This document shows, piece by piece, positions 1 to 55,821 of a DNA stretch of 55,821 nt. The DNA comes from an uncultured virus (IMG/VR IMGVR_UViG_3300027704_001989) (lineage: Duplodnaviria; Heunggongvirae; Uroviricota; Caudoviricetes): IMG/VR virus record IMGVR_UViG_3300027704_001989; one strand, given 5' to 3'. Within the stretch, counting starts at the first letter, position 1. Every line of letters starts with the position of its first letter. Position numbers and translations under genes: made by a program. Under the pieces are notes generated by a model. The model made no database searches. It saw nothing but the letters and a program-made list of their open reading frames with translations, and was not told the origin of the DNA.

Positions 1-1338
1 AACACGACCTTTGTACTTAGGTACTCTAGGTTGATCAGTATCTGTGTATCCAACCATCACATTCAAACTACCATATGGCACAGCATACATATCCATGTAC
101 CTAATACCTTTAGTTTCATATTCACCTGTGTTAACATACTGTCTAGAACTTCCGTCGTAGTCAATGTTTTCTTCAAAGTCATATGCAAAGTATGAAAGAC
201 CTAAGTACCCAATTTCAAAACCTAATCCTTCTTCAGGATCTAAACCTAGATTTGGTTGCACCCATGAGTCTCCGTACTGTTGATATAATGTAGGGTTACG
301 ATAACTTGTACTAATGTTAGCAAAGAAACCATTGCCGCCGTCATACCCTAATCTGTACACTCTAGCATCTTCGCTTACACGAGTACCAAACTGTAGATTA
401 TCGTTATATGTCACAACAGCGTATCCACTGACCTCATCTTGCGATTCGCCAATGTAGTTTTCTTTATTATATGTAATACCCGTAACAATATTTGTTACTG
501 TATTAATTGTAAACGTATCTCTAGCATCAAAGTAAATACGATCTGCATCACTAGAATATGTGCTTACACCTTCGGTGAAGTATTCGCTTGATGTGTCGCT
601 ATAACCTAATGTTACATTTTCGTTTCTAATACTAATATCAGTTTTGTTACCCGATTGCAAACAATCATTTGACTGTGCAAAAGATGATGTGTAACAGTTA
701 TCATAATCATAGTCGTAATCAACATGCGACATTGCTACTGTAAATCCAAGTAGTTCTTTCACAGTCTTAATAGATGTATTTTTATAGTCATCTCTTTCGG
801 TATTATCGTTACGCACACTGTCGTTAGATACATCAAATGATGTAATACTTATAGTGTCAAGTATTGCTACATTTATTAATTGATGACTCTCTCCCAGTCT
901 AACAACTGCTTGGTCTTCGATTGTATCATTGATAAACACTGTTCCACCTAGGCTACCGGAGCCATACAGAACACTGTTAGGTCCAGAAACAATATTAACT
1001 GTTTCGAGTCCGCTGACAATATCATGTGCAAAGTCATACCAACCTGAGCCGGAATCATTTGCAGGTACGCCATTTTTATACACTGTTGTATGTGTAGTTT
1101 GGGTACCACGTTCGCTATAACCAGCAAAGCCGCCATAACCACCTGCACTGAAAGACATTGCCGGCATAACCAATTCGATTATTGCCATGTCGTCTGTTAC
1201 ATCAGTAGTGTCTACTTGATTTACTGATCCTACAACTACTATCTCTTCAATGTAGCTCGAGTCTTCAGCGTGTGTATTAGTCGATAACATTGTTGATAAT
1301 GCTACTACTGCGACTAATTTGTGTACTACGTTTTTCAT
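1..1338 (-). CDS. TonB-dependent outer-membrane receptor, BtuB-like (C-terminus runs off the window; absent from ORF track)
   Basis: Manual translation from ATG 1338 (RBS AAGGAG): signal peptide MKNVVHKLVAVVALSTMLSTNTHA, TonB box EEIVVVGS, plug motif VSGPNSVLYGSGSLGGTVFI, barrel motif TSYRNPTLYQQYG..NLGLDPEEG. No stop seen before position 1. Confidence 0.9.
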   Translation of the reverse strand, partial: MKNVVHKLVAVVALSTMLSTNTHAEDSSYIEEIVVVGSVNQVDTTDVTDDMAIIELVMPAMSFSAGGYGGFAGYSERGTQTTHTTVYKNGVPANDSGSGWYDFAHDIVSGLETVNIVSGPNSVLYGSGSLGGTVFINDTIEDQAVVRLGESHQLINVAILDTISITSFDVSNDSVRNDNTERDDYKNTSIKTVKELLGFTVAMSHVDYDYDYDNCYTSSFAQSNDCLQSGNKTDISIRNENVTLGYSDTSSEYFTEGVSTYSSDADRIYFDARDTFTINTVTNIVTGITYNKENYIGESQDEVSGYAVVTYNDNLQFGTRVSEDARVYRLGYDGGNGFFANISTSYRNPTLYQQYGDSWVQPNLGLDPEEGLGFEIGYLGLSYFAYDFEENIDYDGSSRQYVNTGEYETKGIRYMDMYAVPYGSLNVMVGYTDTDQPRVPKYKGRV

Positions 1339-1359
1339 TTATTCTCCTTATTATATTAT

Positions 1360-1394
1360 AAAAAAAGCACACTCCCCAAAATTAGGGAGTGTAC
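1360..1394 (-). terminator. Intrinsic terminator after the AAA ATPase gene
   Basis: GUACACUCCC-UAAUUUUG-GGGAGUGUGC stem followed by U7 on the minus strand. Confidence 0.85.
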
Positions 1395-1434
1395 TAGGGT
1401 GAAGCGTCTAGGCTACTATTACCGTGGGAGTATT

Positions 1435-2469
1435 TTATAATCCCAAACGCTTCATACAAGTGCTCTCGGCCAATCCTTTCCAGGTGTCCGGGCTCATTTG
1501 TTTTAGGTCAGCTATTTTAAGTACCATTCTTAATGATATCTCTCTAAGCCTACTTGCCTTTTCATGCATAAAGTCTACGACTTCTGCATTTCCTTCTTCG
1601 CCAAACTTGTAGCAGTCTAACATACCGTCTCCAACAATCTGATGGATTCTAAGGAAACGATCGTTAACACTGTTCATTTCTAAGTCCATGTAGTGACATC
1701 TTGACATAAGTGCCGCTAAGTGGTCTTGTATCTTCTTGCTACGAACATTTTCAAAGTTAACGTTAGTAATAAAAATTACACCACCTGAGAACTCAAACCT
1801 ATCTGGAATGCCTTCTCTTCGTAATGCAACTGATTCTGACTTCCAACTAATTGTACGCTTCTTACCTGAGTCTAGTACTGCCTTCAACATGTTCAAGCAT
1901 ACTTCATCAAACAAGATACTGTCACAGTCATCAAACACAAGGATATCACCTTTTGCTGAATTGTTAAACAGTGTCTGGTACAGACCAATTGGGGTCATTG
2001 AACCTTTTACTACTTCCGTTCTCGGTGGACGACCAGCGAGTTTAGTTTCTGCATCATACATATCGATGATACTTTCAACACCAAATGATTTACCAACTCC
2101 TGGAGGGCCACTTACTATAAGACCTCTGACAACACCGTTTGCTACAGCATCAGTCATTTGGTCTAGAATAGCAAAACGCTCTCTAATTCTAATCATTGCC
2201 TGCTCGTCAGTTTCTTTAGGCTTAGCCTCTTTCGCTTCTGAAGCAGTTACAGCAAGACTCTCGCCTTCAACATCTGTTAAAGGTTCAACACTTGCTAGTG
2301 TTGGTACTACAACACGGATTGAAGTACGCTCTGATCCTAATAATGCTGATGCATCTACAGTCACAAAGTATCCTTTCTTTCCTTGTTGAGTTGGTTTGAT
2401 CAAAGGAAATACTCCTTCGATCGGTTGGTTACGGTATACGCCGTTTTCTATCTTTACAAAGTTACTCAT
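1435..2469 (-). CDS. AAA+/P-loop ATPase, early gene
   Basis: Walker A GPPGVGKS, Walker B ILVFDDCD, sensor IFITN. Start moved to ATG 2469 (RBS GGGAGG, downstream of a sigma70 promoter). Confidence 0.85.
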   Translation of the reverse strand: MSNFVKIENGVYRNQPIEGVFPLIKPTQQGKKGYFVTVDASALLGSERTSIRVVVPTLASVEPLTDVEGESLAVTASEAKEAKPKETDEQAMIRIRERFAILDQMTDAVANGVVRGLIVSGPPGVGKSFGVESIIDMYDAETKLAGRPPRTEVVKGSMTPIGLYQTLFNNSAKGDILVFDDCDSILFDEVCLNMLKAVLDSGKKRTISWKSESVALRREGIPDRFEFSGGVIFITNVNFENVRSKKIQDHLAALMSRCHYMDLEMNSVNDRFLRIHQIVGDGMLDCYKFGEEGNAEVVDFMHEKASRLREISLRMVLKIADLKQMSPDTWKGLAESTCMKRLGL

Positions 2470-2509
2470 ATCTAGCCCTCCCACAGGCATTAATTTAAAC
2501 AATACAGTT

Positions 2510-2538
2510 ATTATACAGTATTAATCAGTCAATGTCAA
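2510..2538 (-). promoter_or_regulatory. Sigma70-type early promoter
   Basis: TTGACA-17 nt-TATAAT, consensus match. Confidence 0.9.
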
Positions 2539-2684
2539 CCGATTAACCAGCTAACAAAACTAAAAAATAATACAATTCCAATGACTTGACCTAACGCTTC
2601 AGCACCATCATCTGTCCTAAATGGCATAGTGAGTACACGCCAAAATATATATATTGGTATGAGTGCGGCTATAAACGTTAACAT
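2535..2684 (-). CDS. Small two-TM membrane protein (49 aa)
   Basis: MLTFIAALIPIYIFWRVLTMPFRTDDGAEALGQVIGIVLFFSFVSWLIG; fills the gap and has its own promoter. Confidence 0.7.
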   Translation of the reverse strand: MLTFIAALIPIYIFWRVLTMPFRTDDGAEALGQVIGIVLFFSFVSWLIG

Positions 2685-2715
2685 ATTATCTTACTCTTTT
2701 TTGCATTATATGTAT

Positions 2716-2743
2716 ATTATACAGTAAAAGTGTGGGAAGTCAA
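2716..2743 (-). promoter_or_regulatory. Sigma70-type early promoter
   Basis: TTGACT-16 nt-TATAAT. Confidence 0.75.
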
Positions 2744-2778
2744 GTAAAAGACATCACAAATAAATCAATGACTTACGT

Positions 2779-3240
2779 CTAGTCTATTGTGATATCTTCC
2801 ATACCTGCTGTTCTAAGTTTAGTGATATGTCCAATCTGCCATTGCTTAGTATCCAAGCCTTTCATGATGCCTAGATATCTATTACGAATTAAAGCGAATT
2901 GGTTGCATAGATGTGAGAGGTCTATAACAGATTGCTCACCGTCAACATACTTTTCAGCATCTCTACTAGTAAGTTGTCTGTTATATGTCTCAAAGAACTT
3001 TCTAAATACACTACTGCGTTCCTTTCGGAGTGCAATGTTTAAGTGTTCTAGAATAGCTTCGATCTCTTGAAGTTGATTAAAACGGTGTTCGGTGATACCG
3101 GGTAAGGAAGCACTAGCTTTTTCTAGGCTTCCTTTGATTCGGCATTCGTACTTGGCACCTTCAAGTTCATTCTCAAAATGACCAATAGCGCCAACTATAT
3201 CACTTAGGTTCGAAGTAACTTTGTTATACCAAGTACTCAT
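2779..3240 (-). CDS. uvsY: Recombination mediator UvsY-like
   Basis: Helical 153 aa protein with LTSRDAEKYVDGE and KGLDTKQWQI motifs; downstream of uvsX. Confidence 0.75.
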   Translation of the reverse strand: MSTWYNKVTSNLSDIVGAIGHFENELEGAKYECRIKGSLEKASASLPGITEHRFNQLQEIEAILEHLNIALRKERSSVFRKFFETYNRQLTSRDAEKYVDGEQSVIDLSHLCNQFALIRNRYLGIMKGLDTKQWQIGHITKLRTAGMEDITID

Positions 3241-3483
3241 TTAATCCCAATCCCCGTCTTCGTCTTCGTCTTCGCCGTCATGTGAACTAATCTCAAAATG
3301 AGATACAATGGCTGCTTTCATTATGCCATCAAACTCATTCATGCTTTCTTCGATTTCGCCAATATCAGCGTTATCATCGAATACTCTAACTAGTACTTCA
3401 GCGGTTTGTAGCTTGTCTTTCTTAGGAATAAAGTGTTTTGCACTATCCCATAACTCATGTAAAAAACTAACATCATGATTCAT
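3241..3483 (-). CDS. Hypothetical acidic protein
   Basis: 80 aa ORF tightly packed between uvsX and uvsY. Confidence 0.8.
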   Translation of the reverse strand: MNHDVSFLHELWDSAKHFIPKKDKLQTAEVLVRVFDDNADIGEIEESMNEFDGIMKAAIVSHFEISSHDGEDEDEDGDWD

Positions 3484-4579
3484 CTGCCATATCCTCCATT
3501 TGATCTAGCATATCATCTCCATCCATGTCGCCGACATCTATTGCTTCTGCTTCTGGATTCATTTCCCATTCATCGATAACAACTTGAAGTTTCTCACTAG
3601 TCCAACCTTTCCTGAACTCTTTGATTTCTTCGCCTGTTACTGGTGACACATAAGATAGCTTGTTACCTACTTTCGCAAGTAGTCCTTTAGCTTCTAACAT
3701 ATCAACCAAACCGCTGTATGGGTCCATGCCGCTCTCGTAAGGAATCTTAATCTGTACACCTTCGAATGGCTTACTGTAACGTGACTTCACAACTTTACAT
3801 GCGGCACGGATGCCTTGTACGGTTGAGACTTTGTTACCATCTAAGTCTTCCTTGAGTTTAAGTTTACGCATTGCAACTACGATACTGGATGCATAGATAA
3901 AGCCCTGACCGCCTGAGATTTTATCATCTGGATCAAACATATCTTGTGATGCATAAGTATGATTAGTTGCAACAATACCTACTGGGAACGGTGCAATCTG
4001 ATTAACCATGTTACGAACAAGTGCTGTAAGTGCTTTAGGCTTTCTGCCCATATCACCTTTCATGTCACCTTTTTCAAACTGATTCACATCAGTTGGTGTT
4101 AACAACATACCCAAGCTATCTATAACAAATAGTAGTTTAGGCATTTCTTCGTAAGGAAGATCGCTGTAGTTAGTTTTATAGTCCTTCATAAAGTCACTTA
4201 AAGTTTTAGCAACATCATCGATCATGCTGACACCTATCTTGAGAAGTTTCTCAGGAGTAGTATCTACATCTAATGCTTGTAGCCAATCTTCGTCAAGTGC
4301 GTTTTCTGAATCAAACAGTACTACCTGACAGCCATGATCTTGTGCTGCCTTTGCAATGTTGCCTGAACAGATAAAACTTTTACCTGATCCAGACTCACCT
4401 GCAAACACACTAACTTTACCTAGTGGGATACCTTTATTAAAGTCTCCACTTATAAGATAATTTAGTGTAAGATTTCCTGTACTAATCCAATCCTGTGGGT
4501 CATGGAAGCCTGCACTAATTCCACTAATGGATTTAGTAACAGACGTCCTAAACTTTGTTAAGTCAAATGGTCTTTGCAT
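3473..4579 (-). CDS. uvsX: RecA-like recombinase UvsX
   Basis: GESGSGKS Walker A, FDSENA, VIDSLG, GDMGRK, NHTY, SGGQG motifs. Confidence 0.95.
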   Translation of the reverse strand: MQRPFDLTKFRTSVTKSISGISAGFHDPQDWISTGNLTLNYLISGDFNKGIPLGKVSVFAGESGSGKSFICSGNIAKAAQDHGCQVVLFDSENALDEDWLQALDVDTTPEKLLKIGVSMIDDVAKTLSDFMKDYKTNYSDLPYEEMPKLLFVIDSLGMLLTPTDVNQFEKGDMKGDMGRKPKALTALVRNMVNQIAPFPVGIVATNHTYASQDMFDPDDKISGGQGFIYASSIVVAMRKLKLKEDLDGNKVSTVQGIRAACKVVKSRYSKPFEGVQIKIPYESGMDPYSGLVDMLEAKGLLAKVGNKLSYVSPVTGEEIKEFRKGWTSEKLQVVIDEWEMNPEAEAIDVGDMDGDDMLDQMEDMADES

Positions 4580-4589
4580 AACAGTCTCC

Positions 4590-5636
4590 TTAAGAACGGT
4601 TTCTAATCATGTTTAGAATATCATCTGCACTAGCAGTACTAGCCGGAGCCGCTACTGGTGCCGCCACTGGAGCTGCTACTGGAGCTGCTACTGGAGCCGC
4701 TTCTGCAACTGCTACTGGTGTAACGTCAAACGGAATGTCTGCTGTTACTGGAGCCGCTACTGGTGCTGCTACTGGTGCTGCTACTGGTGCCTGTGCTTGT
4801 ACAGGTGCCGCAGTTGCTTGTAAACCAGGTGCTGGTGCATTTGCAGGAACTTCAACGCCATATGGCTTGTAGAAGTTACCCCATTTTGCAGGATCATACA
4901 ACTCACCATCTACTGATGCTGCAAACATTTCACTGATTGCATTGTAGTGGTCCGCTGTAGGTTTTGCCGGTAGGTAATCTTTAAGATTATGTAAACCATT
5001 AGTATCAATAGAGGCTAGTTGCACTTCATCTAACGAACTCTCTTTACGAGCCCATTTAGACGTACTGTAATCAGCATACTGTCCTTTAGTAGTTTTACTA
5101 ACCCTAAAGTCAGAACCATTAAGGTAATCAGTTGGAATGTTTTCCATATCTGGGTCCATTAATGACGCTTTAATAATGTTAAAGATTTGAGGTGATATTA
5201 CAAATCTACGCACTGGGTTTTCTGGTGCTGTTTCGTTCAATGGATTATCAGTAACGAATCCGTTAAAGATATATGAACGCTTTTTCCAATACTTACGACC
5301 CATGTCTTCTAAAGACGGATCTTTAAACCAAGGACGAACCTCAGTTAATACTGGACAAACTTCGCCATACATTTCACCACAAGGTACTTGTACAGTTACT
5401 GGTTTGTTTTCTCCGCCTAATACACCTGGGAAGGTGAGACGAATCATTTGTCGCTCTACCCAAAAGAAATCGTTAGTAGTATCAGCGTCAGGTAAAAACC
5501 TAAGAACTGCTGATGTTCCTTCGTCGATATTCCAGTGTGGGTATATTGCGTTGTCGCTCTGTTGAGAGCTGTTTGAATTTGAACCTTTCGATTCCATTGC
5601 CGAGAGCTTTGCTCGGATTTCTGCTAATGAGGCCAT
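4590..5636 (-). CDS. gp32: Single-stranded DNA-binding protein (gp32-like)
   Basis: VLRFLPD, CPV, YWKKRSY, YADYSTSKW motifs; upstream of uvsX. Confidence 0.9.
   Translation of the reverse strand: MASLAEIRAKLSAMESKGSNSNSSQQSDNAIYPHWNIDEGTSAVLRFLPDADTTNDFFWVERQMIRLTFPGVLGGENKPVTVQVPCGEMYGEVCPVLTEVRPWFKDPSLEDMGRKYWKKRSYIFNGFVTDNPLNETAPENPVRRFVISPQIFNIIKASLMDPDMENIPTDYLNGSDFRVSKTTKGQYADYSTSKWARKESSLDEVQLASIDTNGLHNLKDYLPAKPTADHYNAISEMFAASVDGELYDPAKWGNFYKPYGVEVPANAPAPGLQATAAPVQAQAPVAAPVAAPVAAPVTADIPFDVTPVAVAEAAPVAAPVAAPVAAPVAAPASTASADDILNMIRNRS
4645..4790 (-). repeat. Degenerate 12-bp tandem repeats encoding (APVA)n in the gp32 C-terminal linker
   Basis: gctactgg(a/t)gc(c/t) units in two arrays flanking DIPFD. 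Confidence 0.85.
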
Positions 5637-5712
5637 GATGTTTCTCCTTTAATTGCCATGTTTGCCATATGTGCCATATGTGTTACTTACATAATTGCTC
5701 GTAACTGGGTTT

Positions 5713-5741
5713 ATTATACTTGCCTAGATAGAGAAAGTCAA
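5713..5741 (-). promoter_or_regulatory. Sigma70-type early promoter of gp32-uvsX-uvsY
   Basis: TTGACT-17 nt-TATAAT. Confidence 0.88.
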
Positions 5742-5795
5742 CCGTTTATTTTGTATTAAATGTTGACACATTTTTCTCTAACATGTTTATTTATG

Positions 5796-5819
5796 AAAAA
5801 ACCCGCACTAGGCGGGTTT
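5796..5819 (-). terminator. Intrinsic terminator
   Basis: AAACCCGC-5 nt-GCGGGUUU running into a U tract. Confidence 0.8.
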
Positions 5820-5863
5820 AAATTGGTGTTTTCTACTCTTGTAGACGTTTCACAACGTTCTTT

Positions 5864-7126
5864 TTATAGTATATCGTATTGCTCTAAGAAGTCTTCGTAC
5901 ATTGTTCCTGCATCAACTGCTGGAGTTTGTACAGTAGTTGTATTAGTTGTTGCACCAAGTAAACAGCTCTTAATTGTGCCGTACTCGAATTGGTTCAACT
6001 GACCACCTGTTGTAATCTTCTTACTAACACCCTGTAAGTACTCAGCTAGTTTAGCATCGTTGGCTGCATAACTTAGTTGATTAACTTGGTGTCCTAGTCT
6101 TGCTTCTGCAGAAGCAAAGTCTACTAAATCAGCTTCTTGTAGTAAGTTTTTTAAGTTAGCAAATGTTTCTGTTGCTACTGCTTTTGTAATGTAACTTTCA
6201 AATGCATTTTTCTTAAGAGATAATGATTTTAGTTGTCCTAACACATTACCAACTTTGTCATCAAAATGTGATACAGTAAACTTGTCTCTTAACTCTATAT
6301 CATCATCTTCAGAAAGCTCAACTGCTGTTGCAGCTAAGTTTTCAATTGTTGTTTCGTATGTTTTAGCACCACTTAATTTCTTAAGTGTATTCTTAATGTT
6401 TTCAATGTTCTCTACTGCTAGTTGTACATACTCTGCATTATCTTCGTTCATGATTTTTGCTGTTCTAACATAGTTTACAAATTCTCTGAGCTTCTTTAGA
6501 TCCTGTGCCATTTCGATAATGCTAGTAGCACCTTCATCAAATACTTCACCACCCTTTTGCACATGACGAGCCATTGCTCTAGCCATTGCTAAATTGTTCT
6601 CAGGTAGTTTAAATCTTTCATCGCCACGTTGTATAAAGATACTGTGTATGTTTCTACTTCTTGAACCACGCACTTCTTCATTAACTGCTTTCTTATGTTT
6701 AACAACAATCTTTACATTGTCTAAAGATTGATAACTTGTTTTACTAGACCCAGACATTGTGTCGAATCCTTCTTTAATATCTGCCATGTCTTTCTCCGCT
6801 TGTTTTGCGATATCCTGTTTCTCTCCTACAGCTTTTAATTTTTTACCAAATATCTTGTAGTCGAATTTCATTAAGTAGTCTTGAGCAATATCTTTCAACA
6901 TTGTTCTCACTTTATGTTCACTTAAATCTTCACTAGTATTCAATACCATGGTAGTTGTAGCTGGGTCTAGTCTAACTAGAATATTAGGCTCACTTACAAC
7001 AAAACGAGTAGCTTCTGTTGGGTCTATGACCTGCTTGCCGTCTGCACTAAAACTGTCTACACCGAAACCTAGGCCTTTTAGTACATTAAATGTCTTTTCT
7101 GCTATTACTGGGATATTTACGCTCAT
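5864..7126 (-). CDS. Hypothetical protein, probably late
   Basis: 420 aa ORF; GATAAATA lies 5 nt before its ATG. Confidence 0.85.
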   Translation of the reverse strand: MSVNIPVIAEKTFNVLKGLGFGVDSFSADGKQVIDPTEATRFVVSEPNILVRLDPATTTMVLNTSEDLSEHKVRTMLKDIAQDYLMKFDYKIFGKKLKAVGEKQDIAKQAEKDMADIKEGFDTMSGSSKTSYQSLDNVKIVVKHKKAVNEEVRGSRSRNIHSIFIQRGDERFKLPENNLAMARAMARHVQKGGEVFDEGATSIIEMAQDLKKLREFVNYVRTAKIMNEDNAEYVQLAVENIENIKNTLKKLSGAKTYETTIENLAATAVELSEDDDIELRDKFTVSHFDDKVGNVLGQLKSLSLKKNAFESYITKAVATETFANLKNLLQEADLVDFASAEARLGHQVNQLSYAANDAKLAEYLQGVSKKITTGGQLNQFEYGTIKSCLLGATTNTTTVQTPAVDAGTMYEDFLEQYDIL

Positions 7127-7131
7127 AATAC

Positions 7132-7139
7132 TATTTATC
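7132..7139 (-). promoter_or_regulatory. Late-type promoter GATAAATA (leaderless)
   Basis: GATAAATA-GTATT-ATG; motif recurs upstream of structural genes. Confidence 0.8.
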
Positions 7140-7142
7140 TAT

Positions 7143-8723
7143 TTAGAGGAAACCAACTGGCAATGGTTGATCGCCGTCGTCATCATAATCATCAGTATCT
7201 ACAATTCCGCTGTGTACTACACTGTATACAGCATCTTCGAATGTACTAATGTAGTTAATCATTCGCACGTTAAGCATCATAGCCATTACCAAGTCATCCA
7301 TCTCACCAGGCTTTGCTTTGAAACTATTACCTCTGGAAACAAAGTTCTTTAATTCGCTAATAAGTACCTTACTTTTAATATGTATTCTATCTTGTTCTAA
7401 TAAACGCTTAAAGTTTAAGCATGCTTCCATCTTGCTTCTATGCCCTGTGTGGAATCCTTTGCGTCCACGTTTGCCTGCAATCTTCTTAGGGTCGTGTAAG
7501 AAATCACCCGGAAAGTTCTCTTCTCCAGTGTCTCTAATAACCACAAGTGCCGCTTCACCGATTGTATTATTCTCCACAGTCCAGTATAAGTTTTTACAAC
7601 CATTGTCACGCAAGTATATAAGCATTTCCATCATTACTCGCATTTGGCCTTCTACTGGTGTTCTGTTATGTGCCCATTCGCCTACTTGGGTCATTGTAGA
7701 CACATTCATAATCTGTATGGCTGCGTTATCGCCACCTGTGCCGCTACTTGGATCAAGTGTTAAACTGTATATGTGGTTAGGGTTAGGCTTATCGTACCAG
7801 CGTGTTTCGCCCATTTTGCCTACAGGGTCAACTCCCTGCATGTCAACTAATTGTAATGGACTGATAAGTGTTTCATCGTAAATGATAAATTCGCATTCAT
7901 GTTCACGTCTAAACCTTTCTTCACCGATCCTTGCACGTTCCGCTGACGCCCATTCGTCATCACGCTCAGGATGAGCAGTCCATGTTGACATATATCCTTT
8001 AAATCCATTACGACCTACGTCCTGTTCGTTGCCGTACTCATCAAACAGCTTGTTTGCTTCTGCCCAAATAAGTGCAAAAGTATCGTCATCACTGTTTGGT
8101 GTACTTGTTACAATACAAGCACCACCTGTACTTAGTGTAGGAGATAGTGCTGTCCAAAACTCTTTAGCAATACGTGGAGGCACAAACGCAAACTCGTCTA
8201 AGTAAATAAGTGTTAAGGACATACCACGTCCAGTGTTTTCAGTTGTTGTAGTACTTACAATACGACTACCATTATCAAATGTAATGCTACCTTTATTGTA
8301 TTCTGTAACACCTGCTCTAATATGATCAGGAGCACATTCGTATGCATAACGTATACGTTGCATAATTTCACTAGCACCTGACTGCTTATGTGCCGCTACT
8401 AGTATTGTACTGTCTGGCTTGAACATTGCAAACCAAAGTAAGTAACCTGCTGCTACAGTGGTTTTACCCATCTGTCTGCCCAGCATGTTAATACTAAATC
8501 TGTTGTTGTTATAGTTTTCTATTAAGTCTAACTGGTAATCAAATGGTTCAAAGTCTATACCGCCTCTTGTAGGATGCTGTATACGCATATGGTTAACCAT
8601 AAAGTATAATGAACCTGTTTCTGGTTGAGCACAGTTTTTAAAGTCTCGTAGAGTCTCAGGTGTGTATGCTACTTTAGCATAGCCTTGCTTAATTAAACTA
8701 GCATCTACTGTTCCTCTAGCCAT
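7143..8723 (-). CDS. gp17: Terminase large subunit
   Basis: GRQMGKTT Walker A, IYLDEFAF Walker B, TSTPN, RREHECEF, nuclease D residues (LDPSSG, DDLVMA). Confidence 0.97.
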   Translation of the reverse strand: MARGTVDASLIKQGYAKVAYTPETLRDFKNCAQPETGSLYFMVNHMRIQHPTRGGIDFEPFDYQLDLIENYNNNRFSINMLGRQMGKTTVAAGYLLWFAMFKPDSTILVAAHKQSGASEIMQRIRYAYECAPDHIRAGVTEYNKGSITFDNGSRIVSTTTTENTGRGMSLTLIYLDEFAFVPPRIAKEFWTALSPTLSTGGACIVTSTPNSDDDTFALIWAEANKLFDEYGNEQDVGRNGFKGYMSTWTAHPERDDEWASAERARIGEERFRREHECEFIIYDETLISPLQLVDMQGVDPVGKMGETRWYDKPNPNHIYSLTLDPSSGTGGDNAAIQIMNVSTMTQVGEWAHNRTPVEGQMRVMMEMLIYLRDNGCKNLYWTVENNTIGEAALVVIRDTGEENFPGDFLHDPKKIAGKRGRKGFHTGHRSKMEACLNFKRLLEQDRIHIKSKVLISELKNFVSRGNSFKAKPGEMDDLVMAMMLNVRMINYISTFEDAVYSVVHSGIVDTDDYDDDGDQPLPVGFL

Positions 8724-9540
8724 TGTTAGTTCCTAAATAGTTGTGTTTAGTAGCATACTCAAAAATTCCTTGTGCAATTTTTTTATGCCCTGTGTGCCCT
8801 GGGTGACCATTGTAAGACGCTGGATCAGGATCAACTATGTCTGTACCGTTAAACTTTTTGTTTGAGATTACTCGCGGTCCTAACTTTTCAGATATGCCGC
8901 CTAGTATTCTTCTAGTACCAAGTGTTCTGCCATTTACCCACCAAAACACATAATCAATATTATTATCTTCGAAGTATTTTATCCCTCTAGATAAATGCCC
9001 AACGCAATCTGTAACAAATTTCCATATTTCTTTTCTACTTGCTACACTAGTCATTTCAAAAGGATACCACATCTTTACTTCGTCATAGTATTTTTGTAGT
9101 TCACTTTCTGGAATGTCTGACATTGCTATTTCTTCACCGTGTTCTTGTAAGGTATTGCTATCCATATACCTACGCATGAAGTATAACGTTAATTCTAATA
9201 TATTGTCACTTGATGGAAATGATACTGGTTGTACATCATTTCCATCTTTATCTTTAATCGTTTGCCACTGTCTATATCGTGCTGTTGTAAGCTCTATAAC
9301 AACCTTTAAATTTTCCAATGAACCATGCTTTTGCTTGTATGCGTTGCAAAACTCTATGGTTTGATTTACTGAGGATTGTGGGGGTTTGCCGTTATAGCAG
9401 TGCTTGTATAATTGATCTGATCCGAGCAACTCTGCTAAAAAATCAGCATAACTAGGTGCAGGAGTAACAAATTTTAGATCTTTGTACTCTTCATTCCACC
9501 CAGTTGCATAACTAGAACCATTAACATATAAATCTGACAT
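8716..9540 (-). CDS. SGNH/GDSL-hydrolase-like protein
   Basis: N-terminal LYVNGSSYATG block I and C-terminal GHPGHTGHKKIA block V. Confidence 0.65.
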   Translation of the reverse strand: MSDLYVNGSSYATGWNEEYKDLKFVTPAPSYADFLAELLGSDQLYKHCYNGKPPQSSVNQTIEFCNAYKQKHGSLENLKVVIELTTARYRQWQTIKDKDGNDVQPVSFPSSDNILELTLYFMRRYMDSNTLQEHGEEIAMSDIPESELQKYYDEVKMWYPFEMTSVASRKEIWKFVTDCVGHLSRGIKYFEDNNIDYVFWWVNGRTLGTRRILGGISEKLGPRVISNKKFNGTDIVDPDPASYNGHPGHTGHKKIAQGIFEYATKHNYLGTNNG

Positions 9541-9545
9541 GCAGA

Positions 9546-9553
9546 TATTTATC
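9546..9553 (-). promoter_or_regulatory. Late-type promoter GATAAATA (leaderless)
   Basis: GATAAATA-TCTGC-ATG; overlaps the upstream TGA. Confidence 0.8.
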
Positions 9554-9977
9554 AGCGAATGAGTTTGGCCTTCAGGGTATCGCGGAGTCTATCAATAATT
9601 GTTTGTCTATTGGTGGTGTAAGCAGGGTCTTCGTCGCCGCCATCGCATGGTGAGTCAGACTCTTCATCGTGATCTGGGTGTACAATTACTGCTGTTTCTG
9701 GCTCTTCGTCACCTGATACTTCAGCTTCTGGCTCTGCTTGGGGCTCTTCTTGATTAGGTAATGTAATGCCTGCTAGTCTTAAAACGTCATGTAGTTCTTG
9801 CATGCTTGAAGCATTTGCACTAACTGTTACACTAGCATCACCCTTTCTTTTGGTTTTGCTGTAAGAAACGTTTTCTTTGTCTTCTTCTTGATCTGGTATA
9901 CCATATGGCTCGCCTGCCATTGGCATAGCATTTTCCATAAGTTGTATTAGTCTTTTGTTTTCGTCATGATTATTCAT
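9552..9977 (-). CDS. Hypothetical acidic protein
   Basis: 141 aa ORF in the late cluster. Confidence 0.8.
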   Translation of the reverse strand: MNNHDENKRLIQLMENAMPMAGEPYGIPDQEEDKENVSYSKTKRKGDASVTVSANASSMQELHDVLRLAGITLPNQEEPQAEPEAEVSGDEEPETAVIVHPDHDEESDSPCDGGDEDPAYTTNRQTIIDRLRDTLKAKLIR

Positions 9978-9989
9978 TATACTTTCCCG

Positions 9990-10691
9990 TTAAACCTTGT
10001 TGCTTGCTTGGCTGATATTATCAACTTCTTTAGTTTGTTCGCCAGTACGACCCATGTTAGGTTGGTTCATCATGTCGTCATGCATTGCTCTTAAGTCATC
10101 ACCCATCAGTTGAGATTTTGTTGGGTAGTTAGTAAAGTAATCTGCACCTTTTTCTGCTTTAAGTCTTTCTAACTCTGCTAAAAACTTAGTGTTGTATGCT
10201 TCGCCGAATAGATCAAAGTCAACGTCGGCGCCTTGTGCGGCTTCGTATGATTCATGTGTTATTTCTTCTTGTGCTAATACTGCCTCTTCTTTATTAACCA
10301 ATCTTCCGTCGTCGTTTATTTTACGCTCTGCGGCCATTTCACTTTCAACACGTCTAGGATCGTTGACACCGTAGCATAATACTCTACTGTGATCTAAGCC
10401 TAAGTTAACTGCTAACCATACTTCTAAAATTCTTTCATTGACTGGGTACTTTAGGATAATATCAGAAGAACAAACTTCGCTAGTGCATTGTGTGCCTTTG
10501 TAACGCACAAACTCTATTGGGTTTTCTTCTATAGGTGTTCTTTTAAAAGGAGTAGCACTGACTAAGTTATATTTTGCTAAACAACTTTCAACTTTGGCCA
10601 TATGGTCTGCACCGCAATCAGCAGCAAACTTGACTCTGTATCCGTATTCCTTTTTAAAGGATTCTGTTATATAATCTTTAAATAATTTCAT
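9990..10691 (-). CDS. Hypothetical protein, possibly a capsid-internal protein
   Basis: N-terminus MKLFKDYITE resembles the T4 capsid-targeting sequence; GATAAATA at 10724-10731. Confidence 0.75.
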   Translation of the reverse strand: MKLFKDYITESFKKEYGYRVKFAADCGADHMAKVESCLAKYNLVSATPFKRTPIEENPIEFVRYKGTQCTSEVCSSDIILKYPVNERILEVWLAVNLGLDHSRVLCYGVNDPRRVESEMAAERKINDDGRLVNKEEAVLAQEEITHESYEAAQGADVDFDLFGEAYNTKFLAELERLKAEKGADYFTNYPTKSQLMGDDLRAMHDDMMNQPNMGRTGEQTKEVDNISQASNKV

Positions 10692-10746
10692 ATTGTCTCT
10701 CTAAGTAATCCAATCGTTACAACTATTTATCAAATTGATGTAAAAA

Positions 10747-11226
10747 TTAATCACCTTTTATAATCCTTAGTAATTCGTTACGATCATATACTTGTGTAGG
10801 GCCTGAGCCGTCGTCGTAGTTATCGTTTTGATTTTTTGTCTTATCTAGCCTTGCTTTTTTCATCATTAGGTCTAGTTGTTGTAGTTTTGCTTTTGTTTTT
10901 GTATCTTGTGCTTCTAGTGCAATCTTTAGCATGTTGCTTGCTTCAGCAAATATTTTACCTGCCGCCATATCGCTTACATTCATACCTAGCGTCATTAATT
11001 GTGCATAACTGTCTAAGGCTTTTTGTGCTATATCATTCATCTCTACTTCGTGATCACCTAATCCTCTGACTTCTTTAAATGCATCGTTGATCTTTTCTGC
11101 GATTGTTAACCCATTGTTTACAATCTCTATTTCTTGTTTTGTTTCTTCGATAGTGGGCACTTTTTCTGCTTCTATTGCTTCTTCCATAGATGGTAGATTA
11201 AATTCTTCTTCTAGTTTCTTTGTCAT
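10747..11226 (-). CDS. Probable terminase small subunit
   Basis: 159 aa helical/coiled-coil protein upstream of gp17 and near gp4; assignment from position and size only. Confidence 0.45.
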   Translation of the reverse strand: MTKKLEEEFNLPSMEEAIEAEKVPTIEETKQEIEIVNNGLTIAEKINDAFKEVRGLGDHEVEMNDIAQKALDSYAQLMTLGMNVSDMAAGKIFAEASNMLKIALEAQDTKTKAKLQQLDLMMKKARLDKTKNQNDNYDDGSGPTQVYDRNELLRIIKGD

Positions 11227-11945
11227 TGTTTAAATCCTAGTTTTATCAACTGTATTGTTCTACCGCCTATGTCTAGAGGATGAAACAATGTTTCGCGTTG
11301 TGTCTTGTGGTGTAATGTGTGGAAGCCTTCACCAAATGTAAGTAGTCCTACAATTAGATCATTGTGTGCCGCTCCGTTTCTATGCGAGTAAGAAAACACT
11401 AAACTGCCTATTAATTTAGCAAATCCTGCTGGTGCTAGCCAAGCATATATTAATGCAAATGGGTCTACTAGTGCTAGTATAACTGCATATACTGCTATAA
11501 ACTCCCAGTAGTACTTAACCTGTGCCCTATATATGTTGTCCCTTAATAAGTTACCAGCCCATTTAACATTAGGTTCGGTAAACACTTGTAAAAAGTGTGC
11601 ATAAAGGTATCCCTTGAATAAAGGACTATGTGGATCTTTGTCAGTATCAGTAAACTTGTGATGTGCTCGATGAGTTGCTACCCAAAGTATTGCAGGGCCT
11701 ACCATCATTATATGTGCAAAGAATAGCATTACTAGTTCAAACCATTTAGGACACTTAAACATTTTGTGGCTTAAATATCTATGGTAACCTAATGTTAAAC
11801 CAAACAACATTATACAGGAATACATTGTTGCACCGATAGCCCACTGTGTTGCTGTTGCATACATAAACATAGGCACAATGGCAAGCATACTGGCTACTTG
11901 GCCAGCAAAAAGACTATATTGCATTCCTAATTTACCTAATTGCAT
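11223..11945 (-). CDS. Membrane fatty-acid (delta-9-type) desaturase
   Basis: His boxes HRYLSH, HRAHH, HTLHH; DTDKDPHSP and GEGFH motifs; TM segments. Confidence 0.93.
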   Translation of the reverse strand: MQLGKLGMQYSLFAGQVASMLAIVPMFMYATATQWAIGATMYSCIMLFGLTLGYHRYLSHKMFKCPKWFELVMLFFAHIMMVGPAILWVATHRAHHKFTDTDKDPHSPLFKGYLYAHFLQVFTEPNVKWAGNLLRDNIYRAQVKYYWEFIAVYAVILALVDPFALIYAWLAPAGFAKLIGSLVFSYSHRNGAAHNDLIVGLLTFGEGFHTLHHKTQRETLFHPLDIGGRTIQLIKLGFKQ

Positions 11946-11950
11946 AATGC

Positions 11951-11958
11951 TATTTATC
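11951..11958 (-). promoter_or_regulatory. Late-type promoter GATAAATA (leaderless) of the desaturase
   Basis: GATAAATA-GCATT-ATG. Confidence 0.8.
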
Positions 11959-11959
11959 G

Positions 11960-12415
11960 TTATTTTTTACGTTTCTTAGGATTTCGAGGTTTATTGTTTC
12001 GAAATATTTGGTCTTCGTTGATTACTTTGAAACGAATGCCTTTGCGTTTGCACCATTCTTGTGCGGCAGTCCACTTAGCGGCATTTATAGCAACTTGTAT
12101 TTGCTGTCCTTTGCCTCTAGCATTTTCCATTGTAGTTTGATTTGCTGGCTTAATTTCAATTAGCTCAACATGTTCTGCTCCGCCTTTGTCTATGTATTGT
12201 ATCATAAAGTCAGGCACATAGTTAGTGTACTTGCCTGTTAATGGGTTTTGATAAGGTATTTTAACATTCTCACTAGCCCATTTTTTTATGTTGGGGTGGC
12301 TGTCGCACATACGCATAAAGGCTAGTTCCCAACTGCTTCGATAATATGGTTTTTTACTGCCGGCATACTTAGGTGTGTTTACTACTTCGTAAACACCCTG
12401 AGCGAATTTGCTCAT
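11960..12415 (-). CDS. gp4: Head completion nuclease (gp4-like, TnsA fold)
   Basis: YRSSWE, WASE, YVPDF, EIKP, INAAKW, FKVINE motifs. Confidence 0.9.
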   Translation of the reverse strand: MSKFAQGVYEVVNTPKYAGSKKPYYRSSWELAFMRMCDSHPNIKKWASENVKIPYQNPLTGKYTNYVPDFMIQYIDKGGAEHVELIEIKPANQTTMENARGKGQQIQVAINAAKWTAAQEWCKRKGIRFKVINEDQIFRNNKPRNPKKRKK

Positions 12416-12846
12416 GGCTGGATTAGGCCTGCGACCTTAGTGTTGCTATTGATACTCGGTACTGCAATTCCTACACGGCTTCCTGCCGGACGTAAACTAT
12501 TCATTGCGTTGTATGCATCAACTGTTAAGTTAAGTGAATTCTCATTGACATCAAAATATTCAAGCGGGTCTACGTTGCTGGCACTGGATACTGCCATTAG
12601 CACATCTGTCATTGCTTTTGCAGCCGAGTTCTTAAATCCTGTTTTTTGTAATTTACTTTCTACCATACTAACTGTTGCAGGGTTATATGTTTTATTTCCT
12701 TTAGCGGTTAGCGTTGCAAGTAGTTCTGAGCTTGCTTCCGGTAGAGGAAATTTTATAGTTGCAGATTCTAAATATGCAACCAGTGTTCCGTTAACCATTT
12801 CGTAGGAAGTAGTATTACCGAATGTATCGTATAGGCTAGAAGACAT
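12412..12846 (-). CDS. Hypothetical protein (tail operon)
   Basis: 144 aa ORF translationally coupled on both sides. Confidence 0.8.
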   Translation of the reverse strand: MSSSLYDTFGNTTSYEMVNGTLVAYLESATIKFPLPEASSELLATLTAKGNKTYNPATVSMVESKLQKTGFKNSAAKAMTDVLMAVSSASNVDPLEYFDVNENSLNLTVDAYNAMNSLRPAGSRVGIAVPSINSNTKVAGLIQP

Positions 12847-13730
12847 TATTTTTTAAGCTCCTGCCCTGCTCTAGCTCTAGGGGTGCCGGGCGATCCCAGG
12901 AATTCATTATTTCTTGTTCCTCGAACATTGCCTTTAATTTGATCTTTTCCAAGTTCTGTCCATGTCCCAATTAGATCAAAAGCATTATCTTTAACATTGT
13001 TTTGTTCAAATCTTGCTAAGTCTGTTTCATCCATTTCGAAGTTAAACTTACTGTTAACAGTCATACTTTCTATTTCAAAATCAATGTCAAATGTTCTAAT
13101 TCCTGAATCAGTATAGTCTAATGACTCTGGAGTAAATGAAGTAATTTGAGGTCTAAATAAAATATATTCTACTCCTTTACCGCCGTGATAATTAATTATG
13201 CGGATACTATCAATGAAGTGGGTCTCTTCGTGTATGTCCATTCCTGCATCATTACTTTTGTAACCACCGCTCATGTATGCACTGTTGGTGCTGACTGATG
13301 TTTTATTAGAATCCCACTGTACAGCACTTTGGTCACGGTTGTTTCCAACGCCTTCAGTTGTTCTGTTACGAGGATCATTATATTGAAATGCAAAATATTT
13401 CATGAACATTGTTAACCATTCGTTAGCAACTGTGTCGATCACAGTAATACTACAAGGGCCGTAATCGACCCCAGTTTGTACTATTCTACGATGGTTGTAT
13501 TGTCTCTTGACTGCTGTTTGAAAAGTGATTTCAGGAATCTTAACAGTCTGCACTAACGTGCTGAGTTGTGTTCTTAGTGTTTCACTATCTTGTATTACGT
13601 TAGCAATTGCAGGGTTAAAATGAAACTCTGCAAAGCCTTGGAACTTTTGTCTAGGAGGCGTAACGCCAGGGTTGAACCTGTCTGCGTTACGCCAATTCCT
13701 AAAGTATGTTTGACCAAAATTAAACGGCAT
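12846..13730 (-). CDS. Tail-tube-like protein (baseplate-tube initiator, gp48/gp54 type)
   Basis: Tube-fold pattern VQTVKIPEI..YNHRRIVQTGVDYGPCSITVID and LDYTDS; follows gp19. Confidence 0.6.
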   Translation of the reverse strand: MPFNFGQTYFRNWRNADRFNPGVTPPRQKFQGFAEFHFNPAIANVIQDSETLRTQLSTLVQTVKIPEITFQTAVKRQYNHRRIVQTGVDYGPCSITVIDTVANEWLTMFMKYFAFQYNDPRNRTTEGVGNNRDQSAVQWDSNKTSVSTNSAYMSGGYKSNDAGMDIHEETHFIDSIRIINYHGGKGVEYILFRPQITSFTPESLDYTDSGIRTFDIDFEIESMTVNSKFNFEMDETDLARFEQNNVKDNAFDLIGTWTELGKDQIKGNVRGTRNNEFLGSPGTPRARAGQELKK

Positions 13731-13748
13731 TATATACCTGCCTTAACC

Positions 13749-14381
13749 TTAACCTAGAATCGATGTTCCAAGTCCAGTAGCTAGTTCAGTAAACGGATTA
13801 CCTGATTCGCCTCTGCCTGCTCCAGCATTACCACCTGCTAAATGCACTGCGTTATCGAAACGTAATGTTAAAGTAATAATCTGTGATTCTGCTGCTGAGT
13901 AATCGTGATCACCGTATGTTACGTTCTGAACAAAACAACCTTCTAGTTCCCATGTCTCAGAAGCTTCATTATTGTTAGTTCCGTCTAACACTTCAATGGT
14001 AACTGGAAATTTAAAATCGTTAGCTGATGCTGCTGTTGTTTGTTGGAAATGGTTAACTTGTCTTTGTACTTGATTACCTACTAGTTTAGAAACTGCGTTA
14101 GTAATGTCGTCACGTATAACAATGTCAACTGTCTGCCATGTATGCTTTCCTTGTACATAAATCTTACTATTGAAACTGTGTACTTCTACTTCATCAACGC
14201 TGACAGAAGGCCTAGTAACACTTTGAATGTTCTGTGTCAAAGATGTAGTAGCCTGTGTTCCTGCAAATGGTGATATAAAGTTTACACGGAATCGATACTT
14301 CAATTTAGGCATTAAGATGCCGCCGGCACTATTAGCACTAGTGTTTAACGGTACGCCGAATTTATCCTTTGTTACTGCCAT
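13749..14381 (-). CDS. gp19: Tail tube protein
   Basis: PKLKYRFRV, GKHTW, WELEGCF, LTLRFD; directly after the sheath gene; GATAAATA at 14422-14429. Confidence 0.9.
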   Translation of the reverse strand: MAVTKDKFGVPLNTSANSAGGILMPKLKYRFRVNFISPFAGTQATTSLTQNIQSVTRPSVSVDEVEVHSFNSKIYVQGKHTWQTVDIVIRDDITNAVSKLVGNQVQRQVNHFQQTTAASANDFKFPVTIEVLDGTNNNEASETWELEGCFVQNVTYGDHDYSAAESQIITLTLRFDNAVHLAGGNAGAGRGESGNPFTELATGLGTSILG

Positions 14382-14446
14382 TTTATATTCTCCTAAAATC
14401 TATAAATGTTTTATATGCTAATATTTATCAAAAAGACTCCAAAACC

Positions 14447-14465
14447 ATAAACTCGAGTTTTAATT
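14447..14465. repeat. 19-bp element ATAAACTCGAGTTTTAATT, copy 1
   Basis: Identical to 52959-52977; palindromic core AAACTCGAGTTT. Confidence 0.85.
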
Positions 14466-14470
14466 TAGTC

Positions 14471-14495
14471 AAAAAAAAGCACTCCGAAGAGTGCT
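14471..14495 (-). terminator. Intrinsic terminator with C(UUCG)G tetraloop
   Basis: AGCACUC-UUCG-GAGUGCU plus U tract; identical to 43368-43392. Confidence 0.92.
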
Positions 14496-14518
14496 CTTTA
14501 AGTAGTTTAAGTGTAACC

Positions 14519-17332
14519 TTAACCAGTTGAACCCAAAGTATTTTGAATTCTAATCGGAATGTATATAAACTCAACTGCTTTGACAGGCTGTATAGCTACA
14601 TCAATGTGCAATTCGTTTCTATCAATTCTTGCTGGTGTGTTGTTAGACTCGTCACAAACAGTAACGAAGTCAAATAGACCACGTTGTGTGATTAATTCAC
14701 TTAAGAATCTATCAACTACTGATTTTGCGTTAGTTCTAGTAACACTGTCGTTTGGCTCAAACAAGAATGGCTTAACTGCATCATCGAGTTGTTCTCTGAT
14801 GTAGATAACTAGTCTTGAAACATTAATTCTATCCAACGCACTTGCTGATGGATTCAATGTTTTTTGTCCAAATACACTAATGCCTCTTCCTGGGAATGAC
14901 GCAATTGGGTTTACCTTGTTTAAGTATAAACCATCACGTTGTCCTTCGTTCAATGAAACTGGGACGTATTCGCCTTCTTTAGAATCTAAGTATCCTGTTG
15001 AAGTAGCATTACTAACGATACCACGTTGGAAACCAGCTGGTGCAAACCAAGGGAAAGCAACCTGGTCATTGTATGCAAAAGTACGCAATGCCATGTGTGA
15101 TGCTGGTACTAAAATATTTGTACCATCAGTGTTAGTTGTTAATGCATGCGGGTAGTAAACACCTGCTTGAGCACTTGCACTTACAAGACCGTTTTCGCCA
15201 TTTTCTACTGCTGTATTAGCATTGGTTGCCCAAGCTGCTGTGCTAGTATTATCTGCCGCTAGTCTTAAAGGAGTATCAATGATTGAGAAGACTGTGTCTT
15301 TTCTATCAACACTCAATGTAAGCATTTCGTCTGCTAGTTCAGGATAACCTGGTACTGCAACTAAGTTGAAACGATTTGTTTCATTACGAATGTCTGCATT
15401 ACTTGTTATTGCTGATTGTAGTGATTTAGTAACTGCTTTACGCTGTGCCTTTCTTAACAATAAGCCTGAACCGTCTGCTGCGTTGCCTGAGAATGAAACC
15501 CAAACATTAGCAGTACTTGATGCACTTAATGCATAGTTTATACGCCATTGCTTAACATTACCACCTGAAGCTCTGTAGTTAAAACCTAGCATACCTTGTG
15601 GATATAAAGCTGCACTCGGAGCGTCTGCGTCTAATGAACCTGCACTTGATTGTCTAAAATCATCAAACAATATACCGTCTGGTGTGCTCTGATCTGTAAG
15701 ATCAACTAGTACCCATATTGTAGCATTGTGCTTGTAAAGTTTTAAGGCTTCAGTATCTGAGCTGTCTAACCATACATCACCACTTACTAAAGAAGTTGTT
15801 CCATCTGATTGTACAGTTGGTTCAGTTGCTTTAGTTTGGAAATCAGTTGTTAAACTTACCCATGTTGTACCGTTATGCTCTAACAAGTCAATGTTATTAG
15901 TACTAATATCAGCGTCATACCATAATGTAGCATTTGCTGTTGCGCCTACTGGCTGAGTTGTACTTGGTGTGTAAGTCGCTGTAGATACTTTAAAGTTACT
16001 ATAACGTACTACTGCCAAGTTAAGGTCTGCTAATGCGAATCCATTAGTAGTAGCACCTGCTGTTAGTTTTATGTCATTTCCTTTGCTGTTTACAAAGCTA
16101 ACTTTACCGCCTACATTAGACACAACAAGTTGGTCTGAGAATGTAGTAGCTGCGTCGGCTGCTGAAAGAGCTGTTTGGATATCTGTTACTGCGTCATCTA
16201 CTGCTATGTTGCCTGAAGTACTACTTGTCAAAAACACATCAATTGCTGTTGTAGAATTGTTTACATTAATTTTAAACGCTGATGCTGATGCATCTACTTT
16301 AGAGCCTACAATTTCTGTATCAGTAATTGCTGCTGTACTTGCGAATGATAATGTTGACAAACCGTTCCACATGTTAAGTCTTGTACTTGCATATCTCTGG
16401 AATGAATCATTAATTTGATCAAACCACAGTGCGCCTTTTACTAACGAACCAGCTGCTGTATGATAAGCATAAGCTTCTGCTGTTGTTGATAGTATAGGAG
16501 CGTCTTGAGATACAAATTGTCCAGTTGAAACACTATATTTCTTAACCTGTACGTTTGCGCCACTGTTAGGTGCTGTTGACTGCATAAACACATCACCAGC
16601 TACTAATGCTCCACCACCTTGTTGAGTAGTTGGAATAGTTGTATGGGTTGCATGTTGGAAGTCTGCACTTGATTTAGCACTTGACCAAGCAGTTGTACCT
16701 ACTGAATACCAGTTGCCTGCTAACTTTTCATATATTGATAAGAAATCAGATTTGGTACCTGCAGCTACTACTGATACTAATGCAAAAGAGTCATTAGTAG
16801 AGAAAGCTGTTTTTGGTACTGTGTTTGCTTGTACGTCATTTTTGCCTGCTAGTAAAATAGTTTGACTGACCCACTTGCTTCCGTCCCATTCTTTAATACC
16901 CCAAGCACTGTTAGCAGTATCGATCCATAAAGAATCTGCTGCTGGCTTAGCTGATGGTGCAGTTGCACTTGCGTTTAGTTGATCTAAATCTACGTCTGCT
17001 CGTAGTACATAAGCCCTGTTGGATAATCCTAAGAAACTGTATGCTGCTGCTAGACCGTATTCGTTTGTTTCGTCTCCATGAACTGGTGTTCCGCCACTTG
17101 TTTTAAATGATGGGTTACCAAAGTTTTGTAATAATTCACGTTGACTTGTTATGTTATATAACTTGTTTGCTGTTGCCTTTGTAGTATAAGCGGCAGTTGA
17201 AGTTCCATCTGGTGCTTTCTTATCCTGTGCTGTTGCAATCACGATAAGAGGAACAGTACCAGCACCTGCAGGTGCGTAGAAACTTTCATCTGATACACTT
17301 AGACTAACGCCTGGCGATACTAATGTTGCCAT
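14519..17332 (-). CDS. gp18: Contractile tail sheath protein
   Basis: LVSPGVS, PWFAPAGFQRG, KVNPI, FGQKTL, LDRINVSRL, FLFEPND, PVKAVEFI; GATAAATA at 17378-17385. Confidence 0.97.
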   Translation of the reverse strand: MATLVSPGVSLSVSDESFYAPAGAGTVPLIVIATAQDKKAPDGTSTAAYTTKATANKLYNITSQRELLQNFGNPSFKTSGGTPVHGDETNEYGLAAAYSFLGLSNRAYVLRADVDLDQLNASATAPSAKPAADSLWIDTANSAWGIKEWDGSKWVSQTILLAGKNDVQANTVPKTAFSTNDSFALVSVVAAGTKSDFLSIYEKLAGNWYSVGTTAWSSAKSSADFQHATHTTIPTTQQGGGALVAGDVFMQSTAPNSGANVQVKKYSVSTGQFVSQDAPILSTTAEAYAYHTAAGSLVKGALWFDQINDSFQRYASTRLNMWNGLSTLSFASTAAITDTEIVGSKVDASASAFKINVNNSTTAIDVFLTSSTSGNIAVDDAVTDIQTALSAADAATTFSDQLVVSNVGGKVSFVNSKGNDIKLTAGATTNGFALADLNLAVVRYSNFKVSTATYTPSTTQPVGATANATLWYDADISTNNIDLLEHNGTTWVSLTTDFQTKATEPTVQSDGTTSLVSGDVWLDSSDTEALKLYKHNATIWVLVDLTDQSTPDGILFDDFRQSSAGSLDADAPSAALYPQGMLGFNYRASGGNVKQWRINYALSASSTANVWVSFSGNAADGSGLLLRKAQRKAVTKSLQSAITSNADIRNETNRFNLVAVPGYPELADEMLTLSVDRKDTVFSIIDTPLRLAADNTSTAAWATNANTAVENGENGLVSASAQAGVYYPHALTTNTDGTNILVPASHMALRTFAYNDQVAFPWFAPAGFQRGIVSNATSTGYLDSKEGEYVPVSLNEGQRDGLYLNKVNPIASFPGRGISVFGQKTLNPSASALDRINVSRLVIYIREQLDDAVKPFLFEPNDSVTRTNAKSVVDRFLSELITQRGLFDFVTVCDESNNTPARIDRNELHIDVAIQPVKAVEFIYIPIRIQNTLGSTG

Positions 17333-17436
17333 TTTGTTTTCTCCTAATATATTAAGATACGATTGATCGTATGCACTTATTTATCAGAATTTAGGTATTA
17401 GTGGGCTTTAAGGGAATTGAAAGGTATTAGGGGATA

Positions 17437-18099
17437 TTATACTAGTTTAAGTGTTTGTTTGAATTCGCCTGTGTTCCAATCGCGAATGTTTTCTACTTGT
17501 TTTGCTAGGCTTTCGATTGACCCATTGTTTGTAATTATATAGTCTACTGGGTGTCCTGCCCAGTTCCATTCGCTTTCATGTACGTCTGCATATTTAGTTT
17601 TCATTATTTTATGACTAATTGCGTTAGTGTGTGCGGTCTTTGCTGTCTCAAACCACTCGGGTAGTTCTCCACGTTGTACCCAAATAACAACTCCACCCAT
17701 TTCCTTAATGAGGTCTAGTTCGTTTTTAAATCTTGCATCGCTAACAACTGTGCAGGGTGCGTCATCGCCTTGTTTCATAATGCGATATTCTAAACTGTGT
17801 AGCCAAATATTAGGATCAAAGTGTGTGCGTAACACATCTGTGCCTATTAATTGTAGTGCTAGTCTTGGTGTAAAGTTCGGAATGCCTAATTTGCGAGCCC
17901 AATACAGATCGGGTGTTTCACGGAAGTCTCTACTTTCAATAGTATCGCCTTCCACCATGTCTCTTGGCCAACCAAATATAGATGCTGATAAGTCTTTTAA
18001 TGGGGCAGCAAAGCTATCTTCTATACAGCCACGTTCTACGAACATGTTTGCTACAGTGCCTTTGCCTGAACCTATTAGTCCAACTAATCCTATAATCAT
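17437..18099 (-). CDS. Deoxynucleoside monophosphate kinase (gp1-like)
   Basis: MIIGLVGLIGSGKGT, SFAAPLK, TPRLALQLIGT, SDARFKNE, HESE. Confidence 0.93.
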   Translation of the reverse strand: MIIGLVGLIGSGKGTVANMFVERGCIEDSFAAPLKDLSASIFGWPRDMVEGDTIESRDFRETPDLYWARKLGIPNFTPRLALQLIGTDVLRTHFDPNIWLHSLEYRIMKQGDDAPCTVVSDARFKNELDLIKEMGGVVIWVQRGELPEWFETAKTAHTNAISHKIMKTKYADVHESEWNWAGHPVDYIITNNGSIESLAKQVENIRDWNTGEFKQTLKLV

Positions 18100-18102
18100 A
18101 TA

Positions 18103-18861
18103 TTAACCTATTACAAATCCTAGTGGGTCACTGCCTTCTTCCATCATGTGAACCGCTTCATTTAGTTTCTCTAATTCTGCCTGAGCTTCAGATTTTAATG
18201 CTTCGCCGTTAAGAGTAATTGCACCACCTGCGCCTGGTAAGCCCGAAGTATACTTGCTTCTTGCTTCGCCTAGTATAAACTTACTTTGTGCTAATGCGTA
18301 TGCACTCAACCAATCACTTGCATAAACGTCTTTTAGCAATATCATCTCTGGTACAAAATTGTATACGCCAACTGCTACTTCTTCATTATGTCTAACATTT
18401 CTTAAAATCTGTAATACTTTACTATTGCGATTCCAAATAAAGTTATATTCACTACCAAAGATACGTCCAACTGTTTCTTTGTACTGTGAAAAAGCATCGT
18501 AAACTGCTAGTCCGCCTATTTGTCCTGCCTGCATCATGTACATGTTGTTGAATGCAACATCAAACGGATCAAAGTTTGCGCCGCCGCTACTACCGCCTAT
18601 ACCTCTACGATAAAGTCGTCTAACTTCCATTACTTCATCTGGTAAAACGTATTCTGTTACATTTTCCTGTGTAGTAATGAAGATCATGCTTTCTTCGACA
18701 GCACCCGAACTAAGTTGTCTATACTTAGCCATTGCTTTGTTGACCGCTATATCGTAATGCTCGCGGTCTAGCTCAACGTCAACAATACCATCTGCTAAAC
18801 GCAGCTTAATTTCGCTAATGAGCTCTTCTCTGTTGCTGTAACCTATTTTATTAATCGCCAT
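18103..18861 (-). CDS. gp13: Neck protein gp13-like
   Basis: REELISEIKLRL..VDVEL, LGEARSKY..LPG..ITLNG; GATAAATA 5 nt upstream (18867-18874). Confidence 0.85.
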   Translation of the reverse strand: MAINKIGYSNREELISEIKLRLADGIVDVELDREHYDIAVNKAMAKYRQLSSGAVEESMIFITTQENVTEYVLPDEVMEVRRLYRRGIGGSSGGANFDPFDVAFNNMYMMQAGQIGGLAVYDAFSQYKETVGRIFGSEYNFIWNRNSKVLQILRNVRHNEEVAVGVYNFVPEMILLKDVYASDWLSAYALAQSKFILGEARSKYTSGLPGAGGAITLNGEALKSEAQAELEKLNEAVHMMEEGSDPLGFVIG

Positions 18862-18876
18862 AACACTATTTATCTA

Positions 18877-20010
18877 CTAAAAGGCTTTTAGTATGATAGT
18901 CGTGTCATTTAAACGACCATTCATCTTAGTGTCCGTGGTCGTAAGCTCCTTAAATGCTTTACTAAACTTAGTCTTGGCATTTCCTGTCCAATTTTTAACT
19001 TGTTCGGCTGGCTTACGCAATGTTTTCTGTACACTCTTAGTAGGATGGAAGTCCTGCAGTGTTGTACCTTTAACAAGTATGCCAGACTTTAAGTCATCTA
19101 CTACATACACACCAACTTTACGAGTCTTTGTGTTGTATACCCAAATTTCAGTTGCATCGATTACTTCTGCAGGATTAATACTTGCTATACCTAATACACT
19201 GTCATTGATTTGAAACTTTAGTTTACTTACTTGTTTTTCTTTGCTTACTTGCTTAGGCTTTCTAGTTTTCCTAGTTGCCTTGCCTGTTAAGATCATTGTG
19301 TCGCATGCGGCAATTATCTTTTCATAAATTTCTACAAATTGTTTACGAGCCTTAAGATTCATAAAGTCATATGCTTCTTTGATGTCGTCGTCTTTCCATT
19401 CCAACACTTCTAGTGCTTCGGCATACGGTACTGCAAACCCATCTTTAATAATTTTTGCATGATTAGGTTTAATAACTCCACCTGCATACGCTCTCATCTC
19501 ATTGTATGGGTCAAACTTCTTAAGATCAAACGTACCCATTTGTAATTCGTCTATGTTTCCTTCCCAATTGCCCAGTAAGCCTTCAACTTGTTCATGCATT
19601 CGTTGCTGGATACTAACTCTAGGCTTATCAACCGCCTTTGCTTCTTTCTCTTCTATAATTTCTTCTGCTTTATCAATCAATTGTGGGATCTTACCTAGTA
19701 AGTGTTCCTTAACGTCAGGGTGCATAAAGCCATTTGTTTTGTGCCATATAAATGTGTACTTAGAAAATGAATGGAACCAAACATCTGGCACCTTCTTTAG
19801 CATCTTAATAAGATCAGGGTCTAACCCACTGTCTTGTTCAAGCCAAGGAACAATAGTACTAGAACACTTCTTATCTGCTACTTCGTAATGTACAAAGTAT
19901 TCAAAGTTACGAAGTAGCTTCTGCCTATCTTGTTCTGTTTTCTGAGTATGTATAGATGCCCATTTTGGTTCGGGCATTAAATATACTTCTTTTGTTTTTC
20001 TTCTTGCCAT
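18877..20010 (-). CDS. Conserved-type hypothetical phage protein (early)
   Basis: 377 aa basic protein with VYNTKTRK, VKGTTL, KTLRKP, NGRLN motifs typical of T4-like phages. Confidence 0.85.
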   Translation of the reverse strand: MARRKTKEVYLMPEPKWASIHTQKTEQDRQKLLRNFEYFVHYEVADKKCSSTIVPWLEQDSGLDPDLIKMLKKVPDVWFHSFSKYTFIWHKTNGFMHPDVKEHLLGKIPQLIDKAEEIIEEKEAKAVDKPRVSIQQRMHEQVEGLLGNWEGNIDELQMGTFDLKKFDPYNEMRAYAGGVIKPNHAKIIKDGFAVPYAEALEVLEWKDDDIKEAYDFMNLKARKQFVEIYEKIIAACDTMILTGKATRKTRKPKQVSKEKQVSKLKFQINDSVLGIASINPAEVIDATEIWVYNTKTRKVGVYVVDDLKSGILVKGTTLQDFHPTKSVQKTLRKPAEQVKNWTGNAKTKFSKAFKELTTTDTKMNGRLNDTTIILKAF

Positions 20011-20237
20011 TAGTCGCTCTCAATTTCATACGGATTATTATATACTTCCTTAACCAATGCAGGCCACTGATTAAACCCTTCTATGCTATTTTTATCCTTT
20101 AACGCATTTTTATCCTTAAGAAATTGAACAATACTTATAATACCAGCAAACCGTGCATTGGTTTCCCCAGCTCTAAATGAAAAGTAACTGTTGAGTACTA
20201 CAAATACTCCAAAAATTATATATTCGCCTAATCCCAT
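20010..20237 (-). CDS. Small membrane protein
   Basis: 75 aa with N-terminal TM; RBS GGAG; downstream of a sigma70 promoter. Confidence 0.8.
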   Translation of the reverse strand: MGLGEYIIFGVFVVLNSYFSFRAGETNARFAGIISIVQFLKDKNALKDKNSIEGFNQWPALVKEVYNNPYEIESD

Positions 20238-20264
20238 ACCATACTCTCCACTTGTAAAAATGCT

Positions 20265-20293
20265 ATTTTAACATTATATATCATCGATGTCAA
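20265..20293 (-). promoter_or_regulatory. Sigma70-type early promoter
   Basis: TTGACA-17 nt-TAAAAT. Confidence 0.82.
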
Positions 20294-20382
20294 GAACTAC
20301 TTATGAAATGACTCAAAAAAGCGGGTGTTTAACGAATTCAAGTAATAATCCAGTAGCGTTTTAGATCTTGATAAATAGTGTT

Positions 20383-21444
20383 ATGCCAAAGTTATCGTTA
20401 TGGAATCCAACAAAAACAAACGACTTCAATTTTATAGATAGAGTCGTTGGTGAGCACCTGCATGCAGGCGGAACCGGTGTGCATTTGCACAAATACTTAG
20501 GAACGCAGGCACAGGCTAATACAAATGATCCTACAAGACCAGCAACTGACGGCAACAACACAGAAGTGTTTATACAAGATTTGCTGTTTTTAGAGAACAG
20601 GGATCGGCGATACGACAAAAACATTTATGAATTGCGTGGACAATACAACATTGGCGACAATGATGGGTTTGATCTCACACAGTTTGGTATGTTCTTAGCA
20701 AACGATACACTGTTTATGAACTTCCATATCGAAAGTATGGTAGAAGCATTAGGCAGAAAGTTAATGGCTGGTGACGTTTTAGAGTTGCCACATTTACGAG
20801 ACGATTTATTACTAGGCAGTGACGAAGCAATAAACAGATTTTATGTTGTTACTGATGCTAGTAGACCTGCAGAAGGATTTGACCCACGTTGGTGGCCACA
20901 TTTGTGGAGAGTTAAATTAGGTCCTATAACAGATTCACAAGAGTACAGAGATATTCTTGGTACTGGTGAGGAAGAAGGCGATCTTCGTAACCTCATTAGT
21001 ACATACGCAGACGAGATTGCAATTAGCGAAGCTATTGTAGCAGCATCAGAAAAAGATGTTGCACTTGATCCTAGTTATAGAAAGACTGCACATTTATATG
21101 TTGACAAAGATGCAAAGGGCAAACCATCGATTGACTTTGAAAACGAAGATGGAGCACCGCCTAATGGTGCAAGTGTTGTAGGCAGTGGAACATCATTCCC
21201 AACTACAGGCATTAACGAAGGCGATTACTTTTTGCGTACAGACTTTGTACCTAATAGACTATTCCAGAAAGAAGGAACACGTTTCAAGTTTATAAGATCT
21301 AACACTAAAGGTGCATGGTCAGCAGCAAACAAAATACTCACAGGGTTTATTAACAACGATAACCTTGCAGTAAATACAGACGGCAAGATCACGGGCGAGA
21401 AAGTCAATCTCAGCCGGGTAGTTAAGCCAAAGACAGATAACTAA
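20383..21444 (+). CDS. gp14: Neck protein gp14-like
   Basis: LTQFGMFL, AGDVLELPH motifs. Start moved to ATG 20383, 5 nt after GATAAATA (20370-20377). Confidence 0.7.
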   Translation: MPKLSLWNPTKTNDFNFIDRVVGEHLHAGGTGVHLHKYLGTQAQANTNDPTRPATDGNNTEVFIQDLLFLENRDRRYDKNIYELRGQYNIGDNDGFDLTQFGMFLANDTLFMNFHIESMVEALGRKLMAGDVLELPHLRDDLLLGSDEAINRFYVVTDASRPAEGFDPRWWPHLWRVKLGPITDSQEYRDILGTGEEEGDLRNLISTYADEIAISEAIVAASEKDVALDPSYRKTAHLYVDKDAKGKPSIDFENEDGAPPNGASVVGSGTSFPTTGINEGDYFLRTDFVPNRLFQKEGTRFKFIRSNTKGAWSAANKILTGFINNDNLAVNTDGKITGEKVNLSRVVKPKTDN

Positions 21445-21473
21445 TGTTTAGCATTTTTAATAAAGGAAATAAA

Positions 21474-21917
21474 ATGAATAGAGAATCAGTATTTGAACAA
21501 CTGAAAATAGATGAAGGAGTTGTTTATGAAATTTATAAAGACCATTTGGGCTACCCAACTTTCGGAGTTGGACACTTGGTCCTCGAATCAGATCCAGAGT
21601 TTGGACAAGACGTTGGGACACCAGTCACAGAAGAACGAACAAAGCAGTGTTTCGAAAAAGACCTTGACACCAGCATCTCAGAATGCGTTGCATTATATGG
21701 AGATGGTTTCACAGATTGGCCTGGAGTCGTACAAGAAGTCCTAGTGAACATGATGTTCAACATGGGTCGAACACGTTTAGGTAAGTTTAATAACTTCCGC
21801 AAGGCACTAGAAGCTCAGGATTGGAAACAAGCAGGAATCGAAGGCAGAGATAGCCGTTGGCACAAACAGGTTACTAACCGTGCTGAAAGATTAATGGAAA
21901 GACTAGAACAAGTCTAA
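21474..21917 (+). CDS. T4-type lysozyme (GH24)
   Basis: Catalytic triad E-x8-D-x5-T (DEGVVYEIYKDHLGYPT), NMMFNMG, DSRWHKQVTNRA; RBS AAGGA before ATG 21474. Confidence 0.93.
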   Translation: MNRESVFEQLKIDEGVVYEIYKDHLGYPTFGVGHLVLESDPEFGQDVGTPVTEERTKQCFEKDLDTSISECVALYGDGFTDWPGVVQEVLVNMMFNMGRTRLGKFNNFRKALEAQDWKQAGIEGRDSRWHKQVTNRAERLMERLEQV

Positions 21918-21923
21918 GGTATT

Positions 21924-22367
21924 ATGGCAGAAATGAGAGAATTAAACGAACAACGAGTTTGTGAATTATTAAATGATATCATAGAGCTAGAGATGGCCGG
22001 TGTTGTTAGATATGCACATAGCTCATTAATGATTACTGGTCCTTACAGATTACCTATTGTAGCGTTTTTACAAGAACAAGCAACTGAAAGTTTAGCACAT
22101 GCACTACAAGCAGGCGAGTTTATTACAGGATTTGAAGGACACCCAAGTCAGCAAATTTCTAAGATAGAAGAAAACCACGACCATAGTGTATTACAAATTT
22201 TAAAAGAAAGCCTACAACACGAAACAAATGCTGTAGACAAGTACAAAGAACTATTAGAAGAAGTTGCTGATGCAAGTATTATGTTAGAAGAATATGCTAG
22301 AGGACAAATTGGCATGGAAGAACAACATGCATTAGAGATTAAAAAGATGCTCAAGGACTTTGGGTAA
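21924..22367 (+). CDS. Ferritin-like / bacterioferritin-family protein
   Basis: Four-helix pattern LNDIIELEMAGVVRY, ESLAH, HETNAVDKY, EEQH. Confidence 0.85.
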   Translation: MAEMRELNEQRVCELLNDIIELEMAGVVRYAHSSLMITGPYRLPIVAFLQEQATESLAHALQAGEFITGFEGHPSQQISKIEENHDHSVLQILKESLQHETNAVDKYKELLEEVADASIMLEEYARGQIGMEEQHALEIKKMLKDFG

Positions 22368-22382
22368 CAAAGGTAATATATA

Positions 22383-23732
22383 ATGGCAAAGAAAAACTTA
22401 GATTACTGGTATGATGGGCAAGTTAAAAGATACTTGCAACAACTTATCAGGATATTTTCTAACTTTCAAGTAGCAGAAAATACATCTAACGGTGTAAACT
22501 ATAACACTGTACCTTGCCGTTATGCTGACCAAAGCAGAATGGTTGCACAAATACTGCGTAATAATTCAGAGAACGTTATTGCAAGTGCTCCTTTTATTGC
22601 ATGTAGCATACAAAGTTTACAAGTTGCTAGAGATAGAATACATGAACCAAATTTTGTTAGTACTCAGCAGGTAGCAGAAAGAGAATTTAACACAGATACA
22701 GGCCAATACGAAACAGGGCAAGGTAACTTGTATACTGTACAGCGTTATATGCCTGTGCCGTATAACTTAACATTGCAAGTAGATGTATGGACTACAAACA
22801 CTGATACTAAGTTACAAATATTAGAACAGTTAATGATATTGTTTAATCCTAATATACAATTACAGTCAAATGATAATCCGTTAGACTGGAGTAATGTATT
22901 TGAAGTTGAGTTAACTGACGTACAATGGAGTAGCAGAAGTATACCGCAAGGGGTAGATGAATCTTTAGACATTGCAACAATGAGTTTTGCAGTACCTATC
23001 TGGATTAGTCCGCCTGCTAAAGTTAAAAAGCAAACAATTATACAACGCATTGTCACAGACATGCACGAAACCAACAACCTCGAAGATCTAGGATTTAGTA
23101 CAGACTTAGCAGACTTTTTCTCAACTGTACCAGAAGTTGCTGAAATTGTTACTACGCCCGGTGACTATAAATTACAGATTGACGGTGCTAGTGCTGTGTT
23201 ATTAGATAAACAATACAACGGCATTAAGTGGGCAGACTTAATTGAAATGCAAGGTAAGTTAACAACTACAAGTAAACTTAAATTAAATCTTACCAATGAC
23301 AGCGACAACGACTTAGATGCTGTTATAGGAAGTGTTTCCGTTAATACACTAGATGACACAAAACTAGTATTCAATATTGATCCGGAGACGTTGCCAGCTG
23401 ACACATTAACTAACGTAGATAAAATATTAGACCCGCGAGCAACTTACCCGGGGGATGGGGCATTAGCTGCCGCAGCAGATGGTCAGCGATACTTAATCAC
23501 AGAAACAATTACTAAGGCAGGATACACTAATTGGGATATCGAAGCAAAAGAAAATGACATCATACAGTACAACGGAACCAAATGGACTGTAGTATTTGAT
23601 GCAATTGCTACTACTGATTTACAGTATCTTACAAACACATACACAACTAAGCAATACAAATGGTACAACGAATCGTGGGTTAGCAGTCACGAAGGTGTTT
23701 ACAACACAGGGTTTTGGCGTTTGTTGCTTTAA
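22383..23732 (+). CDS. gp15: Tail sheath stabilizer/terminator gp15-like, with C-terminal extension
   Basis: YWYDGQVKRY, VPCRY, PVPYNL, LQILEQL..FNP. Confidence 0.85.
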   Translation: MAKKNLDYWYDGQVKRYLQQLIRIFSNFQVAENTSNGVNYNTVPCRYADQSRMVAQILRNNSENVIASAPFIACSIQSLQVARDRIHEPNFVSTQQVAEREFNTDTGQYETGQGNLYTVQRYMPVPYNLTLQVDVWTTNTDTKLQILEQLMILFNPNIQLQSNDNPLDWSNVFEVELTDVQWSSRSIPQGVDESLDIATMSFAVPIWISPPAKVKKQTIIQRIVTDMHETNNLEDLGFSTDLADFFSTVPEVAEIVTTPGDYKLQIDGASAVLLDKQYNGIKWADLIEMQGKLTTTSKLKLNLTNDSDNDLDAVIGSVSVNTLDDTKLVFNIDPETLPADTLTNVDKILDPRATYPGDGALAAAADGQRYLITETITKAGYTNWDIEAKENDIIQYNGTKWTVVFDAIATTDLQYLTNTYTTKQYKWYNESWVSSHEGVYNTGFWRLLL

Positions 23733-23743
23733 GAGGAAAGCAA

Positions 23744-24166
23744 ATGACTACAGCAGCAGGAGTTTTATTTCTTGCTAAAGACACAGGTAGATGTCTTTTT
23801 CAATTAAGAAAAGCTGAAAAAAGATTTAAGAACACATGGGGCTTCTGGGGAGGCACTATGCATAAATCGGAAACACCATTCGAATGCATTCAGCGTGAAC
23901 TCAACGAAGAAATTGGATTTGTACCACAACTTCAAAAACTTAATCCTATAGATATATTCCAAAGCAAAGACAAAAAGTTTTTTTACTACAGTTTTATATA
24001 TGTAGTAGACACAGAATTCTCACCTATATTAAATAACGAAAGTGCAGGTTACTGCTGGGTTGATATTGATTGGTGGCCTACTCCGTTGCACACTGGCGCA
24101 AAAGTTACGCTAATAGGAAACAAAGGTGCCGAAAAGATTCACACAATTCTAGAAGTAAATTCCTGA
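23744..24166 (+). CDS. NUDIX hydrolase
   Basis: Nudix box GGTMHKSETPFECIQRELNEEIG; RBS GAGGA before ATG 23744. Confidence 0.9.
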   Translation: MTTAAGVLFLAKDTGRCLFQLRKAEKRFKNTWGFWGGTMHKSETPFECIQRELNEEIGFVPQLQKLNPIDIFQSKDKKFFYYSFIYVVDTEFSPILNNESAGYCWVDIDWWPTPLHTGAKVTLIGNKGAEKIHTILEVNS

Positions 24167-24178
24167 TAAATATATGTT

Positions 24179-24805
24179 ATGAAAGGCGAAGTAATAGACT
24201 TCGAGGTTCTACGAATACAGAGCGAACTTGATAATTATAGTCGTACAGAAACATTGCCACACCTACTGTTGAACGGGTCATATAAGTTAGATGAAATATT
24301 TAATGACTATTACGACAAACTCACACCGAAACACAAACTAATTGCAGATCATTTAAAGAGTAACTATGCTACTACTTTAACCAACTGTATAACAAGTTTG
24401 CGTATTGCGTTGAAAAAAGAGTATGTGGCTGTGATGTCTGATTTGTCTTCGGAACACGAAGCGTTTATATTTGAACATGTTAAGAACAAATATAGACCTG
24501 GAATGAATCCGTTAAGAGCATTGTATTACGAGATACGAGAAGTAAAAAGAACTTTTAGTAGTGAAAACGACTACCACGTCTGGTTGACTGAATTAATCAC
24601 AGACAAAGGCTTTAGAAATATTGTCGAAGATGCATTAACAAAAGACATAAAGAGATTAGAAAAAATTATTGCTAGATACTATTTGCCAATAGTTAACAAC
24701 TCTAAAGATATACCGCTAGAGCTATTTCATGCTAAACAGACTATTAGTGACTTCCGTCATTATGCTGGCGTGTTTATAGATATAGACGCTTCGATGTTTG
24801 AGTAA
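24179..24805 (+). CDS. Hypothetical protein
   Basis: 208 aa ORF; GATAAATA at 24165-24172, 6 nt before ATG. Confidence 0.8.
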   Translation: MKGEVIDFEVLRIQSELDNYSRTETLPHLLLNGSYKLDEIFNDYYDKLTPKHKLIADHLKSNYATTLTNCITSLRIALKKEYVAVMSDLSSEHEAFIFEHVKNKYRPGMNPLRALYYEIREVKRTFSSENDYHVWLTELITDKGFRNIVEDALTKDIKRLEKIIARYYLPIVNNSKDIPLELFHAKQTISDFRHYAGVFIDIDASMFE

Positions 24806-26863
24806 CTACTTGCCTGTGGCAATCATAATGCCGTTCCAATCAACTGGCAAGTCTTGTGTCTTTTGAAACTCGCAACGTTCAATCCACATGTCGTAATAGC
24901 CACACATCTTTCCATCAAAGGTTTTAGATAGTTGATTACATAATTTGATTGCTTTATCAAAGTCTTGGTTACGATAATGTTTATGCATCTGTGCGTGTAG
25001 TTGCTTGCCTTTAACATACTTAGTTCGCTTAATATCCAGTACAGTGTATATTTCTATGCCAACACTTTTACCTTTTACTTGCAAGTCATCTACTTTTAGA
25101 TAAAAGAAATCGTCCTTAGTATGCTTGTATGTGTCCCCACCTACAAGTAATAAGCACCCATACTCTTTGCACTTGCTTTCTATTCTTGCCGCGGTACTAA
25201 CTGCGTCTCCAAGTATGTCATAACTGTGTCTTGCAGTGGAGCCCATTTCCCCAATATAACCGAGCCCAGTATTAATACCAGCACCCATACCAATGGGTGG
25301 TCTGCCCTCTTTAACAATTTTATCATTGAACTGGTCTACTGCCCTGAGCATTTGTATGCCTGTTTGCACTGCACTCTTAGGATGATCCGGATCGTCCATA
25401 GGAGCATTGTGTATGTGCATACTTGCATCGCCAATATATTTAATCACCATACCGTCTGCATCAAGTATAGGTTGCGTAATAGCATCCATATACTCGTTCA
25501 TCATTTTTGTTAAGCCTTGCACATCGTCGCCAAAGCTCTCACCTAGTGGAGTAAAGCCACGCAAATCTGAGAAGCATATACTAACTTCTTTCTTCATGCC
25601 TTGTTTGATTAAGTCTGGATTTTCTTGCAACATTCTAACAACTGTAGGTGAAGCGTAACCGGCAAATTGTTTTTGTATTTCTTGTCGTAATTTAAACTGT
25701 ACCCAAAAGTTATTAAAACTTGCCTGTGTAAATATTAAGAATGTTGCTATTGCAGGATATGTAGCATCAAATAAAACTAAGTTTGCAGTATAAGAATGTA
25801 TACTGTAATATACCATTCCGCCTATAATACTTACTGTAGTAACTAATCCTGCCCATATAGGCAATCTATAGATCGACAAAGCCACTAGTAGCATGCCTAA
25901 TAACGCACACAGAAGCTCTGTAAGCAACGCTAGTTCAGATCTGGTAATGTTACTCCCGTCTATAAAGTTTTGTAGCATAGACGCTTGTATAAGCTGTGGT
26001 AATACGTTGCCTCTGGGTGTGGGTACCGGATTAGCAACGCCTTCTGCACTAACACCCACAATTACGAACTTTCCACCTAAGTCAGGTAGTTCACTCGCTG
26101 TAATGTATTCGTATTCTTCAAACGTGTTATTAAAACGTATATATGCTGTGCCAGCGGGTGTCGTTATTATTGGATCAAACGGCGGTACAGCAAATTCTTG
26201 TATTCCTATTTCGCTAGTCTTTAAATAGTAGCTAGGCTTACCTGTGTGAGCTCTTAACATCTCAATAGCAAAACTAGGATATATCTTTCCCTCTACTCCG
26301 ATTGCTAGAGGGTAAGTTCTTGTTTGATTATCTGGTTGCGGAGCACTTGCTACTACACCTATGCCTGCCGCTGACTTCTCTAGTACTTCAATATTCGTTA
26401 CGAGATTCGGCCATGTCAGCAAGTAGTCCGTAGCGGATACTGGGCCTATCGTTGCTGTACCAATGTGAGGACCTGTACTCTTTATTCCTCTGGAAGATGG
26501 GGTCTGGGACAAAACCACTCCGTTGTCCGACATCCAACTTGACAAAACTGCGTCCCCGCCAAATCGGTCCGTTTCTGGAAACATAATTGTTAAACCAATT
26601 ATTCCAGCGTTCTTGCTCCTCAAATCCGATACTAGTTGTGCTATGTTCTGTCTTGGCCATGGCCATTGTCCCCACTGTTGTAAACTTTGTTCACCAATGT
26701 TTAACACAACAACTTCGTTGCTTTGCTTAACTTCGTCTAATTGTTGCAGTGCATCGAATGTTTGACTGCGTAAACTTTGTATTGGTGTAGGATCAGCAAT
26801 CTTTAATGCCGCTAGTAGAATAATACTTATTGCTACGGCATAACCGCTTAGTAACCATTTCAT
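24806..26863 (-). CDS. CHASE2-domain class III adenylate/guanylate cyclase
   Basis: N-terminal TM, CHASE2 signature GQWPWPR, three TMs, cyclase motifs FSDLRGFT, KYIGDA, GINTG, YDILGDAVSTAARIE, VKGK. Confidence 0.95.
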   Translation of the reverse strand: MKWLLSGYAVAISIILLAALKIADPTPIQSLRSQTFDALQQLDEVKQSNEVVVLNIGEQSLQQWGQWPWPRQNIAQLVSDLRSKNAGIIGLTIMFPETDRFGGDAVLSSWMSDNGVVLSQTPSSRGIKSTGPHIGTATIGPVSATDYLLTWPNLVTNIEVLEKSAAGIGVVASAPQPDNQTRTYPLAIGVEGKIYPSFAIEMLRAHTGKPSYYLKTSEIGIQEFAVPPFDPIITTPAGTAYIRFNNTFEEYEYITASELPDLGGKFVIVGVSAEGVANPVPTPRGNVLPQLIQASMLQNFIDGSNITRSELALLTELLCALLGMLLVALSIYRLPIWAGLVTTVSIIGGMVYYSIHSYTANLVLFDATYPAIATFLIFTQASFNNFWVQFKLRQEIQKQFAGYASPTVVRMLQENPDLIKQGMKKEVSICFSDLRGFTPLGESFGDDVQGLTKMMNEYMDAITQPILDADGMVIKYIGDASMHIHNAPMDDPDHPKSAVQTGIQMLRAVDQFNDKIVKEGRPPIGMGAGINTGLGYIGEMGSTARHSYDILGDAVSTAARIESKCKEYGCLLLVGGDTYKHTKDDFFYLKVDDLQVKGKSVGIEIYTVLDIKRTKYVKGKQLHAQMHKHYRNQDFDKAIKLCNQLSKTFDGKMCGYYDMWIERCEFQKTQDLPVDWNGIMIATGK

Positions 26864-26868
26864 AATAG

Positions 26869-26876
26869 TATTTATC
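26869..26876 (-). promoter_or_regulatory. Late-type promoter GATAAATA (leaderless) of the cyclase
   Basis: GATAAATA-CTATT-ATG, just after a terminator. Confidence 0.8.
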
Positions 26877-26878
26877 GT

Positions 26879-26907
26879 AAAAAAAAGGGCAGTTGCCTGC
26901 CCCTTTT
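26879..26907 (-). terminator. Intrinsic terminator
   Basis: GGGCAG-GCAA-CUGCCC plus U tract. Confidence 0.9.
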
Positions 26908-26909
26908 CG

Positions 26910-27032
26910 TTATTCGCACTCCAAAGGATTTTGTGAACAATATGACCTAATTTGCTTTATTAGCATTTTAATGTCAGTATCATTACTTGCCTTATTCTCT
27001 TTGCGATCAGAGAATAGGCCTAGTCCTTTTTT
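26910..27032 (-). other. Predicted -1 programmed frameshift signal and trans-frame extension of the lipoprotein
   Basis: A_AAA_AAG (27032-27026), 6-nt spacer, hairpin GCC-UAUUCUCU/AGAGAAUA-A-GGC; -1 frame open to TAA 26910. Confidence 0.75.
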
Positions 27033-27301
27033 TCTGGAGTGTCTTGCAATTCGTCGGTTTGTTTGTCTACTTCATTAGCAACAGTTTCTACTGTATTAGA
27101 GGCAATAGTTGCCGCAGTAGTCGCAATGCTTGATGCGTCCTGTAATACGGCAACACTAACTGTGCTAACTGCATTAACTGATCCATCTATTACGCCTGTT
27201 GTAAAAGCCTTTCCACCCTCGATAACTGCTCCAACTGAGGCACACGATGGTAAAAATATAACAAACCCAGAAACTACAAGAGCTTTGAATAATCTATTCA
27301 T
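27020..27301 (-). CDS. Lipoprotein (93 aa short form)
   Basis: Signal peptide ending in a lipobox-like LPSC; RBS AGGAG; GATAAATA at 27349-27356. Confidence 0.8.
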   Translation of the reverse strand: MNRLFKALVVSGFVIFLPSCASVGAVIEGGKAFTTGVIDGSVNAVSTVSVAVLQDASSIATTAATIASNTVETVANEVDKQTDELQDTPEKKD

Positions 27302-27371
27302 ACTCTTCTCCTAGGTTATGTAATAAGCAAACTGCTATATTACGCTATTATTTATCGGAAAATTAGATACG

Positions 27372-27713
27372 TTACCGGTTAAATGGGTGGCCGCCTGCTA
27401 AACTGTGTTGATCGTGTTCAAACAATTGATAGGCTAAAAGTTGTTTGGTTTGGTCGCTATCGGAGGTGTATATTAAATTTAATATGTCGTTTCTGTGTGC
27501 TTCTTCGATTGTGTGAATTAAATCACACCATGCCCAAAATACTACAAAAATAAGCGGTATAAAAACAAGTTTCAGTAAAACTACAGGAAAGAAGTATGCG
27601 AATATTAAAAAGTGTGGCGGTATCAATAATAATTGTACAGATCTCTTATACTGAGAAAGTGCAGTATTGAGCTTATCCTGTGTTACTATCGTCAAGTTTT
27701 TGTTCGTTTGCAT
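27372..27713 (-). CDS. Membrane protein
   Basis: 113 aa with a long hydrophobic stretch. Confidence 0.7.
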   Translation of the reverse strand: MQTNKNLTIVTQDKLNTALSQYKRSVQLLLIPPHFLIFAYFFPVVLLKLVFIPLIFVVFWAWCDLIHTIEEAHRNDILNLIYTSDSDQTKQLLAYQLFEHDQHSLAGGHPFNR

Positions 27714-27873
27714 TGTGCAATTCTTCTAGAATACTGTTTTTGAAGTCTGCGCCATGCCAGTAACTATCTAGGCCGATATCTACCATGAGTGCTACTAATA
27801 CTAATGTTAGTATGAAGCTAAGGTATATGTTTATACCTGCGGATATTTTTAACCACTTGATCATATGTTTCAT
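27673..27873 (-). CDS. Small membrane protein
   Basis: Single TM; ATG 27873 lies 7 nt after TATAAT (probably leaderless). Confidence 0.7.
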   Translation of the reverse strand: MKHMIKWLKISAGINIYLSFILTLVLVALMVDIGLDSYWHGADFKNSILEELHNANEQKLDDSNTG

Positions 27874-27880
27874 ACTAAAC

Positions 27881-27909
27881 ATTATAGTACGAAAATCGTA
27901 CTACGTCAA
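27881..27909 (-). promoter_or_regulatory. Sigma70-type promoter with palindromic spacer
   Basis: TTGACG-17 nt-TATAAT; inverted repeat TAGTACGA-AAA-TCGTACTA at 27885-27903. Confidence 0.8.
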
Positions 27910-28037
27910 CCTAAACCTAAGTATATAACTGTACTCATAAATGTTAAAATAAAAACTAAACCAACCCATGTTGATTTCTCTCTAAAGTCTTGCCCAGGTT
28001 GCCCGGGTTTTACTTTGCTCCAATCTCTGCCTTCCAT
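27906..28037 (-). CDS. Small single-TM protein (43 aa)
   Basis: MEGRDWSKVKPGQPGQDFREKSTWVGLVFILTFMSTVIYLGLG; fills the intergenic gap. Confidence 0.65.
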   Translation of the reverse strand: MEGRDWSKVKPGQPGQDFREKSTWVGLVFILTFMSTVIYLGLG

Positions 28038-28060
28038 ATATTCTCAGTCCTGTGTTATAG

Positions 28061-28249
28061 TTATACCGTAACTGCCGCTATTCTCGCCAGTACCGCATGC
28101 TTTTCCTGATCTGTGGCTGTGTACCAGTCACGCATCTCTTCAGCAGTTCTGTAACAGCCGATGCAGTACTCGCCCTTCTTATCAAACGTACATAGTTTAA
28201 TGCAGGGTGACTTAACTAAACTAGGAGCTCTAGGCTTGCCGCGTCTCAA
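28061..28249 (-). CDS. DUF1289-like Cys-rich small protein
   Basis: SPCIKLC..CIGCYRT..E...W pattern; start uncertain (TTG 28249). Confidence 0.8.
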   Translation of the reverse strand: MRRGKPRAPSLVKSPCIKLCTFDKKGEYCIGCYRTAEEMRDWYTATDQEKHAVLARIAAVTV

Positions 28250-28253
28250 CCTA

Positions 28254-29051
28254 TTAATTACCTTGCTGGATTGACACTGCACAACCGCCTACAGTATAGC
28301 AAGCCTGATAAAGATTGTATGTTTGGTTTGAGGTGCCTGTTTGTATTAAATCTAATGATGTGCCATATGATCCAGTTAAATCAATAGTAGCAGTATGCAC
28401 CCCATATTCTTTCTGTTGAATCTGGACATTATTATTAGGATTCCGTATAGTAAGATTAAGTGTCTTAGCAACGTTTCCTCGTTGTTCAACCCAAACATTA
28501 TTATTATCACTAAAAATTAACTGATTATATGTATGACCACCATTACCTGAATTTGCCTGATAACCTGTTACATTATTATCACTTCCATGTATATCAAATC
28601 TTGCATAATGACCACCACTCTCAACACCATCGTAACTGAATGTAGTGTCAGTTGAAGAACTTAATTTACCGCCTTGTCCCCAACGAATTGAATTATTGTC
28701 GCCGTCTAAGTGCCATAGTTCTATTACATTTTGATTAGTGCCGTCATTGTTCTGATAGAAAGCAAACTTCTGGTCATCGCCTTCGATGTATGCTGAGTAA
28801 TTATACATTTTAATTGTGTTATCTGACCCTATTTGGTCTATGATAAGAGTAAAATTCTTTCCGGTCACTGGCGTTATAGTGATTTCATTATCTGATCCTG
28901 ACTGTAGTACATCTAAAATTAAATCGTCGCCGGTTTGATCAATAGTTAATTCGTTATCACTCGCAATGCATGCCTGTGCTGTAAAAAACAGTACTATGAC
29001 TAGTATGCCTAAGTGTGTTCCTGTCATTTTGTTTAATATATTTTTAATCAT
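28254..29051 (-). CDS. Curlin-repeat secreted protein (CsgA/CsgB-like)
   Basis: Signal peptide, then repeated N-x5-Q-x-G units (NELTIDQTG, NNVWVEQRG, NNVQIQQ); C-terminal Cys pair. Confidence 0.78.
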   Translation of the reverse strand: MIKNILNKMTGTHLGILVIVLFFTAQACIASDNELTIDQTGDDLILDVLQSGSDNEITITPVTGKNFTLIIDQIGSDNTIKMYNYSAYIEGDDQKFAFYQNNDGTNQNVIELWHLDGDNNSIRWGQGGKLSSSTDTTFSYDGVESGGHYARFDIHGSDNNVTGYQANSGNGGHTYNQLIFSDNNNVWVEQRGNVAKTLNLTIRNPNNNVQIQQKEYGVHTATIDLTGSYGTSLDLIQTGTSNQTYNLYQACYTVGGCAVSIQQGN

Positions 29052-30216
29052 TTTGTATAATATTTATGTATATGCTATCGCAGCTGTTCAAGCATAGCAA
29101 AGTTTCTCCTGTATCTTCGTCGTAAATAGTAATCTGAGCTTTAGCACCTTGTGCTAATTTTATACCTACTTTGTTCCCAACCTGTCTAAGAAAAAACACC
29201 TTACCGTCATAGTCAGGGAATGTATTAAACTGTGTAATTGGGTCGTTGCCAAACCTTGTTCCGATTATTTTATCGCCGCCTGCAGCTGAGTTTTCTTCTG
29301 CTAATGCATCGATATTATCACTTAGCACATCAAGCAAATCGTTTAAAAATTCTACATCTAAAAAATCAATATCTAATTCACTAAATTCATAATTGTTTGC
29401 TGTATCGTCATCTAGTGTAGCAGTGTCTAAAAAGTCTTGGTCTAGTCCATCAAAGTCTAGCATACCGTTGCCGCCTTTTAGATCTGATGCTTGTTCTTGT
29501 TCTGCTTCGGTAATTTCTGCTGGTTCACTTACAATAAACATATTGTCTATCATGTTTAAATCTAAGTTTACTAGTTTAACAGGTGCAGTAGGTATAGTTT
29601 CAAATGTGCTTACCATTACCGCTTGGTACGCTTCGTCTAATACTTGCATGCCTCCTTGATTAGTTACGGTTATACTCCCACTCGGAGCACAGCCTTCTTC
29701 TAATGCTACCCTATCTGTGCAATCTGCGTCTGGTAATAATATTACTAGACTCCTACCCAGTTCGTCTACTGTGGTAGTAAAATCTGTTCCCCTTATGCCT
29801 ATACTGGCTGTAGGAGTTTGTATTGTTATATTCTCTCTTGCGACAAGTCCTAAGCCACCTGTAGCAAATCTTGCTGTACCTTGTACAAAGTTTAATGCCA
29901 TCCTGCTTTTCTCAGGATCTGGATCAAATACATACTCGTTTATTTCCATGTATGTATTTTCTGTTAGACTGACTTGTGTGTCGTCTATAAATTTAATCTT
30001 TAATCTGCCGTTAGCAGTTTCGATCTCGTCCATGCTAACAATGTCTGTTTGTAATTCTGCTTGTAAAGTTTCTCCTGATGTTCTAGATATTTTACCTACA
30101 GACCCAGACTGTTCAAATATGCCGCCGATGTTTTCAGCGGCATGTGTTGAAGTTATTGCAATGCAACCAAGTAGTAAAAGATACTTAGTCTTGTTGAATA
30201 ACACTGATCGACGCAT
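29044..30216 (-). CDS. FecR-domain exported protein with acidic C-terminal region
   Basis: DEIETANG..IKFIDDTQVSL..GTARF..IQTPTASIGIRGTDF FecR pattern; N-terminal signal/TM; start uncertain. Confidence 0.88.
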   Translation of the reverse strand: MRRSVLFNKTKYLLLLGCIAITSTHAAENIGGIFEQSGSVGKISRTSGETLQAELQTDIVSMDEIETANGRLKIKFIDDTQVSLTENTYMEINEYVFDPDPEKSRMALNFVQGTARFATGGLGLVARENITIQTPTASIGIRGTDFTTTVDELGRSLVILLPDADCTDRVALEEGCAPSGSITVTNQGGMQVLDEAYQAVMVSTFETIPTAPVKLVNLDLNMIDNMFIVSEPAEITEAEQEQASDLKGGNGMLDFDGLDQDFLDTATLDDDTANNYEFSELDIDFLDVEFLNDLLDVLSDNIDALAEENSAAGGDKIIGTRFGNDPITQFNTFPDYDGKVFFLRQVGNKVGIKLAQGAKAQITIYDEDTGETLLCLNSCDSIYINIIQND

Positions 30217-30985
30217 TTTCACTATCAATGTCTAGGTTAATAACACCTGCACATGCTGGTGTGCATGTAGAAGTCATGTTCTGTATCAGTTGGAAGTCTC
30301 CATCTGAACCCATAAGTTCTACTGTCATGCTGTTACCATCATTACTTGCCTGTTTTGTTGCAAACGCATTGTCATCGCCTGTAACATCAAAGTTCCAAAT
30401 ATTGTTACTTGAATCTATTACTATGCCTGCTAACGTCTGCGAACCAGTTCCGTTATTAGCAGAATTACCTGTAGCCCATACTTTAGTGTTAGTAAAACTT
30501 GATGAAAAGTCGTTTCTATCACCTAGTATGTAAAGATCCATATTTGTACTTTCAGCAACTGCGTTTCCACCAATATCTATATCAAATAAGTTACTAGAAC
30601 CCATTATGTTTGTTAAGATGTCAGTATAGTCACCACTGCCTGTGGCACCAATATTCATATCCCAAATATTACTATCTCCTCGGAAATATAAGTCAATCAC
30701 ACTTGAACCTGAACCGTCTAGAATCCACGAACCAAAAGTTTCGTTAAGATTACCGTCTTGTATAAGATCAATAATTAATGATCCACCCGTTAAGGTTAGA
30801 TCAGTTGATTGAGAAGTATCTCCCGATAAACTGTTTCCATAACCTGCTTGTAACACAGTTAAAGTTAAGTTATCACCCACTTGATCGATTAATACTTCGT
30901 TATCTGCACTCGATATATCCGATGCCGTAAAAAAGCAAACCGTAGCGAAGACACCTGCAAATAGTTTGCTTGTAAAAGTCTTCAT
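30185..30985 (-). CDS. Curlin-like beta-solenoid secreted protein
   Basis: Signal peptide, DNEVLIDQVGDN, repeated G(D/S)xN turns, C-terminal CTPAC; RBS GGAG before ATG 30985; resembles 28254..29051 at both ends. Confidence 0.7.
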   Translation of the reverse strand: MKTFTSKLFAGVFATVCFFTASDISSADNEVLIDQVGDNLTLTVLQAGYGNSLSGDTSQSTDLTLTGGSLIIDLIQDGNLNETFGSWILDGSGSSVIDLYFRGDSNIWDMNIGATGSGDYTDILTNIMGSSNLFDIDIGGNAVAESTNMDLYILGDRNDFSSSFTNTKVWATGNSANNGTGSQTLAGIVIDSSNNIWNFDVTGDDNAFATKQASNDGNSMTVELMGSDGDFQLIQNMTSTCTPACAGVINLDIDSENASISVIQQD

Positions 30986-31004
30986 TTTATTCTCCATATT
31001 ATGA

Positions 31005-31964
31005 TTAATCATTCTCATTATCCTCTAAAGCAATTTTGCTATTAGAGGGCTCGTCATTAGTTTCTAATCCTGTGTCAGTACCGTCGACTGTACTTGTTGT
31101 AGTGTCATTTCCCAAATCTAATGGGTAATTTATTTTCCAGAAACTTCTTTCATCTCCTTGCTCTATGAGAGCGTAAACTGCAGCTTCAATTGCTGATCTA
31201 ACACCCCATGTCACACTTTCATTCTCTGTTATACCAGTCTCAATTTCAAGGAGTTTCGTTTCCATATCAAGAAATTTGAATACGTCACTGCTTACCCCAA
31301 CACTGAGAATAGTTTTGTATGTCTGTACATTTAAGATCACCTCACCAGTGAGTACACTGACTGCTCTAAGCGAAACGACTACACTGTCTCGCCTATACCG
31401 GTTAGATGAACCTATACCAAGATAACGAGCACCATTACCGCCGGTCTCAATATTAGAGTCGTAGCCTATAATGCCACCTTCTAATATCACTCCTGCAAAT
31501 AATAATGGTTGTACGTCTTGTTTAGGTGCTTTGGCCGTAGCATAACTATCACGTGTACTACGGATAATTTGTCTTTCTCGCACCAAGTTATCTAATCCGA
31601 ATCCTCTTTCAACAACACGAAACCAAGTGCCTGCTGGATCTGAATCAGCGCCTGCTGCTTTAAGTGCATCTATTAGTAAAGATTTAGCACCTTGTGTTAC
31701 GGCTGTGCTAAAACTTGCCGCTCCGTCTGAACTTAAACGTTGTCCGGTTAAGTCGTCGAATTTATATACTGCTACAATCGGTCTAGTTTCTGCCGGAGGT
31801 AACTGTCTTAATTTTTTGAATGTAGGTAATTCTACTTCTTGTGGTTCTTCTATGCATTCTAGGAAATCAACAGCACAGTTTTTATCTCCTGGTATAGCCA
31901 TGCTGGCGCAACCTGAGAACAACCCTACACAAAATAGTGCTAGTGCTAGGTTTCTCATTATCAA
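31005..31964 (-). CDS. csgG: Curli secretion channel CsgG (lipoprotein)
   Basis: Lipobox FSGC; VAVYKFDDLTGQR, FSTAVTQG, WFRVVER, LVRERQIIR, EGGIIGYDSN, GARYLGIG, KTILS. Confidence 0.96.
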   Translation of the reverse strand: MIMRNLALALFCVGLFSGCASMAIPGDKNCAVDFLECIEEPQEVELPTFKKLRQLPPAETRPIVAVYKFDDLTGQRLSSDGAASFSTAVTQGAKSLLIDALKAAGADSDPAGTWFRVVERGFGLDNLVRERQIIRSTRDSYATAKAPKQDVQPLLFAGVILEGGIIGYDSNIETGGNGARYLGIGSSNRYRRDSVVVSLRAVSVLTGEVILNVQTYKTILSVGVSSDVFKFLDMETKLLEIETGITENESVTWGVRSAIEAAVYALIEQGDERSFWKINYPLDLGNDTTTSTVDGTDTGLETNDEPSNSKIALEDNEND

Positions 31965-32485
31965 CCGCCGCCAATGCTACCAATACCGATCGGTATTTCT
32001 ATTTGTGTTACTGTTCCATCTGGCGATACAATAGTAAGTCTCATTACTTCTAATCCATCGTCACTTATAACTATTTGGTAACTTACGTTATTGCCTTCGA
32101 TTGTAAAATCACCCGAGTCAGAACCTGTACACTCCACTACAGTAGACGGATCACAAAACATGCTGTCAACTAATCCCTTAGAGATTTGGGCATATATCCT
32201 GCTCTCTAAATTTCTAATGAATTTGTTAATTGTGCTGTTTGAGTCTTCTCGTTCTGCTGTTCTTAGAGCAGACTCAATGTCGTCCTTAATCTTTTGTTTG
32301 CGAGTTCTTTCTTGGTTTTCAATCGTTAGGTAATGTGCTCCAGTACCTATACCACTGAAACTCGGTGATTTAAATTTATGTGTTAAAGAATCTGCAGTCG
32401 CAGTAGTGGATAGCAGTACTATCATACCTAACAAGATATAACCTAAAACTAGTAGAGGCGTATCTTTGTGTTTGTTATTAATCAT
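31961..32485 (-). CDS. csgF: Curli assembly protein CsgF
   Basis: Signal peptide, then LTHKFKSPSFSG (CsgF FxNPxFGG-like) and C-terminal GTVTQIEIP; directly upstream of csgG. Confidence 0.85.
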   Translation of the reverse strand: MINNKHKDTPLLVLGYILLGMIVLLSTTATADSLTHKFKSPSFSGIGTGAHYLTIENQERTRKQKIKDDIESALRTAEREDSNSTINKFIRNLESRIYAQISKGLVDSMFCDPSTVVECTGSDSGDFTIEGNNVSYQIVISDDGLEVMRLTIVSPDGTVTQIEIPIGIGSIGGG

Positions 32486-32488
32486 GTA

Positions 32489-32779
32489 TTAATCCTTCGT
32501 TATGTTTTTTAATGTCTCTGTGTTTCGTGCATCCTTAATAATTTGTTCTTTTGCTTTATATTCTAATACGACATTTACTTTTTGTTGTAGTCTGATCAGG
32601 TCTTGATCTAGCATACGAGTTTTGTCTATTACTTTAATTAAAGCCATGTGCATTTCTTCTAATGCTGGGTCTATCTTTTCTCCAATAAACCACCAAATGT
32701 AGTATACAAAATAACCCAAGCCAACACACATTACTACCGGAAATCCGTAGTCGTTTATTGCGTTGACAATTTGTTCCAT
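32489..32779 (-). CDS. TM plus coiled-coil membrane protein
   Basis: INDYGFPVV TM followed by a heptad helix; resembles 32945..33241. Confidence 0.8.
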   Translation of the reverse strand: MEQIVNAINDYGFPVVMCVGLGYFVYYIWWFIGEKIDPALEEMHMALIKVIDKTRMLDQDLIRLQQKVNVVLEYKAKEQIIKDARNTETLKNITKD

Positions 32780-32780
32780 G

Positions 32781-32945
32781 TTATTCCTTTATTTTAATTT
32801 TTTTAAAAACAATAGTACCGTTCTCATTAAGTGTTGTAACTAAACTGTCACCTAACTCTAAACCTAATTGATCTAAAGTTAATTCCTCATCCATTTCAAT
32901 TGAATCAGGTGTTGTACTAAACTGGTAATCGCAGAATCTCGTCAT
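32781..32945 (-). CDS. Small protein (54 aa), weakly AbrB/MazE-like
   Basis: MTRFCDYQF...LDQLGLELGDSLVTTLNENGTIVFKKIKIKE; TAATG overlap with the upstream gene; below the ORF-track cutoff. Confidence 0.7.
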   Translation of the reverse strand: MTRFCDYQFSTTPDSIEMDEELTLDQLGLELGDSLVTTLNENGTIVFKKIKIKE

Positions 32946-33241
32946 TAGTCTCTCCTTACGTCTACTTTGCCTTCTTCTACAAAGTTTTCTGCTCTAGCAA
33001 TACGTTCTATGTCTGGTCGTAAATCTAATGCACTACTCACTAGCATGTCAATCTTAATCATTTCATTTGACATTGTAGATGCACGGTTTTCTAAACTCTT
33101 ACAAAAAATTGTAAGTGTTTTTACTTGGTCAACTACACCTTCGAGTATTTGTTTTATTACTAAGAATATAAAGAAACCCATTACTATACTGCCAGCAATT
33201 GGTGCTCCTACCTCTCCTATTAATCCAAAAATTTCGCTCAT
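32945..33241 (-). CDS. TM plus coiled-coil membrane protein
   Basis: IGEVGAPIA TM; RBS GGAGG before ATG 33241; first gene of the csg operon. Confidence 0.8.
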   Translation of the reverse strand: MSEIFGLIGEVGAPIAGSIVMGFFIFLVIKQILEGVVDQVKTLTIFCKSLENRASTMSNEMIKIDMLVSSALDLRPDIERIARAENFVEEGKVDVRRD

Positions 33242-33342
33242 GCTGACCTCCGTCTTTAACATTGTGTCTTTACGGTGTTTATAACTACTATATAGTTATT
33301 GTGTGTATCGCTCGTTATAGGAAGCCTACCTACCTATAACAG

Positions 33343-33350
33343 TATTTATG
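33343..33350 (-). promoter_or_regulatory. Late-type promoter variant CATAAATA of the csg operon
   Basis: Lies between the fibre-gene terminator and a 5' hairpin. Confidence 0.6.
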
Positions 33351-33361
33351 ACTTTAAAGTC

Positions 33362-33392
33362 AAAAAAAAGCACACAGTTAAGTGTGCTTTTT
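33362..33392 (-). terminator. Intrinsic terminator, possibly bidirectional
   Basis: GCACAC stem with A tract on one side and T tract on the other. Confidence 0.85.
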
Positions 33393-33410
33393 ATTATACC
33401 TAAGTATTGT

Positions 33411-36398
33411 TTACATCATGTTAACTAGTACTTCAACTACAGCGTCTCCGCCTTCGCTTGCTTCAATTGCTTTACCAATTATTCTGCCTGCTTGTGCATT
33501 GTTGTCTGCTTTTGCTCTACCGTCTTGTGCTGAAACCATTAAGTCACCTTTAGCAACTGGACCACTTACTTTACATGGTACTCTTCCGCATAGTGCTACA
33601 AATAAGCCTTCTGCGTCATTGTTCATCATGTAAGCTGGATCAGTTGAGATAACACCAACTACTGCTGGATCGCCTTCGCTATCACTTGCTGTAATTTCTG
33701 CTTCACCACCAAACTTAACAACTGTACCTGGCTCGTAGTCTTCATCGGATGAGTATTTCTCAGCCAAATCCGCATAACGTGCTGCTGTTGCTGTTGCTGT
33801 AATAACGCCTGCACTAAAGTTACCTGAACCATCTCTGGCTACAACTTTACTTGCTGAGTTTGCACTTGTTGCGTCAACTGCTATTGTATCGGCTGCTACT
33901 ACTATGTAAGAACCTGCTCCAACGTTAAGAGTTGCTCCACCACTTGTGGCGCCACCTGTTAAACCTGAGCCTGCTGTTACTGCTGTGATGTCACCAACTG
34001 TTGTTGAGTAACCGTAACCTTCAATCTTATCGCTAATAGCTGCTGAAGTCATTAATGATGTATTATTATCTACATAACTTTCTGAGCTTAATTGAATTGC
34101 ACTTCCTGCAAAATCACTAACTGCTAATTCTGGAAGTCTAGCACTGCCTAACGTACCTGAAGTAATGTTAGATGCACTTGTTGTATCAGTAGTTGCAGAT
34201 GTTGCTAAACCACTAACTGCACCACTAGCAATTGCTATATTAACACTTGATGCACTAGTAATCTGTCCTTGTGCGTTTACAACAACTTGCGATACGCTAT
34301 CTGCGTCGCCGTATGTTGCTGCTGTAACACCTGTATCAGTAATAGCTATAGCGTCTGCACTAGCAGTAATACCAGTTCCGCCAATTACGTTTAATGTAAC
34401 TGTACCTGATGTTCCGCCGCCTGTTAAACCAGTTCCTGCTGTAACACCTTCAATATCACCTGCGTCATTAGTGAAACTAATTACACCAGTTGAACTGTTA
34501 TATGCTATATCGCCAGTTGCACTAATTGATGCTCTAGCTCTTGCTTGAGTAAAGTATTGGTTGCTTGAACCTTCGCTAACACTATCAGTATCGCCTTGTG
34601 TGAATGTTAACACACCAGTTGTACTGTTATATGCTAATTCAGTTGATGCTTCACTAATTGCTGCTCTTGCTCTTGCATCGGTATAGTATAAGCTAGTACC
34701 TTCTGCTAAGTCTGCTGTATCTGCAGCTGCAAGTTTAACATCAAATCTGCCGTCTGCGTCACTGTCAGTGTACTGAGTAATAGTTGTTGCAATTGCACCG
34801 TCTGTTACTGTAATACCTGTACCAGCACTAAAGTGTGCTCTAGTATCTGCTGCACTTGGACCTGTGTAAGTAATAACACCACTGCTATAAGAAAGACTTC
34901 CGTCTCCGCCTGCATCAGTAACACTAATGTGAGCTCTTACTTCACTAGCACTTGGGCCTGTGTAAGTAATAGCACCAGTTGAACTGTTATATGCTAATGA
35001 ACCATCTCCGCCTGCATCAGTAACACTAACACTTGCTCTAGCTCTTGTTTGAGTAAAGTATTCGTTAGTTGAGCCTTCTGTTAAATCGTCTGTATCAGTT
35101 GATATCTTAAAGTTTGTGCTTCCGTCATTAGTAAATGCCCAGTAGCCTGAACTTTCGTCCCATGTTAGATTAACGTCTGCACTTGAACCTCTGTTTACAG
35201 TTATACCAGCGTCTTCACTTGGAGTACCAGTTGCATCTCTGTTTAATTCTATTACACTATCTGCTAAAGCTGTAATTTGCGAATTAACAATAGTTTGCGT
35301 ACCACTAATGGTAACGTTACCGTTAAACGTTGTATCGTTTGTAAATGTTTTGTCGCCTGCTAATGTCTGATCGCCTGTAGTTCTTACTACAGTTGAATCA
35401 ACATCAAACGTACCTGACGCATAATCAAGTCCATCGCCGCCTACTAAGTGAGCATCGATTCTTGCTTCTGATTCTGCTTCACTAACACCAGTGAATGTTA
35501 ATACACCTGTACTGTTGTTATAAGCTAAACCACCGTCGCCGGCTGCATCAACAATACTAATTGCTGCTCTTGCTCTTGTATTCGTGTAATACTGGTTAGT
35601 ACCTTCGCTTAAATCAGCTGTGTCAGCTGCTGCAATCTTAACATCAAACCTAGCATCTGCTCTTGCTGATGTGTGGAATAAGTTAGTTGTACCTTCTGTT
35701 AAATCGTCTGTATCACCACTTAGTTCGCTTAATGCATCTGCTGTATCAACTTGTGCATCAACGTATGCTTTAGTAGCTGCGTCTTGAGCTGCAACAGGAT
35801 CATCAACGTTGTTGATATTGTTGCTGTTCATGTTAATGTTCGAAGCAAACTTAACACCGCCTGTTGAACTAATTGTCTTAGTTGCTGTAATAGCAATGTC
35901 TGACTTCAGTTGGATTGATCCACCTGATGTAAGTTCTAAGTCACCGGTGCCAGTAGTTAAAATACTGATGTTCTGGTTATTGTCTGCACTAAACTGTATT
36001 GTTCCTGAATTATCTTCAAGTACTTTTTGTCCGTTAACGTAAAGTGAACCTGGTCCAACATATACATCTTTCCACACATTAGTTAAACTACCTAATGAGT
36101 ATGTATTGTTTGCACTTGGTATCAAGTTACCTGTTAAGTTTTCGTAGTCTATACTGATGGTTGCGTCACCGTCGGTAGCGCCACCTGTTAATCCTGATCC
36201 AGCTACAACAGAAGTGATATCACCTGTTGCTGCTGCTACTACCTCATCATACTTTGCTAATCGTGTTCCACCAGCAGTCGAGCCGTCATGGACGCGAAGC
36301 GTGTCCAAATCGGTATCGACCGTGATTTCACCTACTAATCCCGTAAATGAGCCGTGTTGTGCGGTCGTACCGCGTCTAAACTGAATAGCTGTTGCCAT
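33411..36398 (-). CDS. Tail fibre/virion fibre protein
   Basis: N-terminal IQFRRGT..GEITVDTD..HDGSTAGG domain, EGTNxYYTxARA repeats, C-terminal YADLAEKY..GRVPCKV chaperone-type domain; GATAAATA at 36450-36457. Confidence 0.85.
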   Translation of the reverse strand: MATAIQFRRGTTAQHGSFTGLVGEITVDTDLDTLRVHDGSTAGGTRLAKYDEVVAAATGDITSVVAGSGLTGGATDGDATISIDYENLTGNLIPSANNTYSLGSLTNVWKDVYVGPGSLYVNGQKVLEDNSGTIQFSADNNQNISILTTGTGDLELTSGGSIQLKSDIAITATKTISSTGGVKFASNINMNSNNINNVDDPVAAQDAATKAYVDAQVDTADALSELSGDTDDLTEGTTNLFHTSARADARFDVKIAAADTADLSEGTNQYYTNTRARAAISIVDAAGDGGLAYNNSTGVLTFTGVSEAESEARIDAHLVGGDGLDYASGTFDVDSTVVRTTGDQTLAGDKTFTNDTTFNGNVTISGTQTIVNSQITALADSVIELNRDATGTPSEDAGITVNRGSSADVNLTWDESSGYWAFTNDGSTNFKISTDTDDLTEGSTNEYFTQTRARASVSVTDAGGDGSLAYNSSTGAITYTGPSASEVRAHISVTDAGGDGSLSYSSGVITYTGPSAADTRAHFSAGTGITVTDGAIATTITQYTDSDADGRFDVKLAAADTADLAEGTSLYYTDARARAAISEASTELAYNSTTGVLTFTQGDTDSVSEGSSNQYFTQARARASISATGDIAYNSSTGVISFTNDAGDIEGVTAGTGLTGGGTSGTVTLNVIGGTGITASADAIAITDTGVTAATYGDADSVSQVVVNAQGQITSASSVNIAIASGAVSGLATSATTDTTSASNITSGTLGSARLPELAVSDFAGSAIQLSSESYVDNNTSLMTSAAISDKIEGYGYSTTVGDITAVTAGSGLTGGATSGGATLNVGAGSYIVVAADTIAVDATSANSASKVVARDGSGNFSAGVITATATAARYADLAEKYSSDEDYEPGTVVKFGGEAEITASDSEGDPAVVGVISTDPAYMMNNDAEGLFVALCGRVPCKVSGPVAKGDLMVSAQDGRAKADNNAQAGRIIGKAIEASEGGDAVVEVLVNMM

Positions 36399-36461
36399 TT
36401 TATATTCCCCGTTAAATCTTTGTTAGAAAATGATTTTTATTTATAACACTATTTATCGTTT

Positions 36462-37919
36462 TCATTTAATTAGCCATCTTTCTAAGTCATCTGATATATC
36501 AGCTAACTTGATCCATGCCTCGCCTGTTACTTGTCCCTTACATACAATTGCACATCCATGTGTTACTACTGGTGCCCATTCATTGCGTTCAGTTCTACTT
36601 TTATATTCTTGTTGTCTTTCAAATTCTGACGTTTCGTGTCCTGTGTACATATCTTCGCCAGTTGTGTGAGTTTCGTACACTACTGTATTCTCAGGAGTTT
36701 GAAAATCTCTAGGTAGTGTAGAATTAAAATGACTCTCAATAGTATGGTCTCGTTTTTCCCATTCCATTATGTGTACACCTAATTCCTTTCTGTTTCCACG
36801 CTCATCAGCGTAATACTTATCTTGCCAATAGTTCCAACCTGCCCCGCCAATTACTGCTGGGTTTTTTGAAACCACTCCGACGATACAATCGCCCTCACCA
36901 GCAGTTACTAACTTACCTTTAGGGCTAAGTGTAACTACATATCCTGTTCTGTCTTCTTTGCGAGGATTACCGTCACCCCACTCAAACATCTCTGCATAAC
37001 CCGAATTGTTACTATGAACGGTGCTGTCGCTAAATACTGCTCCTGTACCGTTTACTGCAAATACTTTTTGTGCATAAGTATCACCGTTTTCTAAACTTTG
37101 ATTCTTTGCTTCAATAAAATTGTATGACTTATTAGAAGTTGCCTGTGTTGATAGATCCATCATGTTTCCGTGATAGAATCTACTTGGTGCATATCCATTA
37201 AAAATATTTTTATTGTTATTAGGCTGATACACATTTAATCTGCTTTGCGTCTCATCATGCATAAGTCCTAATGACAAATCACCTGCTCCTGTTAAGTTTA
37301 TTCCTTGTCTATTCTTTCTACTAACGCCTCTAAATAAAAATGCATTGCTGTCATCAGCATCACTTTCAATTAATAGACCTCTTGTTTGTCCTTTACCGTC
37401 AGTCGGTAACGATGCTTCACTGTTATAATTAGATCTAATATGCACACTACCTGGACCTACTGCTTTAGGATTAGTTATGCCTATTCCCATTGCGCCGCCT
37501 TTGTTAAAACTCTGCATCACAAGATCACCTTTGGAAATATCTAGTCCGTCCTTTGTTCCAGTGAATCGAAATGTTTCTTGGCCATTAAGCACTAATTCCG
37601 ATTTAGTCAATGTTGCTTCCACTTTGTCTTTTGTTTTATCAATGTGATCTAGTCTCTGGTTTTCTGCAATTACTTGTTCTCTAATTTCTTTATATAACTC
37701 TTTCTTTAATTCTGCTTTAAATTCTGCTAATGCATCTGCTGTAGTACTTTCTTTTTTCTTCCTAGAAGTTCCTATAGTCTGTTTTTTTGTATCTACCTTA
37801 GTACTTTCTTTTTTCTTCCTGGAAGTTCCAATTGGTTGCGTTTCATTCTCAACTGGGTTGTCTTCTTTTTTAATATCTTTATTTTTTATGATCTTAATTT
37901 CCTTTTTTGCTCTTGGCAT
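36462..37919 (-). CDS. Fibre-associated protein with Lys-rich N-terminus and peptidase G2/IMC-like C-terminus
   Basis: YAEMFEWGDGNP..EDRTGYVV..GVVS..RTERNEW. Confidence 0.75.
   Translation of the reverse strand: MPRAKKEIKIIKNKDIKKEDNPVENETQPIGTSRKKKESTKVDTKKQTIGTSRKKKESTTADALAEFKAELKKELYKEIREQVIAENQRLDHIDKTKDKVEATLTKSELVLNGQETFRFTGTKDGLDISKGDLVMQSFNKGGAMGIGITNPKAVGPGSVHIRSNYNSEASLPTDGKGQTRGLLIESDADDSNAFLFRGVSRKNRQGINLTGAGDLSLGLMHDETQSRLNVYQPNNNKNIFNGYAPSRFYHGNMMDLSTQATSNKSYNFIEAKNQSLENGDTYAQKVFAVNGTGAVFSDSTVHSNNSGYAEMFEWGDGNPRKEDRTGYVVTLSPKGKLVTAGEGDCIVGVVSKNPAVIGGAGWNYWQDKYYADERGNRKELGVHIMEWEKRDHTIESHFNSTLPRDFQTPENTVVYETHTTGEDMYTGHETSEFERQQEYKSRTERNEWAPVVTHGCAIVCKGQVTGEAWIKLADISDDLERWLIK
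37742..37832 (-). repeat. Two 34-bp direct repeats (IGTSRKKKEST), 57 bp apart
   Basis: 37742-37775 versus 37799-37832, 2 mismatches. Confidence 0.85.
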
Positions 37920-37935
37920 GTGTGTGTCCTATTAT

Positions 37936-38910
37936 TTAACTTACTATTGCTCTGTCTGTAATTCTTCGCCAGTTGCTACCATCGCTAAATGCCATGACTG
38001 CTCCGCCTGTTTCATCGCTCACATAAATCATTTGCCCTGCTACTGATACATCTGGTAAATTTGCAACCACATAAGAATCACTTGTTGGTCCAAATGTATC
38101 TTTAATGTACTCATAGTCGCCAACTGTTGCTGATTCGGCTACTGTTCCAAAACTTATTGTCATATTAGCTGATTCACTAATTGAACCGTAATCTGAAATA
38201 GGTTCAAAAAGTACGCCTTGTACAACACCAGTTTTTAATGTGCTTGAACTTTTATCGTATGTTAATGCATCGTTGCCTCCAAAAGAGCTACTGTCGTTAA
38301 ACTGTATATCAGTGTTGCCACCTTCTGGATTTGCACTTACTGTTGTAAATGAAAGTGCCCCACTTCCGTCTGTAACAACTACTTGCCCCGCTGAGCCATC
38401 TGCTGTTGGAAGTGCGTATGCATTATTAATTGTGGTTGCACTGCCTTGTACTTTAAAGACTTCATTAGTATTGTCTGCATCGTATATTTTAAATATAGGA
38501 TCACTGCTACTGCTGTTATCTCTTATGCGTACTTGGGTTGCTGTGCCATTTGCATGTCTTAAATCTAGTGCTGAACCAGAGAACTGAAGGCTTGGATTTG
38601 TTCCTAATCGTAAGTTACCGTTAACAAATAATCTTTCATTAGATGCAGTTGAACCTATGCTAACAGTGTCGTTTGTACTGTCAACAAATAATGTTCCGTC
38701 ATCAACGTTTAATTCGGTTAAGGTTTCGCCTATGTTTTTCCAGCTGCTTTCGTATATGTCTAACGTTGCATTTGCTGAATCGAAGTATATATCTCCGTTT
38801 GATAGGTCTGAGGAGGGTCTTGTACCCGTCGATATTTTGCTACCACTAGCTTTCTTTCCGATCTTGAATTCGGATGTAGTGGTACCTTTGAAATTTCCAA
38901 AAATTGCCAT
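37936..38910 (-). CDS. Virion structural/fibre-associated protein
   Basis: LPTADGSAGQVVVTDGSGALSF and GQMIYVSDETGG..FSDGSNWRR modules; GATAAATA at 38983-38990. Confidence 0.75.
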   Translation of the reverse strand: MAIFGNFKGTTTSEFKIGKKASGSKISTGTRPSSDLSNGDIYFDSANATLDIYESSWKNIGETLTELNVDDGTLFVDSTNDTVSIGSTASNERLFVNGNLRLGTNPSLQFSGSALDLRHANGTATQVRIRDNSSSSDPIFKIYDADNTNEVFKVQGSATTINNAYALPTADGSAGQVVVTDGSGALSFTTVSANPEGGNTDIQFNDSSSFGGNDALTYDKSSSTLKTGVVQGVLFEPISDYGSISESANMTISFGTVAESATVGDYEYIKDTFGPTSDSYVVANLPDVSVAGQMIYVSDETGGAVMAFSDGSNWRRITDRAIVS

Positions 38911-39012
38911 TTATTTCCCCGGTTAGTTCAGAGTGTGTAAATACACACTGTCAGTACATTGTACTGTCTAGTCCGTTGTATGTATTTATCAAAGAGTTAA
39001 CAAATGGTATTG

Positions 39013-42000
39013 TTATACCATAATTTCAATAACGCCTTCGGATGGGGTATCTATGCTTGAGATTGCTTTACCTACATAACATGCAACGCCTACAAAATGT
39101 GGGTCGCTTGCTGCTTCTGCAAAGCCTGGTCTGCTTGATGTCACAAGTACATCACCTTTTGCAACTGGACCAATTACTTTACACGGAACTCGTCCACGTA
39201 ATGCAACGTATTGTCCTTCTGCATCTTTGTTCATCATGTAAGCAGGATCTGTACTAATAACACCTGCTACTTTAGGTGAATTAGATTCTGTTGTTACTGT
39301 TACTTCTGCATCTCCGCCAAATACAACAACTGTGCCATGTTCGTAATGAGTGTCAGTTGCATATTTCTCAGCCAAATCCGCATATCTTGCTGCTGTTGCT
39401 GTTGCTGTAATAACGCCTGCACTAAAGTTACCTGCTGCATCTCTGGCTACTACTTTACTTGCTGTGTTTGCACTTGTTGCGTCAACTGATACAGTGTCGG
39501 CTGCTACAACAATATAACTACCGGAGCCTACACTTAATGTTGCTCCTCCGCTAGTTGCTCCACCTGTTAAGCCTGCGCCTGCTGTTACTGCTGTGATGTC
39601 ACCAACTGTTGTTGAATAACCATATGCTTCAATTTTACCTTCAATTGCTGATGACGTCATTAACATCGTGTCATTTGATGCAAATGATTCCGTGCTTAAC
39701 AGTATCGAACTTGCTGCAAAATCACTAACTGCCAAGGATGGCATAGTGTATGAAAAGAAGCCTGTTGAACTATTGTATGCAATGTCTCCACCGCTACTAA
39801 ACAATCCTCTGATTGTAGCATCTGTTCTAGGTGATGGGTCAGTGTAACTAATTACACCAGTACTACTATTATAACTTAAATCACCAGTTGCACTAAGCAA
39901 TCCTCTGATTGTAGCATCTGTTCTAGGTGATGGATCAGTGTATGACATAACACCAGTACTACTATTATAACTTAAATCACCAGTTGCACTTATTGCTGCT
40001 CTTGCTCTTGCATCTGTATAATATAAATTTGTACCTTCTGATAAGTCTGATGTTGACTTCGAACTTAAATCTAGCGAGCCACCAACTACACCGGAGACCG
40101 ATGAGTCAACGTATGCTTTAACTGATTGTTGTGAAGGTAATCTAGTAGCACTATCAGTTACCATGTTATCTTCGTCAATTAATGCATTTGTTATTCTTGC
40201 ATCTGCTCTTGCATCTGTATAATATAAATTTGTTCCTTCAGTTACAAGACTTGTATTTGCATCAAGATTAAGTGTAACTGCACCTGATGCACCACCACCA
40301 CTTAAACCAGTGCCTGCTGTTACTGCTGTGATATCTGCTGCGTTAGTATTTGTAATTGATATTGCTTTACCTGAGTTACTAATTGCAATACCTGCACCTG
40401 CAGTAAATGTTACTAAGTCACTGCTACCAACAACTACATTTCCTGTAGTAGGTGTTACAAATTTCCAAGCATTATAATTATCTGCTGTAGATGCAAAGGC
40501 ACCTGTGCTGTTGTTGTAACTAAATGTACTGCCGGTTCCACTGAACAAGCCTCTTATTGTAGAGTCACTTCTATCTGAGTCTGTAAAACTAATAACACCA
40601 GTTGCATTATCGTAACTTATATCTCCGGCGCCACTGAATGCTCCACGTATTGCACTAATGTCTGCGTCTACTGTGATAACATTTGCTGAGTCTACTAATG
40701 TAGTATATGTGCCGTCTGCTAAACTTTTAATACCTGCGTATGTTGTCGCACCGTCAACTCTATCACCTGCATAAATGTCTATGCCTGTTGCACCGACATC
40801 TTCTAATGCACCAACATCAACTGCTGGAGTAATTTCTCTTCTGCTGCCACCTACATAAATGTATGCTTTGTTATCACTAGTGTCGTGATATATTGCACCG
40901 GCTGTTGTAGATGCACTGCTTGGAGTAACTAAGTTTCCAATAAATGTTTTTGTGCCACCTATACTTTGATCACCTGTTGTTCTAATAACTGTGCCATCTA
41001 CATCAATTGTACCAGTAGTGTAATCAATTCCAGCGCCTCCAGTTAGTTCTGCATCAACTCTTGCGCCTACTGCACTATTGAAATCTGTAATTTGTGAACT
41101 TGGTATTGCTATGGTTGTATCTGCTGCTGTTGTTAACTGTCCTTGTGCATTTACAGTGAATGTAGGTATTACTGTTGCACTACCATAACTTGCTGCTGTA
41201 ACGGCTGTGTTAGTAATACTAAATGTTCTATCTGCTGTTAAATTACCACCACCACTTAAACCTGTGCCAGTGTTAATATTTCTATTTTGTAAATTTGTAA
41301 TATTGGTTGTGTTGTTTGTTACAACTGCACCAATGTTAGCGTCATCGTTTAATGCAGCAGCAATCTCGCCTAACGTGTCTAATGCTGGATCTGCTCCGTT
41401 TAATAATGCTGATAACTCTGTTTGGACATAGGCTGTTGTAGCAACTTTAGTACTACTTTCATTTGCCGCCTGTGTTGTTGCTATTATGTCACCAGTAAAT
41501 GTTTTAGCACCTGCAATACTTTGTGTGCCAGTTATTCTGACTATGTCTGATGCCGCACTTACTCTTGCATCTGCTCTTGCATCTGTAAAGTATAAATTTG
41601 TGCCTTCTGCTGTTTCAGTTGTTGTTTGTGCATCTACATAGGCTTTTACTGATTGCTGTGAAGGTACTTGAGTAGCACTATCAGTTACCATGTTGTCTTC
41701 GTCAATTAATGCATTTGTTATTCTAGCATCTGCTCTTGCATCTGTAAAGTATAAATTTGTACCTTCTGTTACACCCGATGTACTGCCTTGTGTAAATGTT
41801 AATACACCTGTTACGTTATTATATGCTAATTCTGGTGAGGATTCACTGATACTGTTTCTTGCTCTAGCATCTGTATAGTATAAGTTAGTTGAACCTTCGC
41901 TTAATGCATCAGTGTCAGACGCTGTAATTCTTGCATCTGCTCTTGCATCTGTATAGTATAAGTTAGTTCCTTCACTTAAATCACTTGTTGACTTAGCAGT

Positions 42001-42462
42001 AAATCCTGCATCTACTCTAGCATCTGCTCTAGCAGTAGTAAAGTATAAATTTGTAACTTCTGATAGGCCAGCAGTAGTATGATTAGATATGCTACTCACT
42101 GTACCAGTTACTGAACCTGTAAATACAGCATTAGTTCCGTCTGTTCCGCTTTCTAATACTTTAGTTTCGTTGTCTGCAAACACATCACCAATGATGTTCA
42201 TGGTGTTGTTACCAGCCGGTAACGTTAACTGCTTGTCTAATACAATATTTGTTCCATCAAACGAAATAGTACTTAGTACATTATTTTTGTTGAGGATTAG
42301 TTTTGGAGTAACATCATCACCGTCAGCATTAATAACAAGTTCATCGGATTCTAGTCTATTAACTAACTGTGTTGTTTCTACTTGAGTAACATTACCCGTG
42401 ACTATGAGACTACCTTGAACCAGTAATTCTTCGTCTGCTGCTATGACCGTGCGTTTTGACAT
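39013..42462 (-). CDS. Tail fibre/virion fibre protein
   Basis: EGTNLYYTDARADAR repeats, ALDTLGEIAAAL, C-terminal YADLAEKY..GRVPCKV domain; GATAAATA at 42495-42502. Confidence 0.85.
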   Translation of the reverse strand: MSKRTVIAADEELLVQGSLIVTGNVTQVETTQLVNRLESDELVINADGDDVTPKLILNKNNVLSTISFDGTNIVLDKQLTLPAGNNTMNIIGDVFADNETKVLESGTDGTNAVFTGSVTGTVSSISNHTTAGLSEVTNLYFTTARADARVDAGFTAKSTSDLSEGTNLYYTDARADARITASDTDALSEGSTNLYYTDARARNSISESSPELAYNNVTGVLTFTQGSTSGVTEGTNLYFTDARADARITNALIDEDNMVTDSATQVPSQQSVKAYVDAQTTTETAEGTNLYFTDARADARVSAASDIVRITGTQSIAGAKTFTGDIIATTQAANESSTKVATTAYVQTELSALLNGADPALDTLGEIAAALNDDANIGAVVTNNTTNITNLQNRNINTGTGLSGGGNLTADRTFSITNTAVTAASYGSATVIPTFTVNAQGQLTTAADTTIAIPSSQITDFNSAVGARVDAELTGGAGIDYTTGTIDVDGTVIRTTGDQSIGGTKTFIGNLVTPSSASTTAGAIYHDTSDNKAYIYVGGSRREITPAVDVGALEDVGATGIDIYAGDRVDGATTYAGIKSLADGTYTTLVDSANVITVDADISAIRGAFSGAGDISYDNATGVISFTDSDRSDSTIRGLFSGTGSTFSYNNSTGAFASTADNYNAWKFVTPTTGNVVVGSSDLVTFTAGAGIAISNSGKAISITNTNAADITAVTAGTGLSGGGASGAVTLNLDANTSLVTEGTNLYYTDARADARITNALIDEDNMVTDSATRLPSQQSVKAYVDSSVSGVVGGSLDLSSKSTSDLSEGTNLYYTDARARAAISATGDLSYNSSTGVMSYTDPSPRTDATIRGLLSATGDLSYNSSTGVISYTDPSPRTDATIRGLFSSGGDIAYNSSTGFFSYTMPSLAVSDFAASSILLSTESFASNDTMLMTSSAIEGKIEAYGYSTTVGDITAVTAGAGLTGGATSGGATLSVGSGSYIVVAADTVSVDATSANTASKVVARDAAGNFSAGVITATATAARYADLAEKYATDTHYEHGTVVVFGGDAEVTVTTESNSPKVAGVISTDPAYMMNKDAEGQYVALRGRVPCKVIGPVAKGDVLVTSSRPGFAEAASDPHFVGVACYVGKAISSIDTPSEGVIEIMV
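39802..39990 (-). repeat. 96-bp tandem duplication (32 aa) in the fibre gene
   Basis: SATGDLSYNSSTGV(M/I)SYTDPSPRTDATIRGL twice, near-identical DNA. Confidence 0.9.
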
Positions 42463-42538
42463 TTTAAATTATCCCTCGTAAACTATATAATAACTATTTA
42501 TCAAGAAAGATAAAATATGTTATTACGGAATAGCGGCC

Positions 42539-42571
42539 AAAAAAATACCCCTTAGCATTGCTTTGGGGTAT
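42539..42571 (-). terminator. Intrinsic terminator after the porin gene
   Basis: AUACCCC/GGGGUAU stem plus U tract. Confidence 0.75.
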
Positions 42572-42591
42572 ATTTTGCTAAGTTGGGTTAC

Positions 42592-43239
42592 TTAGAATGA
42601 TTTACTCACTGCAAAGACAAACATGTCCTCGTCTGGTAGTAAACTGCTGTCATCAGCAGTGAAGTCAATGTATGCTACTGAACCTTCTAAACCACCTAGT
42701 GGTATATCGAAAGATCTGGTAAACATTAGACTGTCTCCAACATTATCTTGCATGCCATATGCTAAATCAACAATATCAAAACCAGTATAACTTAGTTTTG
42801 TATAATCGTTGTAGGTGTCATTACCCATTACATGCGTAAAACCGAAGTCTTTTACATTAACAGAAACATACTGCTCAGATCCATTTAAACTTGAATCTCC
42901 TGCGTATGTGTAATCACCGTAGCCTACACTTACAGATACAGCGTCACTTAACGTTTTGCTGTATGAAATATAAGAGTAGATTTCTTCACTAGCATCATTG
43001 CCTATAAAGTCTACTTGGCCTACCCAAACACCTGCGTTAATACCGTTCTCTAAATCTAAATCAATAGATCCGAAACCAGAACTTGCGCCTTGAGTTTGAG
43101 ATAATCCACGGAATACATAGTCACTTGCGTAACCTACATCACCGCTCCATTTTGCCGCATTGGCATTGAATGCAATCATAGACAATAGTATAATTACTAA
43201 TGCTTTGAATCCATTCTCTATATTGAATAAAGTTTTCAT
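42592..43239 (-). CDS. TorF-family putative porin (outer-membrane beta-barrel)
   Basis: Signal peptide (ANA-A), SDYVFRGLSQT motif, alternating beta strands, C-terminal Phe. Confidence 0.85.
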   Translation of the reverse strand: MKTLFNIENGFKALVIILLSMIAFNANAAKWSGDVGYASDYVFRGLSQTQGASSGFGSIDLDLENGINAGVWVGQVDFIGNDASEEIYSYISYSKTLSDAVSVSVGYGDYTYAGDSSLNGSEQYVSVNVKDFGFTHVMGNDTYNDYTKLSYTGFDIVDLAYGMQDNVGDSLMFTRSFDIPLGGLEGSVAYIDFTADDSSLLPDEDMFVFAVSKSF

Positions 43240-43313
43240 TTATTCCTCCTTTTACTGCTGTGGCTTCTAAATAGAGACAGAATTGTCCTACCTTTTGTCC
43301 ACGGCATTGCTAT

Positions 43314-43342
43314 ATTATACACAAAAAGTGCAATGATGTCAA
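43314..43342 (-). promoter_or_regulatory. Sigma70-type early promoter of the porin
   Basis: TTGACA-17 nt-TATAAT, consensus match. Confidence 0.9.
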
Positions 43343-43367
43343 GTGTTTATGTGCAGAAAGAATATCC

Positions 43368-43395
43368 AAAAAAAAGCACTCCGAAGAGTGCTTTT
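43368..43395 (-). terminator. Intrinsic terminator with C(UUCG)G tetraloop after the capsid gene
   Basis: AAAAGCACUC-UUCG-GAGUGCUUUU. Confidence 0.92.
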
Positions 43396-43418
43396 CCTAT
43401 TCTTGTAAGTTTTAAGGC

Positions 43419-44558
43419 TTACTGGAATGCTATGTTGGACAATGTAATTGCGTCAACGTAGTCTGCTGCGTTACCCAAAGATGAAGCAGTGTTTGTTAGT
43501 TCTTTATAACCATAACGTGTCATAAAGCTAACTACTGGTTCAAAAGTAGTAGGATCCATTACAGGTCCTGTACTCATTAATGGGATGTAAGGACAGTAGA
43601 ATGCTGGAGCATCTGACTCGCTTGAACCTTTGTAACCAACAAGAACTTTCGTTCCGTCTGCTGCATAGTTGTCTACGAATACTTTGATTGTTCCGTTCAA
43701 TGTTCCAACAAACTTAGTGTTTGTAGGAGCGTCGAAAGAACCTTCAGTTGTTCTTGCGAACGTTGAAGTTGATGCACTTTGCAAGATTGTCAATGCTTCT
43801 GGAGATACTACGATGTAGTTACCAGCGCCACGTCTTGTTCTTGCTGCGATTCTGTTTGCTGCTCTATTAATTTCAATAGCTAAAGCTGCGTGTCTGTCAC
43901 CGACATATACTGATTGTCCACTTAGAGCACTAAAGTCTAAAGTAGTACCAGCACCTGCTAGTGATCGTAATGAACCGATAATTTCTTGGTCGATTTCAAC
44001 TACGATTTCTTGTGCTAATGCTTGCATAATTTCTGCTTCGACATCAACACCATGCATGCTTTCTGCATCTTGAGCTGCCTCAAAAGTCCAACGAGCACTT
44101 AGACGTCTAGTCTTAGCTTCCACTGTTTCTTTTAAGATTTGGATGCTCATCTTCTTACCTGGAGTTCCTTCAGCTGCTGCTGTAGCATCTGGAGAACCTG
44201 CGTAAGATGAAGCAAGTTTGAAAGGACTTAAAGCCTCGTCACCTGCTGTAGCACCGCCACCAGTTTCCGCATAACGGACTCTTAGTGTATGTATTTGGCC
44301 AACTGGACCAGTCATAGGCTGTACGCCGACTAGCTCATTAGCTATTACTGAAGGCATAACCCTTCTGATTAAAGGTAACATTACCTTGTTTAATGTTGCG
44401 ACTGAACCTGCACCCGTTGCACCTGTGGTTGCGGCCTCTGATAAATAGCGTTTAGTATTTTCGAGGACCACATCCAATGAAGATTTTCTGTTTCCAGAAA
44501 CACCTTCAAGCAATGCTTCTTTGGTTGCGGACCAGTTGCTTTCAAATAAATTTGCCAT
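43419..44558 (-). CDS. gp23: Major capsid protein
   Basis: LIRRVMP, GVQPMTGP, EAKTRRLSARW, EIDQEII, FYCPYIPL, FMTRYG. Confidence 0.97.
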   Translation of the reverse strand: MANLFESNWSATKEALLEGVSGNRKSSLDVVLENTKRYLSEAATTGATGAGSVATLNKVMLPLIRRVMPSVIANELVGVQPMTGPVGQIHTLRVRYAETGGGATAGDEALSPFKLASSYAGSPDATAAAEGTPGKKMSIQILKETVEAKTRRLSARWTFEAAQDAESMHGVDVEAEIMQALAQEIVVEIDQEIIGSLRSLAGAGTTLDFSALSGQSVYVGDRHAALAIEINRAANRIAARTRRGAGNYIVVSPEALTILQSASTSTFARTTEGSFDAPTNTKFVGTLNGTIKVFVDNYAADGTKVLVGYKGSSESDAPAFYCPYIPLMSTGPVMDPTTFEPVVSFMTRYGYKELTNTASSLGNAADYVDAITLSNIAFQ

Positions 44559-44573
44559 TATTAATTACTCCTG

Positions 44574-45683
44574 TTATTTTGAAAGTCCGGCTAGTTTTTT
44601 AATGTAATCGAGTTCGACTACATTATCTTTTTCGTCATCAGATGCTGTTTGCACAGTTTCTTTATTACCAGTATGTTCTTTGATTACTGATTCAGACAAT
44701 GTTTTCTTCACTCTAGGTGATTCGCCATCTAAAACGCTAGGCAAGTACTTATTAAAAGCACCTTCTAGTTTTTCAGTGGTAACACTTTCAAGTAAATCTG
44801 ACATGATTTCTTTCTTCTCTTTGCCAAGTGGCGCCATCAGTTCGTTAAGTGTCTCTTTACGAGTGTAACGATCTTCTGCTATTCTTAACTTGCTTTCAAC
44901 TAATTTAGATGCGTCTTGCGATGCTTCCACTGTTGCTGTTGCTTCGTTAATTGTAGTTTCCATCTCAGCGAGTGTTCTCTGTAGCGTCTTAATTTCTTTG
45001 CTTTCGTTTAAGTACGATGTATTGTACTCGTTAGCGAAACTTTCAAAAATTCGACGTCCAAAGTCATTCTCACGGCTCTTAGTGATGTCATCTCGGAAAG
45101 ATTTGACTTCTTCGGTGATAACTGTATTGATTTTATTCTCAATTAAGTTAGCAGCCTTAGAAATAAAGCTCTTCTTAGCTTCCGCTAATTGTGCTTTGCC
45201 TTCTCTTACCATTTTAACTTTTTGCTCTACTAATGATTTCTTATCTTCGTGGAATTCAGCAATTTCAGATGCTAAAGATTCTGTGATAAACTCATCAAGT
45301 TTAGTAACGTGTTCTGCTACTCTTGATTTGTCTGCACGGAGTTCTTTAACTTCTTTTGCTAAACTTTCAGTTACGAAAGAATTCAATAGTTTTGCGTGTT
45401 CACTAATGGCTTTGTGATATTTGACTCTGTCTTCAGCTAGAGCCCCTTTTTCTTCTGCAATTTCTGCAACTTCTGCTGTTACTTTATCTGTGATAAAGTT
45501 GTCAACAGCTTCTACGATTTGACTCTTGTCATGCTCGTATCGCTGTGCAAACTCTTCACGGAGTTCAGCTGTCATTGCTTCTTTTGCCTCAGAGACTTTT
45601 GCTTCCCATGCTTCTTGTAAGGATTCCTTAACTTCAGAAGTTAAGTCTGTTCCTTCAATTAGGTCTTTAAATGTCACTGCCAT
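44574..45683 (-). CDS. gp22: Prohead core scaffolding protein
   Basis: Acidic coiled-coil protein between protease and capsid genes. Confidence 0.88.
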   Translation of the reverse strand: MAVTFKDLIEGTDLTSEVKESLQEAWEAKVSEAKEAMTAELREEFAQRYEHDKSQIVEAVDNFITDKVTAEVAEIAEEKGALAEDRVKYHKAISEHAKLLNSFVTESLAKEVKELRADKSRVAEHVTKLDEFITESLASEIAEFHEDKKSLVEQKVKMVREGKAQLAEAKKSFISKAANLIENKINTVITEEVKSFRDDITKSRENDFGRRIFESFANEYNTSYLNESKEIKTLQRTLAEMETTINEATATVEASQDASKLVESKLRIAEDRYTRKETLNELMAPLGKEKKEIMSDLLESVTTEKLEGAFNKYLPSVLDGESPRVKKTLSESVIKEHTGNKETVQTASDDEKDNVVELDYIKKLAGLSK

Positions 45684-45703
45684 AGTAGTCTCCTACTTCT
45701 CTG

Positions 45704-46330
45704 TTATATTTTTAATTCTCTGATAAGTTTGTGAATCTCATTTATCAGATGTTTTTCTGCACTTATGTCGTGTGTAACTTGTCCGGCTAATTCGTGCAAC
45801 ATTGCACCGCCTTTCATATTAAACAAACTCTCATAGATAGTCTTGGGATACGCATCTGGTGCACTAGGCTGGGCCACAATGTCGACTGTTATAATATCAA
45901 AGTCAGATACTTTACCTGACTCATTTACATTACCACTGCCTCTACTGCTCACGCCTAGCTTTGCCCCTGCTTTTAACAATGCTTTCGCAATGTTACCCAT
46001 GGGCGTATCTATGATTTTTAATTTGCCAAGTCCGTCTGAGCCATCAACATTCATCTCAGTGATGATGTGACTTACACGATCTAAGTTAATTTGTAACTCT
46101 TCTGGGTGATCTAACTCTCCCATTACAGTTTCGCCTTCGCCTAAACGTGTACGAACACTTTCAACAGCTTTAGCTATTTCATCTTTTGGGTATACTCGTC
46201 CATTTTGATTTTTTACATCGCCTTGAATGAATAATCCTTGCATGAAAAGGTCTTTACCGTCTTTTGATTCCATAATCTGCATATTAGCAGTACTAGGATT
46301 CAAATATTCGTATAACTTTCTGGATTGCAT
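45704..46330 (-). CDS. gp21: Prohead protease
   Basis: NQNGRVY, GELDHP, RVSH, GVSSRGSG, DIVAQPSAPDA. Confidence 0.96.
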   Translation of the reverse strand: MQSRKLYEYLNPSTANMQIMESKDGKDLFMQGLFIQGDVKNQNGRVYPKDEIAKAVESVRTRLGEGETVMGELDHPEELQINLDRVSHIITEMNVDGSDGLGKLKIIDTPMGNIAKALLKAGAKLGVSSRGSGNVNESGKVSDFDIITVDIVAQPSAPDAYPKTIYESLFNMKGGAMLHELAGQVTHDISAEKHLINEIHKLIRELKI

Positions 46331-46348
46331 CTTAATCTAATCTCCTAC

Positions 46349-47077
46349 TTATGCCTTTTTAGGCTCAACTTTAATGTTGTCTGTAGGTGTATGGTCTTTA
46401 GCACTTTCGCCTTTGACACCTTCGCTACCGTCTTTAGCTTTAACTGGAGTTCCAGCGCCTGCTACTTTAGTACCTTTTGGTGCTTTAGTTAAAGGTGATT
46501 CTGTTGAATCTGCTTCGCCTGCTTTAGGTGCAGCAACGTTGTCAGATAACTTAGTTGCTTCTTCAACAACTTCGTCTTCGTCTTCGTCTGTAGCTTCATC
46601 TAGATCGTATTCAACACTTTCTAAATCAAGTTCTTCACCGTCCATTTCAAGGTCTGCTTCTTCTTCGTCACCTAACTCAGCTTTTGGTTCATCACCATCT
46701 GCCATTAGTGCATCAAATTCTGCTTTTAATGATTCTAATTCGTCAGCGATATCGTCAACTTTGTCTTCTAGGTCTTCTTCACCTTCTGACTCGTCTTCTG
46801 ATTCTTCTTCTGCGTCTGCAAAAGGATTTTCGCTGTCGTCGTCCTCTTCGCCAATTTCATCAGCGTTGATTTCGTCTTCGTCTGATGTGATGTCGTCTAC
46901 AAAGTCGTTACTTTGGTCGATAACTTCACTCACTTCTTCTTCCTCTACCTCATCATCGAGTAGGCTTTCGTATTGCTCACGGGCTTTGTCTACGACATAC
47001 TCGTGTAACAATTCTTCTGCTTTCTCGTTTTCTTCAGCAAGGAGAAGTTCTAATATTGATTCTAACTTCTTAGACAT
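46349..47077 (-). CDS. Highly acidic prohead core protein (gp67/68-like position)
   Basis: D/E-rich 242 aa ORF between portal and protease; RBS AAGGAGG. Confidence 0.7.
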   Translation of the reverse strand: MSKKLESILELLLAEENEKAEELLHEYVVDKAREQYESLLDDEVEEEEVSEVIDQSNDFVDDITSDEDEINADEIGEEDDDSENPFADAEEESEDESEGEEDLEDKVDDIADELESLKAEFDALMADGDEPKAELGDEEEADLEMDGEELDLESVEYDLDEATDEDEDEVVEEATKLSDNVAAPKAGEADSTESPLTKAPKGTKVAGAGTPVKAKDGSEGVKGESAKDHTPTDNIKVEPKKA

Positions 47078-47231
47078 TGTGGCCTCCTTAAATATTATTA
47101 ATACAACCTTACGCCTGTAAGAATTGCATGATTACCATTTACTTATAGCAATCTATTAAATATGTGTTATAATGGTGTTTTTTTGGTACCAAAACAGTCA
47201 TACTCACTGTTTTGATCAAATGTGGGTGTAA

Positions 47232-47432
47232 TTACAGTGCCTGCTCGTCGCCACCGGCTTTATACATAACTTTTACAAATTTTGTATGTTCTATCTCTTC
47301 TGCTCGACTAATTTCTCTAACTTTTCTTAACTTGTTTAATTCTTTAAGTGTTAATTTAGCCTTTCTAGTATCTTCCTCAGAACGCATTGCTTCTTGATCT
47401 CTTCCGGGTTCGTAAAATTCATTTATTTTCAT
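47232..47432 (-). CDS. Small head-cluster protein
   Basis: 66 aa ORF, TAATG-coupled to the portal gene. Confidence 0.8.
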   Translation of the reverse strand: MKINEFYEPGRDQEAMRSEEDTRKAKLTLKELNKLRKVREISRAEEIEHTKFVKVMYKAGGDEQAL

Positions 47433-49153
47433 TATACTAAACCCTCGCCTTCTGCTGGTGGTACTGTATTATCTACAGTAGTATTTATGTCTTCTCCGCC
47501 TAAAGTAGGGTCATCTAGGGCAGAAAGGTCTGGTTCTGCATCTAAATCAACCATTTCGTTTGGTTCCGGCCTAATACCTATGTTTTTAAGTGCAGCTGCT
47601 TTCTCATTATCTTGATACTTCTGATAATCATTCTCTTCACGCCACAGCTCTTCGTTTTGCTTCATTTCGTTGTCGCTTAAACCCATATACTTTTGTAATG
47701 CAAAACGCTTACTCATGAATGGTAAGTTACCAACCTGATTAAACATTTGAGCACGTTCTGTATTAAGTTGTAGTTCTCTGTAACTACTAAAGTTCATAGG
47801 CTTGTTAAACAGCATTCTAAAGCCACTGTTATCTATATCAATACCTTTGTACTTTAAGAACAGTTTAAATTCTCTGTCTAAGTCTTCTTGCACTTGCTTT
47901 TGTAGTCTTTCAACATACTTTGCAAATCTATATTCTTGAATATATGCAACACCTACTTTACCATCGTTGTAAGTAGCACTACCATCGTCTGGTCCTGTTG
48001 GCAAGTAACTAGCAGGAATACGCAAACCACGTAATAGTTTGTTATTAAAGTATCTAAGGTCGTCTATTTGTCCTAAGTTCTCACCACCTGGTAGTGTATC
48101 AACTTTAGAACCACGTCCGTCTGCTGTTTGTGCAAAGAAGTAATCTTCTAACATGCTCATTGGATTGTATGCACTGTCTGTTACACTGCTACCATCACCC
48201 TTGCTGTTAGGTACACGTTTTTGCTGTACTTCGTATTTTACACGTTCTAAGTACTGCTGTGCTTTGTGGGCTGGCATATTACCTACGTCAATAAAGAACA
48301 CACGTCTTTCAGGTGCTCTGTGTACACGATAAATGATAATACTGTCTTCTAGCAATTCTTTTTGCTTGAACACTTTGAAAATTGGTTCTAGTATGCTTAC
48401 GCCAAAGGGCCACGAATGATCCATGCCTTCGGTTAAACTTATGTGAACAACATGTTTAGCATCAACTGGTACGCCTTCGCCGGCTCCGTCAATTGATCCT
48501 GTTAGGTAATTGTTGCTTACTGTGTTAGTAGGACTCATTATGCCTGTTAAGCCTTGTCCACTACCATACGGCCTTGCATGTAGTCCGCTTGCGTTTGTGC
48601 CTACTTGTTCTGCAAAGTTTGCTTCTAGGTTTTTAATAAAGTATTGCTCTATCTTTTTGCCTTCACTTTCGTTAACGACAACCTTTTCGATGTTTGCAGG
48701 ATCAACCCAGTACAATTCATATGTTTCTGGATCTCTGATAAAGAACTGATCGCCATACTTACAAGTACTACGGAACATTCTAAATGCACGTTTGTGTAAC
48801 TTGTTAAGTCTAACCCAGCTATGTAATGTTTTATCTATGATTTTTGCTTCTGTGTCACTTGGTGGTGACAAGAAGTCAATAGTAAACGGTAAACCCGAGT
48901 ACTCGTTTTCTTGTGTGCCGAATTCTGCAATAGTATCTAGTGCGGCATTTACTTCTAGATCCGAATCCATTTGATCGTACTGTACATAACGCATAAGTCT
49001 GTTAGGACTTCCTGCATATACTTCTGGTAACCAACTATTAAATCTACTTGTTGCGGCTGCGCCGAACGAGCCGTCATTTTTATCCGCACCTGACTGAATG
49101 TTTAAAGGTAAACCCGAATTGTCAAAGGGTGTAAAATGTTTGCGCCAACTCAT
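47432..49153 (-). CDS. gp20: Portal protein
   Basis: LEDSIIIYRVHRAPERRVFFIDVGNMP, MLEDYF, TLPGGENLGQIDD; GATAAATA at 49184-49191. Confidence 0.97.
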   Translation of the reverse strand: MSWRKHFTPFDNSGLPLNIQSGADKNDGSFGAAATSRFNSWLPEVYAGSPNRLMRYVQYDQMDSDLEVNAALDTIAEFGTQENEYSGLPFTIDFLSPPSDTEAKIIDKTLHSWVRLNKLHKRAFRMFRSTCKYGDQFFIRDPETYELYWVDPANIEKVVVNESEGKKIEQYFIKNLEANFAEQVGTNASGLHARPYGSGQGLTGIMSPTNTVSNNYLTGSIDGAGEGVPVDAKHVVHISLTEGMDHSWPFGVSILEPIFKVFKQKELLEDSIIIYRVHRAPERRVFFIDVGNMPAHKAQQYLERVKYEVQQKRVPNSKGDGSSVTDSAYNPMSMLEDYFFAQTADGRGSKVDTLPGGENLGQIDDLRYFNNKLLRGLRIPASYLPTGPDDGSATYNDGKVGVAYIQEYRFAKYVERLQKQVQEDLDREFKLFLKYKGIDIDNSGFRMLFNKPMNFSSYRELQLNTERAQMFNQVGNLPFMSKRFALQKYMGLSDNEMKQNEELWREENDYQKYQDNEKAAALKNIGIRPEPNEMVDLDAEPDLSALDDPTLGGEDINTTVDNTVPPAEGEGLV

Positions 49154-49228
49154 ATTATATAATAGTCCTGTTATTGATAATACTATTTATCAACTATTTT
49201 AAAGTATAAAATTTAATATTGGCTAATG

Positions 49229-52200
49229 CTAGAATTCGTCGCTTAGATCACTAGTAATTCTGTTGCCTGATTTGAGTAGTTTGTTAGTTTGTTCTTGGTT
49301 CTTAACCATCCTTTCGAACAATTCCTTGTTTGATTCCGGTTTATTAGTAGATTCGCCTGCTTCGCCGAGTGTAGTTGCATCTGTTGCAGCTGCTGTTTTA
49401 GGCATTGTTACATTTGCTTGTGCTGGCTGAGTAGTCTTTGCTGCTACTGGGTTTACTAATTTTCCGCCTACGAATGTACCTTTAGTTTGACCTTCTGGCA
49501 GTTGATCTCGCTTTGCCTCCATAGCGGCTCGTCTTCTGGCATCTCTGCCAGCTATGGACCTGTCTACTTTTGGCTTAGCCGTTGCTGCCTCTTTGTCTAC
49601 TTTAGTTGCGTCAGCTACATCCATTTGTGCAAATTGAACATCAGAGTCTAATGACATTTGATCAGTTGAGTTTATACCATCCATAATGCCTTTAGCCTGC
49701 GCCGCTGTTGCTTTAGCTAGAGCTTCTTGTGCTTTTTCTAACGGCATTGATGCATCTGCAGAATAATCATTTAGTAATGTAGTTGAACCATCTGCCATCG
49801 CTTTATCATATATTCCTTCTTCAGGTGATTTAGAGTTCTCAACTAGTGGTTCTTCTTGTTCTTGTTGTACAGGACCAAATGACTTCATAGCAGCCATTTT
49901 CATTAAACTAACTAAACTAATCTCAGCCATTGATGCATTTAATGTGTCGATGCCTTCTGCCATTTTAGAAAACTCACCTGAGATAGCTGCACCATCTAGT
50001 TGTGCCATTGCGTCATTAAATGTTCCTACAGTGGTACCAAACGAATTCATGTTTGATGTCATCTCATTAATTGCTGGTGCTGCCGCTCCTATTTTAGCAA
50101 GTTTATCAAATGGTGATTCAGAGCCAAACAAACTGCCCAGTCCGTCTAGTATGCCGCTTACTAACCCACCTGCACTAAATGCTGCCATACCGGCTGCTAG
50201 TGATACTAGTGCTGGACCTAACAATAATACATTTTTAGGATCTACTTCATTGAGCAATTTAAAACTGCCCATTAGGTCAACCATTGCTGGTGCTGCTAAA
50301 CTCACAGCAAAAGCAAACGGAACAAGTGCTAAGCCTAATGCACCAATTGCTACTGCACCTGTGATCAATAATGGAGATATCGGAGCTAGTAATGCGGCTG
50401 CAATACCTAATGCACCTAATGCTAACATACCCATGCCAACGCCTGCCCAATTAATATCTGCAAACTGCTGGAATGCTTTACCTGCAATAAACATTGCACC
50501 ACCTAGTGCCGCTAGTACTACTGTGCCTAGTAATGCTTTAGGATTACCTAATGCTGATAGTCCTTTACCTAAACCTGTTAATGCTCCGCGGACCATATCA
50601 CCTAAGCCTTTGCCTAGTGATGCTCCTGCTTTACCCACTGACTTAGCAAGATTAGTAATTACACTACCTATACCTTTTGATAGGTTGTTTAGCATAGAGC
50701 TGATGCCTTTGCTGATGTCTTTCATGCCGCCGGCTAATGATTTTGTAAAACTTTTAGATTTTGTTTTAGCGGCATCCATTGCTTTGCCGCCAACATCCAT
50801 TTCTTTTGCTTTGCCTGCAATCTTATCTTTTGCACTACCAAATACTTTATCTAGTTTGCCACCTGTTGCTTTGTTTAATTTGCCAGCCAGACCGCCCATC
50901 ATGTTCTTGGCGCCTGACATCATAGACTTACCCATGTTAGCAAACATTGCTGGCATTGATTTACCAAACAAACCTAGCACACCGCTTACTGCTTTAAATC
51001 CAAGTACTACTAATCCTGTAAGACCTGCTAGTTTACCAAGTGTTGCTAGGAAGCCTTTGGTTTCGCCCTCAACATCAGTAAATATACTTTTTACTGCATC
51101 AATAGGCGAGAAGAGTGCATTGAAGGCATTAGTTGCTATAGTAATAGCACCGGACACTACTTTCATAACTACACCTAGTACGCTGCCAACTGTCTTCATA
51201 ACATTTATGAAACTTTTAATACCTTCCCAAATACCTGGTAACGCTTCTATAGCCATGCCTACATATTTTGCAAACGTTTCTAGCATGCCGGGCAATTTTT
51301 TACCTAACTGTTTGCCTAAACTAATTCCAGCGCCGGACATTTCGTCAAATACACCGCCAGCTAGTCCAAACCCTTCCATGGCTTTACCGATAGAGTCCAT
51401 AACGATCTTTTTCATTTTTTCGAAAGTATCGCTTAAACCTTTGCCGCCATCGGTGATATTGCCAAATCCTTGCAAGAAGCCAGTTTTTATACCTTCAAAC
51501 GAACCAGTGATCTGCTTCATTATTTTAGATAATGTGTTCGTTCCTTTTTGCACACCTTCCATAGATAAGTCTGGACCTAGGTCTTTTAACTTTTTAGCAG
51601 ATGCTTCAAACTGTGTAATAGCCTTTGCCATACTAGCAGCCTGTGCATTGCCAGCTCTGTCTAGCAAGAATATTCTATCTTTTTCTGCTTTACTGAGATT
51701 ACCTAATTGAGACGTCATGTCTAACGCCATTTGCTCAGCGTCTTCTTGACTTAGTGTACCATTCTTGATTGCATCAATATAATTATTCATTGGGCCTTGC
51801 AAACTAGGCAATGCAGTAACATACCCTACCATCGAATCACTGAAGCCCATTTGGCCACTTGCAGCAGCCTCTGTCATTGCAGCAGCAATGTCGCCACCTG
51901 CTTCGCCACCCATAGCTCTCATTGTACCGGCAAAGTCTGTTATACCTGATATAACTTTACCTCTTAATTCTTTATCAAATCGTAATAAACTAGAAGTAAG
52001 CACTGGTGTTTGTTGTATTAAACTGTCTGTGAATGCAACAATGTTATCAACACTCTCACCAAGCACACTTGCATATTTTTGTTGTGTCTTAATAGTTCTA
52101 GTAATCTGTGCATTCATTCTGGCTTGGTTCATGCCGTCAGCGACACCCATTGCCTGTCTTTTTGCTAACTCGGCACCCATACGCTCAACACTGTCGTCTA

Positions 52201-52921
52201 AGCTCATGCCTAAATCTACACCGCTGTTTGTTGCGTCCATGAATGATTGTGTAAAGTCTGTAAACGTTTTCTTGCTCATTGTTTGAACAACACCGCTCAA
52301 GTTCTTTAATGTGCTTGCAGCATCAATACCCATGCTACTCAATGACATCATAGCACTTGTAGCACTCATGCCACCTTGGCCTACACCGTCAGTGAATCCT
52401 ACACCAACTTTTGTCATCTCGTTTAGTTCATTGCCGAGGCCTACAAAACTGTCTACTAATATTCCACCGTAAACTGCTATTGCTGTTGCTGCACCTTTGA
52501 TTAATCCAGCTGTTATGCCGTAAATGCCTGCAAAGACTTTTTCACCCGTTGCTGCACCTTTGTTAAATCCGTCTAACGAAGCTGCGGCTGCATCTGCAGC
52601 TTTACCAACTTTACCAGGAGTGTCGCCTCCTGTGTTGCCTGCAATTGATGGTAACTTTCCTGGACCTGATTTCTTATTAGACTTTTCAATTTCATCGCCT
52701 AAGTCTTTTGTTTCATTTAGTAATTTTTCTTGAAATTTCTTTGTTGATTTATTAAAGGCGTCTGCATCTTTAGCATTTTCTTTTGCGTGTTCGACTAGTT
52801 TCTCAAAGTTTTTATCGCCATTGAGCATTTTTAGCTGAGCCAGCATCATTTGTGCTGTGCTTTCTAGTGCAAAGTCAGCAATTATCGCTTCTTCGTTGTT
52901 CGGCAGTTGTACCCTTGACAT
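49229..52921 (-). CDS. Tape measure / baseplate hub protein
   Basis: 1230 aa, A/G/M-rich helical, with hydrophobic segments; GATAAATA at 52945-52952. Confidence 0.85.
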   Translation of the reverse strand: MSRVQLPNNEEAIIADFALESTAQMMLAQLKMLNGDKNFEKLVEHAKENAKDADAFNKSTKKFQEKLLNETKDLGDEIEKSNKKSGPGKLPSIAGNTGGDTPGKVGKAADAAAASLDGFNKGAATGEKVFAGIYGITAGLIKGAATAIAVYGGILVDSFVGLGNELNEMTKVGVGFTDGVGQGGMSATSAMMSLSSMGIDAASTLKNLSGVVQTMSKKTFTDFTQSFMDATNSGVDLGMSLDDSVERMGAELAKRQAMGVADGMNQARMNAQITRTIKTQQKYASVLGESVDNIVAFTDSLIQQTPVLTSSLLRFDKELRGKVISGITDFAGTMRAMGGEAGGDIAAAMTEAAASGQMGFSDSMVGYVTALPSLQGPMNNYIDAIKNGTLSQEDAEQMALDMTSQLGNLSKAEKDRIFLLDRAGNAQAASMAKAITQFEASAKKLKDLGPDLSMEGVQKGTNTLSKIMKQITGSFEGIKTGFLQGFGNITDGGKGLSDTFEKMKKIVMDSIGKAMEGFGLAGGVFDEMSGAGISLGKQLGKKLPGMLETFAKYVGMAIEALPGIWEGIKSFINVMKTVGSVLGVVMKVVSGAITIATNAFNALFSPIDAVKSIFTDVEGETKGFLATLGKLAGLTGLVVLGFKAVSGVLGLFGKSMPAMFANMGKSMMSGAKNMMGGLAGKLNKATGGKLDKVFGSAKDKIAGKAKEMDVGGKAMDAAKTKSKSFTKSLAGGMKDISKGISSMLNNLSKGIGSVITNLAKSVGKAGASLGKGLGDMVRGALTGLGKGLSALGNPKALLGTVVLAALGGAMFIAGKAFQQFADINWAGVGMGMLALGALGIAAALLAPISPLLITGAVAIGALGLALVPFAFAVSLAAPAMVDLMGSFKLLNEVDPKNVLLLGPALVSLAAGMAAFSAGGLVSGILDGLGSLFGSESPFDKLAKIGAAAPAINEMTSNMNSFGTTVGTFNDAMAQLDGAAISGEFSKMAEGIDTLNASMAEISLVSLMKMAAMKSFGPVQQEQEEPLVENSKSPEEGIYDKAMADGSTTLLNDYSADASMPLEKAQEALAKATAAQAKGIMDGINSTDQMSLDSDVQFAQMDVADATKVDKEAATAKPKVDRSIAGRDARRRAAMEAKRDQLPEGQTKGTFVGGKLVNPVAAKTTQPAQANVTMPKTAAATDATTLGEAGESTNKPESNKELFERMVKNQEQTNKLLKSGNRITSDLSDEF

Positions 52922-52958
52922 TCAGTATCCTCTCTTACTGCATGTATTTATCTGAATT

Positions 52959-52977
52959 ATAAACTCGAGTTTTAATT
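52959..52977. repeat. 19-bp element ATAAACTCGAGTTTTAATT, copy 2
   Basis: Identical to 14447-14465. Confidence 0.85.
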
Positions 52978-53508
52978 AAGGAGTTTTGCAATATACGGAA
53001 TGAAGAACTCTAGTGACTCAGATTCATACGAATCGTCAAAACTTTGACTATCATACAGTCTGCAGAACCGCTCAGTGTGTTCGTAGTGGGGACTATCTTT
53101 GAACTGATCACGTATATCACGTGATTTGCCTATCTGGTGATAGTAGTAGTATCCTTGGAAATCAGTGTGATGCACTAATAAAAAATAGTTTTCTTCGCTG
53201 ATATATTGTTTTAACATAGCACCTATAACTTCGCCATGGTTATCAGGGCTAAGTGTATCGCCTATATCGTGTAATAATGCAACTGCAATATATTCGTCGT
53301 CTTCGCCGGCCCGATATGCTCTTGTTGCTGTTTGTAAGCAATGTTCGTATCTACAAACAGGAAAGCCGCCAAAATCGCCTTCTAATAACTTTAATTGTTC
53401 TACGAATTTATTAACAAGTTTCTTTTTGTCCTTTTTATAGACCTTAGCAATTAACTGCCAGTCTCTGGCTGTACTTTCTTCAAAGTTTTTAAAGTTTGTT
53501 AATTTCAA
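52972..53508 (-). CDS. HD-domain metalloenzyme (PhnZ-like ligand set)
   Basis: EHCLQTA, ALLHDIGD, NH, HH and late D residues. Confidence 0.85.
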   Translation of the reverse strand: MKLTNFKNFEESTARDWQLIAKVYKKDKKKLVNKFVEQLKLLEGDFGGFPVCRYEHCLQTATRAYRAGEDDEYIAVALLHDIGDTLSPDNHGEVIGAMLKQYISEENYFLLVHHTDFQGYYYYHQIGKSRDIRDQFKDSPHYEHTERFCRLYDSQSFDDSYESESLEFFIPYIAKLLN

Positions 53509-54074
53509 TCTACTAGCCCGTTATTTTTTAAATAATCATATAACATATCATATGATAACGTATCTTTGCCTTCTACAAACTGTATAGAAAATAGTGTACG
53601 TTGCTCAGAGAAGTTTGTAATAGTGTGAGGTTTTTGTGTATTAAACAAATACATCTCACCGGGCTTGTAGTCTAATTCTATAAATTGTGTATCATCTACA
53701 AATAAACAATGACTATCAGTACCTGCTATTAGCATGTTTATTGCTACGCCTCTTCTCCAATCAGTGTGTAACCTATAATAAAAGTTTGGACAAAAATTGT
53801 TTATTGCAATATTATTGATAGGGAATTTTTTGTGTAACTTTTTTAAAAAATTGTTACTAGCAAGAGTATAATTTAATTCAGGATGCCACATATCAAATGT
53901 TCTGAACGATTTATCAAACTCCTTATCGGGCGTATCTGCTACATCTACTATTGTTTCTGAATCTGTTCTGTATGTATGGATCAAGTCAGGAAATTGTGTC
54001 ATCCATTTATTACAACTATCCATAAGATTAGTAGCATCTACTTTTATTTTAGCAAAGTAATCTTCTTGTTTCAT
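53505..54074 (-). CDS. 2OG-Fe(II) oxygenase / cupin-fold protein
   Basis: HxD (LHTD), distal His (FNTQKPHTITN) and Arg; GGTAAATA 5 nt before ATG (54080-54087). Confidence 0.75.
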   Translation of the reverse strand: MKQEDYFAKIKVDATNLMDSCNKWMTQFPDLIHTYRTDSETIVDVADTPDKEFDKSFRTFDMWHPELNYTLASNNFLKKLHKKFPINNIAINNFCPNFYYRLHTDWRRGVAINMLIAGTDSHCLFVDDTQFIELDYKPGEMYLFNTQKPHTITNFSEQRTLFSIQFVEGKDTLSYDMLYDYLKNNGLVD

Positions 54075-54181
54075 ACTGATATTTACCGGATATTTATAAC
54101 CCTACTTAATAATACCGATAAATATGTAGTTAAAGAAGTAATAGTACATAATGTGCTAGTACAAATTTAGGATATAAGAAC

Positions 54182-55051
54182 ATGACAAACAAACACAATC
54201 CATTAAGTTCGCATTTTAGAGCTCCAAAGATGTTTGCACCTATTCCCAGTGCTGGTAAGTTTTATCAATCAGACACAGTAGAGATGCCAGATACACTCGA
54301 GCTTCCTGTTTTTGCTATGACAGCAAAAGACGAAATGATTATGAAAAACCCTGATGCGTTATTAAACGGCGAAGCTGTAGCACAGGTCATTCATAGTTGC
54401 GTACCTAATATAAAAAATGCCAGAGCAATGTTAAGCAGTGATATCGATGTATTACTAGTTGCAATACAAGGTGCTACTTACGGTGACGAAGTTGAAGTAA
54501 GTGCTCCGTGTCCAAAATGCAAGGAAGACCAAAAAGGTGTTGCTAGTGTTGAAGACGCAATTAGCACCATGGGCGTACTAGAAGAAACATACACTGTAGA
54601 ACACGAAGGATTAGAAATTGCAGTTCGTCCGTTCACTTATGCTAGTACAATTAGAGCAGGTATTACTAATTTCCAAAGCACTAGAAGTTTACAAGCATTA
54701 GCTGAAGTAGCAGACGAAATGGAAAGACTAAGTCTGTTTAATAATAACTTTAAACAAATTGCAGAACTAAACTTTAGTTTAATCGTAGACAGTATTTCTA
54801 GTATTAGTTATATTGACGAAGACGGTGAAAAGCAAGCAGTTACTGACAGAAAGCACATCACAGAGTTCCTGGATAATGCAGAAGGTGCAGTAGGTAAAAA
54901 AATTGAAGAGCAGATCACTAAGTTGAATAATGTAGGTATCAATCATGAGATGAAACTACAGTGTGAGAAATGCACAGATGATGACGGTGAACCAGTAGTG
55001 TTCGAAAGCCGCGTTAACTTTGATCCTGTAAATTTTTTCACAGCTTCCTAG
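54182..55051 (+). CDS. gp26: Baseplate hub assembly / tail assembly chaperone (gp26-like)
   Basis: MTAKDE, DIDVLLVAI..ATYG, CPKC and CEKC, terminal NFF; GATAAATA at 54117-54124. Confidence 0.8.
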   Translation: MTNKHNPLSSHFRAPKMFAPIPSAGKFYQSDTVEMPDTLELPVFAMTAKDEMIMKNPDALLNGEAVAQVIHSCVPNIKNARAMLSSDIDVLLVAIQGATYGDEVEVSAPCPKCKEDQKGVASVEDAISTMGVLEETYTVEHEGLEIAVRPFTYASTIRAGITNFQSTRSLQALAEVADEMERLSLFNNNFKQIAELNFSLIVDSISSISYIDEDGEKQAVTDRKHITEFLDNAEGAVGKKIEEQITKLNNVGINHEMKLQCEKCTDDDGEPVVFESRVNFDPVNFFTAS

Positions 55052-55275
55052 CAACTTCCGAATCCTCGGACATAGTGGCGTACCTAGGTAAGCTCAAAGA
55101 CGATCAAACTGCCCTAAACAAAAATATTGCTGAATTAGTAATATACAGCGAAGGTGCAGTTTCATGGTCAGAAGCATGGCATATTCCTCCTATGGACAGA
55201 GACCTGTTAATTAAAACACTCAATAAGTATAATCAAGCCAAGTCAGGCGACGCAGGCAACAACGAACTACTATAG
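55033..55275 (+). CDS. gp51-like small ORF, probably the -1 frameshift extension of gp26
   Basis: T_TTT_TTC at 55033-55039; -1 frame open 55024-55275; VSWSEAWHIPPMDR resembles chaperone extensions. Confidence 0.7.
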   Translation, partial: FFHSFLATSESSDIVAYLGKLKDDQTALNKNIAELVIYSEGAVSWSEAWHIPPMDRDLLIKTLNKYNQAKSGDAGNNELL

Positions 55276-55401
55276 ATTTGTAAATGCTTCGTCAAAGCAT
55301 TTAAATGCTTCGTGTCCTTCGAAATACATCTGTATCATTACATACATTGCTGTATTAATAAAGACAAGAATTCCAAACATTATGCACCCTTGCATAATCA
55401 T
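55270..55401 (-). CDS. Small membrane protein (43 aa)
   Basis: MIMQGCIMFGILVFINTAMYVMIQMYFEGHEAFKCFDEAFTNL; ATGA overlap with the upstream ORF. Confidence 0.6.
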   Translation of the reverse strand: MIMQGCIMFGILVFINTAMYVMIQMYFEGHEAFKCFDEAFTNL

Positions 55402-55574
55402 TTTCTAAAAAGTGTTTCTGCTCTACAAACGTCCGCACTCCTACAGTTTCTAATATTTTGCTCCCATACTACTTGTTCAGGCATCCAATCGAACTTATGT
55501 GGTCCATTGTAGCCTGCAGTTGACGGCTCAGTTATAACAATAATACTAATTACTAGCAATATTAATATTTGCAT
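55398..55574 (-). CDS. Small exported protein (58 aa)
   Basis: MQILILLVISIIVITEPSTAGYNGPHKFDWMPEQVVWEQNIRNCRSADVCRAETLFRK; RBS GAGGA. Confidence 0.65.
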   Translation of the reverse strand: MQILILLVISIIVITEPSTAGYNGPHKFDWMPEQVVWEQNIRNCRSADVCRAETLFRK

Positions 55575-55821
55575 CTCTTTCCTCTTTTAGTTTGTTGTAT
55601 CCTTCATCATCTAGATGTGTAATAGCTAACCAAGCATGTGTCATTTCATCGCCTGTTCTACTGCCTCCCATTACCCACATATCAGCATCTGGATTATTTG
55701 GATTGTTTTCTGTATTATCATACCATTGCTTTAGCACAATAACTGCGCCAGCTGGTATAAGCGGTGCTACGTCTGGATTGTACAAATGACTGTGATGCCA
55801 TGTTGCACTCCAGTTTGATAC
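55546..55821 (-). CDS. C-terminal part of a copper type II monooxygenase-like protein (5' end outside the window)
   Basis: Frame open to the window edge: VSNWSATWHHSHLY..YDNTENNPNNPD..GDEM; DEM carries the CuM-type Met. Confidence 0.7.
   Translation of the reverse strand, partial: VSNWSATWHHSHLYNPDVAPLIPAGAVIVLKQWYDNTENNPNNPDADMWVMGGSRTGDEMTHAWLAITHLDDEGYNKLKEERDANINIASN

Follow-up and report, generated by a model that had tools for sequence, protein, structure and literature searches.

What does a lipoprotein gene of an uncultured T4-like phage do with a slippery heptamer at its very end, and does the open frame beyond its stop codon belong to the protein? The gene lies in a stretch of 55,821 nucleotides (IMG/VR IMGVR_UViG_3300027704_001989; hereafter the window), which is part of a large T4-like myovirus with terminase, portal, tail sheath and tape measure genes and which carries a curli-type cluster of CsgF, CsgG, two curlin-repeat genes, FecR and a CHASE2 cyclase. 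All features described below are on the minus strand unless stated otherwise. The lipoprotein gene is placed between the curlin and cyclase genes, its immediate neighbours being the cyclase gene and, just upstream at 27372–27882, genes for two small membrane proteins of 113 and 69 aa with no known family; genes for these or similar small membrane proteins precede the lipoprotein gene in 40 of 81 contexts, which include both phage lineages. The 0-frame gene (27020–27301) encodes a 93-aa prolipoprotein and is preceded by the Shine-Dalgarno sequence AGGAG (27308–27312). Inspection of the alignment revealed the signal peptide and lipobox cysteine of a bacterial-type lipoprotein: the lipobox, LPSC (27242–27253), has Cys20 followed by Ala, the Cys is present in at least 90% of 33 alignment rows, and lipidation is predicted. 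Elsewhere in the window, the structural region holds a T4-type lysozyme-like gene and then a ferritin-like gene (21444–22367, plus strand); within the T4-like lineage, the lysozyme family also turns up near the lipoprotein gene, in 19 of 81 contexts.

A sequence-only reading of this locus had proposed a −1 frameshift of the dnaX/IS3 type that gives the lipoprotein two forms, and the anatomy on which it drew is present on the minus strand. The gene ends GAA AAA AAG GAC TAG, with the heptamer A_AAA_AAG in frame at 27026–27032, and the 6-nt spacer (27020–27025) is made up of the last codon and the 0-frame stop. Directly behind it follows the 11-bp hairpin with one bulged A (26989–27019), supported by folding and covariation; with its flanks it reaches −15.6 kcal/mol (z −4.4), and none of 200 shuffles was equally stable. 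The −1 frame (26910–27026) comprises 38 codons and a stop at 26912–26910, 110 nt beyond the 0-frame stop, thereby filling the gap up to an intrinsic terminator hairpin with a U run (26879–26907, z −3.7) that starts two bases further on. Counted out, the two products would have 93 and 92 + 38 = 130 aa, in agreement with the 93 and about 130 aa given earlier. The tail consists of a linker, an amphipathic helix and a cap with the motif Y-C-x3-P-x2-C (26916–26942), recognised in the tail alignment as a probable disulfide loop and matching the C-x6-C ending that had been ascribed to the long form.

The main evidence comes from the relatives. A scan of viral contigs confirmed 100 relatives, the best 80 of which were compared (44 distinct; one, L001, is identical to the window). 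In all of these best 80 of 100, a heptamer lies in frame with its end 0 or 3 nt upstream of the stop, and the −1 frame behind it stays open for 31–37 codons and ends in Y-C-x3-P-x2-C; their +1 frame and read-through yield 4–24 and 0–19 unrelated codons, respectively. An independent search with the tail only returned 57 loci, 55 of which carry the lipoprotein and the heptamer in the correct frame, and also reached a distant clade with tails of 53–64 codons. Among 81 distinct 3′ regions (285 loci), 68 have A_AAA_AAG and 6 have G_GGA_AAG, all with a −1 tail; 5 of the remaining 7 lack both site and tail, and in the other 2 the tail follows in +1. Pattern scans that enrich for the +1 layout brought the set to 100 distinct regions (70 with A_AAA_AAG, 9 with G_GGA_AAG, 4 with neither and 17 with a +1 tail), after matches L286 and L296 (of 19) and L309 and L347 (of 43) had been discarded as unrelated DNA; a scan with P0117, which lacks the Lys-Lys end, gave few new loci. 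Relatives with a −1 tail vary between these two heptamers only, both of which are named as highly shift-prone in E. coli in the review PMC5009743. One or the other occurs in 74 of the 81 relatives, compared with a single case among 602 other distinct gene ends in these loci. That a −1 frame stays open for at least 31 codons was not counted as evidence by itself; 227 of those 602 gene ends have such a frame, which there largely reflects overlapping next genes.

In the five tail-less relatives, which are also site-less, a terminator or the next gene lies directly past the stop. Members L102, L105, L107, L270 and L272, without slip site or tail, represent natural short-only controls. Where the tail is present, it evolves as −1-frame coding sequence: over its last 20 codons pN/pS is 0.16 in the −1 frame as against 1.06 and 2.75 in the others (166 non-independent pairs), and stops interrupt 0 of 50 distinct tail cores in the −1 frame but 50 and 44 of them in the other two. 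The Y, C, P and C of the motif are invariant, which argues for selection on the tail peptide.

Stable structure 3′ of the site recurs as well, with z ≤ −2 in 41 of 51 distinct regions when the better of two folding-window lengths is taken (40 shuffles each) and weaker structure, above z −2, in the other 10, e.g. L022, L030 and L055. Within the window's own clade, the hairpin is 89.6% paired across 14 relatives and has 5 doubly changed pairs, compared with 48–56% pairing in slid controls; these 14 were drawn from 18 distinct regions with the window's layout by dropping three shorter hairpins and one near-duplicate. In the distant clade, a long-range stem closes a branched structure and begins 6 nt past the site in 26 of 26 cases. 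An upstream Shine-Dalgarno sequence of the dnaX type, an optional stimulator, occurs in 9 of 41 distinct regions and so is not a conserved feature. The other sequence components of a dnaX/IS3-type signal are found, namely the heptamer, a conserved RNA structure 5–8 nt downstream and a selected −1 ORF without a start of its own, and they are kept across the homologues in which the earlier reading had suggested looking for them. On this comparative evidence, a programmed −1 ribosomal frameshift at the end of the lipoprotein gene is very probable.

The gene looks like a transcription unit of its own, because a TAAATA motif lies at 27354 upstream of it, a leader hairpin follows and a second TAAATA stands before the cyclase gene. 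The first TAAATA (27349–27354), which we take to be a T4-type late promoter motif, is found upstream of 69 of 71 distinct relatives. The 5′ leader hairpin (27320–27343) has a stem with a single bulge and the conserved loop C-AG(U/A)U(G/U)-G, and it is supported by covariation: across 19 leaders, picked from those with the loop motif, 96.8% of cells are paired and 9 of 10 pairs show double-sided changes. A model of this hairpin matched 37 of 53 sources in 553 kb, each time at this leader, with one further match at E 4.4; comparison with Rfam returned no family and sub-threshold terminator-like matches only. The hairpin is a candidate protein-binding operator or mRNA stabiliser. The second TAAATA (26874–26869) and the CHASE2 adenylate/guanylate cyclase gene (26863–24806) together occupy 24806–26874. 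The lipoprotein gene had been described as directly upstream of the cyclase; the cyclase is indeed the next gene, but the terminator and the second TAAATA intervene. RNA contigs from two studies span 26900–27332 and 26893–27355 (the start at 27355 being a loose end) and hence hold leader, gene and tail and end in the terminator. They hint, if weakly, that the late mRNA is monocistronic, since contigs cannot show transcript ends and RNA libraries can hold DNA.

The mature part of the protein is an amphipathic helix. Over 59 distinct sequences of the short form, hydrophobicity peaks at a periodicity of 98 degrees, equivalent to 3.67 residues and to a repeat of 11 residues, with a power of 7.6 versus 0.27 at 103 degrees, and the mature core measures 67 (43 sequences) or 78 (16) residues, i.e. 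lengths one repeat apart. Short form and tail were folded separately: AlphaFold modelled the former as one long helix at low confidence (pLDDT 60) and the tail with a helix at 10–31, the conserved half of which exceeds a pLDDT of 90. Pfam holds no family for the 93-aa protein or the tail, PHROG gave one weak match to a family of unknown function (E 0.003), and the Atlas returned unnamed, entirely viral clusters for the protein (the best named one, DUF6726, at 0.89, below the reliable mark) and no usable match for the tail, whose model found no fold match in the PDB. Weak profile matches to Senescence (3 of 33 members) and Synuclein (1 of 33) had E values of 0.002–0.04. A lipoprotein profile search of 1.84 billion representatives retrieved 49 proteins, among which there is no convincing case of a natural full-length in-frame long form; a separate protein search retrieved 140, the longer ones inspected being N-terminal over-calls. 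There were 0 matches in 50,697 records of cultured phages, and none of 86 candidates from a cellular genome collection was confirmed as a relative. One 88-aa protein, P0148, on a single 1.2-kb contig, joins the lipoprotein's first half to the tail in one frame; half the helix is missing from it, and misassembly is its probable origin.

The explanation that we consider best, and probable as a whole, is that −1 frameshifting yields two co-N-terminal lipoproteins from one late mRNA. Most ribosomes would stop two codons past the slip site and release the 93-aa form. A fraction would pause at the hairpin with two Lys-tRNAs on AAA AAG, slip back by one base and add 38 residues, giving 130 aa. We infer both the two products and their ratio. 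Both forms are proposed to be exported and lipidated on Cys20. Their common part would be a 10-nm helix with an 11-residue repeat, self-associating or lying along the membrane, and the minority long form would add a variable linker, a short helix and a disulfide-loop cap that docks the assembly onto a partner, following the logic of gpG/gpGT.

Could the long form instead be a spanin-like fusogen, as the sequence-only reading had also suggested? The o-spanins are late lipoproteins with cysteines, as is this protein, and small membrane proteins are encoded just upstream in 40 of 81 contexts. However, no transmembrane segment was found in any of 56 tails (top 19-residue hydropathy 1.39, and below 0.5 in 43 of them), so that the protein is not a unimolecular spanin, and there is neither a nested or overlapping inner-membrane partner gene nor a proline-rich composition nor a match to a spanin profile, while some relatives have no tail at all. 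We regard a fusogen as improbable.

A second alternative accepts the frameshift as real but has it act mainly on the dose of a downstream gene, the tail protein being secondary. In many loci, the next gene encodes a secreted DUF5658-like protein (Pfam E 0.006, below the cut-off), an example being L182:668-1216. Its start falls within −8 to +4 nt of the tail stop in 40 of 51 loci (the nearest start was picked, which introduces some bias), a start/stop layout that is that of translational coupling and may indicate it. Of these DUF5658-like proteins, 20 of 32 also have the motif of the tail, as Y/F-C-x3-P-x2-C, which is absent from all other families among the 985 ORFs of the neighbourhoods. Both the start/stop layout and the shared motif speak for the frameshift itself as well. 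Against dosing as the main purpose stand the window, from which the DUF5658-like gene is absent, and many relatives that likewise keep a selected tail with a terminator and no such gene; the invariant Y, C, P and C, too, point to selection on the peptide. Such a purpose is therefore quite improbable, and we return to frameshifting that serves to make two lipoproteins.

Next, the tail might be a separate tiny gene with a start codon of its own, the Lys-Lys end of the lipoprotein then being a protein feature. In the window, an ATG does stand 18 codons ahead of the −1 stop, and in-frame Met is common, occurring in 20 of 56 tails at one alignment column and in 34 of 56 at another. Yet its position is not conserved, some tails lack it altogether and conserved residues lie upstream of it; a peptide made in this way would have no export signal for forming its disulfide; and the heptamer is kept at the codon level, as AAA AAG or GGA AAG, and lost exactly when the tail is lost. 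This leaves a separate gene highly improbable.

Just as improbable is transcriptional slippage on the A run that would join the two frames in the mRNA. The window offers a run of seven A, and polymerase slippage usually takes place on runs of at least nine. Moreover, 9 of 100 distinct regions have G_GGA_AAG with just three A, the two RNA contigs are without insertion or deletion (although contigs drop rare variants), and a hairpin at a fixed spacer of 5–7 nt suits ribosomes.

The arrangement might finally be a homopolymer error in the assembly, which the sequence-only reading had offered as grounds for refutation. The window stretch, or part of it, is present in twenty runs of 15 studies, six of them RNA. 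Over 26600–27800, contigs from four of these runs, two of DNA and two of RNA, are free of insertions and deletions; this comparison used contigs rather than raw reads, and the window may stem from one of the DNA runs, which is near-identical to it. The sole change within the tail among these contigs, at 26979, is synonymous in the −1 frame. In spite of the A7 run at the junction and the existence of P0148, which without half the helix looks like a misjoin, a single true ORF of 130 codons is ruled out for practical purposes by the same site and tail in 79 other loci (among the best 80 of 100), by a conserved 0-frame stop, by the four indel-free runs and by G_GGA_AAG variants that lie beyond A-run error.

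A programmed frameshift remains very probable for members with a −1 tail, and a smaller clade raises the question of slip direction. Three relatives found with no site pattern, L182 and L187 by their tail and L322 by its leader, have the tail in the +1 frame and end GAA GAA AAG AAG stop. A metagenome scan for the GAA_AAG_AAG-stop layout gave 19 matches, 17 of them family members (14 distinct), in which the invariance of the site is largely search selection because the pattern fixed most of it. The members with a +1 tail are L182:480-675, L187, L287–L304 (except L296) and L322. All 17 distinct regions have a −1 frame that runs into a stop after 6 codons and a stem that begins 5 nt past the last Lys codon, as compared with 6 nt in −1 members. 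Their tails are intact over 58–60 codons, have an extra C-x4/5-C pair and evolve with a pN/pS of 0.16 (9 distinct cores), all other frames containing stops; they share no common start codon, L301 having none upstream of the conserved helix. In a tree from a short alignment with a midpoint root, these members group as a single clade (100/98) that arises from within the −1 members, its sister being a −1 lineage too (99/89). Lysine elsewhere in their genes is encoded by AAA 46 times and by AAG 7 times.

For this clade we lean slightly towards a −2 slip, because the first Lys-tRNA can re-pair on AAA and a 3′ structure favours backward slips. In addition, the abstract of PMC3458567 puts the −2 optimum at spacers 1–2 nt shorter than that for −1, there on a eukaryotic-type U6A site. 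An ancestral −1 slip at A_AAA_AAG with the stem at 6 nt would have turned into a −2 slip at GAA_AAG_AAG-stop with the stem at 5 nt, the peptidyl tRNA-Lys re-pairing from AAG to AAA and the second tRNA from AAG to AGA. The weak point of a −2 slip is that the second tRNA would need a G-U pair at the middle position. A +1 slip is not very likely, and some other explanation is unlikely. Excerpts of PMC5009743 describe tail-chaperone genes of different phages that use −1, −2 or +1, a precedent for a change of direction at larger distance; here the change would fall among close relatives of one small family. The joint reading, in which this clade switched from −1 to −2 and the slip both doses a docking form and switches on a coupled Cys-loop exported protein, is tentative, its chances somewhat short of even.

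What the two lipoproteins do can be approached from their neighbourhood. The earlier suggestion of a cyclase or CsgG partner survives in part. A curli or cyclase gene is present in the locus in 45 of 81 contexts (with flanks of unequal length); other members adjoin DNA polymerase, recombinase or helicase genes or follow the major capsid gene, according to labels from sequence reading. In the cultured phages Melnitz and HTVC008M, which carry the curli/cyclase module, the curlin and cyclase genes are direct neighbours, and tblastn found no match to the lipoprotein in either phage. The lipoprotein is hence not a fixed member of the phage curli/cyclase cluster, and its link to the cyclase is loose. 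A link to CsgG is possible, since 3 of 5 records and 6 of 15 others, 9 of 20 in total, have CsgG on the contig that carries the lipoprotein gene; all these records are incomplete, and in some CsgG is 11–16 kb away. Co-occurrence of the two at the genome level is plausible. The phage CsgG of the window (31005–31964) itself has a C-x6-C pair just past its lipobox, as do several relatives, and CsgF has a C-x7-C pair, short disulfide loops being recurrent in the curli module.

From anatomy and neighbourhood we infer that the lipoprotein may, tentatively, be an accessory of an envelope module comprising CsgG, curlin, FecR, the cyclase and the DUF5658-like protein. Receptor blocking or superinfection exclusion is doubtful as a role, as is any other function, and an Lpp-like envelope brace or a delay of lysis is more doubtful still. 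Braun's Lpp is a small abundant lipoprotein with one long helix, and synucleins form 11-mer amphipathic helices. Compared with Lpp, the phage protein has a hendecad rather than a heptad repeat, its members without the slip site lack a conserved C-terminal Lys, and no sequence homology is apparent.

How does this case relate to known frameshifts? E. coli dnaX and IS3/IS911 likewise use A_AAA_AAG, tRNA-Lys and a 3′ stem-loop at a short spacer, and the branched structure of the distant clade resembles the IS911 three-way junction (PMC5009743). Unlike in dnaX/IS3, the shift extends rather than truncates the product, which here is an exported lipoprotein, and there is no conserved upstream Shine-Dalgarno sequence. 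Lambda gpG/gpGT is likewise a late gene with the shift near the 0-frame stop, a short major product and an extended minor one (PMC5009743, PMC10885494), and its G_GGA_AAG occurs in the lipoprotein family too (PMC5009743); however, the lipoprotein shows no homology to gpG, has a lipobox, and its gene does not sit in the gap from the tail tube gene to that of the tape measure. T7/T3 gene 10 and other capsid and tail extensions similarly equip a fraction of an abundant late protein with a C-terminal module (PMC5009743), but these are virion proteins with often Ig-like modules, whereas here an envelope lipoprotein acquires a helical, Cys-capped tail of 31–71 residues. The curli module of HTVC008M and Melnitz (CsgF/CsgG/curlin/FecR/cyclase) is also that of the window, the cultured phages being without the lipoprotein gene there (PMC7029224). 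The excerpted text of PMC7029224 on the phage curli module mentions neither ‘lipoprotein’ nor ‘frameshift’, and ‘lipoprotein’ is likewise absent from that of PMC5009743 and PMC10885494; a search of the openly accessible literature found no published frameshifted phage lipoprotein among the papers listed.

The −1 mechanism is thus a textbook one, and it is the gene class that is new. Known phage frameshifts are mostly those of tail chaperones and virion proteins, and the present case would add to these an exported lipoprotein of the cell envelope, encoded by marine myoviruses that are widespread, and exposes a conserved protein module that gene callers have missed in every member. The family also constitutes a natural series, with two heptamers for the −1 slip, 3′ structures of three kinds, members that have no signal and a clade with the tail in another frame, and it is therefore suited to testing how the direction of a slip on bacterial ribosomes depends on site and spacer. 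If true, the switch of slip direction would put the spacer-tension model to a natural test in bacteria.
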